DNA from: Patescibacteria group bacterium
GTDB taxonomy: Bacteria > Patescibacteriota > Gracilibacteria > UBA4473
Assembly (NCBI GenBank): GCA_965660445.1
Contig: CBFIAK010000001.1
Span: 128,001-192,000 of the forward strand
Direction: 5' to 3'
DNA length: 64,000 bases
Shown here: positions 1-64,000 of the stretch, piece by piece
Position numbering within the stretch: position 1 is the stretch's first letter
Layout of the letters: every line of letters begins with the position of its first letter
Made by a program: the position numbers and the translations under genes
The notes under the pieces: generated by a model
The model's input: the letters and a program-made list of their open reading frames with translations, nothing else
Told to the model about the DNA's origin: nothing
Database searches by the model: none

Positions 1-243
1 TCCCTCATAAAGACTCGAACGAAACGTTCCCCGATTCGTAAGAAGTATATCCATTTTCTGAACGAATCCTTGTGATCGCGTTTTATCAAGAGATATCCGA
101 ACAAAATCAAGATCAAGAGTTCCATCTGTATTTATATTGCGAGCCTGTAGGACTCGATACTCCCCACGAGGATCATCTAATATCGCAGACCGAAATGTAT
201 GCCCGAGAATTATTTCAGCAATATCTTTTAACTTATTTTGCAT
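1..243 (-). CDS. Type I R-M specificity subunit (HsdS/TRD)-like protein, 5' part; runs off the window start; not in the ORF track
   Basis: Manual translation from ATG 243: [41 protein letters not shown]...[12 protein letters not shown], which resembles the 'KLKDIAEI.G...GDILL' TRD pattern. Confidence 0.6.
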
Positions 244-249
244 ACCAAG

Positions 250-277
250 AGTATACAGATGTTTTTCTATGTGTCAA
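250..277 (-). promoter_or_regulatory. sigma70 promoter, leaderless-type
   Basis: TTGACA-16-TATACT, then 6 nt to ATG 243. Confidence 0.65.
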
Positions 278-312
278 GTTTTTTGTGCACACACTTGATT
301 ACTGCATTTTCA

Positions 313-846
313 TCACTCATTCCTATACACAAAAATACGAGCATGTGGTGTTTTCACGATATCGGGTTTTCCGTTCCAGTGGTGAATCGGGGCGGCATAC
401 GAAACGACTTGAGCCGATGGTTTAAGTTCTTGTTGAAGTTTTAATCTTAAGGACTTACTCATAACAGAACTCAGTCCATACACATACACAACATCAATAT
501 CACGCATATCGTAAGAAAAAACGTTTCCCCATATAATATTCATGTTTCGAGGTCCCCATAAAGACCTCAGTTTGGATATCACATACAACGGAAACGCCAA
601 CTCAATACCCACCACAGAAACATCTGGATTCTGACGAGCAACAACCAAAGAAACTCGTGCCGTTCCACACCCAATCTCTAAAAACGTATCGCCTTTTTCA
701 AACGCACACGTTTTTAGAATATTGTTTAAGTCTCTGTTATCAGTAGGCACCCAAGGAGCAAACGAAAACCATGCATACAGCGTAGAAACCGTCAATAATA
801 CACAGATCACTACAATAATAGCATGAAACCAAAACGTATCAGTCAT
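313..846 (-). CDS. Membrane-anchored class I SAM-dependent methyltransferase
   Basis: N-terminal TM helix, APWVPT, motif I FLEIGCGTA, GIE; start trimmed to MTDTF. Confidence 0.8.
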   Translation of the reverse strand: MTDTFWFHAIIVVICVLLTVSTLYAWFSFAPWVPTDNRDLNNILKTCAFEKGDTFLEIGCGTARVSLVVARQNPDVSVVGIELAFPLYVISKLRSLWGPRNMNIIWGNVFSYDMRDIDVVYVYGLSSVMSKSLRLKLQQELKPSAQVVSYAAPIHHWNGKPDIVKTPHARIFVYRNE

Positions 847-856
847 AAATCTTCGT

Positions 857-1243
857 TTACGCGAAGAACCCAACCCATACAAGATATAACCCTCCAAGCA
901 ACCATACGCCAGAAGCAAATCCCATCATTCGAGAAGAAAGAACCGATTGAGTAATTCGATCAAACCATGCTGGAAATAATGCCCATAGACTTCCTTTTAC
1001 AAGAAAACCAAGCGCCAATATACTCACCAATATTTCAGGAAGAGACCCCCATAAAAAATGGTTTAATACCAAAACCATACCCACCGAAATCATCGCAAAC
1101 ATACTCATAAATGAAGCTAAATTTGCATCGCCTATTGACTGAAACGCACGTGTATAAAACGACCGATTTACAAACAAAGCAATACTCAAAACAAATAACG
1201 TTGGCCCAAAAACTTGAGCGAGAAAAAGAGTCATAGGATCCAT
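857..1243 (-). CDS. Small 4-TM membrane protein, hypothetical
   Basis: Four hydrophobic segments; start trimmed to MDPMTL. Confidence 0.7.
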   Translation of the reverse strand: MDPMTLFLAQVFGPTLFVLSIALFVNRSFYTRAFQSIGDANLASFMSMFAMISVGMVLVLNHFLWGSLPEILVSILALGFLVKGSLWALFPAWFDRITQSVLSSRMMGFASGVWLLGGLYLVWVGFFA

Positions 1244-1303
1244 AAGGAAAAAAGAAAAGAAATAAGTATTCCTAGTATACAATGCCTGAGAAGAACAATG
1301 CAA

Positions 1304-2602
1304 CTATTGTGCAGTATAGATAATCCGATACACCGTATCAGCATAATCGTCCGAAACTAAAAGAGAGCCATCAAAATATGTTTCTACATCAACAGGGCGT
1401 CCCCAACGGTCATCACCTTGCAACCACCCAGATACAAACGGTTCATATCCCACCGATTCAGTTCCCGATAAACGCACTAAACTCACCTGATACCCAATAG
1501 GAGTGGTTCTGTTCCATGACCCATGCTCAGCAATAAACACTTGGTTTTGATACCTATCTGGGAACATGGTTCCTGTATAAAACCTCATTCCAAGTGCGGC
1601 AACATGAGGGCCGAGTTCTTGAACTGGCGGCACAAACTCATCACACGATCGTCCATCACCAAACTCCGAATCAAGAAAAGAACGGCCATGACAATACGGA
1701 AACCCAAAATGAGCACCTTCCGTTTCTAACCGATTCAGTTCATCTGGAGGGATATTATCACTGACCCAGTCACGTCCATTATCGGTAAACCATAACTCTT
1801 TTGTTTCAGGATGCCAATCAAACCCAACTGTGTTTCGAATTCCTGAGGCAATAACCTCATAGCCACCTGCCATATCAAACCGAGTCAAAGACGCATACAC
1901 TTCATTTTTTGATTCACACACATTACAAGGAGCGCCTACAGGAACATATAAATCACCCTCTGGTGAAAACCGAATAAATTTCCATCCATGACTTTTATCT
2001 TTTGGGTATTCATCAAAAAGAACTTCATACTCAAACGGTTCTGATTGAGACTCAATATCAGGAAACCTTAAAATTCGATGTATCTCTGCTACATATAAAT
2101 CTCCATCTTGAAACGCAACCCCATTCGGACTTTCTAATCCTTCCGCTAAAACCTCTACCTTATCCGCTTTTCCGTCCATATCTCGATCCATCACTCGATA
2201 CACTTTTCCTGGTTGTCGACTCCCAATATACACCACCCCCTCAGACCCTAAAGCCAGCGATCTCGCTCCTTCAATACCGTTTGCAAATACGTGAATCTCA
2301 AACCCCTCGGGAAGTGTTAATAAATCCAATGGTAAATCTGATGTTTGAAACAATAACTCTTCTTGTTCGTACAAGTTTTCCGTTTCTTTCCCTTTATTGG
2401 ACGTGTCTTCTGACGAAAGAGGTATAAAATCATCTTCCATAAAAACCTCATCATGCACACCTTGTTCAATAGGTGAAGATATAAATTCTTGAGAAGGTTG
2501 TTGTGAGTCTCGAAAAAACAAGAGAACCAACCCCCCAATACAGAGAAAAAGAGAAGCGAAAAAGAGGTTTCGTACTGGTTTTCGAAAGAGAACAAATATC
2601 AT
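1304..2602 (-). CDS. Glucose/sorbosone dehydrogenase-family (PQQ-dependent sugar dehydrogenase-like) beta-propeller protein
   Basis: LTLPEGFEIHVFA, GAPCNVC, GIRNTVGFDW, HGSWNR, GRPVDV motifs; N-terminal anchor. Confidence 0.9.
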   Translation of the reverse strand: MIFVLFRKPVRNLFFASLFLCIGGLVLLFFRDSQQPSQEFISSPIEQGVHDEVFMEDDFIPLSSEDTSNKGKETENLYEQEELLFQTSDLPLDLLTLPEGFEIHVFANGIEGARSLALGSEGVVYIGSRQPGKVYRVMDRDMDGKADKVEVLAEGLESPNGVAFQDGDLYVAEIHRILRFPDIESQSEPFEYEVLFDEYPKDKSHGWKFIRFSPEGDLYVPVGAPCNVCESKNEVYASLTRFDMAGGYEVIASGIRNTVGFDWHPETKELWFTDNGRDWVSDNIPPDELNRLETEGAHFGFPYCHGRSFLDSEFGDGRSCDEFVPPVQELGPHVAALGMRFYTGTMFPDRYQNQVFIAEHGSWNRTTPIGYQVSLVRLSGTESVGYEPFVSGWLQGDDRWGRPVDVETYFDGSLLVSDDYADTVYRIIYTAQ

Positions 2603-2633
2603 ACCACGAGTATAAAACGCATATAGGAATCAA

Positions 2634-5600
2634 TCAACCTGCTTTTTTTACACGTCCGTTTTGCAAAACTCGAAAAAGAACGGGAATAACTAATAAGGTC
2701 ATTATCACTGATGTTAAAAGCCCTCCCAGCACCACTACTGCTAACGGTTTCTGAATTTCTGCACCCGTTCCCGTTGTTACCAACAGAGGAAGTAATCCCA
2801 GTAATGAAGTAAACGCCGTCATAAGTACGGGGCGCAATCGTTTGGTTGCTCCTGCCATCAATGCCTCATCTATATGAGAAAACGTAACCCTTTTCGTTTT
2901 TTTATACATTGATTCCAACGATTGTTGTAAATATAAAACAATCACAACCCCTGTTTCGACAGCGTTTCCGAACAAAGCAATAAACCCAACCCAAACAGCA
3001 ACCGAAAAATTATACTGCGACAAAAGCAAAGCTGCAATACCGCCAATAATACTCAATGGAATAGCCATCATAACCACCGAAACCATTTTTAGATCGTTAT
3101 AAGTAATATACAATATTAAGAAAATCAGAACCACAACAAGCGGCACAACCCACGACAGTTTTGATTTCGCTCTCACTTGGTTTTTATATTGTCCATCAAA
3201 CTCAAGACGATACCCAACAGGCAATTGAAGATTTTCATCAAGATGCGTTTTTGTGTCTTCCACAAACGATACTAAATCACGGCCTCGTACATTCATCTGC
3301 ACAACCGATCGAAGCTGTCCGTTTTCAGAATGCAATACCGCAGGACCGTTTTCAATTCGAATATCTGCAACGGCATCTAAAGAAACCAGTTGCCCATTTA
3401 AACCTCGGATAGGCAGACCTTTTATGGTTTCAATATCATCACGCATATTGTGTGCAAACCGTAACTGAACGCCGTATCGTTCTCGCCCTTCAACAACCGA
3501 ACTCACAACCGCCCCACCCATTCCCACAGATATCGCTTGTAGCACATTTGATTTCGGTATACCATAAGCTGCTAATTGGTCTTCTTTGATATCAATATTG
3601 AGATACCGCAACCCTAAAGTCCGAAGGGCAACAGTACCGGAAGCACCCGGTATATGACTCATCATTTGTTCTATATCGAGAGCAATGTTTTCAAGATCAA
3701 TAGGGTCTGTTCCAAACACTTTAATCCCTACTTGAGCTCGTATACCAGTAGAAACCATATCAATACGTCCAATGATAGGTTGTGTAAACCCGTTCCATAA
3801 CGAAGGAATTTGAATACTTCTATTCATCTGCGTAATAAGGTCTTCTTTTGTGACTCCAGGTCTCCATTCTGATTTTGGTTTCAGGGTTATAAACGTTTCA
3901 ATCATAGCTAAAGGAGCAGGATCTGTTGCGGTATCGGCTCGTCCAGCTTTTCCCATAACCATTTTCACCTCAGGAAAAGAAGCAAGGATCGCATTTGTTT
4001 CTCGCAATAACTCTGCAGCTTTTCGTTCGGACACATCAGGAACAGTCATCGGCATATACCAAATATCACCTTCATCTAAAGGAGGCATAAATTCTGACCC
4101 TATAAAAACAGAACTCCCCAATGCTCCCAAAAGCAAAACTCCACTCACCCCCAAAACAATTTTATTATGAGAAAATGCCCATCGCAAAAGTGGTTCATAA
4201 AGACGTTGAAACCAAAACACTGCTGGAATATGTTCATCTGCAAAAAGACGACCACGCAAAAACCAAACGCATCCTAATGGCACAAAGAAAAGAGCTGATA
4301 ATAAAGCACCGAGCATCGCAAATATACTTGTAAATGCAAGTGGCTGAAACAGTTTTCCTTCCATGCCTTCAAGAGCAAAAATAGGCACAAAAGAAATCAT
4401 AATAATACAAATAGCAAACAGTAATGGTAACCCTACTTCTTGTGTTGATCGCAAAACAATTTGAATACGCGAAGAAATAGAGTTTCGTTCTTTTTCAGAC
4501 GCAGAAACAAGATGCTGATATGCATTTTCAAGCACCACAATGATAGAATCGACCATTGTTCCAATAGCTATGGCAATTCCTCCTAAAGACATAATATTAG
4601 AAGGAATTCCAAACAGTTTCATCACTAAGAAAGTCAAAAGGACTCCAAAAACTAAAGCAATTCCAGTTACAAGCGTTGATGGAATATGACGTAAAAATAC
4701 CCACATAATAAAAGCCGTGATGACCACCATTTGTACCAACACCCATTTCAGAGTGTTAATAGAACCAGTAATAAGTTCTGTTCGATCATAAAAAGGAGTA
4801 ATCCGTATCTCGTTTCCAATACGGTTTTCTATATGCGGAATTTTTTCTTTCACGCGACTAATAACTTCAAGCGGATTTTCACCGTATCGCATAACCACAA
4901 TCCCCCCCACTTTTTCTTCTTGAGCATTGGCTAAAATACCTCGTCGAGGAGCACCACTTATACGAACAGTCGCAATATCAGAAACAAGAATTGGATTCCC
5001 GTCGTTAAACCGACCAATCACCATGTTCTGAATGTCTTCGAGAGACTCAAAAAAACCGAGTCCTTGAATAGATATTTCTCGTTCTCCGTATTCTAAAACG
5101 TTTCCCGCCACAGTTGTGTTTCCTTGTTGAAGGGTCTGAAACACGGTTTGAATACCCACCCCCATATCTGACATACGCACAGGATCCAAAACAACCTGAT
5201 ATTGCATTACATATCCTCCAACAGAAGCAACCTCTGCAACACCAGATAGACTTTCGAGTTCTTGTTTTACCACAAAATCTTGTAACGATCGAAGTTCTGT
5301 AAGCGATAAATCTGGATGATCAAGTGTATAGAGAAATATATGCCCAAGTCCTGTTGCGTCAGGCCCGATACTGGTTACAACTCCTGACGGCAGCATTGAT
5401 TGCACTTGTGCCAATTTTTCGCTTACTCGATCACGTGCAAAGTAAATACCAGCATCATCCTCAAAAATAACCGTTACCATAGAAACACCCATCATAGAAC
5501 TACTCCGAACCGTTTTTACTTTTGGAAGTGATTGCAATGCCGTACTTAAAGGGTACGTTACTTGGTCTTCTATATTTTGAGGCGATTGACCTCTCCACTG

Positions 5601-5750
5601 AGAAACAACAATAACTTGGTTTTCTGAAAGATCTGGAAGGGCATCAACGGGTGTATTATATACCGCCCAAATACCAGATGATACAAGAGCAATAAAAAGA
5701 CTGACCGTCAAAACCCAACGATTGAGTAAAAGCGAAAGAAAAGTATTCAT
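2634..5750 (-). CDS. cusA: CusA/CzcA-family heavy-metal efflux RND transporter
   Basis: DALPDLSENQVIV, GPDATGLG, NIMSLGGIAIAIG.MVD, TDPAPLAMIET, RLRPVLMTA; 1038 aa. Confidence 0.9.
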   Translation of the reverse strand: MNTFLSLLLNRWVLTVSLFIALVSSGIWAVYNTPVDALPDLSENQVIVVSQWRGQSPQNIEDQVTYPLSTALQSLPKVKTVRSSSMMGVSMVTVIFEDDAGIYFARDRVSEKLAQVQSMLPSGVVTSIGPDATGLGHIFLYTLDHPDLSLTELRSLQDFVVKQELESLSGVAEVASVGGYVMQYQVVLDPVRMSDMGVGIQTVFQTLQQGNTTVAGNVLEYGEREISIQGLGFFESLEDIQNMVIGRFNDGNPILVSDIATVRISGAPRRGILANAQEEKVGGIVVMRYGENPLEVISRVKEKIPHIENRIGNEIRITPFYDRTELITGSINTLKWVLVQMVVITAFIMWVFLRHIPSTLVTGIALVFGVLLTFLVMKLFGIPSNIMSLGGIAIAIGTMVDSIIVVLENAYQHLVSASEKERNSISSRIQIVLRSTQEVGLPLLFAICIIMISFVPIFALEGMEGKLFQPLAFTSIFAMLGALLSALFFVPLGCVWFLRGRLFADEHIPAVFWFQRLYEPLLRWAFSHNKIVLGVSGVLLLGALGSSVFIGSEFMPPLDEGDIWYMPMTVPDVSERKAAELLRETNAILASFPEVKMVMGKAGRADTATDPAPLAMIETFITLKPKSEWRPGVTKEDLITQMNRSIQIPSLWNGFTQPIIGRIDMVSTGIRAQVGIKVFGTDPIDLENIALDIEQMMSHIPGASGTVALRTLGLRYLNIDIKEDQLAAYGIPKSNVLQAISVGMGGAVVSSVVEGRERYGVQLRFAHNMRDDIETIKGLPIRGLNGQLVSLDAVADIRIENGPAVLHSENGQLRSVVQMNVRGRDLVSFVEDTKTHLDENLQLPVGYRLEFDGQYKNQVRAKSKLSWVVPLVVVLIFLILYITYNDLKMVSVVMMAIPLSIIGGIAALLLSQYNFSVAVWVGFIALFGNAVETGVVIVLYLQQSLESMYKKTKRVTFSHIDEALMAGATKRLRPVLMTAFTSLLGLLPLLVTTGTGAEIQKPLAVVVLGGLLTSVIMTLLVIPVLFRVLQNGRVKKAG

Positions 5751-5756
5751 ACTATT

Positions 5757-7364
5757 TTATTGAAAAAGAGAAAAAGAAGGGTTTGTGATAATGGTATCTC
5801 CAATAACAAGATCTGAAGATCGCACTTGTAAAAACTCACCATTATCAGCAATAACGGAAACGAAAACTTGTTGGGGTTCGTTTTCAGTAAGCGTCCATAC
5901 AAAATACTGATTTTGACGCTTTTTTACTGCTTGAGATGGAACAGAAACAATGTCAGAAGTCGGATCAAAAACAGAAACAAATAATGTTTGTCCATGTAAA
6001 AACCCGTCTGGCACCTCTTCGTCAAAAACAGCACTCATTTTTATGTTTCGAAACCGAGGATGTACCTGTGAACTGACCCGGAAAAGAGTTCCCGAAAAAA
6101 CGTTGCCATTTATGTCACTTATTTCAACAGCATCGTTTAGTTTCAAATGAAGAGCCCATTGTTCAGGAACTGAAAAATGAACCTCAAACAATGCCTTTTG
6201 TGATTGAACTGTATCAGCGCCTTCTAAAGAAAACAAAGGCATATTCGGTTGCACCGATTCTCCAACTTCAATCATTCTATCAGTAATGATACCATGAAAA
6301 GGAGAAATAATTGATTGGTGTCCAGACTGTACAAGAACAGAGTTATACCGAGCTCTTGCTAATTCTACGTTTTTTTCAGCTTGTGTAATAGAAAGTGCCT
6401 GTTGTGAGGTAACTAAATCACGTCTTTGTTGAGAAGACTCTGTTTGAATATTTTTTTCAATCGATAAAGACGCCATCGTTTCTATTTTCTCCTGAAGACC
6501 TAAAATCGATTGGCGTATTTGAGAAAGTTTTAATTGTTGAGACGCAATAACATTTCTATGATGTTGAATAGTAGTGTCTGCGAACCGTTGAGTTGATCGA
6601 GCTTGTTTATAGAGCTGTTCAGTGTGCGAAAGAAAATCATCAAGCATATCTATATGGATAAACAAGTCGTCTTCTGTATCAAAAACACCTGAAGAAACGA
6701 GTCTGTATATATCAGAAGCGAGTAATTCAACTCGACTTTCAAGTACCGCATGAGCAAAAACACCTTGAAGCGTAAAACTGTTTTGATACACACTGTCACT
6801 AAAAAGCAAAGGCCGAACCGTTTCCCATACCTGATGAAGAACGACAATGCCTTCTGCTTTTTTTGCTTGCAGTTGAGAATCCAGTTCTAGTTGCGTTACA
6901 CTTTGTGTTTGTTCTTTTGCATACGATTCTTCAACTGAAATCTGAGATACATCAAGTGTTTTTTGTGCAACAGCACGAACACTTTCCAGATCCGATTCTG
7001 CTTTTTGAAGAGCCGCCAAAGCCTCTTGTATTGCAGCAGAACTCTGCCCTTCAATTCCCTGAGGAAATAAAGATACAAGCACTTGTCCCTGAGAGACTGT
7101 GTCTCCAATATCAACGAATACATCACGCACAACACCATTTCGTCGTGGAACAATGACAACTGATTTATTAGATTGCAAAACTCCTGGAACTTTCAATGCA
7201 GAAAATGCACGTGATCGTACCACCTGAGTTGTTTTCCATTCCGTATCAGAAATATTATTTGTCTGAGCATAAACTGGTTTTGGAGTATGAGAAAAAGATT
7301 CAAGAAGAAACCATCCCACCCCAAAGAGAAAAATGCTGATACCAAAAAAAATTATTTTATGCAT
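5757..7364 (-). CDS. RND periplasmic adaptor (membrane fusion protein)
   Basis: Lipoyl half-motifs GVVRDVFVDIGDTVSQGQVL and SPFHGII, long coiled coil, adjacent to cusA. Confidence 0.85.
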   Translation of the reverse strand: MHKIIFFGISIFLFGVGWFLLESFSHTPKPVYAQTNNISDTEWKTTQVVRSRAFSALKVPGVLQSNKSVVIVPRRNGVVRDVFVDIGDTVSQGQVLVSLFPQGIEGQSSAAIQEALAALQKAESDLESVRAVAQKTLDVSQISVEESYAKEQTQSVTQLELDSQLQAKKAEGIVVLHQVWETVRPLLFSDSVYQNSFTLQGVFAHAVLESRVELLASDIYRLVSSGVFDTEDDLFIHIDMLDDFLSHTEQLYKQARSTQRFADTTIQHHRNVIASQQLKLSQIRQSILGLQEKIETMASLSIEKNIQTESSQQRRDLVTSQQALSITQAEKNVELARARYNSVLVQSGHQSIISPFHGIITDRMIEVGESVQPNMPLFSLEGADTVQSQKALFEVHFSVPEQWALHLKLNDAVEISDINGNVFSGTLFRVSSQVHPRFRNIKMSAVFDEEVPDGFLHGQTLFVSVFDPTSDIVSVPSQAVKKRQNQYFVWTLTENEPQQVFVSVIADNGEFLQVRSSDLVIGDTIITNPSFSLFQ

Positions 7365-7370
7365 ATTCTA

Positions 7371-7595
7371 TTAGTGGTTATGGTTCATATGATCTGAATC
7401 AGAATTTCCATGTCCCATATTAAGATGGTCTTCAATCGACATATTCATTCGAGCTGCTGCTTCTTTTTGTTCTTGAAATTCTTCAAGTGAAAGTCCATAT
7501 TGTTCTGCCATTTCAGATTCCGTCATGGGCGCTTCGCTGCATCCAACAAGAAAAAAAGGAAAAGAAAGAAGGAAAAAAGAGAAAAATGTTTTCAT
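7371..7595 (-). CDS. Small His/Met-rich lipoprotein, putative metal chaperone
   Basis: Lipobox LVGC; C-terminus HLNMGHGNSDSDHMNHNH; start trimmed to MKTFF. Confidence 0.7.
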   Translation of the reverse strand: MKTFFSFFLLSFPFFLVGCSEAPMTESEMAEQYGLSLEEFQEQKEAAARMNMSIEDHLNMGHGNSDSDHMNHNH

Positions 7596-7621
7596 AGTGT
7601 AAAAAAGATAAAAAATAAAAA

Positions 7622-7708
7622 TAAAAAAAGAGAGACGCATATACCGTTTCGGTATTCGTCTTCACATACGAAAAAAACACACGTTTCTTCATAAAAAACG
7701 TGCATCTA
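7622..7708 (-). terminator. Terminator/attenuator-like hairpins between the leader ORF and the efflux genes
   Basis: Minus strand AGACG-A-ATACCG-AAA-CGGTAT-ATG-CGTCT followed by a T run; an upstream AGATGCA can alternatively pair with TGCGTCT. Confidence 0.5.
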
Positions 7709-7716
7709 CAAAAAAA

Positions 7717-8097
7717 CTAGACAATTAAAATGACTGTTGTGTCTGGCATAACCGTCTTCCATAATACCTGTGGTGGTGGAATATAGGATGTGCCCAACAC
7801 AGAAACAGATGTCAGTGGAGTATGTAGGAGGAAAGACGTATCTATCGAAAACGAAAACAATGGTATTTCTTCAATAGGAGCTACAAAAGTAGATGAATCC
7901 GATTGAAGAACCTGCAGTGTTTGTTCACACATTGAACAATGCGGAGAAGTTGAGACTTCTTGTTTTTGTGCTTGATGACACGGGGAAACTGCGGGATGAG
8001 AGGTCGCCGCAAAAACACCAGAAAAAGACATAAAGGTCATACAGAGAAACAATGCACTCTGTAAAGAAAACATGAATAATGATATTTTCTGTTTCAT
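7717..8097 (-). CDS. Secreted CxxC/Pro-rich small protein, putative metal-sensing leader ORF
   Basis: Signal peptide, PCH, HCSMC, C-terminal IPPP. Confidence 0.6.
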   Translation of the reverse strand: MKQKISLFMFSLQSALFLCMTFMSFSGVFAATSHPAVSPCHQAQKQEVSTSPHCSMCEQTLQVLQSDSSTFVAPIEEIPLFSFSIDTSFLLHTPLTSVSVLGTSYIPPPQVLWKTVMPDTTVILIV

Positions 8098-8121
8098 TTC
8101 TTTCTTACCCTATACTACTTT

Positions 8122-9282
8122 TTATTTCTTGTCTAGTGATGAAAAAGACTGGGGTAATAATCCCGAAAAAGGAAGTGTCTCCATTTTTTGTGTTAACTGA
8201 TTATATCGCACAATAGTGTATATTTTTTCGCTTGTAGCAAATACATCGAGCAGTTCTTGCAAGTCTTCATAATCACCAGAAAACTCATCGGTTATTTTTT
8301 CTGATTCTAAAACAAACCACACAAAATCTCCATCAACATTCATCCATGAAACAGTTTGGTCTTCAAACGAATACAAACGTGTTGCTGTTTCAGATTCACG
8401 ATGCCATTCAAAAAGATGGTATTGAAAAGAGTCATCACGAATAACAGCCAATAACCGATTATCGTCATCGCTCCACGTAGCATAAATAATCTCACCAATA
8501 TCCTGTAAAACAGACGTAGCTGTTCCATCCGCAGAAAAAATAACAATATAACTCACAGGGCTAAATACGTCTTGATCTGGTTTTTGTTTGAGTAATAAAT
8601 GCCGCCCATCAGACGAGAACCCAAAGTTTTGAAAATAGTTTCCGACTGGCTGTATATTGTCTGGATCTTCCTGTAAAGGAAACAAAGAAAACCCAAAGTT
8701 TTCAAACGGATTAGCACCCACAAGTAACTGAGAAGACTCAGAAACTGCAATATTTTGCAAGGGGAACTCTTCATACAAAGACTTCCATGTTTTTCGACGA
8801 AAAGAATACGTCCACACACTCCGAGCATGATCAGATTGTGCTTCAAAGAAAATCATATCATTGGCTGTCCATGGATACAGTGTTTGTAATTGAACACCGT
8901 ACGGAACAGCAATACGTCGTGTTTTTCCTGTGTTTATATGCAGAGAATAAAGTTGTTGGGTTTTATAAATTGATCGTAGTCCGCTCCATTGTCGTTTTCG
9001 TATTGCTGTATAAAAAATAACCGTATCTTCTTGAGGCGTACGTACCAATGAAAATTGGTTCACAATCAATGATGAAGGCGATAAAAACGTAATCGATTCA
9101 GTATTTGGGTCAAATGCAGCAAGTCTTCCTGCACTTTCCTCATCGGTACTCATAAACACTACTGTTTGAGATGAAAAATCAGGAAGTTGTTGTGTTTGTT
9201 CCCATATCCATAAAAAAAGAATCCCGACTCCACAACAGAGAAGAATAAGAGAGACCACACGATCAAAAGAAAAAAGTTTCAT
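8122..9282 (-). CDS. Membrane-anchored TolB-like beta-propeller protein
   Basis: N-terminal TM; FSSDGRHL and WSDDDNRL repeats. Confidence 0.6.
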   Translation of the reverse strand: MKLFSFDRVVSLILLCCGVGILFLWIWEQTQQLPDFSSQTVVFMSTDEESAGRLAAFDPNTESITFLSPSSLIVNQFSLVRTPQEDTVIFYTAIRKRQWSGLRSIYKTQQLYSLHINTGKTRRIAVPYGVQLQTLYPWTANDMIFFEAQSDHARSVWTYSFRRKTWKSLYEEFPLQNIAVSESSQLLVGANPFENFGFSLFPLQEDPDNIQPVGNYFQNFGFSSDGRHLLLKQKPDQDVFSPVSYIVIFSADGTATSVLQDIGEIIYATWSDDDNRLLAVIRDDSFQYHLFEWHRESETATRLYSFEDQTVSWMNVDGDFVWFVLESEKITDEFSGDYEDLQELLDVFATSEKIYTIVRYNQLTQKMETLPFSGLLPQSFSSLDKK

Positions 9283-9980
9283 TAGTAAATATAGGGAATA
9301 TCAGGGACAGGGATTATTTCAAAGTCTTCCATTTGAATAAAAAGAGGTTGCGAAAGAGTATCATCTAATAAAAAAGTTCCTGATAAAGAAATCCATGTAT
9401 CAGAAGGAATCTGAATACTGTTATCCGATGATCGAACTCGAAACACAACAGGCCGAGCATCAGCACTACAACAACGAATAAGAAATCGAGCAATATAAAA
9501 ATCTGATCCCAAAACAGTGTCGTCTCGATACACAAAACCTTTCATACGAACGGGTTCATTTTCGTATTGATGAGGATAATCACTCGATCCAATAATATGA
9601 ACCCAATCCGAAAACGTACGCTGAGAGCTATCAATATTGAACTGTACCGGTGATCGAAGCGTTATATGAGAAAGATCCGTATTTATTCCTCGCTGAAGCA
9701 CTGATGCACTCGAAAGTGGGCGAGGTGGTATAAAAAACGCAAGGAAAAACAGAAACGAGAAACCGATTATTTCTAAACGTTCAAACGGAATAAAAAACGT
9801 AGATTTTGTACGGATACTCCACAATAAAAACAAACTCAAAGCACAAAATAGAATCCCGCTTATACTCACAAGGATATTAAACCGTGGAAGAATATAAAAC
9901 GCTAAATCTCCCGCAAGCCATAGTTTCAAAAACCAAAGCCCAAGTAATAAGAAAACGAAAGCAACAAGGAATCGTTTCAT
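9282..9980 (-). CDS. YcgQ-like (TIGR03943) putative permease subunit
   Basis: 3 TM, YILPRF, ARFLIRCCSADA motif; coupled to the permease gene. Confidence 0.85.
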   Translation of the reverse strand: MKRFLVAFVFLLLGLWFLKLWLAGDLAFYILPRFNILVSISGILFCALSLFLLWSIRTKSTFFIPFERLEIIGFSFLFFLAFFIPPRPLSSASVLQRGINTDLSHITLRSPVQFNIDSSQRTFSDWVHIIGSSDYPHQYENEPVRMKGFVYRDDTVLGSDFYIARFLIRCCSADARPVVFRVRSSDNSIQIPSDTWISLSGTFLLDDTLSQPLFIQMEDFEIIPVPDIPYIY

Positions 9981-10879
9981 TACCAGAAAAATATATCAAA
10001 AGTATAGGTCCAGAAAAATACAATTGCAAAAACAAGAAGCGTCAGATACACCAATGCTTTCGTCGTATAAGCCGTTTTCATAAGAAGTAAAGCTTTTATA
10101 TCAATCATCGGGCCAAAAACAAGAAAAGCAACAAGGCTCGCTGGGCTAAACTGGTGTGCATACGCAAGAGCAAAAAATGCATCCGTAGTTGAACAAATAG
10201 AGATCACAAATGCCAACCCCATCATCGCTAAAATTGAAAGAATGGGTGTTTGAGCAATAGAAACAATCATTTCACGAGGAAAAAATGCTTGCATACTCGC
10301 AGCAACAAAAGCTCCAAAAATCATAACACTTGCCATATGTAAAAATTCTGAAGACGTATGAACAAAAAGGGTTTGAATTTTTGACCACAGTGGTTGAGAA
10401 GTATGACTATGAGTACAGCAATCTTGGTCGTTCGAGAACTCTTTTCGAACAATTTCTTCTGAAGGTGCCATAGAAAACAAACTCCCTACAACAGTAGCAA
10501 CAAAAAAACCAAGAATAATACGCCCCCACCAAATAATAGGCGTATCTGGGAACGCAACAATGGTCGTAATAATAACGATAGGATTTAAAATAGGAGCTCC
10601 GAGTAAAAAACTAATTGAAGCACCTGCTGGTATATTTTTTCGAATCAATTGTCGAGCCACTGGTACGTTTCCACACTCACAAACAGGAAAAAACATGCCC
10701 CACAAACTCACACTCGCACATCCCAAAATTGGGTTTTTAGGAATATAAGACAGTGCTGTTTCCGTTCGAACAAACACATGAATATAAGAAGAAACCAGAC
10801 TCCCCAAAAGAATAAAAGGGAATGCTTCAATAACGATTCCTAAAAACAAAGTGACTCCATCATAAAATGCTGTAGGCAT
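9980..10879 (-). CDS. YraQ/YcgR (UPF0718/ArsP-type) permease
   Basis: EAFPFILLG, PVCECG, APILNP, His/Cys loop CCTHSH, SICSTTDAF, GPMIDIK. Confidence 0.88.
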   Translation of the reverse strand: MPTAFYDGVTLFLGIVIEAFPFILLGSLVSSYIHVFVRTETALSYIPKNPILGCASVSLWGMFFPVCECGNVPVARQLIRKNIPAGASISFLLGAPILNPIVIITTIVAFPDTPIIWWGRIILGFFVATVVGSLFSMAPSEEIVRKEFSNDQDCCTHSHTSQPLWSKIQTLFVHTSSEFLHMASVMIFGAFVAASMQAFFPREMIVSIAQTPILSILAMMGLAFVISICSTTDAFFALAYAHQFSPASLVAFLVFGPMIDIKALLLMKTAYTTKALVYLTLLVFAIVFFWTYTFDIFFW

Positions 10880-10888
10880 AGAATGAGG

Positions 10889-11389
10889 TTAAAAAAGAAA
10901 AAAAGAAAGCGCCATTCCAATCATCAATAAGTCTTCAATAATAGTAATAACACTCATAGGAAGCTGAAACCCTACCCCCAAGCAAGCACATTGTATGGTT
11001 TGTTTTCCGAGCACACTTTTACAAACCCCGATAATACTTATACCCAAAACAAAAAGAACCGCTCCATGCAGGTAAGGATGATTAATACCTCGTAAATACA
11101 AAACTCCAAAAACAAGTTCTATAAAAGGATAAATCCATGCCCAAAAAGGAATGTATTTCGATGGAATATCGTATCGTTTATAGGCGTTCACAAACCCAGG
11201 CAAATCAAGAAGTTTAAAAAAGGAGAAAACAAGAAAAAATAATCCCATAAAATCGCTCATCCACAATACTGAGCTCCCGCGAATCCATGATAAATGACCA
11301 ACACCTCCGATAATAAAAAGAAGAATCAGAAATAAGGGGAAATAAGTTTTTAACGAACGTTTTGGCAACTCAGTTGATGTATGATCCAT
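10889..11389 (-). CDS. MauE/DoxX-like membrane protein, heavy-metal associated family
   Basis: FFKLLDL.GF, YPFIEL, IQCACLG, EDLLM. Confidence 0.75.
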   Translation of the reverse strand: MDHTSTELPKRSLKTYFPLFLILLFIIGGVGHLSWIRGSSVLWMSDFMGLFFLVFSFFKLLDLPGFVNAYKRYDIPSKYIPFWAWIYPFIELVFGVLYLRGINHPYLHGAVLFVLGISIIGVCKSVLGKQTIQCACLGVGFQLPMSVITIIEDLLMIGMALSFFLF

Positions 11390-11440
11390 AGAGAAAAATA
11401 CTAAAAATATAGGCCAAGTATAGATTGTGTTTTTGAAAAA

Positions 11441-13387
11441 TCAAAATGTTCGTCCGGCTTTCTGCACAGATTCAAGAAGTGATTGCGGATTCGGATCTCG
11501 ATGCATATACGCACGAAAAAGGTCTGCACTTGATTTTGATGATCCTTGCGATAAAAATGCATCATAATAATGCGTTCCATTTTCGCGTGTAAATCCACGT
11601 GATTGAAATTCTGAATACGCATCAATACTGAGTACTTCAGCCCATTTATAACTATAATATCCAGCACTATATCCACCTGAAAATATGTGCTGAAACGAAC
11701 ACTGAAACTTATTCCATGACGGATAAGAGATATTCAATTCTGACCGAACAGTATCAAGTACTGTTTGTACATCTTGAGCAGAAGCAATAACCTGTGTATG
11801 AATACGCATATCAAAAAGAGCAAACTCTAATTGTCTTATGGTCGCATTTCCTTCCCAAAAAACACGCTGTTTCTCAAGCTTTGAAAGGAGTTCTTGAGGA
11901 ATTGGTTCATGTGTTTTATAATGACGAGCAAAGTTTTTTAAAAGTGAAGGTTCAAAACAAAACCCTTCTAAAAACTGAGAACTCCACTCTACAGTGTCCC
12001 ACTCAACACCTTCAATACCACTTACTGTAATATCTGATTGTTCACTACAAATATGCTGCAATACATGTCCCATTTCATGAAAAAGAGTGACGACTTCAGT
12101 ATGGGTTAAGAGCGATGGTAAGGTATGAGTGGAAGGCGTAAAATTAGCCGTTATAAAAGCAATTGGTAAATCTTTTTGATGATCAGAGTAAGCGTATCCA
12201 GTGGTCATATGACTCATCCATGCTCCCTCACGCTTATTTTCACGAGCGGTAAGATCCATATACACTCTTGCTTTTAGCTGATTATCTTTCCAGACATCAA
12301 AACACTGTACATCTTCTTCCCACGTTTCAACATTTGTATTTTCTTCAAACCGAAGACCAAACAGATGAAGCAAAATATCAAATAGTCCTTTTTGAACCGC
12401 TTGTCTTTCAAAATAAGGACGAATCTCATTTTCATCAAATTGCAGTGACCCTTTCTTGTATTGTTCTACAAAATAAGCTCTATCCCATTGCTGTAAGTCA
12501 AGAATACCTGAGTGAGATTCTGCAAATAATTGTAGATACTCATTTTCTTGGTCACGTAACGGTAAGAAATCTTTTTTCACTTTATCGAGAAAATCAAACA
12601 CATCTTGAGGCTTATCTGCCATCTTAAAGACGAGTGATAAATCGGCATAGGTTTTAAACCCTAATAATCGTGCTTTTTCTTGGCGAAGCGTTAGTATTTT
12701 TTCGATAATTGGCTCGTTATCAATTGCTCTTGTACTATACGCTTTATAGAGTTTTTCACGCACAGACCGATTATTTCCGTATCTCATATAAGCCATATAA
12801 GAAGGAGCTTGAAGGGTGAATCGGTATCCATCTTTGTCTTTATGCCGAGCTCTTTCATCTTCTGGAAAATCTTGAACATCTTCTTCTGAGACGGTAATGG
12901 AAAAAGCGGCGGTATCACGAATCACATTTTGAGTAAATGTATGTGATAGGTCTGACAGTTCCGCGTTTATTGATTTGAGTCTATTTTTCGTGGTTACATC
13001 AAGCCCGATTCCTTTCAGGCGAAATTGCTGAAGTATATGGGTAATAAAACGGTTTTGATAAGGAAGTAAATCTTGAGACAGCAGTGATTCAAACGCCTTA
13101 TAAAGGTCTTCTCGCTGGGCAAGCGTGTCATACCATTCTGATTCAATGCGCAATGATTGAGCTTCTAGTTCTTGAATTTTATCGGTTGATTTAACGGCAC
13201 TTATATGATGCAGTCGAAAAGTAAACTCATGAATAGATTCAAGAATAAGAGCATATGGGGTTACAAACTCATCCCAGGTAAAGAGAGATTGTTCAAGAAG
13301 ATGGTCAATAGACTGAGTAGATTGCTTTAAAAATGTAGTTAAATCTGTTATATATGTGGGATAATGGGGTTCTTGGAAAGACTTCAT
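11441..13387 (-). CDS. prlC: M3-family metallopeptidase (oligopeptidase A)
   Basis: KREGAWM, TLFHEMGH, EWDTVE, HIFSGGYSAGYYSYKWAE. Confidence 0.9.
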   Translation of the reverse strand: MKSFQEPHYPTYITDLTTFLKQSTQSIDHLLEQSLFTWDEFVTPYALILESIHEFTFRLHHISAVKSTDKIQELEAQSLRIESEWYDTLAQREDLYKAFESLLSQDLLPYQNRFITHILQQFRLKGIGLDVTTKNRLKSINAELSDLSHTFTQNVIRDTAAFSITVSEEDVQDFPEDERARHKDKDGYRFTLQAPSYMAYMRYGNNRSVREKLYKAYSTRAIDNEPIIEKILTLRQEKARLLGFKTYADLSLVFKMADKPQDVFDFLDKVKKDFLPLRDQENEYLQLFAESHSGILDLQQWDRAYFVEQYKKGSLQFDENEIRPYFERQAVQKGLFDILLHLFGLRFEENTNVETWEEDVQCFDVWKDNQLKARVYMDLTARENKREGAWMSHMTTGYAYSDHQKDLPIAFITANFTPSTHTLPSLLTHTEVVTLFHEMGHVLQHICSEQSDITVSGIEGVEWDTVEWSSQFLEGFCFEPSLLKNFARHYKTHEPIPQELLSKLEKQRVFWEGNATIRQLEFALFDMRIHTQVIASAQDVQTVLDTVRSELNISYPSWNKFQCSFQHIFSGGYSAGYYSYKWAEVLSIDAYSEFQSRGFTRENGTHYYDAFLSQGSSKSSADLFRAYMHRDPNPQSLLESVQKAGRTF

Positions 13388-13488
13388 ATCGAAAAAAATA
13401 AATCAGAACTTATTGTAAACGAAAAAAACAAAATAGAAAAAAAAGAAAAAATAAATATACTCTTTGTTGTAATTCTTCTTTTTTTCTT

Positions 13489-14124
13489 ATGACACAAACG
13501 ATTATTATTCTTCATGGTTCTCCTGAAGTAGAAAGCAATTCAAGTACAATGGCTCATGAATTTGCACAAGCCATACTAAAGGAATCGCCATCAACACTTA
13601 TAGAGCATGTCTATTTACGGGATATTCCATTTGAATACTATTCATATAAAGCAAAAACACCTCTTGAGTCAGAAACAGAATTTAAAACACTCACTGATAA
13701 AATACAAAGAGCTGATGCACTTGTTATTGCAACACCGGCTTATAATTTTAGCGTACCAGCAAAACTAAAAAACTTCATTGATCGTATAGGATTTTTTGCA
13801 CTTGATTACACAAAAAAAACAAAACTTGGACAACCTCGACCACAGCTACAGTATTTACGTACATTTTTTCTCGTATCAGGCGGAACTCCTTGTGCGATGA
13901 AAAAATGCTTATTTTTTCTTTTTCCTGATTTTTGGTTATGGGCAATATTTCAATACTATGGAGCAAAAACATATGGGTCTTTATATGGAGGAAATTTGAG
14001 CTATACGACTCCCGCAAAAAAAGATTTAGATCTCTTAAAAAAGTGTCAAGAATGCGGAAAATCGTTCATTCGAAAAGTAGAAAAAAACATCAAATCTAAA
14101 AAAGAGCAAAAAAGTGAAAAATAA
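13489..14124 (+). CDS. Flavodoxin-like NAD(P)H-dependent oxidoreductase
   Basis: HGSP...SNS, ADALVIATPAYNFSVPAKLKNFIDR. Confidence 0.85.
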   Translation: MTQTIIILHGSPEVESNSSTMAHEFAQAILKESPSTLIEHVYLRDIPFEYYSYKAKTPLESETEFKTLTDKIQRADALVIATPAYNFSVPAKLKNFIDRIGFFALDYTKKTKLGQPRPQLQYLRTFFLVSGGTPCAMKKCLFFLFPDFWLWAIFQYYGAKTYGSLYGGNLSYTTPAKKDLDLLKKCQECGKSFIRKVEKNIKSKKEQKSEK

Positions 14125-14126
14125 AT

Positions 14127-14155
14127 TTGACAAACAAAGACGTTCTTCCTACAAT
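14127..14155 (+). promoter_or_regulatory. 16S rRNA promoter
   Basis: TTGACA-17-TACAAT. Confidence 0.8.
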
Positions 14156-14192
14156 CTCGTGGCTTTTGATAAAGAAGCATTTATTGAAGAAG

Positions 14193-15956
<1,764 letters not shown>

Positions 15957-15990
15957 TTTTCTTTATATAAAAAAACTCAGAATTCAAACC

Positions 15991-16025
15991 AAAAAAATCA
16001 CAAAGTGTTACTTTGTGATTTTTTT
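15991..16025 (+). terminator. Intrinsic terminator after the 16S gene
   Basis: AAAAAAATCACAAAGT-GTT-ACTTTGTGATTTTTTT. Confidence 0.75.
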
Positions 16026-16520
16026 GTGATTCCTAATTCATACTTTTAAATCTCTGATATTGAAGATAAAAAATAGAGACCGGTCTCTGTTTTAAGAAAA
16101 AGGAACAATCATAAGGCTGTGCACCACCTTGTGATTCCTGCGCTTCTTGCGATTTTACCAAGATTCAAGATTCCAGATTCTCATTTAGATTCTAGATTCT
16201 AAAACAATATTATAAAATGATTTCAAAAAAACAAAAAAACGCACAACAAAGCCAAAAGTTGGAGACCGGTCTCTAACTTTTGGCTTAAATAAAGCATTCG
16301 GCATGTCAAATTCCCAAGCTTCTATTATTTTTTAATCTATACCTGCTCAAAATGGAGACCGGTCTCTGTTTTAAGAAATAAGGAAAAATCATAAGGCTGT
16401 GCACCACCTTGTGATTCCTGCGCTTCTTGCAATTTTACCAAGGTTCAAGATTCCATGTAGCTTCTGCGATTCCCCATAATTCATAATTCCTACTTCATAC
16501 TTTACACTTCATACTCTATA
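16026..16520. repeat. Composite palindromic repeat element, copy A
   Basis: GAGACCGGTCTC at 16076, 16262, 16355; ~105-bp direct repeat 16071-16175 vs 16350-16455; heptamer arrays; homologous to the reverse complement of 56708-57164. Confidence 0.9.
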
Positions 16521-16528
16521 CTACAACC

Positions 16529-17614
16529 ATGAAACGAATAGCAATTATTATGGCAGGAGGGTCTGGTGAGCGGTTTTGGCCGTTATCAAGAAAATCACAT
16601 CCCAAACAACTCCTCCCTCTCGGACAAACTGAAAATACTATGCTTCAAGAAGCAGTTGATCGCATAAGAGGCATCATTGAACCAGAAGACATCTTCATCG
16701 TCACCTCTGAAATTCTACAGAAACCCATTCAAGACAGCTTCGCAATTCCAAAAGAAAATGTTATTGCTGAACCGTATAAACGAAATACTGCATCATGTCT
16801 TGCCCTTGGGGTTTCCTATGTACTAGCACGCTATAAAGACTCTCATATATCAGTAGCTGTTTTAACAGCTGATCATATTATACAAACCACTGATCAGTTT
16901 CAAAGCACAGTCACAAGAGCTTTGCAATATGCCGAAGAAAATAAAAAAATTACTATTATTGGCATCCCTCCTACCCGACCAGAAACTGGGTATGGATACA
17001 TAGAAAAAGGAAATCTTTTAACGACAGATCAAGAAAAAATATATAGAGTCCTTCAGTTTCGAGAAAAACCAAACGAAATAACGGCTGAAAAATATGTAGA
17101 AAATGGAAACTTTTTATGGAACTCTGGAATGTTTTTCTTTCCTATTGAAACTTTTATAAAAGAATTTCAAACACATCTACCAGAAATTGGAAATTATATA
17201 CAAACTCTTTCGCAAACGTATAGAAATAATAACGTATCTCAACGGAATGAAATATTTCGAATTTTTCCTGATATATCGATCGATTTTGGAGTAATAGAAA
17301 AATCACAATCAGTTGTTATGACTCCTGCTGATTTTCAATGGGATGACGTGGGGGACATAAACTCTATAGAAAGAACAAAAAAAACAGATAAAAATGGAAA
17401 CATCACCATTGGTGCACATTCAATTATCAAGTCTCATAATTGTATTCTTATAAATCAGAGTCGTAATGAAAAAATAGTTGCAACCGTTGGTATGCATAAT
17501 ACCGCTATTATTCTTACCGACGATGCCGTATTGGTTTGCAATCGAAATGATGTACAAAACATAAAAAAAGCCGTAGCAGATATACGAAAAAACTACGGAG
17601 AACAGTATCTTTAA
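16529..17614 (+). CDS. manC: Mannose-1-phosphate guanylyltransferase
   Basis: MAGGSGERFWPLSR..PKQ, EPYKRNTA, PETGYGYI, FREKP, WNSGMF, SIDFGVIEK. Confidence 0.93.
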   Translation: MKRIAIIMAGGSGERFWPLSRKSHPKQLLPLGQTENTMLQEAVDRIRGIIEPEDIFIVTSEILQKPIQDSFAIPKENVIAEPYKRNTASCLALGVSYVLARYKDSHISVAVLTADHIIQTTDQFQSTVTRALQYAEENKKITIIGIPPTRPETGYGYIEKGNLLTTDQEKIYRVLQFREKPNEITAEKYVENGNFLWNSGMFFFPIETFIKEFQTHLPEIGNYIQTLSQTYRNNNVSQRNEIFRIFPDISIDFGVIEKSQSVVMTPADFQWDDVGDINSIERTKKTDKNGNITIGAHSIIKSHNCILINQSRNEKIVATVGMHNTAIILTDDAVLVCNRNDVQNIKKAVADIRKNYGEQYL

Positions 17615-17628
17615 TTAAAAAAGTTTTT

Positions 17629-18912
17629 CTATACAGCAACAATAGCCAATATTCCCATAAATACACTGAGGAATATACCAAAGAATACTCGTTTTAAGAG
17701 CGATTTATCAGCAATAAAAAATACAAAAATAGTTTTCGTAATTGTATTCATAAAGAGCGCAATCATAAGTGCGTTTTTCGCAATATCTAAAGACAAAGTT
17801 CCTGATTTGAGAGCTTCTAAACTAGAAAGAACAATCGAATCAATATCAAACACTCCTGAAAATACAGCCGCCATATACACCCCCAAAGACCCAAGATATT
17901 GTTTCCCAATAGCTAAAGCGAGTAAGACGAGACAAAAAACAAGACCAAACTTTAGAGCAGGAAGAATTTCAAATGGACTTTGTAATTTCATAAACTCTTC
18001 TTTTTTTAGTGTTTCTATATGTTTTCCTCTATTCGCAAAAAAACAAAAATATGTTCCCACCATATAACTCATTAAAGACATAAACACAGGCACAAGTATA
18101 AAACTCTTCATATCAGTCGTCCCTAAAAAATAAACAACCACCGCTACACGCATTTGCATTGTTGCGATAGCAATAAGAATTCCTCCCGATAATACGTTTG
18201 GAAAATGAAATTTCTTTGATAAGTGAGAGAGAGAAAGTGTCACCGCTAAGCTTGAAGTCAATGACCCTAAAAACCCAACCAATGGAATACCGCCCTTGAG
18301 ACCTAAATATTTTAAAAGAAAATACCCAAAAAATCCAATACCCGATATTAAAACGACTAAAAACCAAATATTAAAAGGGATAATGACTCCCCACGGATCA
18401 ATCGCTTCTCGCGAAAGAAGTGGCAGAACAAATACTGAAATAAGACTGAGTTGTAATGCACCTGACCATTCTTGAGTAGTGAGAGTTTGAATAAAATTGT
18501 GTAATGAGTATTTATACGCATTGATCAGTGACAAGAAAAGAACAATCGAAACAGCCAAAAACAATCCTTCATCACCAGATCCAACCAGAACACCAACCCA
18601 AAACACACAAAAAGCAGTCAGTTCTGTTGTAATTCCTTGAATCCCCATTTTAAACCGTGCATGATAATAGGCAATAGCCATAAGAATAACAAACGCAACA
18701 AAAAAATACAGAGGAAGAAATGGGACACTCGGAATAAATGTGGAAAGGGTTCCACAAAAAGCAACAAGAAATAATGATCGAAAACCCATAAACTCGTGGT
18801 GTACAGAATACCTCTTTGTATCCAATTCTCGTCGAATTCCCAAAAACCCACCCAAAAGACCAGATAAAATGAGTTGTATAATCGGGTTTTGAAACGATAA
18901 AATTTCAACCAT
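17629..18912 (-). CDS. MgtC/SapB-DUF4010 family membrane protein
   Basis: GIRRE, GFRS, GITTE, W.LVVLISGIGF.GY, SSLAVT, GVFDID; start trimmed to MVEIL. Confidence 0.85.
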   Translation of the reverse strand: MVEILSFQNPIIQLILSGLLGGFLGIRRELDTKRYSVHHEFMGFRSLFLVAFCGTLSTFIPSVPFLPLYFFVAFVILMAIAYYHARFKMGIQGITTELTAFCVFWVGVLVGSGDEGLFLAVSIVLFLSLINAYKYSLHNFIQTLTTQEWSGALQLSLISVFVLPLLSREAIDPWGVIIPFNIWFLVVLISGIGFFGYFLLKYLGLKGGIPLVGFLGSLTSSLAVTLSLSHLSKKFHFPNVLSGGILIAIATMQMRVAVVVYFLGTTDMKSFILVPVFMSLMSYMVGTYFCFFANRGKHIETLKKEEFMKLQSPFEILPALKFGLVFCLVLLALAIGKQYLGSLGVYMAAVFSGVFDIDSIVLSSLEALKSGTLSLDIAKNALMIALFMNTITKTIFVFFIADKSLLKRVFFGIFLSVFMGILAIVAV

Positions 18913-18954
18913 CTCTTTATTATACCCGAAAAAAGAAAAAATAGAAAGCAAAAA

Positions 18955-19290
18955 TCACTCTGTATCCGAAAAATCAAGTGCTTGCTTCACACGATCAAGA
19001 GCTGATAATACTTCTTTATACGATTTTTGTGCATCAGACAACGCTGATTGAACTTCCGAAACACGTGCCGCCCCTGAATCTTTTGCTGCAGAAAGGTTGC
19101 GAGAAAGGTCTTGAATCGTTGTTTCAAGTTCTTGTTTTTTTTGTTCTAATTCTGACACATTTGCTGAAGCGACAAACGTTTGAATTTGTTCAACGTTTGG
19201 AATATCTGGCACAGAAAAAGACGCATCGTCTGAACCAAAAACCATCCAAATCCCAATTCCAACCAAAAAAGCTATAATGAGAGAAAACAT
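18955..19290 (-). CDS. Membrane-anchored coiled-coil hypothetical protein
   Basis: N-terminal TM followed by a heptad-rich helix. Confidence 0.65.
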   Translation of the reverse strand: MFSLIIAFLVGIGIWMVFGSDDASFSVPDIPNVEQIQTFVASANVSELEQKKQELETTIQDLSRNLSAAKDSGAARVSEVQSALSDAQKSYKEVLSALDRVKQALDFSDTE

Positions 19291-19293
19291 AGA

Positions 19294-19641
19294 CTATGGA
19301 AGAAATAATTTTCGTACGTCACGATCATGAAAATTTTTAAGAGAATGCATAATATCTTCTACATTTTTAGGAGAGACTTGTGGACGAGGAAGCGCTGATC
19401 TTACTTTGTTGTACATTTTTGGAAGCAATATCCGAAACATAGTATCTGGAATATGTTCTTGAATATCAGCACAAATAGATATTTGCGCCCCACAGTTTTT
19501 ACAAGGCACAAATATATCGGCTTGAGTCTCTTGGACGTTTTTTACTTCCAAAACGTCCTCACTCAGCAATTCTGAGCAACGAGGGCACGGCACATCAGTT
19601 AAAATGGTTTCAATGATATGCTCTAAATAAACAAGCTTCAT
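19294..19641 (-). CDS. Zn-ribbon hypothetical protein
   Basis: CPRC...CKNC. Confidence 0.7.
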   Translation of the reverse strand: MKLVYLEHIIETILTDVPCPRCSELLSEDVLEVKNVQETQADIFVPCKNCGAQISICADIQEHIPDTMFRILLPKMYNKVRSALPRPQVSPKNVEDIMHSLKNFHDRDVRKLFLP

Positions 19642-19732
19642 CAGTTTGTATTGTAATTAAATTTTAAAAATTGCAAATCGAAAGAGTGGTTCTTGAATTT
19701 TTTTTTGTTTTTATCACAATAGGCGTGATTTC

Positions 19733-20788
19733 ATGATTATTCAATCTCTTTCTTCGGTACGAAATACAATAAACCAGATACTCCACTCTCCATTTGGACT
19801 GCAGTTGAGCATCCTTTCGCTTTTTGTTTTGTTTTTAACCAGTTTTCAACCGACATACTTTTTTTGGAATAAAACACCGTTCGGAGACAGTTTGTTTTTT
19901 CAACAAGAACGAATATTCACCATTACAGAAACTGGATTTATTGATAATTTTGCACAAGTTCAAAACACAGGGATTCAAGAAATAACAACCGATGAAGACG
20001 GTAACTTAGTCGCACAAAGAAAACCAAGAAACACCACAAAAGCTCTTGATTACACCGTCAAATCAGGAGACACTCTTTTAAAAATTAGTCATAAATTTGG
20101 TCTGAATGTCTCAACGCTGTTATGGTCAAACAATCTTACTATTAAAGAAACGATAACTCCCGGACAAATACTCACTATTCCTCCTGCTGATGGCGTTTAT
20201 TACACCGTAGAATTGGGAGACACATTAAGTGAAATCGCACAATTACATGATATTAGAGTGCAAGACATCTATCAATATAACGATTTAAATAATGAAGGGA
20301 CTATTCATAGAGGAAAAGAATTATTCTTACCCGATGCAAAAAAGATTTATATTGAACACACACCGTTTCAATCACCGATTCGAAGTGTTGCTTCCGCTCC
20401 ACCAACACTTTCTTCTACGGGACTCAAACTCAAAAAACCAACAACGGGTATCATAACACAAGGGGTTCACGCCGGACACACCGCAATAGATATTGCCAAT
20501 AGTATGAATACGCCTATTTATTCAGCACAAGCTGGAAAAGTTGTCACCGCTGCAGGAGGGTGGAATTATGGATACGGAAATCATGTTATTATTGATCATG
20601 GAAACAATATCCAAACACTTTATGCCCATTTAAATAGTTATAACGTGAAAGTAGGACAACAAATAAAAACTGGTGAACTCATTGGAAAAATGGGAAATAG
20701 TGGAAACGTGATCGGCCCGACAGGAATTCATTTGCATTTTGAAGTCCGAATCAATGGACGAAAAATGAATCCGAATAATTATTTCTAA
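19733..20788 (+). CDS. LysM-LysM-M23 peptidase
   Basis: YTVKSGDTL, YTVELGDTL, HTAID, YAHL, TGIHLHFEV. Confidence 0.92.
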   Translation: MIIQSLSSVRNTINQILHSPFGLQLSILSLFVLFLTSFQPTYFFWNKTPFGDSLFFQQERIFTITETGFIDNFAQVQNTGIQEITTDEDGNLVAQRKPRNTTKALDYTVKSGDTLLKISHKFGLNVSTLLWSNNLTIKETITPGQILTIPPADGVYYTVELGDTLSEIAQLHDIRVQDIYQYNDLNNEGTIHRGKELFLPDAKKIYIEHTPFQSPIRSVASAPPTLSSTGLKLKKPTTGIITQGVHAGHTAIDIANSMNTPIYSAQAGKVVTAAGGWNYGYGNHVIIDHGNNIQTLYAHLNSYNVKVGQQIKTGELIGKMGNSGNVIGPTGIHLHFEVRINGRKMNPNNYF

Positions 20789-20796
20789 ACCCATTT

Positions 20797-22236
20797 ATGT
20801 TTTCTTCTTTCTCTTTGCCCTCGCAACAGTTTCGATTGATTGGGCTTGGAGGATTGTTCGGGTTGTGGAGTATTCAAACTCATCAATTACATCTCCCGCT
20901 TCTTCTTGGAACATGTATAAGTATATTTTTATGGATTGTATGGAGAAAATGGGAGATAATAATATGTATTGCTTTTTTTGGAATGGGGTTTTACAGCAGT
21001 CTATCACATCGAGATATCCAAGAGCATATCCTCCCACTCCATTTTCATAATACGACTGTTGTTTTTGAAGGATGGGTTGATAGTTTTCCTGAAGAAAAAG
21101 AAAAACAAACTCAGTTTATAATCAATGGAAATATACACATCAATAATCGCATTATACAAACTCGAATGCTCGTGCAAGACACAAAAAAAAACGTCTTCCC
21201 TCCAGGTTCTTTTATAGAAGGCGAGGGAAAACTTATGATTCCTCAACCATTTGAAACATTTGATTATGCTCGATACTTACAACGATTACATGTTTATTCA
21301 ATTATAAAACCAACAAATATTGAGCATAAACCGCATCAAGACAAATATTCGTTCACTCGTACAGGGTATACGCTTCGATCTCGGTTTCAAAAAAATATAG
21401 AAGATCATCTCCCCAGTCCTCACCAACAAATTGCTATGGGGATTTTATTTGGTATAAAAAAAGAGCTCCCTCCATATACCGATACTGCATTTTCACGTGC
21501 GGGACTCACGCATATTCTTGTTGTTTCTGGATTTAATGTAACGGTTATAATGCTTATTGTTGGGGCACTTTTACGTCCATTGGGAATGAGTTTGGTTTTT
21601 GTAGGAACGATTCTCATACTTGGATTATTCTTACTCTTAACAGGATTTGATCCGCCTATAATACGTGCAATTTGCATGGGATCATTAAGTGCATGGGCTC
21701 TCAGTATAGGACGAAAATCTGACACAAAAAACATAATTATAATGACATTTCTCATTATTGGGTTGTTCAATCCTCTCATTATACAACGAGATATTGGGTT
21801 CTTTTTAAGTGCTTTTGCAACACTTGCAATAGTGCTGTGGAGCGAAAGTATTGCAAAATACTTTTTGTTTCTGTCAGAAAAAATAAGAACCATACTCAGT
21901 GTCACACTGGCTGCACAAATATCTGTTATGGGACTTATTATTTATTTTTTTGGGAGTTTTCCATTTATAGGACTCGTAAGTAATATAGTTATTGAACCAC
22001 TCGTACCATTAGCAATGGGGCTATCAGCGTTGGTCAGTTTTTTAGGATGGATTCCAAATCCAATAGGAGGAATTATAGCTATTCCTGCAATATCAGTGAT
22101 TGAGGTACTTTTATTTCTTGGAAGTTTTTTTGGAAAAATTGACCCCATAAGCCTTCCTCGTTGGGTTGGGATGATTGGTATAGGAATAGTGATTGCTTTT
22201 TTTCTTCTGTCTCTCTGGCCTCAAAAGAAAAAATAG
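20797..22236 (+). CDS. comEC: ComEC/Rec2 competence protein (no beta-lactamase domain)
   Basis: FDYARYL, AGLTHILVVSGFN, IIRAICMG, DIGFFLS. Confidence 0.9.
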   Translation: MFSSFSLPSQQFRLIGLGGLFGLWSIQTHQLHLPLLLGTCISIFLWIVWRKWEIIICIAFFGMGFYSSLSHRDIQEHILPLHFHNTTVVFEGWVDSFPEEKEKQTQFIINGNIHINNRIIQTRMLVQDTKKNVFPPGSFIEGEGKLMIPQPFETFDYARYLQRLHVYSIIKPTNIEHKPHQDKYSFTRTGYTLRSRFQKNIEDHLPSPHQQIAMGILFGIKKELPPYTDTAFSRAGLTHILVVSGFNVTVIMLIVGALLRPLGMSLVFVGTILILGLFLLLTGFDPPIIRAICMGSLSAWALSIGRKSDTKNIIIMTFLIIGLFNPLIIQRDIGFFLSAFATLAIVLWSESIAKYFLFLSEKIRTILSVTLAAQISVMGLIIYFFGSFPFIGLVSNIVIEPLVPLAMGLSALVSFLGWIPNPIGGIIAIPAISVIEVLLFLGSFFGKIDPISLPRWVGMIGIGIVIAFFLLSLWPQKKK

Positions 22237-22239
22237 CAT

Positions 22240-22267
22240 TTGACAATTTTACAAAAAAAAATAAGGT
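22240..22267 (+). promoter_or_regulatory. rplJL promoter
   Basis: TTGACA-16-TAAGGT. Confidence 0.6.
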
Positions 22268-22276
22268 AGCAAGGTC

Positions 22277-22390
22277 AAAGACCGTTGGTATAAAAATAAA
22301 TCCAACCGAGACAGAAATATCCATTTTTGGTACAAAAAGAAAAATATTCTCTTTTGTCTCCAATCGTTTCTGTTTTTGAAAAAGGTCTTT
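22277..22390 (+). ncRNA. L10 (rplJ) leader, autoregulatory RNA
   Basis: AAGACCGTTGG...TAAATCCAACCGAG...GGTCTT kink-turn-like leader upstream of rplJ. Confidence 0.7.
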
Positions 22391-22425
22391 ACACAGACTT
22401 TTTTTTTATTTCCTAACCCTTTCTC

Positions 22426-22971
22426 ATGGCCATTACAAAAAGCAAGAAAGCAGAGCAACTCGCAGAACTAGAAGCACAATTCAAGTCTGCACAAGGGATT
22501 GCATTTGCTGAATGCACTCGGTTAACGGTTGATGAGGCACAATCGGTTCGTCGAGAACTGCGAGAAAAGGGCATGACTTATAAGGTCATCAAAAAAACTC
22601 TTATTGCTTTAGCAGCAAAAAATACAGGAGTTGCTGAATTCTCGGTAGACGACTTATCAGGATCAGTATCAGTTATTGTGTCATCATCAGATGAAATTGC
22701 ACCCGCAGCAGCGATTAAAAAATTCAAAAAAGATTTTTTTAACAAAGCGACAAAGGAATCCAAAATGGATTTTGCTGGATGTATTTTCAATGGGATGTTT
22801 CAAAACGCAGCACAAACAGCTGTTATCGCAGAAACTCCAACTCGAGAAGAATCTCTTGGTAGAATTGTTGGAATGCTCAAGAGTGGACCTCAAAAAATTC
22901 ATGGAGTTCTCAATTCAGGATTCCGAAAACTCCACAATGTGTTGGAGAACGCAGAAAAATTTGCGTCTTAG
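22426..22971 (+). CDS. rplJ: 50S ribosomal protein L10
   Basis: MAITKSKK, RRELRE, KVIKKTL, TPTREE. Confidence 0.95.
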   Translation: MAITKSKKAEQLAELEAQFKSAQGIAFAECTRLTVDEAQSVRRELREKGMTYKVIKKTLIALAAKNTGVAEFSVDDLSGSVSVIVSSSDEIAPAAAIKKFKKDFFNKATKESKMDFAGCIFNGMFQNAAQTAVIAETPTREESLGRIVGMLKSGPQKIHGVLNSGFRKLHNVLENAEKFAS

Positions 22972-23001
22972 TTTTCTTTTATTTTTTAATTTATTTTTAT
23001 C

Positions 23002-23388
23002 ATGTCAGATACAGAAGTAACTCTTTCAAAAAACGAACAATCGGTTGTTGATGCAATCGAAAAACTAACCGTTGTTGAAGCAAACAACGTAGCAAAATAC
23101 TTTGAAGAAAAGTATGGTATTACCGCAGCTGCACCAGTAGCTGTTGCTGCAGCTCCTGCTGCAGAAGAAGCAGAAGAAAAAACATCATTTAATGTCGTAC
23201 TTAAAGACTGTGGATCTCAAAAAATTGCTGTTATTAAAGTTGTACGAGAAGTAACAGGGCTCGGACTTGCAGAAGCAAAACAACTAGCAGAAGACGGTGG
23301 AAACATTAAAGAAAATGTTAAAAAAGAAGAAGCAGAAGAATTGAAGAAAAAATTCGAAGAAGCGGGTGCAAAAATCGAGTTAGCGTAA
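23002..23388 (+). CDS. rplL: 50S ribosomal protein L7/L12
   Basis: [28 protein letters not shown]. Confidence 0.97.
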
Positions 23389-23403
23389 GAAAACAACTCA
23401 TAC

Positions 23404-23433
23404 AAAAAAAAGGCGATGATTCGCCTTTTTTTT
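23404..23433 (+). terminator. rplJL terminator
   Basis: A8-GGCGA-TGAT-TCGCC-T8. Confidence 0.85.
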
Positions 23434-23485
23434 GTACTCATAGAAAGAGAAGACTTTCTTTCAAAAAAGAATACAATGCAAATAT

Positions 23486-24778
23486 ATGCGATTTAGTATA
23501 CAATACGGTAGTGTTTTATTAGCTCTTTCTGCACTTGTTTCCAAGGGGCTAGGGCTTTATCGTGATCGATTATTTTTGACACTGTTTGAATCACCTGAAA
23601 CGGTCGATCTTATTTTTGCAAGTTTTCGTATTCCTGATTTTTTCTTTTTCTTATTGATTGCGGGGACTGTTTCAACCCTCCTTATCCCACGCGTACACAA
23701 TCTTGAAAAAACCGAAAAAACTCTTTTTGTGTCTAGCTTTTTTTGGGGTATTCTCGTTTTTTTCGGAGCAATCTGCGCATTAGGTGTAGTATTCACACCT
23801 TTCTTTATTCGAATATTTGCTGGTGGGTTTGAGTCCTCTCTTCAGTCACAGATGATACCACTATCGAGGTTTCTATTTGGGTCTGTATTTATCCTTAGTA
23901 TTTCATCTGTTTTTGCTGCATTTCATCAATACAAGAAACAGTTTGCAATACTCGCCCTTGCCCCTGTTTTATATACCGCAACGCTCTGCGGAGGACTTCT
24001 TCTTTTTCAAACACAATACGGACTCACAACTGTTGGAATAAGTGCATTATGTGGTGCTTTGTTTCATGCATTCATAAACATTGGACTCTATGTATACAAT
24101 GGTGAAAAAATAAAACTCTGCTGGAAAAAACCATCATCATCATGGCAATCGTTTCGAAAAGATTTTCTCTTTCGAGTACTCAATAATTCAGGGTTTCAGA
24201 TAAACCAATCGATTGATATTTTAATTGCTTCTTTTTTGATGATGGGGAGTGTAACTGCTTTTTCACTTGGAACAAATACCGGTATGGTATTACTCTCTAT
24301 TGTCGGACTCCCCATTGCAAATGCAACATTCCCCTATCTTACTGATGCAAGTTCTGATACAGAAAAACAACGAAAAATTGTTATTCAAACACTCAAGCAA
24401 GTTTTAATAATTGCTATTCCTGCGTCACTTATTGGTATTTTTATTGGAAAACCATTGCTTGCTTGGGCGTATAATATTGAAAACATAATGCTTACACAAA
24501 CCTATACTGTGTTTTTTTGGACGGTATTATCACTTCCCTTCGCATGTATGATTCCCACTCTTTCTCGAGTATTCCTCGCCAATAATGACACCAAAACTCC
24601 ACTCATTGTCACTTCTCTATCATTAGCAGCAGCAACGCTTGTGGTGCTTATCTCCGTTTTTATAATTTTACCAGAAGAAAGGGCTATTTTAGGACTCGCT
24701 CTTGGGAATTTAACCGCTAACACATTATCTGCCCTTCTTTTTATAAGCCTTATTTTTCGATCTCCACGTAGAACATGA
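23486..24778 (+). CDS. murJ: Lipid II flippase MurJ/MviN
   Basis: SKGLGLYRD, ASFRIPDF, NDTKTP; multi-TM. Confidence 0.85.
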   Translation: MRFSIQYGSVLLALSALVSKGLGLYRDRLFLTLFESPETVDLIFASFRIPDFFFFLLIAGTVSTLLIPRVHNLEKTEKTLFVSSFFWGILVFFGAICALGVVFTPFFIRIFAGGFESSLQSQMIPLSRFLFGSVFILSISSVFAAFHQYKKQFAILALAPVLYTATLCGGLLLFQTQYGLTTVGISALCGALFHAFINIGLYVYNGEKIKLCWKKPSSSWQSFRKDFLFRVLNNSGFQINQSIDILIASFLMMGSVTAFSLGTNTGMVLLSIVGLPIANATFPYLTDASSDTEKQRKIVIQTLKQVLIIAIPASLIGIFIGKPLLAWAYNIENIMLTQTYTVFFWTVLSLPFACMIPTLSRVFLANNDTKTPLIVTSLSLAAATLVVLISVFIILPEERAILGLALGNLTANTLSALLFISLIFRSPRRT

Positions 24779-25650
24779 CATATACCAAACGCATTACCAT
24801 TACAGAGTCTTTACACGGTCAACGTATTGATTCGATCGCACAAACTATCATTCCTCATATCTCTCGCAATCAATGGAAAAAAAATGGTGAATTTTTCCTG
24901 AACAATGAAAAAAAAGACCCAAAAACAAAAACAAAACGAACTGAAATATGGGATATTGTGTACAAAGAACCACCTATTGAACATTTAATCCCTTGGAATC
25001 ACCCGTTAGTTATATTACAAGAGTCTGAATCATGGATTGCTATTGAGAAACCACATGGTATTTCTGTGCATCCTTCAGTATCTGATCCTTCTCCTCATAC
25101 AATTGTCAATGCTCTTATTCATCAATGGACATCTTTATCAGAGGTAGGAGGTATAGAACGCCCTGGTATTGTCCATCGACTCGATAAAGGTACTTCTGGT
25201 GTTTTATTAGTCGCAAAAACAAATAAAACACATCGGTTTTTGCAAGAACATTGGGGAGAAGTGATAAAAATATATCACGCACATACCAATGGAGTTCCTC
25301 CACTTAAAGGAAAAATAGAGTCAGGAATACAACGAAGTCATCAAAACCGTCAAAAGATGAAAGCGAGTGACGACCCAACAGCGAAACAAGCTATAACTCA
25401 TTTTGAACGTTTATCAACACAGAAAAACAGGTCTCATCTTCGTATTCAAATTCCCACAGGACGAACTCATCAAATACGAGTTCATTTAAGTGAAATTGGG
25501 TTTCCTATTGTAGGAGACGAAAAATACGGTGGAGAACCATTTGAACGCATGATGCTGCACGCATACAGTATTTCATTTCCCGATCCTGATAAAAAAGGAG
25601 CGACTACAACCGTAATCGCCCCCCTCCCTCATATGTTTACATCTGTTTAA
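24775..25650 (+). CDS. rluD: RluA/RluD-family pseudouridine synthase
   Basis: KPHGISVHP, RPGIVHRLDKGTSG, TGRTHQIRVH. Confidence 0.88.
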   Translation: MTYTKRITITESLHGQRIDSIAQTIIPHISRNQWKKNGEFFLNNEKKDPKTKTKRTEIWDIVYKEPPIEHLIPWNHPLVILQESESWIAIEKPHGISVHPSVSDPSPHTIVNALIHQWTSLSEVGGIERPGIVHRLDKGTSGVLLVAKTNKTHRFLQEHWGEVIKIYHAHTNGVPPLKGKIESGIQRSHQNRQKMKASDDPTAKQAITHFERLSTQKNRSHLRIQIPTGRTHQIRVHLSEIGFPIVGDEKYGGEPFERMMLHAYSISFPDPDKKGATTTVIAPLPHMFTSV

Positions 25651-25684
25651 AAAAACATGTATAGACCCACTCAAGAAGTATTAT

Positions 25685-27640
25685 TTAAAGAATAACAATC
25701 TCCAACGCTGGTTCTTTCTTAAATTTCTGAATTAAAAGTTTCTGAGCAACAGTGGTCAACATATGTTCCATATCTTTTATTGATTTTTCTTTCGAATAGT
25801 GTGGTTCAAAACTTTTTTTAAGTTCTGATTTTAAGAGTGAAAAAATCTCGTGGTTCATACCCATATACACAAACCCTCGAGTACGAATATCGATTGATTT
25901 TATTGTTCCATTCGTATGATGAATCATACACAAGAGAACCCCATCATTTGACATTTGTTTTCTATCAGCCATTACATGTTCACCAATTGGATCATGCAAA
26001 TCAATCATGATAATACCCGTTGGCACTTTTTCTTTATCGCTCATCAGTCGAGCTCCATTTTTATTTAAGACAATACCTCGACCATTTTTCATAATGAAAG
26101 CATGTTCTGGATTAAAGCCAAGCTCTTTGACGACTAAATCTTTATGAGCATACCGCATATAAAGTTCTCCATGAATAGGAGCGAAATATTTCGGGTTTAT
26201 AAGTGTAGTAAAGAGTTTTAATTCTTCACGATGACCGTGACCTGAAACATACACATCAAGCTCTTTTTTATCAATGATGCGACACCCTATTTCAGCAAGA
26301 TTATTTAACACCGACACAATAGCAATTTCGTTTCCTGGAATAGGTGAAGAAGAAAACACAATAGAATCATCTTTATTTAATTGGACATCTTTATGTATTC
26401 CGGCAGCCATACGAGTCAAAGCCGCAAGTTCTTCCCCTTGTGATCCAGTAGAAAGAATCATAATTTTGTCTGGTGGAAGTGTTGACACTTTTCGAGACAT
26501 ACGTTGAATCGTTTTATCTTTGCATTTCAAGTAGTTCAATTTTCGAGCGATCGCAATATTACGCTCCATTGATCGTCCAGAAAAGAAAACCGTTCGCCCA
26601 TGTCGTTCCGCCGATTCTATGAGTCGTGCAATACGACCAATTGTACTGGCAAAAGTAGTAATAATAAGTCGTCCTTTTGTTTGTGAAACAACATTATCAA
26701 GTGTTTTTTGAATCACAGATTCTGAAAGCGTGTGTCCAGGACGTATCGCATTGGTTGAATCCACCATAGCCAGAGCGACTCCTTTTTTTCCAATACTCGC
26801 AATGCGATGAAGATCTGCTGGCATTTCATCAGAAGGATTATGATCGATTTTGAAATCTGCAGAATGCACAATTGCACCATAAGGAGTATGAAGTACGACC
26901 CCAAGACACTCTGGAATCGAATGGTTTACATGAAAAAATTCACATTCAAATCGTCCAAGTTTTATTTTAGAACGAGGTGTTATTTCAATAAGTTTTAGTT
27001 TTTTTGTATCAACATGTTCTTCGCTATTAGCAACAATAAGCTCGTTTGTAAGACGCGACCCATACAATGGAGGAAAGCCCAGAGATTGTATTAAATATCC
27101 TACTCCACCAATATGATCAAGGTGTCCATGAGTAAAAATAACACCTCGTATTTTTTTCTTATTTTTCAGAAGGTATTCAATATTAGGAACAAGAATATCA
27201 ACACCTAAGTGTTCTGCTGAAGGGAAAAGTGTTCCCATATCGATAATAATAATATCATCGCCCCATTCTACGAACATCATATTAAACCCAACCTGCTCCA
27301 TCCCACCCAAAGGAACAACTCGAATATCACCAGCATTTTGTGGCAACAAGAACTGTGTGGGATGGGTAGATGCTTTTTTTGCTATTGTAGGTCTTCCGAC
27401 CGTTGGATCATGTGTTGTGCTATAAGGAGGATGTGTTTTTCCTTTTTGTGGAGGTCTTTTCTTATTTCTCGATGTATTATGAGATAAAGACTGATTTGAT
27501 GAAGTTTGTTTTGCTCCATCATTGCTTTTTGATGGTTCTGCTGTATGAGAGTCTTTTTTTGGTGATGAAGGAAGTTGAGTGTTTGATAATTTTTGAAGAA
27601 ACGTATCAAGTTTTTTCTTATCAGGTGTTGAATTGTCCAT
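25685..27640 (-). CDS. rnj: Ribonuclease J with a ~100-aa low-complexity N-terminal extension
   Basis: PLGG, THGHLDHIGG, NHSIP, DSTN, TGSQGE, SGH, PIHGE. Confidence 0.95.
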   Translation of the reverse strand: MDNSTPDKKKLDTFLQKLSNTQLPSSPKKDSHTAEPSKSNDGAKQTSSNQSLSHNTSRNKKRPPQKGKTHPPYSTTHDPTVGRPTIAKKASTHPTQFLLPQNAGDIRVVPLGGMEQVGFNMMFVEWGDDIIIIDMGTLFPSAEHLGVDILVPNIEYLLKNKKKIRGVIFTHGHLDHIGGVGYLIQSLGFPPLYGSRLTNELIVANSEEHVDTKKLKLIEITPRSKIKLGRFECEFFHVNHSIPECLGVVLHTPYGAIVHSADFKIDHNPSDEMPADLHRIASIGKKGVALAMVDSTNAIRPGHTLSESVIQKTLDNVVSQTKGRLIITTFASTIGRIARLIESAERHGRTVFFSGRSMERNIAIARKLNYLKCKDKTIQRMSRKVSTLPPDKIMILSTGSQGEELAALTRMAAGIHKDVQLNKDDSIVFSSSPIPGNEIAIVSVLNNLAEIGCRIIDKKELDVYVSGHGHREELKLFTTLINPKYFAPIHGELYMRYAHKDLVVKELGFNPEHAFIMKNGRGIVLNKNGARLMSDKEKVPTGIIMIDLHDPIGEHVMADRKQMSNDGVLLCMIHHTNGTIKSIDIRTRGFVYMGMNHEIFSLLKSELKKSFEPHYSKEKSIKDMEHMLTTVAQKLLIQKFKKEPALEIVIL

Positions 27641-27883
27641 AACAAATAAAAATAAAATATAAAAAGATCTTTTGTGAATAGAAACCCAGTTCCTCTTTTT
27701 ATGCGAGAAACTTTTCCTCTAACTGAAACAAAAGAACAAATGAGTGCACGGTACAAAATTGTATGTGCTGAGCCTGAAAATATTTTCAAAAGCTCAAATC
27801 TTGTCAATTATACGAAAAAAAAAGCAAAAGTAAAGAAAAACACCGAGCCTTGTCAAAAACAAAAACAAAAGTATTGTGTATCT

Positions 27884-28612
27884 ATGCATACTTATTCTTT
27901 GTGGAAACAAGGAGTGTTGATGAAAGAAAGTCGTGATTTACACGCGCTCACACACGAAGCACGAATAGAATCAAAACAATATCCTGACGAGTATTTTTTA
28001 TTAAAAGATGCTGGATATTTTCCATTGTTTGATTTTCATTACATACATCACAAAAATGTTGATGAAGCTTTGTTGCTCTGTATTGAATATCACAAAGAAC
28101 AAAAACGCAAAGGAGATCTGCGTCCTTACATTGAACATCCTTTACGGGTTGCGTATTTAACAAGTCAAATGACTCATGATCCCGATACTATTGCTGCTGC
28201 CCTTGGACATGATTTACTAGAAGACACTCTTTGTGATGAAAACACTATTGTGCAAAGATGCAATGCTCTGGTACTCATAATTATTCAGTCTGTTTCGGAA
28301 GAAAAAGATGTCCCTGATTGGAAGGAAAGAAAAATACGATATATCCATCGTGTTGATACGAGTATCACACAGGCACATTTTGTGTGTTTAGCAGACAAAA
28401 TTGCAAATATGGAGTCATTACAAACACAGTATCATCTTCATGGTGATTCAATTTGGAATCATTTTAATAAAAAAGATGATACGAAAACAAAAAAAGCATG
28501 GTTTGAACGAAGCGTGCTCAAAATGCTACACAAAAAAACACACATATCAAACCAATGGCTCGATAGATATGAAAATCTCATTAAAGAAGTTTATAATGAA
28601 GAAGTGTCTTGA
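27884..28612 (+). CDS. HD-domain protein (small alarmone hydrolase/MESH1-like) with an extra N-terminal domain
   Basis: H..QKRKG..PYIEHP, AALGHDLLEDT, LADKIAN; start trimmed to ATG 27884. Confidence 0.82.
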   Translation: MHTYSLWKQGVLMKESRDLHALTHEARIESKQYPDEYFLLKDAGYFPLFDFHYIHHKNVDEALLLCIEYHKEQKRKGDLRPYIEHPLRVAYLTSQMTHDPDTIAAALGHDLLEDTLCDENTIVQRCNALVLIIIQSVSEEKDVPDWKERKIRYIHRVDTSITQAHFVCLADKIANMESLQTQYHLHGDSIWNHFNKKDDTKTKKAWFERSVLKMLHKKTHISNQWLDRYENLIKEVYNEEVS

Positions 28613-29310
28613 TCGTGCTCAATTAAGAGGTATTGACGAATAGGGTTGAGAACAATATTAATCAGTAATGCAAACAAAAGTACGCCAAAAAAACGAGTGG
28701 TGATGATAATAAGTTCTCCAGCAATGGTTTGAGGGATAGCCTGGTAAACGCCGCCTAAAAGAACTTTCATAGACCACAGTAATGCCACTGGAATATTTGA
28801 AAACTCTGGACGAAACCCTTCAGCCAACCACATGCCAGTAGCAGAAAACAGCGCAACCGCTAAAAACAGCGTTGCGTATATTTCAAGTGTTAAGAAAAAC
28901 AATTCATGAGAATCTGATTTTTTATGTTTTATTTCCATTAGCTTCATAACACGCAAAACACGCAGGAACCGAAGAATTCGTAGTCCTCTCAGGCTTTTTA
29001 AAAATGTTAAATTTCCAAGTCCTAGATATGTAGGAATAATGGCAATAAGGTCAATAAACCCAAAAAACGAGAAAATATACCGAAACGGTTTTTTGTGTCC
29101 CACAATGCGACCTACATACTCAAGCGTAAAAACAAGAGTGATAATAAGTTCTACTACTCGAAACAATGGAGCATATTGTTTTAATCCAGATACTGTTTCA
29201 CACAGAAGAAGGAGTAATGAGAGAATAATAACGCCAGACAAAAACCGATTAACACACACAAAAAGTGGAGACCGAGAAGCATAAAAAATTGTCTGGAAAA
29301 ACAAACGCAT
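28591..29310 (-). CDS. Voltage-gated 6TM ion channel (Ion_trans family)
   Basis: FTLEY..R, IDLIAIIP, S4 LRGLRILRFLRVLR; start trimmed to MRLFF. Confidence 0.85.
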   Translation of the reverse strand: MRLFFQTIFYASRSPLFVCVNRFLSGVIILSLLLLLCETVSGLKQYAPLFRVVELIITLVFTLEYVGRIVGHKKPFRYIFSFFGFIDLIAIIPTYLGLGNLTFLKSLRGLRILRFLRVLRVMKLMEIKHKKSDSHELFFLTLEIYATLFLAVALFSATGMWLAEGFRPEFSNIPVALLWSMKVLLGGVYQAIPQTIAGELIIITTRFFGVLLFALLINIVLNPIRQYLLIEHDQDTSSL

Positions 29311-29386
29311 CGCTTCATTATAACAAAAAAAGAGAAATAATTCAAGTCTGTTTGGCAAGGAAGAAGAGTCGCTATACAATAAAGAT

Positions 29387-30775
29387 ATGATACTCAAAAA
29401 CTATATATTTCGTGCATACGATATTCGAGGAGAAGCATTTATTGATTTTGATGCTGATGGATTTTTTCAAATTGCAAGAGCGTTTGCACAGCACATACAG
29501 GAAAAACACGCAAATTCAACGCCTCGCATTTTTGTATCAGGAGATGCAAGAACATCAATGGCATCGTTGTATCCATGGGTTATTTCTGGTTTGAAACACG
29601 AAGGCGCTCATGTCACTTTTGGTGGCAATATTCCTACACCCATGAATTATTTTATGCGTTATGAAGGTGCGTTTGATGCTATTATTCAAATATCGGCATC
29701 ACACAATCCTCCAAAAGATAATGGACTCAAAATGAAAGATGTTTTTGGACCTATTTGTGGAGACGAAATTCAAGAAATATACAACCGAGTACAAACACTT
29801 GATGAAATAAAAAAACCAATTGCACAATCGCCAGACACGGTTATCTCAGAATCTCAAATCGTATCTGCGTATAAAAAAAAATTACACAGCATACTCCCTT
29901 CTCTGCAATCAAAAAAAATAGAAATTGATTGTGGAAACTCAATTCCTGGAATATTCTATCCAGACCTCTTTAGAGAATTTGGACAAAAAGTTGGTGAGAT
30001 TTATTGTGATTTAGATACTCGTTTCCCAAATCATCAACCAGACCCAGAACGAGCTGAAAATGTTGCTGATTTGATAGCACACATGAAAACAGAATCCGCT
30101 GATTTTGGATTCGCTTTTGATGGTGATGGAGATCGAATAGGTATTATTTTATCCGATGGAACTCGACTTTCTGCTGATAAAATTCTCTATATTCTCTCGA
30201 TTGATTTTTTAAGTCGAAACCCAAAAGGGTCTATTGTTGTGGATGCAATGTGTTCAAACACACTTATTGAAAACATAAAAACCAAAGGTGGAATGGTTCA
30301 TGTTTCTCGGACAGGACATGCTTATATTCATGAAACCATGAAACGCACTGGTTCTTTGTTTGGAGGAGAACAATCAGGACATTTCATGTTTGGAGAAAAT
30401 TTTTATGGACACGATGATGCATTACTTGCTGGTTTACGGTTTTTACAAGCCGTTGAGTCACATCCTCATATTCTGAGCGAAGTCACAACTCAGTGGAAAA
30501 AAATGCATGAATTTTCAGAAAAAATAACGGTTGATGACGCACATAAGTTTGAGATTTTACAACGTGTATCAACACAATTGTCACAAAAATATCCAGATGC
30601 ACTCACAACCGATGGTATTCGTATATCGTTTTCTGATTACGAATGGGCTATTGTACGATGTTCTAACACAACACCAAAAATAAATATTCGTATTGAAACC
30701 GAAACTGTTTCTGAGCTTGAACGACGAAAAGAAGAGTTATTATCGCTGATAGAAAAAGAAATAAAATCTGTTTAG
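29387..30775 (+). CDS. Phosphomannomutase/phosphoglucomutase
   Basis: IFRAYDIRG, SASHNP, FDGDGDR, GEQSGH. Confidence 0.93.
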   Translation: MILKNYIFRAYDIRGEAFIDFDADGFFQIARAFAQHIQEKHANSTPRIFVSGDARTSMASLYPWVISGLKHEGAHVTFGGNIPTPMNYFMRYEGAFDAIIQISASHNPPKDNGLKMKDVFGPICGDEIQEIYNRVQTLDEIKKPIAQSPDTVISESQIVSAYKKKLHSILPSLQSKKIEIDCGNSIPGIFYPDLFREFGQKVGEIYCDLDTRFPNHQPDPERAENVADLIAHMKTESADFGFAFDGDGDRIGIILSDGTRLSADKILYILSIDFLSRNPKGSIVVDAMCSNTLIENIKTKGGMVHVSRTGHAYIHETMKRTGSLFGGEQSGHFMFGENFYGHDDALLAGLRFLQAVESHPHILSEVTTQWKKMHEFSEKITVDDAHKFEILQRVSTQLSQKYPDALTTDGIRISFSDYEWAIVRCSNTTPKINIRIETETVSELERRKEELLSLIEKEIKSV

Positions 30776-31218
30776 GGCATATTTTTTATAGGCACAAACC
30801 CAGCATCAATCGCTTCTTGTTTTGAGTTAAAAAATCGTCGATCAGAAGGATGAGTTCCTCTTGCATAATAGGAATCTGAAGGATAGAACTTCATTGTCTT
30901 TTTGTTTCCAGTATACAAAAACTGTGAAAACTGAAGATCTTCAGGTGTAAATATCTGAGATAATGGAATTTTCAAGGATCGTGTTTGTGGGTCTGGTTCT
31001 CGAAATTGATCATCGCCCCACACAAAACGGACATTCCCAAAAACAGACATCTGCAATAGGTCTCCTGATATTGATTGAATATCAATCACACTTATTTCAT
31101 GATGCGGTTCTCTTTTTTCCCATTGTACATCTGGTAACGGAGCAATAGAACGCCCAATAAAGACACCCAATAAAAGGGCACAAACAAATATAAGTGATAC
31201 CTGTATTTTATGATTCAT
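30772..31218 (-). CDS. Membrane-anchored protein with a C-terminal Ada-metal-binding-like domain
   Basis: N-terminal TM; YTGNKKTMKFY...RRFFNSKQEAIDAGF. Confidence 0.6.
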   Translation of the reverse strand: MNHKIQVSLIFVCALLLGVFIGRSIAPLPDVQWEKREPHHEISVIDIQSISGDLLQMSVFGNVRFVWGDDQFREPDPQTRSLKIPLSQIFTPEDLQFSQFLYTGNKKTMKFYPSDSYYARGTHPSDRRFFNSKQEAIDAGFVPIKNMP

Positions 31219-32323
31219 AAAAACTATACAAAGAATCTACTGATCGAACAACCCCTTTAATTTGTAAGAACGTAAGTGTTGCATTGACCGTATGCGATGG
31301 CATATTTGTTGCACGAGTAATATCATCACACGATTGTGATGAGTTTTGTTTCAAGTAATCAAGAATTGTTTTTTCGGTATCAGAAAAGGGAAGAGAGAAT
31401 CTTTCTTTTTTTTCAGAAGAAAACAGTGATAGTTGTGGTTTATAACCAAATATATCAATTATTTGTTGCGCTTTGTATACAGCTGTTGCTTCCCCTTTGG
31501 CAATAATTTGATGACACCCTTGTGATTGAGCGGAAAAGAGAGACCCTGGAACGGCAAAGACTTCTCTATTTTCTTCAAGAGCGAGTCGAGCGGTTATGAG
31601 ACTTCCTGATTTTTCACGAGCTTCAACCACCAATGTTGCTGAAGAAAGACTCGCCACAATACGGTTTCGTGCTGGAAAATGGTGTGGAAGAGCTGGGGTA
31701 TGAGGGAAATACTCTGAAACAAAAAGCCCTATTTGTGTTTCGAGTAGTTGGCGGGCAAACATTTCGTTTTGGCGTGGATAGATGGTATCGAGTCCATTCC
31801 CTAAAACACAGATAGTACGGGCATTGTTTTGAAACGCTCGTTGATGGGCATAGGTGTCAGTGCCTAAAGCAAACCCAGACACAATAGAGAGTGAAGAAGG
31901 AAGTGTTTCAAAGAATGTATCGAGCACTTGTTTTCCGTATGAGGTAATTGATCGAGATCCAACGATAGAGAGTGTGGTATCAGACAAAATATCAATATTT
32001 CCTTTATAAAAAAGACACACAGGTGGATCTGAAGATTCTGCGAGTAATGCAGGATACTGTGGATCAGAGAGAATAAGTGTTTGTATGTCATATTTTTGAA
32101 GCGTATCGAATATCTCAAAAGGAGATATGTTTTTTCTTTGAGCCAAAAATATTTCGATTGGTTTTGGAATTGATGAAAATAATGATAAAAACTTTTTTTC
32201 AGATGCTCCAAAAACTGATTTCCAGTCACCATCAAAAGCGGTGTTTAGCAACTCAAATAATGGTTTTTTTAAAGGACAGAGAGAATGAAACGCGAGAAAA
32301 AATGGAAGATTTGATGCAATCAT
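31208..32323 (-). CDS. dprA: DNA-processing protein DprA
   Basis: YP.LL...DPP..LF.KG, SIVGSR, VSGFALGTD, FPARNRI, SGSLITA, C-terminal wHTH; start trimmed to MIASN. Confidence 0.93.
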   Translation of the reverse strand: MIASNLPFFLAFHSLCPLKKPLFELLNTAFDGDWKSVFGASEKKFLSLFSSIPKPIEIFLAQRKNISPFEIFDTLQKYDIQTLILSDPQYPALLAESSDPPVCLFYKGNIDILSDTTLSIVGSRSITSYGKQVLDTFFETLPSSLSIVSGFALGTDTYAHQRAFQNNARTICVLGNGLDTIYPRQNEMFARQLLETQIGLFVSEYFPHTPALPHHFPARNRIVASLSSATLVVEAREKSGSLITARLALEENREVFAVPGSLFSAQSQGCHQIIAKGEATAVYKAQQIIDIFGYKPQLSLFSSEKKERFSLPFSDTEKTILDYLKQNSSQSCDDITRATNMPSHTVNATLTFLQIKGVVRSVDSLYSFYES

Positions 32324-32362
32324 CAAAAAAAGTATGCCAAAAGCTCTCTGAAAAAACAAATA

Positions 32363-32399
32363 GAAAAAAAACCCTCTCTTATGAAAGAGAGAGGGTTTT
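32363..32399 (-). terminator. Terminator after orphan paralog 1
   Basis: AAAACCCTCTCT...AGAGAGGGTTTT hairpin with a T run on the minus strand. Confidence 0.75.
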
Positions 32400-32425
32400 C
32401 GGAGGAGAGAAAACGAAGCCGAAGC

Positions 32426-33253
32426 TTAAGCCACTATGGGTTCGAATTCTACATTTTTTGTTTTTTTCATTTTTCCTTCCGTTTCAAATTCTTGTTTTAC
32501 AAGAATGGTTACAGAAGAATGAACAACTGTGAGCATGGTAAAGATTTTTTGTTCGTTCCCTACAATATTCCGTTCATTCAACGGCATCATTTCTTGGATA
32601 CTCAAAATCTGATTATTAAATTGCAAGAAGATATTATTTGAAAAATATTCTCGCTTATCAGAAGGTTTGATATCAAGGAAATTCATATTTGAAAACATCA
32701 AATATTGAACCGTTGAATTCAGAATTATGAATGCAACAAAAAGCAAACCTTTCCATTGATCAGGTGTTATTTCTTTATTATTCATCTTACGACGAATAAA
32801 GTTTAAAAACTTAAGAGATAATAAATGGTTCATAAGAGAAACCAATATCTTATTCTCTTTTTTAATAGATTCTAAAATCCCCCAAACAGTTGGTATATCT
32901 TTATTATTACTTCCAAACTCTTGTATGAGTAAATTATTTATCTCATTATTTAAAGTTTGGAGTAAAGCATCATCTTGAAGAACTCCGCGCTCTGAACGCT
33001 TTTCAATGAGAGATTCAATTTGCCCTATCCTTCTCATTCTGTCGGCATTAAAAGGTTTTCTATTCGAAAACTCTTTATAAGCTATTTCCACTGCTTGAAA
33101 AGAAATATCGGGATATTCAAACAAAAACTCTGCAAAGAGGGGCTCCAAGTTTTTTAATACCCCCGAATACTGAACTGATTTGATCATGCTATCAAACCTA
33201 TATAAGATTGCAAGCTGTAAACTTGCAAACGAAGAGGAATCTGAATGCCTCAT
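32426..33253 (-). CDS. Hypothetical helical protein, tandem paralog 1
   Basis: Shares SSSFASL.LA.LYRFDSM.KSVQYS, KENK.L, QW.GL and MFSN.NFL with 33451-34284; TAAGGAG SD; TTGACT-17-TATAGT promoter. Confidence 0.8.
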   Translation of the reverse strand: MRHSDSSSFASLQLAILYRFDSMIKSVQYSGVLKNLEPLFAEFLFEYPDISFQAVEIAYKEFSNRKPFNADRMRRIGQIESLIEKRSERGVLQDDALLQTLNNEINNLLIQEFGSNNKDIPTVWGILESIKKENKILVSLMNHLLSLKFLNFIRRKMNNKEITPDQWKGLLFVAFIILNSTVQYLMFSNMNFLDIKPSDKREYFSNNIFLQFNNQILSIQEMMPLNERNIVGNEQKIFTMLTVVHSSVTILVKQEFETEGKMKKTKNVEFEPIVA

Positions 33254-33379
33254 ACAATAACTCCTTATGATTATTTAAAAAAATGAAAAAGAACTGTTTC
33301 TCTGTTGTCTCTTTGTGATTACATCAAGAACAAAACAGAGATTGCTACTATAATAACAATCAAAAAAAGAGTCAACTTT

Positions 33380-33418
33380 AAAAAAAAGAGGTTGCCTGTT
33401 TTCAGAGGCAACCTTTTT
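33380..33418 (-). terminator. Terminator between the two paralogs
   Basis: AGGTTGCCT...AGGCAACCT followed by a T run on the minus strand. Confidence 0.75.
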
Positions 33419-33450
33419 ATAGAAAGAAGAGATAAAAATATAGTAAGAGA

Positions 33451-34284
33451 CTAATTTTGATCTACAAGTAGTTTTTTTTCTTTCGCAATAATATCGGCAC
33501 GTTTTTTTTGTCTTAATTCTTCAGAAATAAGAATCGATAGATTGGAATAAGATTCTTTTAAGAAAAGAAATACTATTCTTGGAAGTTCTTCAATATCCTG
33601 CTCAGGCACAATATTTTTGATATAACGCAAATGCTTTACATGCAATTCTATAAGTGATTCTGTGAGATAGACTCTATTTTCTGTCCGCTTATCTTCTAAG
33701 AAGTTTATATTTGAGAAAAGCATGTATTTCACAGAGCAATCTAAAATTTCAAAAACAAGAAAATGCAACCCCTGCCATTGATTCGATGATATATTTCCTC
33801 GTTTATATTTAAACTCCAGAAATTTAATAAAATGAAGAGAAAATAAATGCTGTAGAAAAACAATCAATGTTTTATTTTCTTTGTGAATTTTATCAAGAAT
33901 CATACGTGGATTAATAACAGTGATTTGATTAACATCAAGAGCTTCACATAATGTACGTGCTTCTTCTTCTAGAGTATCAAGAATCAATCTATCTGGACAA
34001 GATTTGCGATTCTCTTCTTCTGTTCGATTCACAAGGTCTTGTAACGCAAGAACAAGTTGAACCATTGCAGGTTTGCGTTCTGAAAAATGTCGATATGAAC
34101 TTACGACATCTGAGAAATCAAAAGAAATATCTTGTTGCAGAGGATACCGATACAAATATTCTTGAAACAAAGGATTCACGCTTTTTATGTAGCGAGAATA
34201 CTGAACCGATTTTGTCATAGAATCAAATCGGTATAAAAGTGCCAAATGCAAACTGGCAAACGATGATGAAATATCATATTTCAT
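33451..34284 (-). CDS. Hypothetical helical protein, tandem paralog 2
   Basis: Paralog of 32426-33253; TAAGGAG SD; TTGACT-16-TATGAT promoter. Confidence 0.8.
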   Translation of the reverse strand: MKYDISSSFASLHLALLYRFDSMTKSVQYSRYIKSVNPLFQEYLYRYPLQQDISFDFSDVVSSYRHFSERKPAMVQLVLALQDLVNRTEEENRKSCPDRLILDTLEEEARTLCEALDVNQITVINPRMILDKIHKENKTLIVFLQHLFSLHFIKFLEFKYKRGNISSNQWQGLHFLVFEILDCSVKYMLFSNINFLEDKRTENRVYLTESLIELHVKHLRYIKNIVPEQDIEELPRIVFLFLKESYSNLSILISEELRQKKRADIIAKEKKLLVDQN

Positions 34285-34439
34285 ACAATCTAGCTCCTTA
34301 TATTAAATGAAAGAAATAAAAAAGAACACCCTTTTGAAAAAGGGGAATGAATCATAATAAAAAAAAATAAAAAGTCAATGAGGATAAACAAAAAAAGACC
34401 ATACTGGTCTTCTTTTGTAGCTATAAACAAAATATATAC

Positions 34440-35756
34440 TTATAACTTATCATAATCATGCATAACAAGTTGTGCATTTATACGTCGGATAATATCAAGA
34501 ACCACAGAAACAACGATAATCATCCCTGCACCTGATACAAAAAGAGAAACTGCGTTTGCATTCCCTCCTGAAAGCCATGCTTGAAAGAACAAAGGCACAA
34601 TGGCGACTACTGCCAAGAAAAGCCCCCCCCAAAAACAGAGTCGAGTTGTTACTTCTGTTAAAAAGTTTTCCGTTTCTTTTCCTGGACGATACCCTGGAAT
34701 AAATCCTCCACGTTTTTGAATATTTTCAGCCACTTTTTTTGGTTCAAACACAATAGAGACATAGAAATACGTAAACCCAAAAATAAGCAATGCATACACA
34801 ATATTATACCATAGAGTTGGTGAAGCCGGATTTAAATATAACTGAATAAATTCAGACGCTTTTACCATTGATGGATTTGTTGATTGTTGCATAAAGCTCG
34901 CCATAATAGATGGCATAGAAACAAGAGAAACAGCGAAGATAATCGGAATCATCCCAGCTTGATTAATTTTAAGAGGTAAAAAAGACCGTTGTTGTCCAGC
35001 TCCTTTTTTTCCAGCATAAATCACAGGCACTCGTCGGTCCGCTTCTGATACAAATACAATAAAGACTGTCAAAAGAAGTGTTGCTATAATGAGAGCAAGT
35101 ACGACTGGAAGATCTTGAGACTGAAACGCCGAAAATACTTGCAATGGAACCGTTGAAACAATTCCGGCAAAAATAATTAAAGAGATACCGTTTCCAATAC
35201 CTTTTTCTGAAATAAGTTCTCCAAGCCACATAAGAAATACGGTTCCTGCAGTGGCGATAAGCATCATTGGAAGTACGACTGAAAAATCTGACATATCCAC
35301 AATCGGTTGTCCTGACGGAACCGAAAATTGATTAATAAGCGCCATCATTCCGTAACTCTGCACAAATGCAAGCGGAACGGTTAAGAGTCGAGTGTACTGA
35401 TTTATTTTCTTTTGTCCTTGTTCCCCTTCTTTTTTAAGGTTTTCAATAGATGGGACAATCACCCCTAAGAGTTGCATAATGATTGATGCATTGATATAGG
35501 GTGTAAGCCCCATAAGAACAATTGAAAAACGTTCCATAGCCCCTCCTGTAAGTAAAGAAAATACCGCCATAGGACTTCCTGCAGATCCAGATTGAGCGGA
35601 TTGAACAAGTTCACGAATAGCATTCATATTTGCTCCTGGAATAGAGATATGAGACGCAACACGAAAAACAACAAGAATCAGAATTGTATAAATAATTTTT
35701 TTTCGGAGAGAAGGTGTTGTAAAAACACGTCGGAGAGTATCGAGAATATGTTTCAT
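34440..35756 (-). CDS. secY: Preprotein translocase subunit SecY
   Basis: GLTPYINASIIMQLL, WLGELISEKGIGNGISLIIF, PLKINQAGMIPIIFA, FIPGYRPG. Confidence 0.97.
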   Translation of the reverse strand: MKHILDTLRRVFTTPSLRKKIIYTILILVVFRVASHISIPGANMNAIRELVQSAQSGSAGSPMAVFSLLTGGAMERFSIVLMGLTPYINASIIMQLLGVIVPSIENLKKEGEQGQKKINQYTRLLTVPLAFVQSYGMMALINQFSVPSGQPIVDMSDFSVVLPMMLIATAGTVFLMWLGELISEKGIGNGISLIIFAGIVSTVPLQVFSAFQSQDLPVVLALIIATLLLTVFIVFVSEADRRVPVIYAGKKGAGQQRSFLPLKINQAGMIPIIFAVSLVSMPSIMASFMQQSTNPSMVKASEFIQLYLNPASPTLWYNIVYALLIFGFTYFYVSIVFEPKKVAENIQKRGGFIPGYRPGKETENFLTEVTTRLCFWGGLFLAVVAIVPLFFQAWLSGGNANAVSLFVSGAGMIIVVSVVLDIIRRINAQLVMHDYDKL

Positions 35757-35813
35757 AAGGCAAAACTAAAAACAAGGAGACTGTACATACTTTTTCATTT
35801 TACGCAAGTTTTT

Positions 35814-36695
35814 TTACAAAGCAAAAAAGATACGCAATACATCATTCCATGTAATCACAACCATGAGAATCATTAAAAAAAGAAACCCTCCCACATGAAT
35901 AGCGTTTTCCCATTGAGCGGGTGGTTTCCGAAATGTGATAGCCTCGATAATTTGAAACAAAAACCGTCCTCCATCGAGAGCAGGAATAGGCAAAAGATTC
36001 ATAATCGCTAAAGAAAGAGAGAGAAGGGCTGTGAGTTTTAATAAAGCCATAATACCTTGTGGTAAAAGTTTATGAGTAGCTTCTGCGATTCCCAAAGGAC
36101 CAGAAATATCATCTGGAATCCCTTTTTTCTCATAGATTTCAATAGGCAGATGTGTTATTTTTTCAAATATAGCTGCAGAAATTCGCCCTGTTTCCGTCAC
36201 TGCAAATTCAAGTGATTGAGGAAACGGAAGCTTTATTTTTTGTATGTCAGTCACAAGCACAGAGCCGTCTTCTTGTGTTTCAGTTATAATAACACCGGAA
36301 TCGATCGCAGCATTGTATTCTTTTTCTGTCAGGATAAAAGGGTTTGTTCCAATAGTAAAAAGCAAAGTAAGAACAACAATAGTCAATACAAAATTCATAA
36401 ACACCCCAGCAAGCGTGATAATCATACGTTTCCACAAAGCTGCCTGAGAAAAACTGGCTGGATCTGGTGATTCTCCGTCTTCACCAAGCATTCGTACATA
36501 TCCACCAAAAGGTATTGCATTCAGAGAATACTCAACTCCGTCTTTTGTTGTACTCCATAGTTTCTTTCCCATACCTAAAGCAAATTCTTCTACCCGAACG
36601 CCGCTTTTTCGAGCAGCATAAAAATGTCCCCATTCGTGCACAAGAACTAAAACAGAGAAAATAACCAGAAAGACGAGTATAGAAAGAATTATCAT
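35814..36695 (-). CDS. rseP: M50 site-2 protease (RseP-like; no obvious PDZ domain)
   Basis: HEWGH, IPFGGYVRM, NLLPIPALDGG. Confidence 0.85.
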   Translation of the reverse strand: MIILSILVFLVIFSVLVLVHEWGHFYAARKSGVRVEEFALGMGKKLWSTTKDGVEYSLNAIPFGGYVRMLGEDGESPDPASFSQAALWKRMIITLAGVFMNFVLTIVVLTLLFTIGTNPFILTEKEYNAAIDSGVIITETQEDGSVLVTDIQKIKLPFPQSLEFAVTETGRISAAIFEKITHLPIEIYEKKGIPDDISGPLGIAEATHKLLPQGIMALLKLTALLSLSLAIMNLLPIPALDGGRFLFQIIEAITFRKPPAQWENAIHVGGFLFLMILMVVITWNDVLRIFFAL

Positions 36696-36739
36696 GAAAA
36701 TCGATTGAACTATAAATAATTCATCAAAAAAATCAAACT

Positions 36740-37306
36740 TTACGACCGAGAAGACAAAAACCAAGTGACTAAGTCTTCTGCTGAAGAACTCTGATCGGCT
36801 TTTGAAAGTGATTCCTGTATATATGAAGGACTATAGCCAAGGTTTTCAAGTGCTTCACTTGCTTCTTTTAATGCATGTGACATCGGTGTTGCTGATTCTG
36901 GTGATTGAAGATCTATTTTTCCACGAAGTTCGATAATGAGTCGTTCGGCTGTTTTTTTTCCGAGTCCTGGAATACGAGTTAAAAATGAAACATCTCCGTT
37001 TTCAACCGCAGATAAAAACCGAGAAACTGGTAAAGACACCATTCCAATAGCAGTTTTGGGACCAATTCCAGAGACAGTAATGAGTTTTTCAAACAATGTT
37101 TTTTCATCTTTTGAACCAAACCCATAGAGTGATATTTCTTGTTCTTTGACAATAGTAGTAACAGGAAATGCGCAAGCTTCACCTTTTGATAACTGTGAAA
37201 GAAGTGATCCTGCCATAAAAACAGAATACCCAACACCACTATTCGTCATGCAAAGACAAATTTTATGATCTATATCCAACACCGTTCCCGAAAGATAACC
37301 AATCAT
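36740..37306 (-). CDS. ruvA: Holliday junction branch migration protein RuvA
   Basis: GVGY, LYGF, VSGIGPKTA, IPGLGKKTAERLIIEL, AL.NLGY. Confidence 0.95.
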   Translation of the reverse strand: MIGYLSGTVLDIDHKICLCMTNSGVGYSVFMAGSLLSQLSKGEACAFPVTTIVKEQEISLYGFGSKDEKTLFEKLITVSGIGPKTAIGMVSLPVSRFLSAVENGDVSFLTRIPGLGKKTAERLIIELRGKIDLQSPESATPMSHALKEASEALENLGYSPSYIQESLSKADQSSSAEDLVTWFLSSRS

Positions 37307-37414
37307 CACTCTCTATCATAGCAAGGATGGGGAAAAAAGAACAATCAAATTGACAAAATATTAAAAAAACATATAATGATACGAATAAATAAAATCTATT
37401 TTTACAGGAATTCT

Positions 37415-39067
37415 ATGACAAATCCTTCTCATTCTTCATTCAAAACTATTTATCTTGTCCTTTACATATCTATTGGTGTTCTTTTTGTATGGCTTTTTTG
37501 GTTTTTTTCACAAGAGACAGAAATTGCCCCAAAACCAATATCTCAAACGGTTATTAAATCAACACCTGTGTTCGAGTTTGGATCATGGAGTCCGGATGAA
37601 AAAATTGAAATCTTAGGCACACTCGAGTCAACGGGAGATATTGATATTGTGGCTCAAACAAGTGGTATTGTTGCAGATGTTCGAAAAAATATTGGAGATG
37701 AGGTTTCAGCTGGAGAAGTTGTTGCCACAATCGAACAACAAGAAAATCTACAATCGCTTCAGTATCAAAATACACAATTAACACTACAACAAGTACGATC
37801 AACAACGACTCAAAGTATATTATCTGCAGAATTAGCACTCCAAAGTGCACAAGAAGAAGTAGCACAATTACAAACAAACGAAACACAAAACCGATCAAAA
37901 AATTGGGAAACGTTGTATACAACGGCTGTCAACAGTGAGTCAACGATTATACAGGTATCTAATTGGGCTGATGAAATATTAGGTTCTTCTGATCGGTATA
38001 GATATCAGCAAGAAGCAACAAAACGATATATTGGAAACAATGATACTATTCAAAGACAAAAAGCAAAAACACAACTCTCAACACTTCTACAAGAAATAAA
38101 TCAATGGGGCGAACCCCCTTCTCAATCAAACACACAAAATGTACTTTTTTTTGCAGAAAACAGACTTCAAGTCTTATTGGAACTACAGGATGTTGTTCGT
38201 ATACTTGATATTCTTATTCGAACAACAAATAACTCAAGTGTATTTTTAGAATCAGATAGAGCTCTATTACAAACAGAATCAAACGGCATGATGGGGCGAA
38301 TTGATGGGCAAATAACGAGTCTTAATAACAACATACAGGCAATAAAAAGTGATAATAATCGCGTTGATCTTTCCCTTATATCAGCAAAAAACCGTGTTAA
38401 AAACGCAAAAGCTCAATTAGAAGTAGTGAAATCAAATGCACAGTCTCAAATTCAAAACGCAGAAAACCAAGTACAAACTGCCTATATTAGTAAACAAAAA
38501 CTCACTATAAAATCGCCATTTTCTGGAGTTATTACTGATCGACATATAAACGCATTCTCGTTTATAAATCCAGGGCAAAAACTCTATAGTGTTTTATCAG
38601 AAAACAAAGGATGGAAAGTGGTTGGATTTGTGTCGGATCACGAACTCGATCAAATTTTAAAAAGCGAGACGATATTTATTCTGTATCAAGGAGAGAAGAT
38701 AGAAAATTTACCAACATCACAACTGAGTTATAAAACAGATGCCGGATCTCAGAAAATCAAAATAGAGTTTCCAATTCCAACATCGATCAAAACAATGAGA
38801 GTCGGAAGCTTTGCTTCTATTATTATTCCTGCCCAGACAAGTGAGTCTGATCTTATTCCTATTAGTAGTGTCTCATTTGAACCTGATGGAGCTGAAGTAT
38901 TGGTATTGAATCAAGACAACGAAGCAGAACGACGAAAAGTTCAATATGATCGTATTATTCGAAACAATATTCGAATAACAGGAGGATTGAACCAAAATGA
39001 TCGCATTATTCAGTTTCACAAACGCGTATATGCTGGTGATAGTATTAATCCTTTAGACGCAGAATAA
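37415..39067 (+). CDS. RND periplasmic adaptor (membrane fusion protein) with a long coiled coil
   Basis: N-terminal TM, SGIVADV...GDEV, IKSPFSGVI, IP.SSV; upstream of an AcrB-family gene. Confidence 0.82.
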   Translation: MTNPSHSSFKTIYLVLYISIGVLFVWLFWFFSQETEIAPKPISQTVIKSTPVFEFGSWSPDEKIEILGTLESTGDIDIVAQTSGIVADVRKNIGDEVSAGEVVATIEQQENLQSLQYQNTQLTLQQVRSTTTQSILSAELALQSAQEEVAQLQTNETQNRSKNWETLYTTAVNSESTIIQVSNWADEILGSSDRYRYQQEATKRYIGNNDTIQRQKAKTQLSTLLQEINQWGEPPSQSNTQNVLFFAENRLQVLLELQDVVRILDILIRTTNNSSVFLESDRALLQTESNGMMGRIDGQITSLNNNIQAIKSDNNRVDLSLISAKNRVKNAKAQLEVVKSNAQSQIQNAENQVQTAYISKQKLTIKSPFSGVITDRHINAFSFINPGQKLYSVLSENKGWKVVGFVSDHELDQILKSETIFILYQGEKIENLPTSQLSYKTDAGSQKIKIEFPIPTSIKTMRVGSFASIIIPAQTSESDLIPISSVSFEPDGAEVLVLNQDNEAERRKVQYDRIIRNNIRITGGLNQNDRIIQFHKRVYAGDSINPLDAE

Positions 39068-39069
39068 AT

Positions 39070-42000
39070 ATGAAAGAAAAACTCTCACTCTTCTGGACGA
39101 TTCTTTTGGAACGATTTAAGGTAACAAGCTTACTGGTTATTGCGATTCTTATCTATGGAAGTATTGCTTATTACACAATTCCTCGTGAAATCACTCCATC
39201 TATTGATATTCCTATTGCAAATGTAATAACTCTTTGGCCGGGAGCAAGTCCTGAAGACGTAGAAAAACTCATTACCAACAAAATTGAAGGAGAGATAAAA
39301 GATTTAGAGAACGTAAAAGAGTATACATCTCGATCCGTTTCTGGAATGTCTATTGTGACCATTGAGTTTGATATTAATTCAGATAAAAACAGGAATATTC
39401 AAAACTTACGAGAAAAAATAGAAACAACAAAAAAGGAACTTCCTCAAACAATTCTTGATGATCCAGAAATCAATGAAGTAAGTTTGAGTGACGAACCAAT
39501 TCTGGGATTAACGTTATCAGGTGATTTTTCATGGACTCAACTCAAACGGTTTGCTGAAGTGATTGAGTCTGATTTAAAATCAATTCAACAAGTAAAAGAT
39601 ATACGTATTGATGGGCTTCCTGAAGAACAAGTACACATTCTTGTAGACCCATTACAGATGAAAGCCCATGGGGTGAGTATTGGAGAAATAATTCAAACTA
39701 TTCGTGCACATCATATAGATATGCCATTAGGGCAAATTGATAGTAGCGGAGGAAAAATTGAAGTATCAGTACGATCTGAGATGAAGAACGTCAGTGAATT
39801 CTTGGCACTCCCAATTAAAAAATCTACATCTGGAGCAATTATCCGACTTGAAGATTTTGCTGAAGCGAGGCGGGAGTTTGATGAGTTTGCGGTAGAAACA
39901 ACTTTTGTGAATCAAAACGGAAACAAACCCGCTGTTTTTATCAATGTTATTAAGTCAGCTGCAAAAGGAAATATTATTACAATGGTAGAAGAAGCTATTG
40001 ACCGAATTGAAACACTTAAATCAGACAAAAAAATTCCTCAGTCCCTTAATACTGATATTACATTTAATCGTGCCGACGATATTAACGAGTCATTATCGAC
40101 ATTAGTGAATAGCGGAAAACAAACGCTTATTCTCATTGCACTTGTTATGTTTTTAGCACTTGGATGGAGAGAATCCATACTCGCATCAACGGCTATTCCG
40201 TTAGCAATGATGATTGGAATTATTGTTTTAAATATCTTAGGACGAACCTTTAATGGAATCTCATTATTTGCACTTGTCCTCTCTATTGGGTTATTAGTCG
40301 ATAATGCCATTATTATTGTAGAAGGTATTTCTGAAGCTATTCACGAACGAAAACGAACTCCAATCCAAGCAGCAAAAGAAACACTAACTCTTTTTCGTTG
40401 GCCTATTATTAGCGGAACGCTCACGACGATATTCGCGTTTCTCCCGATGTTATTTTATATATCAGGAATAAGTGGACAATATATTAGCGTGGTTCCTGTA
40501 ACGGTTATCACCATTTTAATAGGTGCTCTTTTTATTGCTCTATTTCTATTGCCATCGTTAAGTATTTATTTTTACAACGTATGGAAACCAAAACCCAAAA
40601 AGAATACACAACTAAAAAAAATACAAAACTGGTATGAATCAACAATGCGGAGCATCTTAAACTCTCGCATGAATATAATAAATGTGTGTGTACTCACGAC
40701 ACTTTTCTTTTTATTTTCTATTGGATTGGTGGTCAGTCGACAAGTGCCAATTGAGGTTTTTCCAGAAAGTGATTCTGTTGTGTTTGGGATTCAAGTAGAA
40801 TACCCCGAAGGAACGCCACTCGATCAAACAAAAGACATTATTCCGGCTATTGAGAATGTGTTGCATCCGTATATGGAATCAACAGAAAATAGATCTGCAT
40901 GGATTAAAAGTTTTATTTTCACTGCTGGGCAACCATCATCATCTATTCGAGGAGGTATCAATGGAATGTCGTTATCACAGAGTAATATTTTAGGAGTTAC
41001 AGTGAACTTAACAGATAAAGCGAGTAGGGAGACACCTTCATACGAAATTGTATCGATTATTGAAAAAGAGTTTCAACCGATTATTCCGTCACATGCTGAA
41101 TTAAAACTACAACAAGAACAAGGTGGTCCTCCAACGGGAGCACCTATAGAGATTCTCATTTTAGGGCCAGATATGGATCGTTTAGAACTGTTAAGCCAAG
41201 AAATAAAAAAGAATCTTGCACGTATTCCTGAAACAAAAAATATAACTGATTCTCAAAACAATAAGACCATTCAAATGAATTGGACATTGAAGCGAGATGT
41301 TATGACAAATCTGGGGCTTACGCCATCACAAATCATTGAACCATTACGAGCATCGATTAATGGAGTAACCGTGGTTCAGTTAACCGAAGGCGAAGACGAA
41401 GTTGATGTTGATATTCGTATTGACTGGGATGGGACAAAAGCATGGCAAACTGTTGAATCACTTGAACGAATTGATCAGATTCCGTTATTGACCCAACGAG
41501 GAGAAAGCATAACGTTTCGACAAATAGCAGAACCTGATTTAAGTGCAAAATCTTCACAAATAAATCATAAAAACGGGGAACGAATTGTAACCATTCAAGC
41601 AGACACTGAAATAGGTGTTGTGGTATCTCAAATTATGCCTCAAGTAGAGACAATCTTATCTGATATATCACTTTTACCAGGGGAACGAATTGAATTTGGT
41701 GGAGACTCAGAAGAAGGAAATCGAATTATGGGTGAAATGGCTCAATCGATGTTAATGGCCATTTTGCTTATTTTCTTAGTGTTAGTGTTTCAATTTAATT
41801 CATATATTCAACCATTGATTATATTGGCCATTGTTCCATTATCACTCACTTCTATTTTTATTGGGTTTTGGATTTTAGGTTTAGCCGTTAGTTTTCCAAC
41901 GATGATAGGAATTGTCGCTCTTTCTGGAATTATTGTAAATGATGCGATTGTTTTGATTGATAGGATTAACCAGTATCGACTTGATAATAATTCCTATATC

Positions 42001-42240
42001 GAATCGTATATACAAGCTGGAAAAGAGCGGATGCAACCTATATTTTTAACATCTATTACAACTGTTGTTGGGCTCTTGCCATTATCACTTTCTGATAAAG
42101 TATGGGCGGGGTTAGGGTTTGCTATTATTTTTGGAATGATGCTTTCAACCATTCTAACCTTATTATTGATTCCATGTTTTCTTATTATTGCTCGAAATGC
42201 AGAATCAAAAATAAAAGGGTTTTTTAAACAAAAATCGTAA
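39070..42240 (+). CDS. AcrB/AcrD/AcrF-family RND permease
   Basis: PGASPEDVE, SIGLLVDNAIII.E, GIIVNDAIVLID, RMQPIFLTS.TT. Confidence 0.92.
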   Translation: MKEKLSLFWTILLERFKVTSLLVIAILIYGSIAYYTIPREITPSIDIPIANVITLWPGASPEDVEKLITNKIEGEIKDLENVKEYTSRSVSGMSIVTIEFDINSDKNRNIQNLREKIETTKKELPQTILDDPEINEVSLSDEPILGLTLSGDFSWTQLKRFAEVIESDLKSIQQVKDIRIDGLPEEQVHILVDPLQMKAHGVSIGEIIQTIRAHHIDMPLGQIDSSGGKIEVSVRSEMKNVSEFLALPIKKSTSGAIIRLEDFAEARREFDEFAVETTFVNQNGNKPAVFINVIKSAAKGNIITMVEEAIDRIETLKSDKKIPQSLNTDITFNRADDINESLSTLVNSGKQTLILIALVMFLALGWRESILASTAIPLAMMIGIIVLNILGRTFNGISLFALVLSIGLLVDNAIIIVEGISEAIHERKRTPIQAAKETLTLFRWPIISGTLTTIFAFLPMLFYISGISGQYISVVPVTVITILIGALFIALFLLPSLSIYFYNVWKPKPKKNTQLKKIQNWYESTMRSILNSRMNIINVCVLTTLFFLFSIGLVVSRQVPIEVFPESDSVVFGIQVEYPEGTPLDQTKDIIPAIENVLHPYMESTENRSAWIKSFIFTAGQPSSSIRGGINGMSLSQSNILGVTVNLTDKASRETPSYEIVSIIEKEFQPIIPSHAELKLQQEQGGPPTGAPIEILILGPDMDRLELLSQEIKKNLARIPETKNITDSQNNKTIQMNWTLKRDVMTNLGLTPSQIIEPLRASINGVTVVQLTEGEDEVDVDIRIDWDGTKAWQTVESLERIDQIPLLTQRGESITFRQIAEPDLSAKSSQINHKNGERIVTIQADTEIGVVVSQIMPQVETILSDISLLPGERIEFGGDSEEGNRIMGEMAQSMLMAILLIFLVLVFQFNSYIQPLIILAIVPLSLTSIFIGFWILGLAVSFPTMIGIVALSGIIVNDAIVLIDRINQYRLDNNSYIESYIQAGKERMQPIFLTSITTVVGLLPLSLSDKVWAGLGFAIIFGMMLSTILTLLLIPCFLIIARNAESKIKGFFKQKS

Positions 42241-42244
42241 CCAC

Positions 42245-43114
42245 TTATTGTTTTTTATAAAATATTTGATCTGGGATACGCAAATCGATGTATTCAAAAC
42301 TATCAGAATACAAGCCTATACGCTCATCAGCTAGTTTGAGTTTTTGTATTTGTGGTAAAACATCTTGAGAAACATCTATCCAGAGGGCTATGTTTGATTC
42401 TGTAATAAAATGAACTTCTCTTGATATCAGAAAATAAATGATACTTTGAATCGGCAGATTCAGCTCTTGTTGTAAAAACTCTTGCACTAAGAAAAAGGAT
42501 TCAAGCACTGATTGTTCTATAAAGGGCTCTCCTATACGTATAGGTTTGGTGTATTGACGTATCGCAATAGTGGGGAGTGATTCATCGGCTCCCATTTGTA
42601 AAATAATACCGTCTTCAGAAACAACCCAAAAATTAGCTGTTTCTTCATTAAATATATTTACAAACGGAGGGGACATAACCATTTGTATTTCTAATTCAGA
42701 AGGCCATTTTTCTTTGATAGTGACGGTTCGCAATTCGGAAAACTCGCTTAAAAGGAGAGATTCTAGTTCTCTTGATTGAAATAAGAGCATATTCGTACCA
42801 TAATACGGCTCAACAATCGTTTCCATTTTTTCGATATTGAGTGATGGGTTATCTCGTGTAAACGATATTTTCTGTATATCAAAATAAGGAGAAAAAAACG
42901 AAAAAGCGATAAAAGAGACCATAAAAACGATAATTATCGTTTTTAAAACAGAGAACTGAAATATCTGAGGAATATTTTTTAAAAACCGAAACTGCAAAAG
43001 AAAAGCAAAAAATCGACTTTTAAATTTTCGATTCGACGATCGAATTGATTGATTAGTATCAATAAGAAAGCTTCGTCGTCGGTGCCGTGTTTTTTTACGA
43101 GAAAACCAAGACAT
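42245..43114 (-). CDS. FtsQ/DivIB-like POTRA-domain protein
   Basis: Basic N-terminus, TM, SPYFDI..I, K.WP..L.I, C-terminal YIDLR. Confidence 0.75.
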   Translation of the reverse strand: MSWFSRKKTRHRRRSFLIDTNQSIRSSNRKFKSRFFAFLLQFRFLKNIPQIFQFSVLKTIIIVFMVSFIAFSFFSPYFDIQKISFTRDNPSLNIEKMETIVEPYYGTNMLLFQSRELESLLLSEFSELRTVTIKEKWPSELEIQMVMSPPFVNIFNEETANFWVVSEDGIILQMGADESLPTIAIRQYTKPIRIGEPFIEQSVLESFFLVQEFLQQELNLPIQSIIYFLISREVHFITESNIALWIDVSQDVLPQIQKLKLADERIGLYSDSFEYIDLRIPDQIFYKKQ

Positions 43115-43128
43115 AAGAAAAAGAGAAT

Positions 43129-43668
43129 TTAGACAGAGAGTATATCAGTTTCTTTCTTTTTCGTAACTTCTTCTATTTTCTTATTATATTGATCTATTTT
43201 TTCTTGAACTTTTTTTTCTTGTGCAATGTAATCATCTTCTGAAATTTCTTTTTCATCTTTTTGATGTTTCAGTTTTTTCAAAACATCATGTCGCACATTT
43301 CGAACTGCTATTTTTGATTCTTCTGATATTTCTTTCACTTTTTTTGTAATTTGTTGTCTTCGTTCACCGGTAAGAGGAGGAACTGGCAAAAACACAGAGT
43401 CTCCCATATTTTGTGGATTTATACCAATATTTGCATCACGAATAGCTTTTTCGATAGTTCCAACCAATGATTTGTCCCACGGTTCGATACGAACTGTTTG
43501 AGGATCAGGACAAGAAACACTCGCTACTGATTTTATCGGTTGAGTTGATCCATAGGCAGTAACGTGGATATGTTCAACAAGAGCTGGATTTGCTCTTCCT
43601 ATACTAATAGAAGAAAATTCTTGTTGAAGGTGATGTATAATTTTATCAAGAGATTCGATGATTTCCAT
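43129..43668 (-). CDS. frr: Ribosome recycling factor
   Basis: GRANP, IEPWDK, PPLTGERR, KIAVRNVR. Confidence 0.95.
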   Translation of the reverse strand: MEIIESLDKIIHHLQQEFSSISIGRANPALVEHIHVTAYGSTQPIKSVASVSCPDPQTVRIEPWDKSLVGTIEKAIRDANIGINPQNMGDSVFLPVPPLTGERRQQITKKVKEISEESKIAVRNVRHDVLKKLKHQKDEKEISEDDYIAQEKKVQEKIDQYNKKIEEVTKKKETDILSV

Positions 43669-43725
43669 GGGATATAAAAGTTAAAAACCGTACTCACAAT
43701 ACATCAAAAAAACCAAAAAAGAAAC

Positions 43726-44490
43726 TCAAATAATTTTCTTCGCGAGTTTCCAATAGTCTTGAAAAAGTGTTTTAAAAAGATCAGTAATAACTCGTCCTTG
43801 AAACACAAACCCCACTGGAAGATCTTTATCAAAAGTCATAACAGCTACTTTATCGCCATAGATACGGACTTCTCCATTTAAAGACGGAGCTTGGCTGATA
43901 GCCACTTCTCTTAACTTTTGTTCGTCATCACGAATCATCGATTCATTATAATTGTGGGGACAAATAACCACCATTTTTATACCTTTTTCGATACGATTTT
44001 GAATAAACTCGTCCATAAAAGGACCGAGTGAAAAATATGTATTTGAAAGATCTGTCCATGCATAAATAGTTTCTCCTGTTTGGAGTATGTCATCATAAAT
44101 AGAGCGGATACCATCGATTCCTTCATAATAGAGCACTCCGGGTTTCCAGATACTTTCTTGAATAAGAGTGAAGAAATCTTGAATATCGGTATTGGTTTGT
44201 TCATACAAATGGGCATATTTTTCTTCTTGGTGATCCACCCATTGCAAGAACGATTGTTCATCACAAATTTCAAAAACATCGTTCGAGAAACTCATAACAA
44301 GATTTCGAAACTTCAAATTCTCAAGAGCAAACCGAGTGGAATTATAAGCGAGGGCGGTATGTCGACTAATGGTTTTAATAGACGATTTCTTTTTGTGAAA
44401 CAAAAAATTAAGCACTTTGATTTCGTTATCAGAAAACCCAAGGTTTCGTAATACTTTTCGAATCTGAATATCGGAATAATGAGGACTCAT
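43726..44490 (-). CDS. TrmB-family transcriptional regulator
   Basis: LGFSDNEIKV wHTH; KP.VLYYEG..GI..IY; IYGDKVA; start trimmed to MSPHY. Confidence 0.8.
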   Translation of the reverse strand: MSPHYSDIQIRKVLRNLGFSDNEIKVLNFLFHKKKSSIKTISRHTALAYNSTRFALENLKFRNLVMSFSNDVFEICDEQSFLQWVDHQEEKYAHLYEQTNTDIQDFFTLIQESIWKPGVLYYEGIDGIRSIYDDILQTGETIYAWTDLSNTYFSLGPFMDEFIQNRIEKGIKMVVICPHNYNESMIRDDEQKLREVAISQAPSLNGEVRIYGDKVAVMTFDKDLPVGFVFQGRVITDLFKTLFQDYWKLAKKII

Positions 44491-44498
44491 AAAAAAAA

Positions 44499-45242
44499 TT
44501 AGTGCCAAAAACTACGAAAAACCGCATGAAACAATTCACACATCCAATCACCTTCGAAAACAAATCCAATAGGAGGATTCGATCCTAGTTGTATCAGCGC
44601 CACTTTGTTACCATACATACAAATTTCACCTTGTATATCGAGTTTATTATTCGCTTGAATTGATTGTTGGGTTGATATATTAGATTTTTCATCTTCATTA
44701 TGAGCATTGATAGTATATAAATCGATACCTTGATCAATTCGTCTTTTATGGAAAGAATCCATATAGGACACACCGAGCACTTCATAAACAATATGAAGAT
44801 TTGTCCAACAATAGATGGGTTCTTGAGATTGAAGCATATCTTCATAAATATCCTGTATACCTTGAACTCCTTCATAATAAAGCAGGTCTGGTTTCCATGA
44901 AGATTGATCAATAGATGAAAAAAATCGAGAAAGTGTTGATTTTGCTTGTTCGTATTTTTGTTGGTGCTCTTTTTTCATTTCCAAAAGCCATTTTTGAAAA
45001 TGTTGCGACGAGATAGCTTGATAATGTTCTTCTTCTTGAGGGATAACAACAACAAGTCCTCTTCCTATTAAACTCGAAAGGGCATATTGAGTTGAAGTAA
45101 ACCCGAGTAATATATTTTGACTAATAGATCTGGTGGTTGCTTTTTTTTGTCGAAACAAAAACAAAAGTACTTTAATTTCATTATCAGAAAACCCAATAGA
45201 TTTCAAAGACTGACGAATCTTAAGGGTTGAATATTGAGACAT
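44499..45242 (-). CDS. TrmB-family transcriptional regulator (tandem paralog)
   Basis: IGFSDNEIKV, WKP.LLYYEG..GI..IY, MYGNKVA. Confidence 0.8.
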   Translation of the reverse strand: MSQYSTLKIRQSLKSIGFSDNEIKVLLFLFRQKKATTRSISQNILLGFTSTQYALSSLIGRGLVVVIPQEEEHYQAISSQHFQKWLLEMKKEHQQKYEQAKSTLSRFFSSIDQSSWKPDLLYYEGVQGIQDIYEDMLQSQEPIYCWTNLHIVYEVLGVSYMDSFHKRRIDQGIDLYTINAHNEDEKSNISTQQSIQANNKLDIQGEICMYGNKVALIQLGSNPPIGFVFEGDWMCELFHAVFRSFWH

Positions 45243-45328
45243 AGGTATAAAATTGAATAGAAAAACCTCCCATAAAATGAGGATTCTACAACGAAAAGAT
45301 ACAAGAAAAATATCAAAAAAGCAAGCTC

Positions 45329-45943
45329 TTACTGATTATTTTCGTATTCAGCAATAATTTTTTCGGCTTCGTTAATAAGATTCAGGTACATATCATGGTA
45401 CACAAAGCAAATAGTATGATAGTTTTCGATCATAAGGGGAATATATTGATTTTTAAGTTCTGATATCCATTGTTTTTGTTTTTCCGTATTCAGTCCATTG
45501 ATTGTTTGGGCATTGTGAAGCAAATCACCCATTTTAAGAAAAAAGACGGTTACATCCATATTCATAGCTTCCTTAAATTGGTTACAGTATTCTGTTTGGA
45601 TTTCATCGGGGTGTAAAAACGAGTTTTTTGTAACCGCTTGAACAAGAAAAAAAACATCTTCACCAAACTCACGGAGTATTTGTTCTTCAAGAAGTGGGCG
45701 CTGAGGAATATCACAATCTTCGAGCACATCATGCAGTAAAGCGGCACACAATATATTTTCATCACCGCCTATACGAAAGAGGATATTGGCAACTGACAAG
45801 GGATGCGTGATATAGGGTTCCCCTGATTTTCGTGTTTGATTTTTATGCACCTGAAATGCGATATGATACGCTTTTTCTAAAAGATCGATATCGAACCGAT
45901 CATTTTGAGAAATAATAGTGTTTTTTAGTGTATCAAAATCCAT
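45329..45943 (-). CDS. Stand-alone RelA/SpoT-type HD hydrolase
   Basis: H.NQTRKSGEPYITHP, AALLHDVLED, KMGDLLHN. Confidence 0.85.
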   Translation of the reverse strand: MDFDTLKNTIISQNDRFDIDLLEKAYHIAFQVHKNQTRKSGEPYITHPLSVANILFRIGGDENILCAALLHDVLEDCDIPQRPLLEEQILREFGEDVFFLVQAVTKNSFLHPDEIQTEYCNQFKEAMNMDVTVFFLKMGDLLHNAQTINGLNTEKQKQWISELKNQYIPLMIENYHTICFVYHDMYLNLINEAEKIIAEYENNQ

Positions 45944-46042
45944 CTCTGATTCAGAAAAAGAGTGATAGTTCTCATGGTATGAACGATTTTCAAAATTGTC
46001 AAAAAAATAGACATTTTCTCAAAAAAAAGCATGATAGAAACG

Positions 46043-48073
46043 ATGGAACATACACATATAAAAAAACCATCTCCTCATCCCGACATTCTTATACAGACTA
46101 TTATCGAAAGAGTTCGAGGGTATTATCCGTCGTTTCAAAAATCAGATCAATTATTGATAGAAAAGGCGTATGCCTTTGCAAAAGACGCACACGAAGGACA
46201 AGTAAGGGCATCGGGGTCCCCATACATAATGCATTCATTACGTGCAACGGAGATTCTTTTGTCTATTAAACCAGATTTAGAGACTATTTGTGGATGTATT
46301 TTACACGATGTTATTGGGGACACACAAAAAACAGCTGATGATATTGAGGCAGTTTTTGGGGGCGAGATTCGGTTTTTATGTGAAGGCGTAGAACGTATTA
46401 CACAAGTACGTATTACACAAAAAGAGAATCAATCTGAATACGAAAAATTCCAACAATTGTTTGTGGCTTTGGCGGACGATATTCGTATTATTTTTATTAA
46501 ATTAGCGGATAGAATTCATAACTTAAAAACGCTTCATTTCTTACCACGTGAAAAATGGAACCGTATTTTACATGAATCACAGGAAGTGTATTCCCCAGTA
46601 GCGGATAGACTTCGTTTATTTGAGTTTAAAACTTTAATCGAAAATTACTGCATTGAAATTCTACATCCAGAAATAAGTGCGAAGATAAAACAAGAAATTC
46701 ACGAGATAAAAGAGAGCAAACACAAATTCTTTGAAAAAGCAGAGCGAGAGATTCGACAAGTACTGGTTGATTACGAGATTGAGTGGAAAACTATTATGAG
46801 TCGAGAGAAGAGTCTGGAATCTATTTATAAAAAGTTTAAAACCAAGAATATAAACTCTGTGCATGAATTAAGTGATATTTTTGGATTACGTATTATTGTC
46901 ACAACAAAAGAAGAGTGTTATCACACATTAGGGGTACTTCATTCTGAGTTCCAGCCAATTCCAAAACGATTCAAAGACTATATTGCTGTTCCAAAACCAA
47001 ACGGATATCAGAGTTTACACACAACGTTATTGGGTGTTGCGGGAAACCATTTTCCAATCGAGGTGCAGATACGAACTGAAACAATGCACAATGACTGCGA
47101 ATATGGTCCGGCGGCTCATTGGGCTTACAAAAAGCTCAAAAGTTCATCGTTTGATAATGAATACTTAGAAAAAACACGATGGATTTCAGAAGAAGTTGAA
47201 CAAGAGAGGGCTCATGATCCAAAAAAGTTTTTTGAGGCTATTTCAAAGCGAGTACTACAAGAACAGATCTATGTATTTACTCGAAAAGGAGACATAAAAA
47301 TTTTACCACACGATGCCACTCCAATTGATTTTGCATACAGCATTCACACTGATATTGGTGATAGTTGTGTTGGAGCGAAAATAAACAACCATATTCGTCC
47401 ACTCGATTACCGACTTAAGTCGGGTGACATTATTGAGATTTTAACAAAAAAAGGACGAACTCCAAACCCTGAGTGGTTAGAGTTTGTGCAAACTTCAAAA
47501 GCAAAAAACAAAATAAAAGCTTTTGTAAACATGCAGAAAAAGGAAGAGAAAAAAGATTTGGTTGGAGTACAAAAAACAAGAGAGCGAGAACGAGAACGAA
47601 AACAATTTTTTGCAAACAGTCTAGAACCTTTAGATAATCGAGAATACTCATTGATTATTGATGGTGAGCAGAACATTTCATACAGAATTGCAAAATGCTG
47701 TCAGGCTGGTCCTAAAAAATCTATTATTGCGTATCATTCACGAGGACTTGGAAGTGTTATTCATGAATCTGGATGTGATGAAATTGAACGACTTGATTCA
47801 AAGAGACTGGTTGAGGCATATTTTGTAATACAAAAAAAGATAGAAGTTCTTGCAAAAGATCGATTTCAAATAACAAACCGAATTTCTCAATACATTACAA
47901 ATCGCAACATTTCGATTTGGGAAACAAAGATAAAACACATACAACAAAACATAATCCGGCTCCGGTTTACACTTCATGTAATGAACGATTTTGAGTTTGC
48001 AGCTTTGATAAAAGATTTATCGAGTATTGAAACCATTTTATCAATACGAGAACAAAAGATACGAAAACGCTAG
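46043..48073 (+). CDS. relA: Long RelA/SpoT homolog (HD-SYNTH-TGS-ZFD-ACT)
   Basis: KLADRIHN, DIFGLRII, KDYIAVPKPNGYQSLHT, EVQIRT, TPIDFAYSIHT, AKCC. Confidence 0.93.
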   Translation: MEHTHIKKPSPHPDILIQTIIERVRGYYPSFQKSDQLLIEKAYAFAKDAHEGQVRASGSPYIMHSLRATEILLSIKPDLETICGCILHDVIGDTQKTADDIEAVFGGEIRFLCEGVERITQVRITQKENQSEYEKFQQLFVALADDIRIIFIKLADRIHNLKTLHFLPREKWNRILHESQEVYSPVADRLRLFEFKTLIENYCIEILHPEISAKIKQEIHEIKESKHKFFEKAEREIRQVLVDYEIEWKTIMSREKSLESIYKKFKTKNINSVHELSDIFGLRIIVTTKEECYHTLGVLHSEFQPIPKRFKDYIAVPKPNGYQSLHTTLLGVAGNHFPIEVQIRTETMHNDCEYGPAAHWAYKKLKSSSFDNEYLEKTRWISEEVEQERAHDPKKFFEAISKRVLQEQIYVFTRKGDIKILPHDATPIDFAYSIHTDIGDSCVGAKINNHIRPLDYRLKSGDIIEILTKKGRTPNPEWLEFVQTSKAKNKIKAFVNMQKKEEKKDLVGVQKTRERERERKQFFANSLEPLDNREYSLIIDGEQNISYRIAKCCQAGPKKSIIAYHSRGLGSVIHESGCDEIERLDSKRLVEAYFVIQKKIEVLAKDRFQITNRISQYITNRNISIWETKIKHIQQNIIRLRFTLHVMNDFEFAALIKDLSSIETILSIREQKIRKR

Positions 48074-48077
48074 ACGA

Positions 48078-48105
48078 TTGACAAAACCTATATTTTTATT
48101 ACTAT
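48078..48105 (+). promoter_or_regulatory. tmRNA promoter
   Basis: TTGACA-16-TACTAT. Confidence 0.65.
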
Positions 48106-48140
48106 AAAGAACACAGTAGAGTATTGTTCTTTTTTATTAC

Positions 48141-48558
48141 GGGGGTGCTCGGCTTTGACAGAGAGACTCGAAATGTATTTCTTGCGTGCTCGGCGTGGTG
48201 CATTCGCCGGTAGATCCACTGCACAAACATAAATGCAAACTCTTTATTTGCGAAGGCTCGTAATGCTGTTGCGTCTCTTTTGAGTCCAGCTCCAGCATAC
48301 GCGGTTGCCTAAATACAAACCTTACTTGAACCTATTTGTTCGTAAGTGAATAATACTGATTGATTCGGTTGGTATTATTCAAACCTTAGAATCTCACTTT
48401 TTTTTACTTTGTCAGAAAAGAAAGGACATTTTTGACAGCCATTTTTTATATTTTTGTCTTATTTTATAAGTAAAAAATGGTATTAAATAAGACTACGCAT
48501 CGTAGACGGGAATAGGTTTCCTCTTTGGACGCGAGTTCAACTCTCGCCACCTCCACCA
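48141..48558 (+). ncRNA. ssrA: tmRNA; tag ORF 48235-48312 ANSLFAKARNAVASLLSPAPAYAVA*
   Basis: 5' GGGGGTG..TTTGAC, 3' T-arm GCGAGTTCAACTCTCGC and CACCTCCACCA, resume context ATAAAT-GCA, tag ending YAVA. Confidence 0.95.
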
Positions 48559-48659
48559 AACTCCACTTTTATATACATAACAACCTCGGAAGAGAAAATA
48601 AAACCAAGACTTTCTAGAAACCAAAGTTTGGCTTTTTAAGTATGGATTTGAGAAAAAAA

Positions 48660-48990
48660 CCCGAGACCTGTCTCCACTTTATGTAAGTATAGATTGAAAA
48701 ATATATTTTTAAAACAGAAAACCGCATATTTAAGCCAAAAGTTGGAGACCGGTCTCCAACTTTCCGCATAAGAAAGGGAAAAAGAGTTTTTATTTTGAGC
48801 TGTTTTTCGAAAGGTTGTTTGTTTTTTTATGGGGTGCTTCAAAAAGTCCTCTTTTTTAAAACAGAGAAATCGCATAAATAAACCGCAAACAGGAGACCGG
48901 TCTCCTGTTTGTGCAGATATAGATTGAAATGTGTTTTTTGAAAACAAAAAACCGCATTTTTAAGCCAAAATTTGGAGACCGGTCTCTGAA
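48660..48990. repeat. Composite palindromic repeat element, copy B (two tandem ~95-bp units)
   Basis: Palindromes at 48663 (variant GAGACCTGTCTC), 48745, 48893, 48975; units share TATAGATTGAAA...AAAACA.AAAACCGCAT.TTTAAGCCAAAA.TTG. Confidence 0.9.
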
Positions 48991-49051
48991 AATGAAAGAT
49001 TTTTTATCTATTGCTTGAAGGGAAATTGTTTTTTGCTAGAGTAACAACGTA

Positions 49052-50293
49052 ATGCATCTTTTTTCTTCTATTCGGTTGTTGAGCATAGTATTCTGTTTTT
49101 TGGGAATGGTTCCCTTTTCGCTTGCGGCAACAGTTGATAAAACTATTGGTTTATCATTTAAACACAAAACCGTTTACATTTCTCCACAAATAAATACCGA
49201 TGTTTTTACATGGACCCCTATTGCGAATACACAGTTACAAAAAAATACTATTGCTATTGCGCATAGCACAATAAAAACTCCCTTCCAGATACTCAATTGG
49301 TCTTTTCAATCACAAAAAGAAGACTCTATGATTGCGTTCACCCATACTAATGCGCTCCAATCGTTTTTAAAACGATCCTCACTGATTGATGAATCCGAAA
49401 AACAAGATCCAGTACGTATTTATACAAAATCAGATGGAACCGTTGCTGTTGAAGGGACTCCTTATGAAGGGTTCTTAGTGGATCTTCCAAAGCTTGTACA
49501 CCGTATAAACATGGCCATGATGCAGGAAGTAAGCCATGTAGAAGTACCCTATCGACATTATTTTTCGCGTCCAATTGTGGAAAAAGAAATACAAGAAAAA
49601 CACGGTATATATGAAATTATCGCTATTGGAAAATCTGATTTTTCTGGATCATCAGAAAAACGAATTCAAAACATAACACGAGCTGCTGAAAAAATAAAAG
49701 GCACTTTTATTCCTCACAACAAAACGTTCTCATTTAATAAGACCATTCAATCCATAACAAAAGCTGATGGGTTTGCAGAAGAAAATGTCATTAAAGGAAA
49801 TACGACCGTCAAAGAAGTCGGAGGAGGGGTATGCGAAGTCTCTACCGCAGTTTTTCGATCTGCATTCTTTGGTGGATTACCTATTCCCGAACGATCAAAT
49901 CATTCGTTAGCACTTGAAAGCTATCTCCCCCATGGAATAGATGCCGCTATCTATTTAGGAGTTAAGGATTTACAGTTTCAGAACGATACACCCGGTGATA
50001 TCCTACTCGATACATTTGTTGATGATGATGAAATTCATGTCGTACTGTATGGAAAAAAAGACGGACGAATCGTGCACACTGAAGGACCATTTGTAAGCCA
50101 TGTTCGAAACCCACAAGCATATCTCATAACGAATGAAACTGATTTACCACAACGAGGATTTCATACACAATGGATACGTCGTATTGCAAAAGATAACGAA
50201 TCTCATGAAGAGTTCTTTACATCAATTTATAGACCTTGGGTTCAAGAAACAGTTGTCGCCCCACAAGAAACACAAATACTTACCGATTCTTAA
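49052..50293 (+). CDS. VanW-family exported protein
   Basis: Signal peptide, R..NI, FSFN, GGGVCEVSTAVF, ERSNHS, GIDAAIY, DLQFQNDT. Confidence 0.88.
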   Translation: MHLFSSIRLLSIVFCFLGMVPFSLAATVDKTIGLSFKHKTVYISPQINTDVFTWTPIANTQLQKNTIAIAHSTIKTPFQILNWSFQSQKEDSMIAFTHTNALQSFLKRSSLIDESEKQDPVRIYTKSDGTVAVEGTPYEGFLVDLPKLVHRINMAMMQEVSHVEVPYRHYFSRPIVEKEIQEKHGIYEIIAIGKSDFSGSSEKRIQNITRAAEKIKGTFIPHNKTFSFNKTIQSITKADGFAEENVIKGNTTVKEVGGGVCEVSTAVFRSAFFGGLPIPERSNHSLALESYLPHGIDAAIYLGVKDLQFQNDTPGDILLDTFVDDDEIHVVLYGKKDGRIVHTEGPFVSHVRNPQAYLITNETDLPQRGFHTQWIRRIAKDNESHEEFFTSIYRPWVQETVVAPQETQILTDS

Positions 50294-53200
50294 GCTTCTA
50301 ACTCTTCTTGTTTTTGCTGAAGCAGTACTTGCGCTTCTTCTAGCTCATTTTGTGTTGCCTCAACAAGATGTGGGGGGGCTTTTTCAGTGTAACTTGGATT
50401 CGCTAATCGTGTCTGTAAAGCCTTGATTTTTTGAAGAAGTACATCACATTCTTTCTGTAAAAGTGCCGTATCTTTTGGAATATCAAGATAGAATATATCA
50501 TTCACACAAACGATTGGTTGTACATTTTGAGACAAATGAAATTGTGACTGTATGTCTTGAATAGAAACAAGTGCTAATGATTCAATAAATGGTTTTACTA
50601 ACTGCGCTTTTGATATATCGTTCGTTTGAAAATAAACATTAAGCTTTGCTTTTGGGTTTACTTTTGCATCACTCTTTTGTTTTCGAATACGCGTAACAAC
50701 ATCTTGTATATACACAAATAATTCTGATGATTGAGTATGCTGAATATCAAAGGAAGCATAATCAAAATCCATAAGCATCATATCCTCACCCCACAAAGAC
50801 TGAAACACTGACTGAGTAACAAACGGACATAAAGGATGAATAAGAATTAATACTTCTGAAAAGACCCAACGAAGAAACAAAGGGTTTGAATCTTGTTTAG
50901 AAGCTTCAATATACCAATCACAAAACTGATCCCATACAAAATGATACATGATATCTCCCGCACGTGATATTTGGTATTCATCAAGGGCCGTTTGTACATC
51001 TTGTGCCACAAGAGCCAACTGATGCAAAATCCATTGATCCGCTAAATTCTTTGGTTCAGGTGGAGTTTCGCGAAGGTTTTTGAAAGAAATATCAGTTCCT
51101 AATTGTGTTTGCATTTGAACAAACCGACCAGCGTTCCATATCTTATTCACAAAATTCCGATATCCTTCTATTTTTGATTGCCCAAGTGCCATATTATTTC
51201 CCGCAGAAGTACCAATAACAAGAGATAACCGAACCGTATCAGCTCCATATCGATCGATTAAATCAAGAGGATCAATACCATTGCCTTTTGATTTCGACAT
51301 CTTTTGTCCTTTTTCATCAGTTACCATTCCATGTAAATAAATATGAGAAAACGGATATCGACCCGTTGCATATTTTCCAAACATAATCATTCTTGCCACC
51401 CAGAAAAAAAGAATATCATGTCCTGTTTCCATAAGCTGATTTGGATAAAATGTTTGAAAATCAGGATGAGAAGTATCAGGCCAACCAAGAGTTGAAAACG
51501 GCCACAAAGCAGAAGAAAACCATGTATCAAGTGTGTCTTCATCTTGAAAAATCGGTACCTCGGTAATTGGAGGCTGAAACACTGATATTGATTTCCATAC
51601 ACCATGAAGCGTTTTTTCATTTTTTGTTCGAGCTCGAATAAGATTTTGTGTGTCTTTTTTTCCTTTTCGAATATTTTCAAGCGCTGAAAATATTGACCGA
51701 TGCCCAATAATCAAAATATCTCCTTTTGAGTGACGTGTTTTTAGACTATTCCATGCTTTTTCAACACGTTCATAAACAACAGATGGATCTTCACCCGTCC
51801 CTTCTGCAAGAGCATGTTCTATAGCTGTTCCCGATGCATAATATTTACCTGTTATACTTCCAAAATCAATAGCTCGAAGATCATCACAAATTTCTATCTC
51901 AACCCCAAGAGATTGAGCCACAATTTCTGCAGTTTGCACCGCTCGACGAGAACTACTGGTAATAATATGGGTTACCGTATATTTATTTTTTAATTCCGCT
52001 GATAATTCATGAGCTTGAGCAATGCCAACATCAGAAAGCTCATCGTTTTGACCTTGTACTAAATGCTCTACATTTGCATTCGTCTCTCCATGCCGAGCAA
52101 GAATAAATTTCTGCTCATGTGGCATATAAGTATTTCCATTATTATCATACCATACTGGAATACGGTGTCCCCACCATATTTGTCGACTAATACACCAATC
52201 TCGAAGGTTTTCTATCCACTGATAATATGTTTTTTCAAACCGTTTTGGAATAACCTGTATATGACTATCCTTTACCGCATCAAGAGTGAGTTTTTTGAGT
52301 GTGGTTTTTCCAACACCTTCCACAAAAAATTCATTGTTAACGGCAATAAACCATTGCTTTGAAAGCATTGGTTCTATTACTGTTCCTGACCGATAACAAT
52401 GACCAACACTATGTGTGTATGGCTTTTTTTCAATCAAAAACTGGCTATCTTGTGTTATTTTTTTTCGACAATCTTCGCGTGATAACCCTTGAAATTCTTC
52501 AGGAACATATTCTGATGCCATCATATTTCCCTGAAAATCAATCACTTGAATTTGAGGTAAATCATGACGTTCTCCAATCTCAAAATCGTTTGGATCATGT
52601 GCTGGAGTAACCTTTAATGTTGCTGTCCCAAAATTCATATCTACATATTCATCACAAATAATAGGAATTTCACGAAGCGAAAACGGAGTTTTCACTGTTT
52701 TTCCTTTTAAACGTGCCGCTCTTTTGTCATCGGGATGAATAGCAATTGCAACATCTCCAAACAAAGTTTCAGGGCGAGTTGTTGCAACATGAAGCGTTTC
52801 CGATCCATCACTTAATTCATATGCAAATGTGTAGAGAAACCCTTCTTTTTCTTTATACTCTACTTCATCATCTGCTAACACTGATTGTGCTCCAATTGAC
52901 CAGTTTACCATTCGATACCCACGAACAATAAGCCCGTCTTTCCAGAGCATTTGAAACATTTTCTGAACAGCAAACTCACGTTCTTCATCAAGAGTATACG
53001 CTTCACGACTCCAATCCAACCATGACCCCATTTTTTTCGTCTGATTGATAATGGTGTCGTGTTTTTCTTGAGAAAAAGAACGACAAGCTTCAAGAAATGC
53101 TTCTCTTTCTAATGTGTCTCTCTTTTGAACACCTAAATGTTTTAAAACAACATTTTCAGTCGCAATAGCAGCATGATCGGTTCCGGGAACCCAGAGAACT

Positions 53201-53415
53201 TCATGTCCTGTCATTTTTTTATAACGCACAAGAATGTCTTCGATAGCAAGCATACAGGCATGCCCCATATGTAAAACTCCAGTTACATTTGGTGGAGGAA
53301 GAACAATGCTAAATGTTGGTTTTTTCGTATTCGCGTTCGCAAAAAGTCGACCCGATTTTTCCCATTGTTGATAAATAGCGTCTTCGAAAGCTTTGTGGTT
53401 ATAATTTTTCTCCAT
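50290..53415 (-). CDS. valS: Valine-tRNA ligase with an inserted histidine-phosphatase domain
   Basis: PPPNVTGVLHMGH, TTRPET, DWCISRQIWWGH, LDTWFSS, KMSKS, C-terminal coiled coil; RHGET insert. Confidence 0.95.
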   Translation of the reverse strand: MEKNYNHKAFEDAIYQQWEKSGRLFANANTKKPTFSIVLPPPNVTGVLHMGHACMLAIEDILVRYKKMTGHEVLWVPGTDHAAIATENVVLKHLGVQKRDTLEREAFLEACRSFSQEKHDTIINQTKKMGSWLDWSREAYTLDEEREFAVQKMFQMLWKDGLIVRGYRMVNWSIGAQSVLADDEVEYKEKEGFLYTFAYELSDGSETLHVATTRPETLFGDVAIAIHPDDKRAARLKGKTVKTPFSLREIPIICDEYVDMNFGTATLKVTPAHDPNDFEIGERHDLPQIQVIDFQGNMMASEYVPEEFQGLSREDCRKKITQDSQFLIEKKPYTHSVGHCYRSGTVIEPMLSKQWFIAVNNEFFVEGVGKTTLKKLTLDAVKDSHIQVIPKRFEKTYYQWIENLRDWCISRQIWWGHRIPVWYDNNGNTYMPHEQKFILARHGETNANVEHLVQGQNDELSDVGIAQAHELSAELKNKYTVTHIITSSSRRAVQTAEIVAQSLGVEIEICDDLRAIDFGSITGKYYASGTAIEHALAEGTGEDPSVVYERVEKAWNSLKTRHSKGDILIIGHRSIFSALENIRKGKKDTQNLIRARTKNEKTLHGVWKSISVFQPPITEVPIFQDEDTLDTWFSSALWPFSTLGWPDTSHPDFQTFYPNQLMETGHDILFFWVARMIMFGKYATGRYPFSHIYLHGMVTDEKGQKMSKSKGNGIDPLDLIDRYGADTVRLSLVIGTSAGNNMALGQSKIEGYRNFVNKIWNAGRFVQMQTQLGTDISFKNLRETPPEPKNLADQWILHQLALVAQDVQTALDEYQISRAGDIMYHFVWDQFCDWYIEASKQDSNPLFLRWVFSEVLILIHPLCPFVTQSVFQSLWGEDMMLMDFDYASFDIQHTQSSELFVYIQDVVTRIRKQKSDAKVNPKAKLNVYFQTNDISKAQLVKPFIESLALVSIQDIQSQFHLSQNVQPIVCVNDIFYLDIPKDTALLQKECDVLLQKIKALQTRLANPSYTEKAPPHLVEATQNELEEAQVLLQQKQEELEA

Positions 53416-53478
53416 AACGACTCAAAAGAATGAAATATACGCGCGGGAGTATAGCGCTGTTCATAAAAAAGAACAACG

Positions 53479-54144
53479 TTAAAAACAAGAGACAAACTGA
53501 AACAAGTCTTCTTCTGGTGTTTTGCTTTTTGTAATGGCTGTTGCCACAAGAAACCCCTTTGCTCCTAATTCAAGCGCAATACGAACATCTTCTGGGGTAT
53601 TAATACCAGCCCCCACGCAAATATCAATACCGTGAGCAAGATCCACCGACTCACGAATAGATTCAGGATGTGCCGATGAAACGGAAAGCGTTCGAGATCC
53701 AATCAGTTCTGGTGGTTCAAACGCAAGCATATCTGGACGAAAATGAGAAAAATTATGAATTTCAGCAGGCGACTCTGCACACAATATTGTCTGTAAACCG
53801 GATAATTGTGCTTGTTGAATAATCTGAGGGATTATTTCTGGAGAAACTCGTTTTTCTGAATGATTTATAAGCGTACCCATTCCACCCCAAGTGCGAACAC
53901 TTTCAGGAAGAATAGATCCAGTAGAGCTTCCAAACGATATAGGATCGATATGTTGTACAAAAACAGGAATTGAAACCGCTTGTGAGACAGCATGCAAATC
54001 AAGCACTGAAACACAAACCGCTATACGAGCACCTGTTCGCTGAGCGACTTTTTCGTGAATACGAGCTAATTCTACTGCTTTTTTTCCAACTGCATCGGGG
54101 TGGTTTTTGAAATTCGTAATCCAGATTGGGTTTTTGTTTGTCAT
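53479..54144 (-). CDS. tpiA: Triosephosphate isomerase, archaeal-type
   Basis: NFK, QHIDP, NHSEKR, EPPELIG, GAGI; 221 aa. Confidence 0.9.
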   Translation of the reverse strand: MTNKNPIWITNFKNHPDAVGKKAVELARIHEKVAQRTGARIAVCVSVLDLHAVSQAVSIPVFVQHIDPISFGSSTGSILPESVRTWGGMGTLINHSEKRVSPEIIPQIIQQAQLSGLQTILCAESPAEIHNFSHFRPDMLAFEPPELIGSRTLSVSSAHPESIRESVDLAHGIDICVGAGINTPEDVRIALELGAKGFLVATAITKSKTPEEDLFQFVSCF

Positions 54145-54204
54145 ACTTCCAGTATAAATCCTTCATTCTTATTTGCAAGAGAAGGGTTTTTTGTGATAAT
54201 ACAT

Positions 54205-56673
54205 ATGATGGCAAACTCTTTTCTGTCCCCACTATTTATTACTGTATGGGTTTTTATAGGACTTGTTTTTTTCTTATGGGGAATGAGTCTCATTCGGAAA
54301 CGAAACGCATTTCGATCGTCTTTAGAATATACTTTTTTTCAAATCCTGATTCCGAAAAAAGAATCAAAAGATGATATGGAAAAAGAACGAGATCAAACAT
54401 CAGAGATGCGAAAAGTAGTCAGCATTGCTGATCATTTCTTTTCAACTGTTCATGGGATATATCGTGGAGGTCTTCAGCGATTTTTTGTTCCACAAGAAAC
54501 TCTTTCGTTTGAATATATTGCTCGAGAAGGAGATATTTTATTTTTCGTTGGATGCAGTAGAACTCTGGCACCTTTAATTGAAAAACAAATCACCAGTTTT
54601 TATCCAGAAGCTATTCTTACAGAAACAGAAAGCCCCCGACTTTTTAGCGAAAAAACATCACAGTCGGCTATCAGCTTAATAACCGGAAAAGAATTCTCCT
54701 TTCCATTAAAGACATACACTCAATTTGAATCAACTGATCCGATAAACAATATCTTAAACGCTCTATCCAATGCTTCTGATGAAAAAGGAGCTTCTGCTGG
54801 TATCCAGATTCTTATTCGACCCGTGCCTGACACATGGCAACCAAAAGCAAGAAAAAAAGCACGAGAACTCTCTGAAGGAAAAGGGTTAAATGGAAGCTGG
54901 AACCCTTTTGTATGGCTTATGAACGGAGTAAGTGTTTTATTTCGAGGTATCGAAAATAAAAACGAACAATCGAACAAAAAAGAGTCTGATGAATCGCAAG
55001 AAACAGTCAAAGCGATTGAATCTAAGTCTCAACAATTTGCATTCGAGACAGCAATACGAGTCGTAACATCTTCTCCTCAGAAACGACTACAAGAAATGCA
55101 TATGAAATCAATTACCAATAGTTTTTCTCAGTTTAATTCACCAGTACTCAATAGTGTCGGAACTGAGAAATGGGTTTCTAATCGATCTATTATACGACAT
55201 TTTTTATTACGATCGTTTCCAGAATCAATGCTTTGGAAAAAACGAAAAATGATTCTATCAACTGCAGAACTAGCAAGTTTATATCATTTCCCACACACAA
55301 AGTTTAATTCAATACCTGGCGTTGTATGGCAAAACTATAAAATTGTAAAAGCGCCAAACAATATTCCAAAAGAAGGTATTTTGTTAGGACACAATGTATA
55401 CCGAAACCAAAAAATTCCGATTCATATAAAAAAGAATGATCGATTTCGTCATTTTTATGTCATTGGACAAACAGGAACTGGAAAATCATCTATTTTCCAA
55501 TCGATGATACGACAAGACATGGAAAACGGAGATGGACTGTGTGTAATTGACCCGCATGGAAGTTTGATTGATAGTATTTTACCATTTGTGCCTTCTTCTC
55601 GAATAGACGATGTTATTATATTTGATCCATCTGATACAGAGCGTCCTATGGGATTGAATTTATTAGAAGCACAAACTGAGGAAGAAAGAGATATGGTTGC
55701 GCTTGATGCTATGAATTTAATGATTAAGTTATTTGATGAAGAAATTTTCGGACCTCGGATTCAAGACTATTTCCGAAACGGAGTTTTAACTCTTATGGCT
55801 GATCCACAAGGAGGTTCTCTCACGGATATCGTAAAGCTCTTTACAGATGAAGGATTTCAAAGAGCCAAAATTTCACATGTTAAAAACCCGATTGTCCGAT
55901 CTTTTTGGAATAATCAAATGGCAAAAACAGGGGCAAGAGAAAAAGCTGAAATAATTCCTTATTTTGCCGCAAAATTCGGAGCGTTTATTACAAATTCAAT
56001 GCTTCGTAATATCATTGGTCAAACAAAGTCAGCATTTGATTTTTCAAAAAGCATGCAAGAAGGGAAAATATTACTTATGAATTTATCAAAAGGAACAACT
56101 GGAGACATAAATTCAAAATTACTGGGATTAATTTTGGTATCAAAACTACAGATGGCAACGTTACGACGACAAAAACAACTATCAGAAGGGAGAACTCCTC
56201 GTGATTTCTTTTTATACATTGATGAGTTTCAAAACTATGTCACTGATTCCATTGAATCAATCTTATCTGAAGCTCGAAAATATCGCCTATCTTTAAACAT
56301 TGCACACCAATATATAAACCAAATAGACACATCAAACCAAAAAAAAGGGGTGAATTTAAAAGATGCAATTTTTGGAAACGTGGGAACAATGATGTGTTAC
56401 AAAATCGGTGCACAAGACGCAGAGTATATGGCAAAAGAAATGGCGCCCTCATTCACTGATCATGATTTAGTAAACATTGATAAATACCAAGCAGTAATCA
56501 AACTCTCAATCGATACACAACCCTCAAAACCATTTTCTATAACGCCACTCAACCCTTATATCGAAAGTGGAAACGAAGAAATGAAAATAGCCCTCAAACA
56601 AATTTCAAGACTCACTTATGGGCGATCTAAAAAGTTTGTTGAAAAAGAAATATTTACTCGACTTGATATATAG
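54205..56673 (+). CDS. TraD/VirD4 (T4CP)/HerA-like membrane ATPase
   Basis: N-terminal TM, DRFRHFYVIGQTGTGKS, IDPHG, YIDEFQN, SEARKY, AHQY..Q. Confidence 0.85.
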   Translation: MMANSFLSPLFITVWVFIGLVFFLWGMSLIRKRNAFRSSLEYTFFQILIPKKESKDDMEKERDQTSEMRKVVSIADHFFSTVHGIYRGGLQRFFVPQETLSFEYIAREGDILFFVGCSRTLAPLIEKQITSFYPEAILTETESPRLFSEKTSQSAISLITGKEFSFPLKTYTQFESTDPINNILNALSNASDEKGASAGIQILIRPVPDTWQPKARKKARELSEGKGLNGSWNPFVWLMNGVSVLFRGIENKNEQSNKKESDESQETVKAIESKSQQFAFETAIRVVTSSPQKRLQEMHMKSITNSFSQFNSPVLNSVGTEKWVSNRSIIRHFLLRSFPESMLWKKRKMILSTAELASLYHFPHTKFNSIPGVVWQNYKIVKAPNNIPKEGILLGHNVYRNQKIPIHIKKNDRFRHFYVIGQTGTGKSSIFQSMIRQDMENGDGLCVIDPHGSLIDSILPFVPSSRIDDVIIFDPSDTERPMGLNLLEAQTEEERDMVALDAMNLMIKLFDEEIFGPRIQDYFRNGVLTLMADPQGGSLTDIVKLFTDEGFQRAKISHVKNPIVRSFWNNQMAKTGAREKAEIIPYFAAKFGAFITNSMLRNIIGQTKSAFDFSKSMQEGKILLMNLSKGTTGDINSKLLGLILVSKLQMATLRRQKQLSEGRTPRDFFLYIDEFQNYVTDSIESILSEARKYRLSLNIAHQYINQIDTSNQKKGVNLKDAIFGNVGTMMCYKIGAQDAEYMAKEMAPSFTDHDLVNIDKYQAVIKLSIDTQPSKPFSITPLNPYIESGNEEMKIALKQISRLTYGRSKKFVEKEIFTRLDI

Positions 56674-56683
56674 GAGGCGCAGT

Positions 56684-56707
56684 GAAGTGAAAAAGGTTTT
56701 TCACTTC
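56684..56707. terminator. Hairpin/terminator after the ATPase gene
   Basis: GAAGTGAAAAA-GG-TTTTTCACTTC. Confidence 0.55.
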
Positions 56708-57164
56708 AGAATTATGAATTAAGAATTAGGAATTATGGGGGAAGAGCAGGAGCTACATGGAATCTTGAATCCAGAATCTAGAATCTAGAATAAATCACAG
56801 AAATCGCAGGAATCACAAGTCTTTGCAAAGCCTTATGATTGTTCCTTATTTCTCAAGCTGAATCTCAATCTTAATTCTTATAAAATAGAGACCGGTCTCC
56901 ATTTTTCGTAGATATAGACTGAAAAATAATAGAAGTTTTAGAGTTTGACATACAAAATCACATGTTTAAGCCAAAACTTAGAGACCGGTCTCCAAGTTTT
57001 GGCTTCACTGTGTGTTTTTTTGTTTTTTTAGAGTTATTGTATAACAATAAAATCTGGAATCTTGAATCTAGAATAAATCGCAGGAATCACAAAAAAATCA
57101 CAAGGATGTGCAAAGCCTTGTGATTTTCCCTTAATTCATAATTCCTAATTCATTATTCCAATTC
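56708..57164. repeat. Composite palindromic repeat element, copy C (inverted relative to A)
   Basis: GAGACCGGTCTC at 56888 and 56981; 38-bp palindrome 56968-57005; heptamer arrays at both ends. Confidence 0.9.
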
Positions 57165-58232
57165 TTACGCTCTTTTTTGACGACGACTATCAAGAGAAAA
57201 ATCATAATCGTACACCGCACGCCCAACACGAACAAAAAATGGATATTTCTGAAGGTTTAAAGAAATAGTTCCTAATCGAATATCTCGTTTCTTTAAAACC
57301 CCTTGAATAATATCCTGACGTTTCATAGGCCCCTTGTTTTCCTTTAATACAGAAATAATAACATCACATACCGTTCCAGCAGGCAGATTCCATTCTCGCA
57401 ATCCATACATCCCACGTCCCACTAAAATAAACTCTTCATGACGAATCAAATCATTATGAATAGCCTGTGCTGTTACTTTCTTTTTAGAACTAAAATCATT
57501 TAATACATGATCCACGATATCACTAAAGTGCATTGGCTTTCCTGATTTTCGCAAAGAAACCATGATTTTATCTTTAATTGATCGAGGGTTTATAGTTCTC
57601 CATGATTTAATTCCCCAACCATGATCGGTCTTTAAAAATTCCCAATGAACCATCAATAGAGAATGAATCATCTCTGGTGTATACTGATTTAATCTTGAAT
57701 TAAGTGATTCTATAGAAAGAGTATCTCCGTGCTTCTCAATGATTTGAGTTATTTTTTGAACAGCTGATTTAATTTCTTGAATTTTTAGGTCTTTTGTATA
57801 CCAAAAAGAACGAAAAAACTGATTTTTTTCTTGTTTCAAAATCTTATCAGAAACACAAATAGCCAACTTCATAGCATTTACATTCACATTGTTTGCATCT
57901 TTTAAATTTTTTAACATTTCAGAAATCAAACGATCCTCTGCCATTATTTTTCCATTCGCTACCAAAATACTGTGTGCCAAATCATGGATATAACGAATTG
58001 AAGGCTCCATTGATATACGAGCCAATTTCTTCATAGCAACAGATTCAATCTGCCGAACACGCTCACGAGTAATTGAATAACTTTTTCCAATGCTCTCAAG
58101 AGTCTCCTTTTTTCCGTTTTTCAATAAAAAACGCCGCTCGATAATACTTTTCTCTTTCGAGGTAAGCAAACCAAGAAGCGAATCCATTACCTCTGAAAAA
58201 TTAATCTTTTTTTGTAGCGTTTGTGCTTTCAT
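57165..58232 (-). CDS. Sigma70 region-4 HTH fused to HARE-HTH/RNAP-delta-like winged helices
   Basis: TLESIG..YSITRERVRQIE; GKPMHF; IHNDLI...FILVGRGMYGL.EW. Confidence 0.8.
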   Translation of the reverse strand: MKAQTLQKKINFSEVMDSLLGLLTSKEKSIIERRFLLKNGKKETLESIGKSYSITRERVRQIESVAMKKLARISMEPSIRYIHDLAHSILVANGKIMAEDRLISEMLKNLKDANNVNVNAMKLAICVSDKILKQEKNQFFRSFWYTKDLKIQEIKSAVQKITQIIEKHGDTLSIESLNSRLNQYTPEMIHSLLMVHWEFLKTDHGWGIKSWRTINPRSIKDKIMVSLRKSGKPMHFSDIVDHVLNDFSSKKKVTAQAIHNDLIRHEEFILVGRGMYGLREWNLPAGTVCDVIISVLKENKGPMKRQDIIQGVLKKRDIRLGTISLNLQKYPFFVRVGRAVYDYDFSLDSRRQKRA

Positions 58233-58438
58233 ATTCAGAAAAAATTATATAAATATTCAATAATATAAAAAAATGTCATGAGAATAGTAAGACTTATTTC
58301 ACAAGTTGTCAATTTTTTCACTTGTCATATTTTATTATTATTTTTTATTATAAATAAGAGTAAAGAAAAAAATATCACAAAAAAACAAATACAAAAAAAG
58401 CAAAACAAAAAACAAACACATAAAAAAAAAGAAAATAT

Positions 58439-58466
58439 TTGACAGAAGAAAAAAAATTCATACCCT
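58439..58466 (+). promoter_or_regulatory. S10 operon promoter
   Basis: TTGACA-16-TACCCT with an A-rich UP region. Confidence 0.55.
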
Positions 58467-58516
58467 AACGAGGCTCTTTTAGAGTAAATCACTTTCTAGA
58501 ATTAGGAATAATTCAT

Positions 58517-58903
58517 ATGGTAAAAAATCAAAAAACGGATTCAGCTTCTTCCAGTAAAGCCACTAAGAAAGCAAGTGGTAAGAAAACGGAAGTTATTACT
58601 CAGAAAGTAAGAATCATTCTAAAGGCTTATGACTACATTGTAGTTGATAAAGCTGCACGACTCATTATAGATACAGCTGAACGAGGCGGGTCTTTGGTGA
58701 GTGGTCCTGTTCCACTACAAACAAAAATAAAAAAGTACACAATAAATCGATCATTCTTTGTAAACAAAGATGCTCGAGATCAATACGAAATTCGAATTCA
58801 CAAACGATTGCTTGATATAAAAGAACCAACACCTCAAACAATTGAATTGTTGCAAAACCTATCGCTCCCAGAAGGAGTTGATATTGAAATTAAAATGATG
58901 TAA
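58517..58903 (+). CDS. rpsJ: 30S ribosomal protein S10 (with N-terminal extension)
   Basis: RIILKAYD, SGPVPL, IHKRLLDI. Confidence 0.96.
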   Translation: MVKNQKTDSASSSKATKKASGKKTEVITQKVRIILKAYDYIVVDKAARLIIDTAERGGSLVSGPVPLQTKIKKYTINRSFFVNKDARDQYEIRIHKRLLDIKEPTPQTIELLQNLSLPEGVDIEIKMM

Positions 58904-58923
58904 CTCTCTTAAAACCTCCAGAA

Positions 58924-59511
58924 ATGAAAGGATTACTAGCTCGCAAAATCGGCATGACACACATCATTTCACCAGAAGATGGTGCTATGATTCCTGTGAC
59001 ATTACTCCACGTACCTGAAAACAAAATTCTTCAAGTGAAAACGGCGAAAACTGATGGATATTCTGCGTGTGTATTGGCATCATTTGAACGAAATAAAAAA
59101 TACAAAAACACGGGTCTACGTTACACATTTATAAAAGAAGTAAAAGGAGAGAATGAAGATTGGAAAAAAGATGCAGTATTAACTGTTGCTGATTTTGAAG
59201 GAGTTGAAAAAGTAAACATCACTGGTGTTTCAAAAGGACGAGGATTTGCTGGGGTTATTAAACGACATAATTTTGCTCGAGGGCGAGAAACACATGGTTC
59301 TCACCATCACCGAGAACCTGGTTCATCTGGGATGTGTGCAAAACCAGGTCGAATTATAAAAGGAAAACGAATGCCTGGACACTACGGAGTTGATCAACAA
59401 ACTATTCGATCAGTGAAAGTAGTAGATACGGATTCAGCGAATAACATTATCGCTGTTAAAGGAGCTGTTCCGGGGGCTCGAAATAGTTTTGTATCGATTA
59501 TCGCAGCATAA
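58924..59511 (+). CDS. rplC: 50S ribosomal protein L3
   Basis: KIGMT, SKGRGFAGVIKRH, KGKRMPGH. Confidence 0.96.
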   Translation: MKGLLARKIGMTHIISPEDGAMIPVTLLHVPENKILQVKTAKTDGYSACVLASFERNKKYKNTGLRYTFIKEVKGENEDWKKDAVLTVADFEGVEKVNITGVSKGRGFAGVIKRHNFARGRETHGSHHHREPGSSGMCAKPGRIIKGKRMPGHYGVDQQTIRSVKVVDTDSANNIIAVKGAVPGARNSFVSIIAA

Positions 59512-60146
59512 TGAACATAGATATTTATACCAGTACGGGAGAAAAAAAAGGTACTCAGTCATTACCAAAAGCTTTGTTTGAAGTAAATGTAAACGAAGGT
59601 TTGATGCATAGGGCTGTTGTTATGCGATTAGCAAACGCACGAAAGCCTATTGCTCATACAAAAACAAGAGCTGAAGTGGTTATGACTACGAAAAAAGCAT
59701 TTCGTCAAAAAGGAACTGGACGTGCTCGACGAGGAGCTTTGTCAACAAACTTATTACGAGGTGGGGGGGTGACACATGGTCCACGAAGCATACAAAGTTT
59801 TGCTATAGATATGTCAAAAAAAGAAAGACGATTAGCATTGTTTTCAAGTTTAACAGTGAAAGCAAATGAAAAAAGCATCTTTGGTTTAGAAGCGTTAGGA
59901 TATGAAATACCAAAAACAAAATCATTTTCTGATCTTCTTAAAAAACTTCCTGAAGCAAAAAAATATCTTTTTGTTATTCCAAAAAAAGATCCTATATTTG
60001 AGAAATCAGTTTCAAATATTCCAAATGTGTCTGTGTTATTAGCTCAGTATTTAAACCCACTTGATGTATTAAAAGCTGAAAAAATTTGTTTTGTTTCTGA
60101 TGCACTTCAATCCGCTGAAAGTATATTCTTATCTTCTCAAAAATAA
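59511..60146 (+). CDS. rplD: 50S ribosomal protein L4
   Basis: TKTRAEV, RQKGTGRARRG, GGG..HGP. Confidence 0.96.
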   Translation: MNIDIYTSTGEKKGTQSLPKALFEVNVNEGLMHRAVVMRLANARKPIAHTKTRAEVVMTTKKAFRQKGTGRARRGALSTNLLRGGGVTHGPRSIQSFAIDMSKKERRLALFSSLTVKANEKSIFGLEALGYEIPKTKSFSDLLKKLPEAKKYLFVIPKKDPIFEKSVSNIPNVSVLLAQYLNPLDVLKAEKICFVSDALQSAESIFLSSQK

Positions 60147-60433
60147 TGGTACTAGTAGAAAACGTATTACGACGCCCAATTGTAACAGAAAAAACTGTTT
60201 CACAAAAAGACAAATTTTCTTTTGCCGTTCATGCAGATGCATCAAAAGCAGATATAGTGAAAGCAGTTCAAGAATTTTACGGGGTGAGCGCAGAAAAAGT
60301 AAATATTGTAAATCTTCCACAAAAAACACGAATCATTCGTCGTGGACAAGTAGCTCGAAAACGAGCACCTTTTAAAAAAGCAATTGTAACTCTTAAAAAA
60401 GGAGAAACTCTTGATTTTAACGCATTTAAATAA
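60146..60433 (+). CDS. rplW: 50S ribosomal protein L23
   Basis: PIVTEK, KKAIVTL. Confidence 0.95.
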   Translation: MVLVENVLRRPIVTEKTVSQKDKFSFAVHADASKADIVKAVQEFYGVSAEKVNIVNLPQKTRIIRRGQVARKRAPFKKAIVTLKKGETLDFNAFK

Positions 60434-60442
60434 TCTTTCATT

Positions 60443-61282
60443 ATGGGAATTAAATTACTAAAAGCAACAACAAACGGACAACGTGACATGAGTTATGTTG
60501 ACGGTGCACAACTAGCTCCTTCAAAGAAGAAGTACAAACATCTTCTTGTGCCGGGTCGAAAAGTAACAGGACGTGGAAAACACGGAATCACGATTCGACA
60601 TCGAGGAGGAGGAACTCGTGCAGCATATCGAAAAGTAGATTTTTCAGGAGTTGATAAACTTGGAATTCCAGGAAAAATTGAAGCTATTGAATACGATCCA
60701 AATCGAACAGCTTATATTGCTTTGGTTTTATATGTTGATGGAGAACGACGATACCAATTAGCACATAAGAATGCAAAAGTGGGAGATGAAACTATTACCG
60801 ACACAAAAGCAAAAGTAAGAGAAGGGAACCGAATGCAACTCAAAAACATCCCTGTTGGTTTTTCTGTTTTTAATGTAGAAATAACACCAAACAAAGGGGG
60901 GCAAGTAGTTCGATCTGCCGGACAAAAAGCACAGCTCACATCACTTGATGGAGATATGGCACAAGTATTACTTCCATCAGGAGAAATTCGATTTGTAAAT
61001 AAAGATTGTTTTGCAACAATTGGAATTCTCTCAAACGAAGAAAAAAGTCTTGTTCGTATTGGAAAAGCTGGTCGAGTTCGACACACTGGTCGACGTCCTC
61101 AAGTTCGAGGAAAAGCGATGAATCCAATTGACCATCCACATGGAGGAGGAGAAGCTGCAAATTCTATTGGGCTTCGGTATCCAAAAACACCATGGGGAGC
61201 TCCTGCATTAGGAGTAAAAACAAGAAAACGTAGTAAAGATAACAAACTTATTGTTCGATCTCGACACCGAGCAAAAAAATAA
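60443..61282 (+). CDS. rplB: 50S ribosomal protein L2
   Basis: IEYDPNRTA, RG.AMNPIDHPHGGGE. Confidence 0.97.
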   Translation: MGIKLLKATTNGQRDMSYVDGAQLAPSKKKYKHLLVPGRKVTGRGKHGITIRHRGGGTRAAYRKVDFSGVDKLGIPGKIEAIEYDPNRTAYIALVLYVDGERRYQLAHKNAKVGDETITDTKAKVREGNRMQLKNIPVGFSVFNVEITPNKGGQVVRSAGQKAQLTSLDGDMAQVLLPSGEIRFVNKDCFATIGILSNEEKSLVRIGKAGRVRHTGRRPQVRGKAMNPIDHPHGGGEAANSIGLRYPKTPWGAPALGVKTRKRSKDNKLIVRSRHRAKK

Positions 61283-61318
61283 TATATTCCTTTATTTCTA
61301 TTTTAAATTCTATAATTC

Positions 61319-61597
61319 ATGACACGATCTGCAAAAAAAGGTCCATACATTGATCCTCGAGTTGAAAAAAAAGTGAAAACTTTAGATGCTTCAGGAGAAA
61401 AGAAAGTGATTAAAACATGGTCACGATCTTGCACCATAACTCCAGAGTTCGTTGGACACACATTTGGTGTACACAACGGAAAAGAACACATTCCTGTGTT
61501 TTGTACTGAATCAATGGTTGGTCATAAATTAGGAGAATTTTCTCCAACTCGAAAATTCCGAGGACATGGAGGAAAGTTAGCAAAAAAACAAAAATAA
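61319..61597 (+). CDS. rpsS: 30S ribosomal protein S19
   Basis: [23 protein letters not shown]. Confidence 0.97.
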
Positions 61598-61627
61598 TTT
61601 TATTTTTTAAAAAACGGCTTATACAGC

Positions 61628-61960
61628 ATGAAAGCACATTTAAGAAACATTCGTATATCACCCAAAAAGGCAAATATTGTTGCTGGACTCATCCGGAACA
61701 AATCTGCTGTAGAGGCATTGAATATACTCAAATTCACGCCGAAAAAAGCATCTCAATTACTCTACAAAACATTAGCTTCTGCTATTAGTAATGCAGAAAA
61801 TAATGAGAGTGAGAAAAGAGAATCATTGGTGATTCAAGAGGTTGTTATTAATAAAGGACCTGTATTAAAAAGATTTCTTCCTTCTACTCGTGGTCGAGCT
61901 TTACCATTACAAAAGCCAACCACTCATATTTCAATTTATCTTTCAAAAACTAATAATTAA
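61628..61960 (+). CDS. rplV: 50S ribosomal protein L22
   Basis: RISPKKA, SAISNAENN, GP.LKRF. Confidence 0.96.
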   Translation: MKAHLRNIRISPKKANIVAGLIRNKSAVEALNILKFTPKKASQLLYKTLASAISNAENNESEKRESLVIQEVVINKGPVLKRFLPSTRGRALPLQKPTTHISIYLSKTNN

Positions 61961-62613
61961 TGGGAAAAAAAGTATCACCGCATTCAATTCGTATAGGAAT
62001 AACTCGTGGATGGGATTCTATTTGGTTTGCAAAACGAGGATTTAAAGAAAAATTTCTTCAAGATATTGAAATTCGAAAAATGCTCGAAAAAAAGTTTGAG
62101 AAAGCAAAAGTAGCAAAAGTTGAAATCAAACGAGATGCAAAAAAAGCACGAGTTGTGATTCATTCTGGAAAACCAGGGCTTATTATTGGTCGGGGAGGAG
62201 AACAAATTCAAGAAATAGCAAAAGAACTTTCAGAAAAATATAATGATAAGTTTGATGTTTCCATTCAAGAAGTTCGAAAAGTTGACGGAAGTGCCCCACT
62301 TATTGCACAATCTATTGCGGATCAAGTTTCTCGACGGTTTCCATATCGACGAGTTGTAAAAATGGCTGTTGATAGAGCAAAGGAATCAGGAGTAAAAGGA
62401 ATAAAAGTTATTGTTTCTGGCCGATTAAATGGAGTTGATATTGCTCGAAAAGAAACCTATAACTACGGAAAAGTTCCACTTCACACACTTCGGGCAAATA
62501 TTGATTATTCAACAGCAGAAGCATCAACAATGTACGGAATTATAGGAGTAAAAGTTTGGGTGTATCATGGACTTGTGTTTAAAGAAAAAAGAGACGATCA
62601 ATTATTATTTTAA
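61960..62613 (+). CDS. rpsC: 30S ribosomal protein S3
   Basis: PG.IIGRGG, SGRLNG..IAR, PLHTLRANIDY, YGIIGVKVW. Confidence 0.97.
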   Translation: MGKKVSPHSIRIGITRGWDSIWFAKRGFKEKFLQDIEIRKMLEKKFEKAKVAKVEIKRDAKKARVVIHSGKPGLIIGRGGEQIQEIAKELSEKYNDKFDVSIQEVRKVDGSAPLIAQSIADQVSRRFPYRRVVKMAVDRAKESGVKGIKVIVSGRLNGVDIARKETYNYGKVPLHTLRANIDYSTAEASTMYGIIGVKVWVYHGLVFKEKRDDQLLF

Positions 62614-62615
62614 AT

Positions 62616-62648
62616 AAAAAAAAATCCCGAATATTCGGGATTTTTTTT
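62616..62648. terminator. Bidirectional terminator ending the S10 cluster at rpsC
   Basis: A9-TCCCGAA-TA-TTCGGGA-T8. Confidence 0.85.
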
Positions 62649-62674
62649 AACACAAATGAAATGATAATTATAAG

Positions 62675-63133
62675 CTATGCTGCTTTTTTAGCTTCTTTTG
62701 CTTTATTTGCTTTTCGATGAGCAGAATATGAAACAGCTCCTTTACCACCATCAACTACAACACCAACGGCACCACTGTGTTTATTATTTTTAGGGTTCTT
62801 TTTTCCAACAACCCCATGAGCAGTATGCAAAGCAGCTCCAGTTATATTTGTAGCAGCTCGTGATCCAGTTTCAGCAATAGATCCAACTACATTTTTTGTA
62901 AGGTTTACTCCCCCTTTAATAATAGGATGAGTAATACTTGGTGCTACTTTTAAAAGTGGAATCTTTTTGAGCACTTGATGCACTTTATCACTTACAAAAT
63001 CAACCGCTTTAAACGGAATATCTGTAACCGATCGAACACCTGAAGAAACCTTATCATGGATATCTACATTTTCTGCATTTTTATACAGATATCGGGTAGA
63101 TACCGATTGAGAAGAAAGAGAAATATTTTTCAT
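62675..63133 (-). CDS. Basic Gly/Val/Lys-rich orphan protein
   Basis: 152-aa ORF with its own TTGACT promoter-like region and a shared terminator. Confidence 0.6.
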   Translation of the reverse strand: MKNISLSSQSVSTRYLYKNAENVDIHDKVSSGVRSVTDIPFKAVDFVSDKVHQVLKKIPLLKVAPSITHPIIKGGVNLTKNVVGSIAETGSRAATNITGAALHTAHGVVGKKNPKNNKHSGAVGVVVDGGKGAVSYSAHRKANKAKEAKKAA

Positions 63134-63201
63134 GAGAAAATGTTAAGATTAAATATTACAAATACATAATACAACAAAAAAAAACAAAAAGTCAATATAT
63201 T

Positions 63202-64000
63202 TTAAAGAACAATATTCATTTTTCCAACACTTTCTTGGGGTGAGTAATTTGATAATAGTATTTTAAAACATTCATCCACTAAATCATGGTCACCATTCTC
63301 AGCTCTTATGAAAGCATTTTTAGGGCATAAAAAAGGGATAGGGGGGTGTAGGGGTGATCGTGTAATAATCTCATCAGCTTGCTGAAAATGAATATCGTAA
63401 ATATGGGCGTTTGAAATAGAGATTGTCAAAAGTCCTACTGGAATATTTAATTTTTCTGCTAAAAAATAATTCAATAAAGCAAACCCTGCAACATCATGAG
63501 GGTTTCCAAGCATCATATCATTAGATCGAATAACAAGATGTAAACAAAGCCTTCCCCCAATAACTTGAACAGTAAATGTAAATGGACATGGAACATTTTT
63601 CTTTTTTGTTCCATTTGCAAGCCCATCATCAGAAGGATCCCACATTAAAATAACACCATGTCTTGATGATTGATCAGAAGAAAGAAGTTGCAAAAGTCCT
63701 TCTATTTGGTCTCTTTGAAAATGTTTTCTCCATCGATATCCATAAGCAGAAGAAACTATATTTCCTTTATCTGCAAAATCATCCCATATTTTTGTATATT
63801 GTTGTAAAAAATCTAATTCTCTTTTTCCTTGTAAAAACCAAACTTGCTCGGCAATAAATATTTTAAGAGGGATTTTACGAAGTGTTAAAAGAGGAAACCC
63901 TTTTTCTAAATCAAACTGCATATGAGCGCCTGCTATACTCTGACAGATATGTCCTGTTCTTTTATTTTTTTCTTGAAAACCTTCTTCTCGTATTTTTTTT
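63202..64000 (-). CDS. thyA: Thymidylate synthase-family protein, 5' end beyond the window; dCMP-type active site
   Basis: Frame is open to the window end (KRTG..), FPLLT, AYGYRWR, SSR, PCP, RSNDMMLGNPHD, NAHIY. Confidence 0.88.
   Translation of the reverse strand, partial: KKIREEGFQEKNKRTGHICQSIAGAHMQFDLEKGFPLLTLRKIPLKIFIAEQVWFLQGKRELDFLQQYTKIWDDFADKGNIVSSAYGYRWRKHFQRDQIEGLLQLLSSDQSSRHGVILMWDPSDDGLANGTKKKNVPCPFTFTVQVIGGRLCLHLVIRSNDMMLGNPHDVAGFALLNYFLAEKLNIPVGLLTISISNAHIYDIHFQQADEIITRSPLHPPIPFLCPKNAFIRAENGDHDLVDECFKILLSNYSPQESVGKMNIVL

What the first reader, a model, noticed from the sequence alone, without database searches (positions are those of the whole stretch)
63202..64000. ThyA-family enzyme carrying the dCMP-specificity signature (N177D plus H147P): candidate dCMP methylase or alternative dTMP route
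Seen: RSNDMMLGNPHD aligns with E. coli ThyA R166-SCDVFLGLPF-N177, which puts Asp (codon 63493-63495) where dUMP-specific enzymes have Asn. The catalytic PCH is PCP here (Cys at 63586-63588 kept, H147 lost). Established: the Asn/Asp residue at this position determines dUMP versus dCMP use; T4 dCMP hydroxymethylase has Asp; TS Asn-to-Asp mutants (E. coli N177D, L. casei N229D) methylate dCMP, and more so when the His equivalent to H147 is also replaced. Inference: this gene lies in a housekeeping, non-phage context and may make 5-methyl- or 5-hydroxymethyl-dCMP. That product could be deaminated to dTMP (a non-canonical thymidylate pathway) or incorporated as modified cytosine.
Basis: partly seen in the sequence, partly recalled or inferred. 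Interest (0 to 1): 0.85.

Follow-up and report, generated by a model that had tools for sequence, protein, structure and literature searches.

The report
Cytosine-type thymidylate synthase in CPR bacteria
The only thymidylate-synthase gene of this tiny bacterium has the active-site residues of phage enzymes that methylate dCMP rather than dUMP, and its partner genes suggest that these bacteria make thymidine nucleotides by methylating cytosine nucleotides first and deaminating them afterwards.

Summary
The gene (window 63202-64000, minus strand, running on to 64047) encodes a 281-aa ThyA-family protein. It keeps the catalytic Cys but has Asp at E. coli N177, Pro at H147 and Ile at Q165.

It is the only ThyA homologue in a 100%-complete 0.99-Mb genome. 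That genome has no ThyX, thymidine kinase or deoxynucleoside kinase over cut-off, but does have SHMT, RNR, DHFR, Dut and Tmk.

In relatives the gene lies in a conserved cluster: thyA(D177), DHFR, a dCTP-deaminase-like protein whose catalytic Glu is Pro, and a zinc deaminase. The same module was found in 80 of 80 examined Patescibacteria loci.

A tree places all D177 proteins, including PaMx74-like phage homologues, apart from canonical N177 enzymes. A preprint reports that such phage enzymes make 5-methyl-dCMP, which is later deaminated to thymidine nucleotide.

Best reading (about 0.6): a housekeeping dCMP methylase in a methylate-then-deaminate thymidylate pathway. Main rival (about 0.27): it still uses dUMP. 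No biochemistry exists, so an enzyme assay is decisive.

The parts
63202..64000 (-). thyA-family gene, D177 type: residues 17-281 of a 281-aa protein; the start codon lies 47 bases beyond the window end (G000:C1:191202-192047)
   Evidence: ORF; PF00303 E 2.1e-51; AF2 model pLDDT 97 with TS fold
63493..63495 (-). Asp codon (gat), residue D185, at the position of E. coli Asn177, the residue that reads the pyrimidine's N3 and C4 substituent
   Evidence: alignments; sequence; Asp in 80 of 80 Patescibacteria relatives
63583..63588 (-). Cys154-Pro155: catalytic nucleophile kept (E. coli C146); His147 replaced by Pro
   Evidence: Pro in 79 of 80 relatives and Leu in 1
63520..63531 (-). Ile173-Arg174-Ser175-Asn176: E. 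coli Q165 is Ile, R166 and S167 are kept, C168 is Asn (T4 dCMP hydroxymethylase has Met and Asn at these two changed positions)
   Evidence: codons read
63205..63222 (-). C-terminal tail K-M-N-I-V-L, same spacing as E. coli K-A-P-V-A-I; absent from T4 dCMP hydroxymethylase
62675..63133 (-). 152-aa ORF downstream of the gene, no Pfam family; in relatives this place is taken by DHFR and the dCTP-deaminase-like gene
60443..62613 (+). ribosomal protein genes L2, S19, L22, S3: the housekeeping flank

Best explanation
The gene encodes a folate-dependent deoxycytidylate 5-methyltransferase, with the reaction of EC 2.1.1.54: dCMP + 5,10-methylene-THF gives 5-methyl-dCMP + dihydrofolate. It serves as the cell's housekeeping entry into thymidylate synthesis.

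Proposed pathway:
1. A dCTP-deaminase-fold protein that has lost its catalytic Glu hydrolyses dCTP to dCMP (inferred).
2. The D177 enzyme methylates dCMP (inferred from active-site residues, tree position and phage precedent).
3. DHFR recycles the dihydrofolate (inferred from operon linkage).
4. A small zinc deaminase converts 5-methyl-dCMP to dTMP, or 5-methyl-dCTP to dTTP (inferred).
5. Tmk carries dTMP on.

Shown here:
- the residues;
- that the gene is the only thymidylate-synthase candidate in the genome;
- the conserved four-gene module in many Patescibacteria;
- the Glu-to-Pro change in the partner.

Not shown: any enzymatic activity.
For: 1. Active site. C146, E58, Y94, R21, R126, R166, S167, D169, H207, Y209 and W80 are kept. 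N177 is Asp, H147 is Pro, Q165 is Ile and C168 is Asn. T4 dCMP hydroxymethylase has Asp, Thr, Met and Asn at these four positions.

2. Literature seen as passages.
- Asn-to-Asp at 177 switches TS from dUMP to dCMP, and positions 177 and 147 are the top two that separate modified-cytosine phage contigs from unmodified ones (PMC8670742).
- Five of seven phage D177 homologues tested, plus the Xp12 enzyme, produced 5-methyl-dC in E. coli. The authors propose dTTP formation by deamination of 5-methyl-dCTP in Xp12 and PaMx74-type phages (bioRxiv 10.1101/2024.12.05.627091).

3. Relatedness.
- BLASTP of P0001 gives 173, 157 and 156 bits to three PaMx74-like phage homologues, 131 bits to E. coli ThyA and 38 bits to T4 gp42.
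- P0001 shares two indels and the motifs AYGYRWR and NVPCP with the phage homologues.
- In an IQ-TREE quick tree of 63 proteins, one branch (SH-aLRT 100) separates all 12 N177 rows from all 51 D177 rows.

4. Sole source of thymidylate.
- Own genome (100% complete): 1 ThyA match, no ThyX, no TK or dNK over cut-off; SHMT, RNR, DHFR, Dut and Tmk are present.
- Family sample: ThyX in 1 of 41 genomes.
- The 13 D-type carriers from 10 other families in the phylum sample each have one TS match, and ThyX occurs in 1 of 13.

5. Module.
- In 9 of 9 family loci examined, thyA(D177), DHFR and the DCD-like gene lie on one strand within about 4 kb.
- By my reading of the coordinates, a 150-170-aa zinc deaminase follows within 1 kb of the DCD-like gene in 27 of 41 genomes.
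- Across 80 Patescibacteria loci, within 3 kb of the TS: deaminase in 53, DHFR in 60, DCD-like in 25, none of them in 9.
- PaMx74-like phages carry pyrophosphohydrolase, TS, dCMP deaminase and DHFR in a row.

6. Co-variation.
- The DCD-like partner has Pro at E. coli Dcd Glu138 in 13 of 13 family members and in 28 of 29 other loci (1 Ser, 0 Glu).
- Five of five class relatives from other families, and the one family member with an N177 ThyA (G136), keep Glu.
Against: - No activity has been measured for any member of this subfamily.
- It is only 33-39% identical to the three PaMx74-like phage homologues fetched. In both trees it sits in a different D177 subgroup from them.
- I could not see the sequences of the enzymes tested in the preprint, because supplements are closed. 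Two of the seven tested did not give 5-methyl-dC.
- The same four enzymes fit the canonical order equally well: dCTP to dCMP, deamination to dUMP, then methylation. The module therefore does not fix the order; only the TS pocket does.
- The genome keeps an ordinary Dut.
- In this genome the cluster is broken. DHFR and the DCD-like gene lie about 39 kb away. The only deaminase homologue, at G000:C1:458181-458918, is 22-28% identical to the family's. It scores 14 bits against PF00383, below the cut-off of 25, although it keeps the HAE and CxxC motifs.
- That the DCD-like protein is a dCTP pyrophosphatase is inferred only from the lost Glu. It is not homologous to T4 gp56 or to the phage PRA-PH enzymes.
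- The module is a minority trait: 17 of 401 sampled Patescibacteria genomes.
Confidence: 0.6

Rival explanations
1. It is still a dUMP-dependent thymidylate synthase (EC 2.1.1.45) that tolerates a probably protonated Asp at position 177, or it is bispecific. The module would then work in the canonical order. The DCD-like protein gives dCMP from dCTP, or dUMP from dUTP. The zinc deaminase makes dUMP from dCMP. The enzyme makes dTMP and DHFR recycles folate.
For: - It is the only TS in genomes that must make dTMP.
- All phosphate-, sugar- and folate-side residues and the C-terminal tail are of TS type.
- It passes the NCBIfam model TIGR03284 (131.6 bits, cut-off 108.35).
- A gene set of TS, DHFR, dCMP deaminase and a dUTPase-fold enzyme is what a canonical pathway would also cluster.
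- Dut is kept.
- In this genome the deaminase homologue is diverged and relocated.
Against: - In the passages I read, every D177 enzyme whose substrate is stated uses a cytosine nucleotide, and none uses dUMP.
- Asn-to-Asp mutants of E. coli and L. casei TS are reported to switch to dCMP.
- Residues 147, 165 and 168 changed together with 177, in the direction seen in cytosine-specific enzymes, and stay so in 80 of 80 loci.
- The true dCTP deaminase (Glu kept) is found only with the N177 enzymes: 6 of 6 versus 0 of 42.
- One branch separates all N177 rows from all D177 rows.
Confidence: 0.27
2. It makes a modified cytosine nucleotide (5-methyl- or 5-hydroxymethyl-dCMP) that is phosphorylated and built into the cell's own DNA, as in Xp12 or T4. 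Thymidylate would come from elsewhere, for example from dTMP taken from a host.
For: - The D177/P147 signature and the linkage to a deaminase are the hallmarks of phages with fully substituted cytosine.
- Two family members (G128, G240) have no ThyA-family gene at all, so some relatives do live on scavenged thymidylate.
- Six IMG/VR contigs carry the same subtype.
Against: - I did not search for a promiscuous dNMP kinase, and nothing of the kind turned up in the module.
- The TS-type C-terminal tail and the DHFR linkage argue for reductive methylation rather than hydroxymethylation.
- TK and dNK are absent while RNR, SHMT and Tmk are present. That points to de novo dTMP synthesis.
Confidence: 0.06
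3. It is a phage or prophage remnant with no housekeeping role, or a mis-binned viral fragment.
For: The closest characterised relatives by function are phage enzymes. The subtype also occurs on six predicted viral contigs.
Against: - It lies on an 828-kb contig between ribosomal protein genes and rpoC.
- Orthologues at 66-73% identity are present in 27 of 30 other sampled genomes of the family.
- Synteny with the upstream DUF1858 gene and with DHFR and the DCD-like gene is conserved.
- It is the only TS gene.
Confidence: 0.02

Closest known systems
dCMP methyltransferase homologues of 5-methylcytosine phages (Xanthomonas phage Xp12; PaMx74-like phages), with their 5-methyl-dCTP deaminase and DHFR
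   Same: - Asp at 177, Pro at 147, Ile or Leu at 165 and Phe at 83.
- The shared indels and the AYGYRWR and NVPCP motifs.
- The same side of the N177/D177 split.
- Gene neighbours of the same four functional kinds: pyrophosphatase, TS, zinc deaminase, DHFR.
- The authors propose that thymidine nucleotide is made by deaminating the 5-methyl-dC nucleotide.
   Different: - Identity is only 33-39%, and the gene sits in a separate D177 subgroup.
- Residues 168 and 176 are Asn and His here but Ser and Tyr there.
- The pyrophosphatase candidate has the dCTP-deaminase/dUTPase fold, not the PRA-PH (MazG-like) fold.
- The zinc deaminase has almost no phage relatives: 2 weak hits in 50,697 records.
- The setting is a cellular chromosome where it is the only TS, not a virus that replaces cytosine in its DNA.
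- I fetched PaMx74-like phages (DoCa5, Mallos, PA_LZ02), not Xp12 or PaMx74 themselves.
Canonical thymidylate synthase ThyA (E. coli, EC 2.1.1.45)
   Same: - Fold (TM about 0.8) and 34% identity.
- The catalytic Cys, E58, Y94, the phosphate-binding Arg residues R21, R126 and R166, and H207 and Y209.
- The folate-side residues W80, D169 and G173, and a hydrophobic C-terminal tail.
- Linkage to DHFR.
   Different: N177 is Asp, H147 is Pro, Q165 is Ile, C168 is Asn, F176 is His, R127 is His and W83 is Phe. It lies across a branch with SH-aLRT 100 from all N177 proteins sampled.
T4 gp42 deoxycytidylate hydroxymethylase
   Same: Asp at 177, no His at 147, a hydrophobic residue at 165 and Asn at 168.
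   Different: Identity is 22% over 156 residues, 38 bits. gp42 lacks the C-terminal tail and the segment around E. coli residues 48-54. Its product is hydroxymethyl with THF released, so no DHFR is needed for it; that last point is from general knowledge and the passage.
Engineered Asn-to-Asp thymidylate synthases (E. coli N177D, L. casei N229D)
   Same: The same single-residue switch. A solved structure of N229D with dCMP (1njc) is among the structural matches. The specificity switch is described in the passage.
   Different: Those are laboratory point mutants. Here the change is natural, accompanied by changes at 147, 165, 168, 176 and 127, and conserved over at least 80 species-level genomes.

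Membership tests
ThyA / thymidylate synthase superfamily (Pfam PF00303) | Significant match to the family profile, and the TS fold | tested here: met
   PF00303 175 bits, cut-off 24.3; AF2 pLDDT 97, Foldseek TM about 0.8 to E. coli TS
ThyA / thymidylate synthase superfamily (Pfam PF00303) | Catalytic Cys146 together with E58, Y94, R166, S167, D169, H207 and Y209 | tested here: met
   All are kept in P0001 and in 80 of 80 relatives
dUMP-dependent thymidylate synthase, EC 2.1.1.45 | Asn at E. coli position 177, with Gln165 and His147 around the uracil O4/N3 edge | tested here: not met
   The residues are Asp, Ile and Pro
dUMP-dependent thymidylate synthase, EC 2.1.1.45 | Score over the curated cut-off of NCBIfam equivalog models | tested here: inconclusive
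   Over the cut-off for TIGR03284 (131.6 vs 108.35); below it for the 7 other models, for example NF002497 at 155 vs 327
Deoxycytidylate 5-methyltransferase, EC 2.1.1.54 (Xp12/PaMx74 type) | Asp at 177 and no His at 147 | tested here: met
   the rule is taken from the passages
Deoxycytidylate 5-methyltransferase, EC 2.1.1.54 (Xp12/PaMx74 type) | Groups with the phage enzymes in a tree | tested here: inconclusive
   It is on the D177 side of a branch with support 100, but in a different D177 subgroup from the three PaMx74-like proteins. Xp12 itself was not fetched.
Deoxycytidylate 5-methyltransferase, EC 2.1.1.54 (Xp12/PaMx74 type) | Linked DHFR and cytidine-type deaminase | tested here: met
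   Family operon in 9 of 9 loci; across 80 loci DHFR in 60 and deaminase in 53. In this genome itself the genes are dispersed.
Deoxycytidylate 5-methyltransferase, EC 2.1.1.54 (Xp12/PaMx74 type) | Product is 5-methyl-dCMP plus dihydrofolate | not testable with these tools
   Needs an enzyme assay
Deoxycytidylate hydroxymethylase (T4 gp42 type) | Open active site without the TS C-terminal tail; close similarity to gp42 | tested here: not met
   The tail KMNIVL is present and conserved; 22% identity and 38 bits to gp42
dCTP deaminase (partner gene, TIGR02274 / PF22769) | Catalytic Glu (E. coli Dcd Glu138) | tested here: not met
   Pro in this genome and in 13 of 13 family members; 28 Pro, 1 Ser and 0 Glu in 29 other loci. 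The profile scores still pass: TIGR02274 at 99 vs 92.8.

The most novel reading that the evidence does not exclude
These bacteria not only route thymidylate through 5-methyl-dC nucleotides. They also let 5-methyl-dCTP into their dNTP pool, so that part or all of the cytosine in their chromosomal DNA is 5-methylcytosine laid down during replication. That would be a cellular counterpart of phage Xp12 DNA, possibly protecting an epibiotic cell from host or phage nucleases.
Probability: 0.06. Interest if true: 0.95.

Novelty: new variant of a known kind. Interest (0 to 1): 0.8.

Why it matters
To my knowledge (recalled, not from a call), two enzyme routes to thymidylate are known in cells, ThyA and ThyX, and both methylate dUMP.

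If the reading is right, a scattered set of Patescibacteria makes thymidylate by methylating dCMP and deaminating afterwards. At least 80 species-level genomes were confirmed here and 172 were matched. The route has so far been proposed only for phages with 5-methylcytosine DNA.

- It would be a third cellular solution to an essential step.
- It would explain why automatic annotation ('thymidylate synthase', 'dCTP deaminase') may mislead for these genomes.
- It would give a natural, co-evolved set of enzymes (dCMP methylase, a candidate dCTPase of dUTPase fold, a small deaminase) for nucleotide biochemistry and methylation-sequencing tools.
- It would bear on antifolate and fluoropyrimidine sensitivity and on gene traffic between CPR bacteria and their phages.

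It can be tested with ordinary enzyme assays and E. coli complementation.

I found no paper on it:
- 'thymidylate synthase' plus 'Gracilibacteria': 7 papers, none with either term in title or abstract.
- 'Patescibacteria' plus 'thymidylate synthase' plus 'dCMP': 0 papers.
- 5-methyl-dCMP terms: 25 papers, none about CPR bacteria by title and abstract start.

Tried and rejected
- **Prophage or viral origin.** Rejected from the flanks and from conservation across the family.
- **Other thymidylate sources in the genome.** ThyX: no match. TK: best 16 bits, below cut-off. dNK: 25 bits, below cut-off, and that hit is the Tmk gene.
- **PF00383 deaminase in the own genome.** No match at E 0.1. tblastn with five family deaminases then found a diverged homologue, which scores only 14 bits against PF00383.
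- **DCD-like protein as a relative of T4 dCTPase gp56.** Rejected. gp56 is PF08761 and BLASTP finds nothing.
- **Phage relatives of the DCD-like protein.** There are 176 records, mostly archaeal viruses and Vibrio phages, all below 60% identity and none covering 80% of the query. This gave no functional lead.
- **Phage relatives of the family's zinc deaminase.** Only 2 weak hits.
- **Residues that make phage deaminases 5mC-selective.** The preprint passages I found name none, so the deaminase could not be typed.
- **Alternative genetic code.** ORF statistics do not call for TGA as a sense codon. The gene and all 27 family orthologues have no in-frame stop. Some other families of the class do show TGA inside matches.
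- **FastTree of 137 proteins**. It nested the N177 clade among D177 groups, with three D177 rows inside it. The better-modelled 63-row tree gave a clean split. That tree left out T4 gp42 (long branch), the three D177 rows that FastTree had placed in the N177 clade (P0248, P0249, P0266) and most other rows of the first tree. I did not run an AU test or a bootstrap.
- **Not tried.** Complex prediction, read laying and the look-up of sequencing runs were not used, because none could show a substrate or a base modification.
- **Supplements.** Supplementary files of the two key papers are closed. They may hold the sequences and LC-MS traces of the tested D177 enzymes, which bear on how near those enzymes are to this subfamily.
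Full report
**What is there.** A minus-strand ORF runs from its stop at 63202 to the window's end. In the genome, where the window is G000:C1:128001-192000, it continues for 47 more bases and gives a 281-aa protein, P0001.

It matches Pfam PF00303 at 2.1e-51. Among NCBIfam thymidylate synthase models it passes only TIGR03284 (131.6 bits against 108.35) and stays far below seven others. Its best solved relatives are bacterial thymidylate synthases, for example E. coli 2tsc at 6.4e-32. An AlphaFold2 model has mean pLDDT 97 and superposes on E. coli and L. casei TS with TM about 0.8.

**The observation.** The pairwise alignments agree with the multiple alignments against E. coli ThyA (from NC_000913) and T4 gp42 (from NC_000866).

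- Kept: C146, R21, E58, W80, Y94, R126, R166, S167, D169, H207 and Y209.
- Changed: H147 to Pro, Q165 to Ile, C168 to Asn, F176 to His, N177 to Asp, R127 to His and W83 to Phe.
- T4 dCMP hydroxymethylase has Thr, Met, Asn, Asn and Asp at 147, 165, 168, 176 and 177.
- Unlike gp42, the protein keeps a TS-like C-terminal tail, KMNIVL against E. coli KAPVAI.

Of the 270 homologues collected have Asp at position 177, 23 have Asn and 5 are gapped.

**Genome context.** The genome is 991 kb in 5 contigs and is rated 100% complete.

- It holds one ThyA-family match.
- It has no ThyX, no thymidine kinase over cut-off and no deoxynucleoside kinase over cut-off.
- It has SHMT (502 bits) and a ribonucleotide reductase.
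- It has a DHFR-like gene (C1:231878-232387) that overlaps the start of a dCTP-deaminase-like gene (C1:231222-231881).
- It has an ordinary Dut and a Tmk.

Thymidylate should therefore be made de novo, and this gene is the only candidate for the methylation step. The flanks are ribosomal proteins L2, S19, L22 and S3 on one side. On the other are a DUF1858 protein and the start of RpoC. Nothing phage-like was seen.

**Relatives in the same class.**

- In a sample of 251 genomes of the class, orthologues at 66-73% identity occur in 27 of the 30 other genomes of the window's own family.
- They occur in no other family, where the best match is 37% identical.
- One family member (G136) has only a 34%-identical match, and two (G128, G240) have none.
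- The three low-identity matches I examined (G194, G142, G136) all read CHQ(A/C)FN, the canonical signature.
- In 41 family genomes, ThyX occurs in 1, a DCD-like gene in 40 and a PF00383 deaminase in 39.
- In 9 of 9 loci fetched, thyA(D177), DHFR and the DCD-like gene lie on one strand.
- A 150-170-aa zinc deaminase usually follows. By my reading of the coordinates, it lies within 1 kb of the DCD-like gene in 27 of 41 genomes.

In the window's genome this cluster is broken. DHFR and the DCD-like gene sit about 39 kb away. The only deaminase homologue (C1:458181-458918) is 22-28% identical to the family's and has an insertion. It keeps HAE and CxxC but scores below the Pfam cut-off.

**The partner that changed with it.** The DCD-like protein passes TIGR02274 narrowly, at 99 bits against 92.8. 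At the position of the catalytic Glu138 of E. coli Dcd it has Pro.

- This shows in alignments to E. coli Dcd and to three solved dCTP deaminases.
- Thirteen of 13 family proteins have Pro.
- Five of five DCDs from other families of the class have Glu, as does the DCD next to the N177 ThyA of G136.

The deaminase partner thus lost its deaminating residue where, and only where, the synthase has Asp. I infer that it now acts as a nucleotide pyrophosphatase, most simply dCTP to dCMP. It would be the functional counterpart of the PRA-PH pyrophosphohydrolase that sits upstream of the TS homologue in PaMx74-like phages. This is inference. It is not homologous to those phage enzymes or to T4 gp56.

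**Beyond the family.**

- A scan of one genome per GTDB species found 172 relatives among 184 pattern matches.
- The best 80 are nearly all Patescibacteria MAGs. They are labelled Paceibacteria, Uhrbacteria, Nomurabacteria, Kaiserbacteria, Vogelbacteria, Daviesbacteria, Doudnabacteria, Gracilibacteria, Peribacteria, Altimarinota and others; two carry Ktedonobacteria labels.
- All 80 have Asp177. Seventy-nine have Pro147, all have Ile, Val or Leu at 165, and 78 have Asn168.
- Within 3 kb of the TS, 53 have the family-type deaminase, 60 have DHFR, 25 have the DCD-like gene, 16 have all three and 9 have none. Many loci are cut by contig ends.
- Of 29 DCD-like proteins in these loci, 28 have Pro, 1 has Ser and none has Glu.
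- In an even sample of 401 Patescibacteria genomes at least 80% complete, 17 carry the type: 4 in the window's family and 13 in 10 other families. Each has a single TS-family match. That sample includes one unpublished genome, G404, which is not among the 17.
- ThyX occurs in 1 of those 13.
- In IMG/VR only 6 of the 80 best loci are of this subtype.

**What is known.** I read passages of two papers.

- PMC8670742 states that Asn-to-Asp at 177 switches TS from dUMP to dCMP. It also reports that positions 177 and 147 best separate phage contigs with modified cytosine from those without.
- The preprint 10.1101/2024.12.05.627091 reports that dCMP-deaminase genes lie within 3 kb of a TS homologue in 104 of 149 modified contigs against 17 of 277 unmodified ones.
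- In the same preprint, five of seven such D177 homologues, plus the Xp12 enzyme, gave 5-methyl-dC in E. coli.
- It also finds that the linked deaminase mSCD-B5 prefers 5-methyl-dCTP. The authors propose that Xp12 and PaMx74-type phages make dTTP by deaminating 5-methyl-dCTP.

P0001 is somewhat nearer to three PaMx74-like phage homologues (173, 157 and 156 bits) than to E. coli ThyA (131 bits). It shares two indels and the motifs AYGYRWR and NVPCP with them.

In an IQ-TREE quick tree of 63 proteins, one branch (SH-aLRT 100) separates the 12 N177 rows from the 51 D177 rows. The 16 Patescibacteria rows form one group (support 86) inside a D177 group of 29. The phage rows lie in the other D177 group. 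An earlier FastTree of 137 rows was less clean.

**Interpretation.** The pocket residues, the tree split, the phage precedent, the linkage to DHFR and a zinc deaminase, and the loss of the deaminating Glu in the DCD-like partner fit one picture. dCTP is hydrolysed to dCMP. dCMP is methylated with release of dihydrofolate. DHFR recycles the folate. The methylated cytosine nucleotide is deaminated to the thymine nucleotide. Because Tmk is kept, I favour deamination at the monophosphate level, but the phage precedent is at the triphosphate level.

The chief weakness is that the same enzymes also fit the canonical order: dCTP to dCMP, then deamination to dUMP, then methylation. Only the TS pocket then argues for cytosine. 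No member of this subfamily has been assayed. In this genome the deaminase homologue is also atypical. I put the methylate-first reading at about 0.6, the dUMP or bispecific reading at about 0.27, and incorporation of modified cytosine into DNA at about 0.06.

**Novelty.** The enzyme kind and the route are described for phages. Three things appear new: its use as the only thymidylate route of cellular organisms, its spread over many Patescibacteria lineages, and the co-evolved Glu-less DCD homologue. Three literature searches found nothing on this.

Noticed in passing
window 60443-62613 and G000:C1:256557-256949: The ribosomal protein operon stops after rpsC at 62613. rplP, which normally follows, lies about 66 kb away on the opposite strand. 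This looks like an inversion with one breakpoint next to the thyA gene. It may also explain why thyA is separated from DHFR and the DCD-like gene in this genome.
   Followed up: partly
L001:2243-3679 (just beyond the window end): rpoC starts about 580 bases after a small DUF1858 gene, with no rpoB directly upstream. The DUF1858 gene is the conserved divergent neighbour of thyA in relatives.
   Followed up: no
window 62675-63133 (-): A 152-aa ORF rich in Gly, Ala and Lys with no Pfam family. It occupies the place where relatives have DHFR.
   Followed up: no
G594:C1:202075-203433: One D-type carrier from another family has a 795-aa frame with two ThyX-like stretches about 1.5 kb from its D177 TS gene.
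   Followed up: no
G128, G240 (same family): Two family members have no ThyA-family match at all. G240 also lacks the DCD-like gene and any PF00383 deaminase. They may depend wholly on scavenged thymidylate, or the genomes (96% and 89% complete) may miss the region.
   Followed up: no
L041 (G194), L042 (G142): The canonical ThyA proteins of two other families of the class are 64% and 68% identical to E. coli ThyA. That is unusually high for such distant bacteria and suggests horizontal acquisition.
   Followed up: no
80 Patescibacteria loci L089-L168: In 22 of the 80 D177 proteins the phosphate-binding Arg21 is Trp, and in all 80 Arg127 is His or Gln. The phosphate site is remodelled as well as the base site.
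   Followed up: no
P0248, P0249, P0266: In the FastTree, three proteins with Asp177 sit inside the canonical N177 clade. One of them keeps His147 (signature CHQAFD). These may be independent switches or alignment noise.
   Followed up: no
class sample, for example G140, G117, G079: TS matches in several other families of the class hold 2-7 in-frame TGA codons, as expected for lineages that read TGA as a sense codon. The window's family shows none.
   Followed up: no
L170-L175 (IMG/VR): Six predicted viral contigs of 18-43 kb carry the Patescibacteria subtype (CP[IV]N.D), four of them with a deaminase next to it. They may be phages of these bacteria or misclassified cellular fragments.
   Followed up: partly
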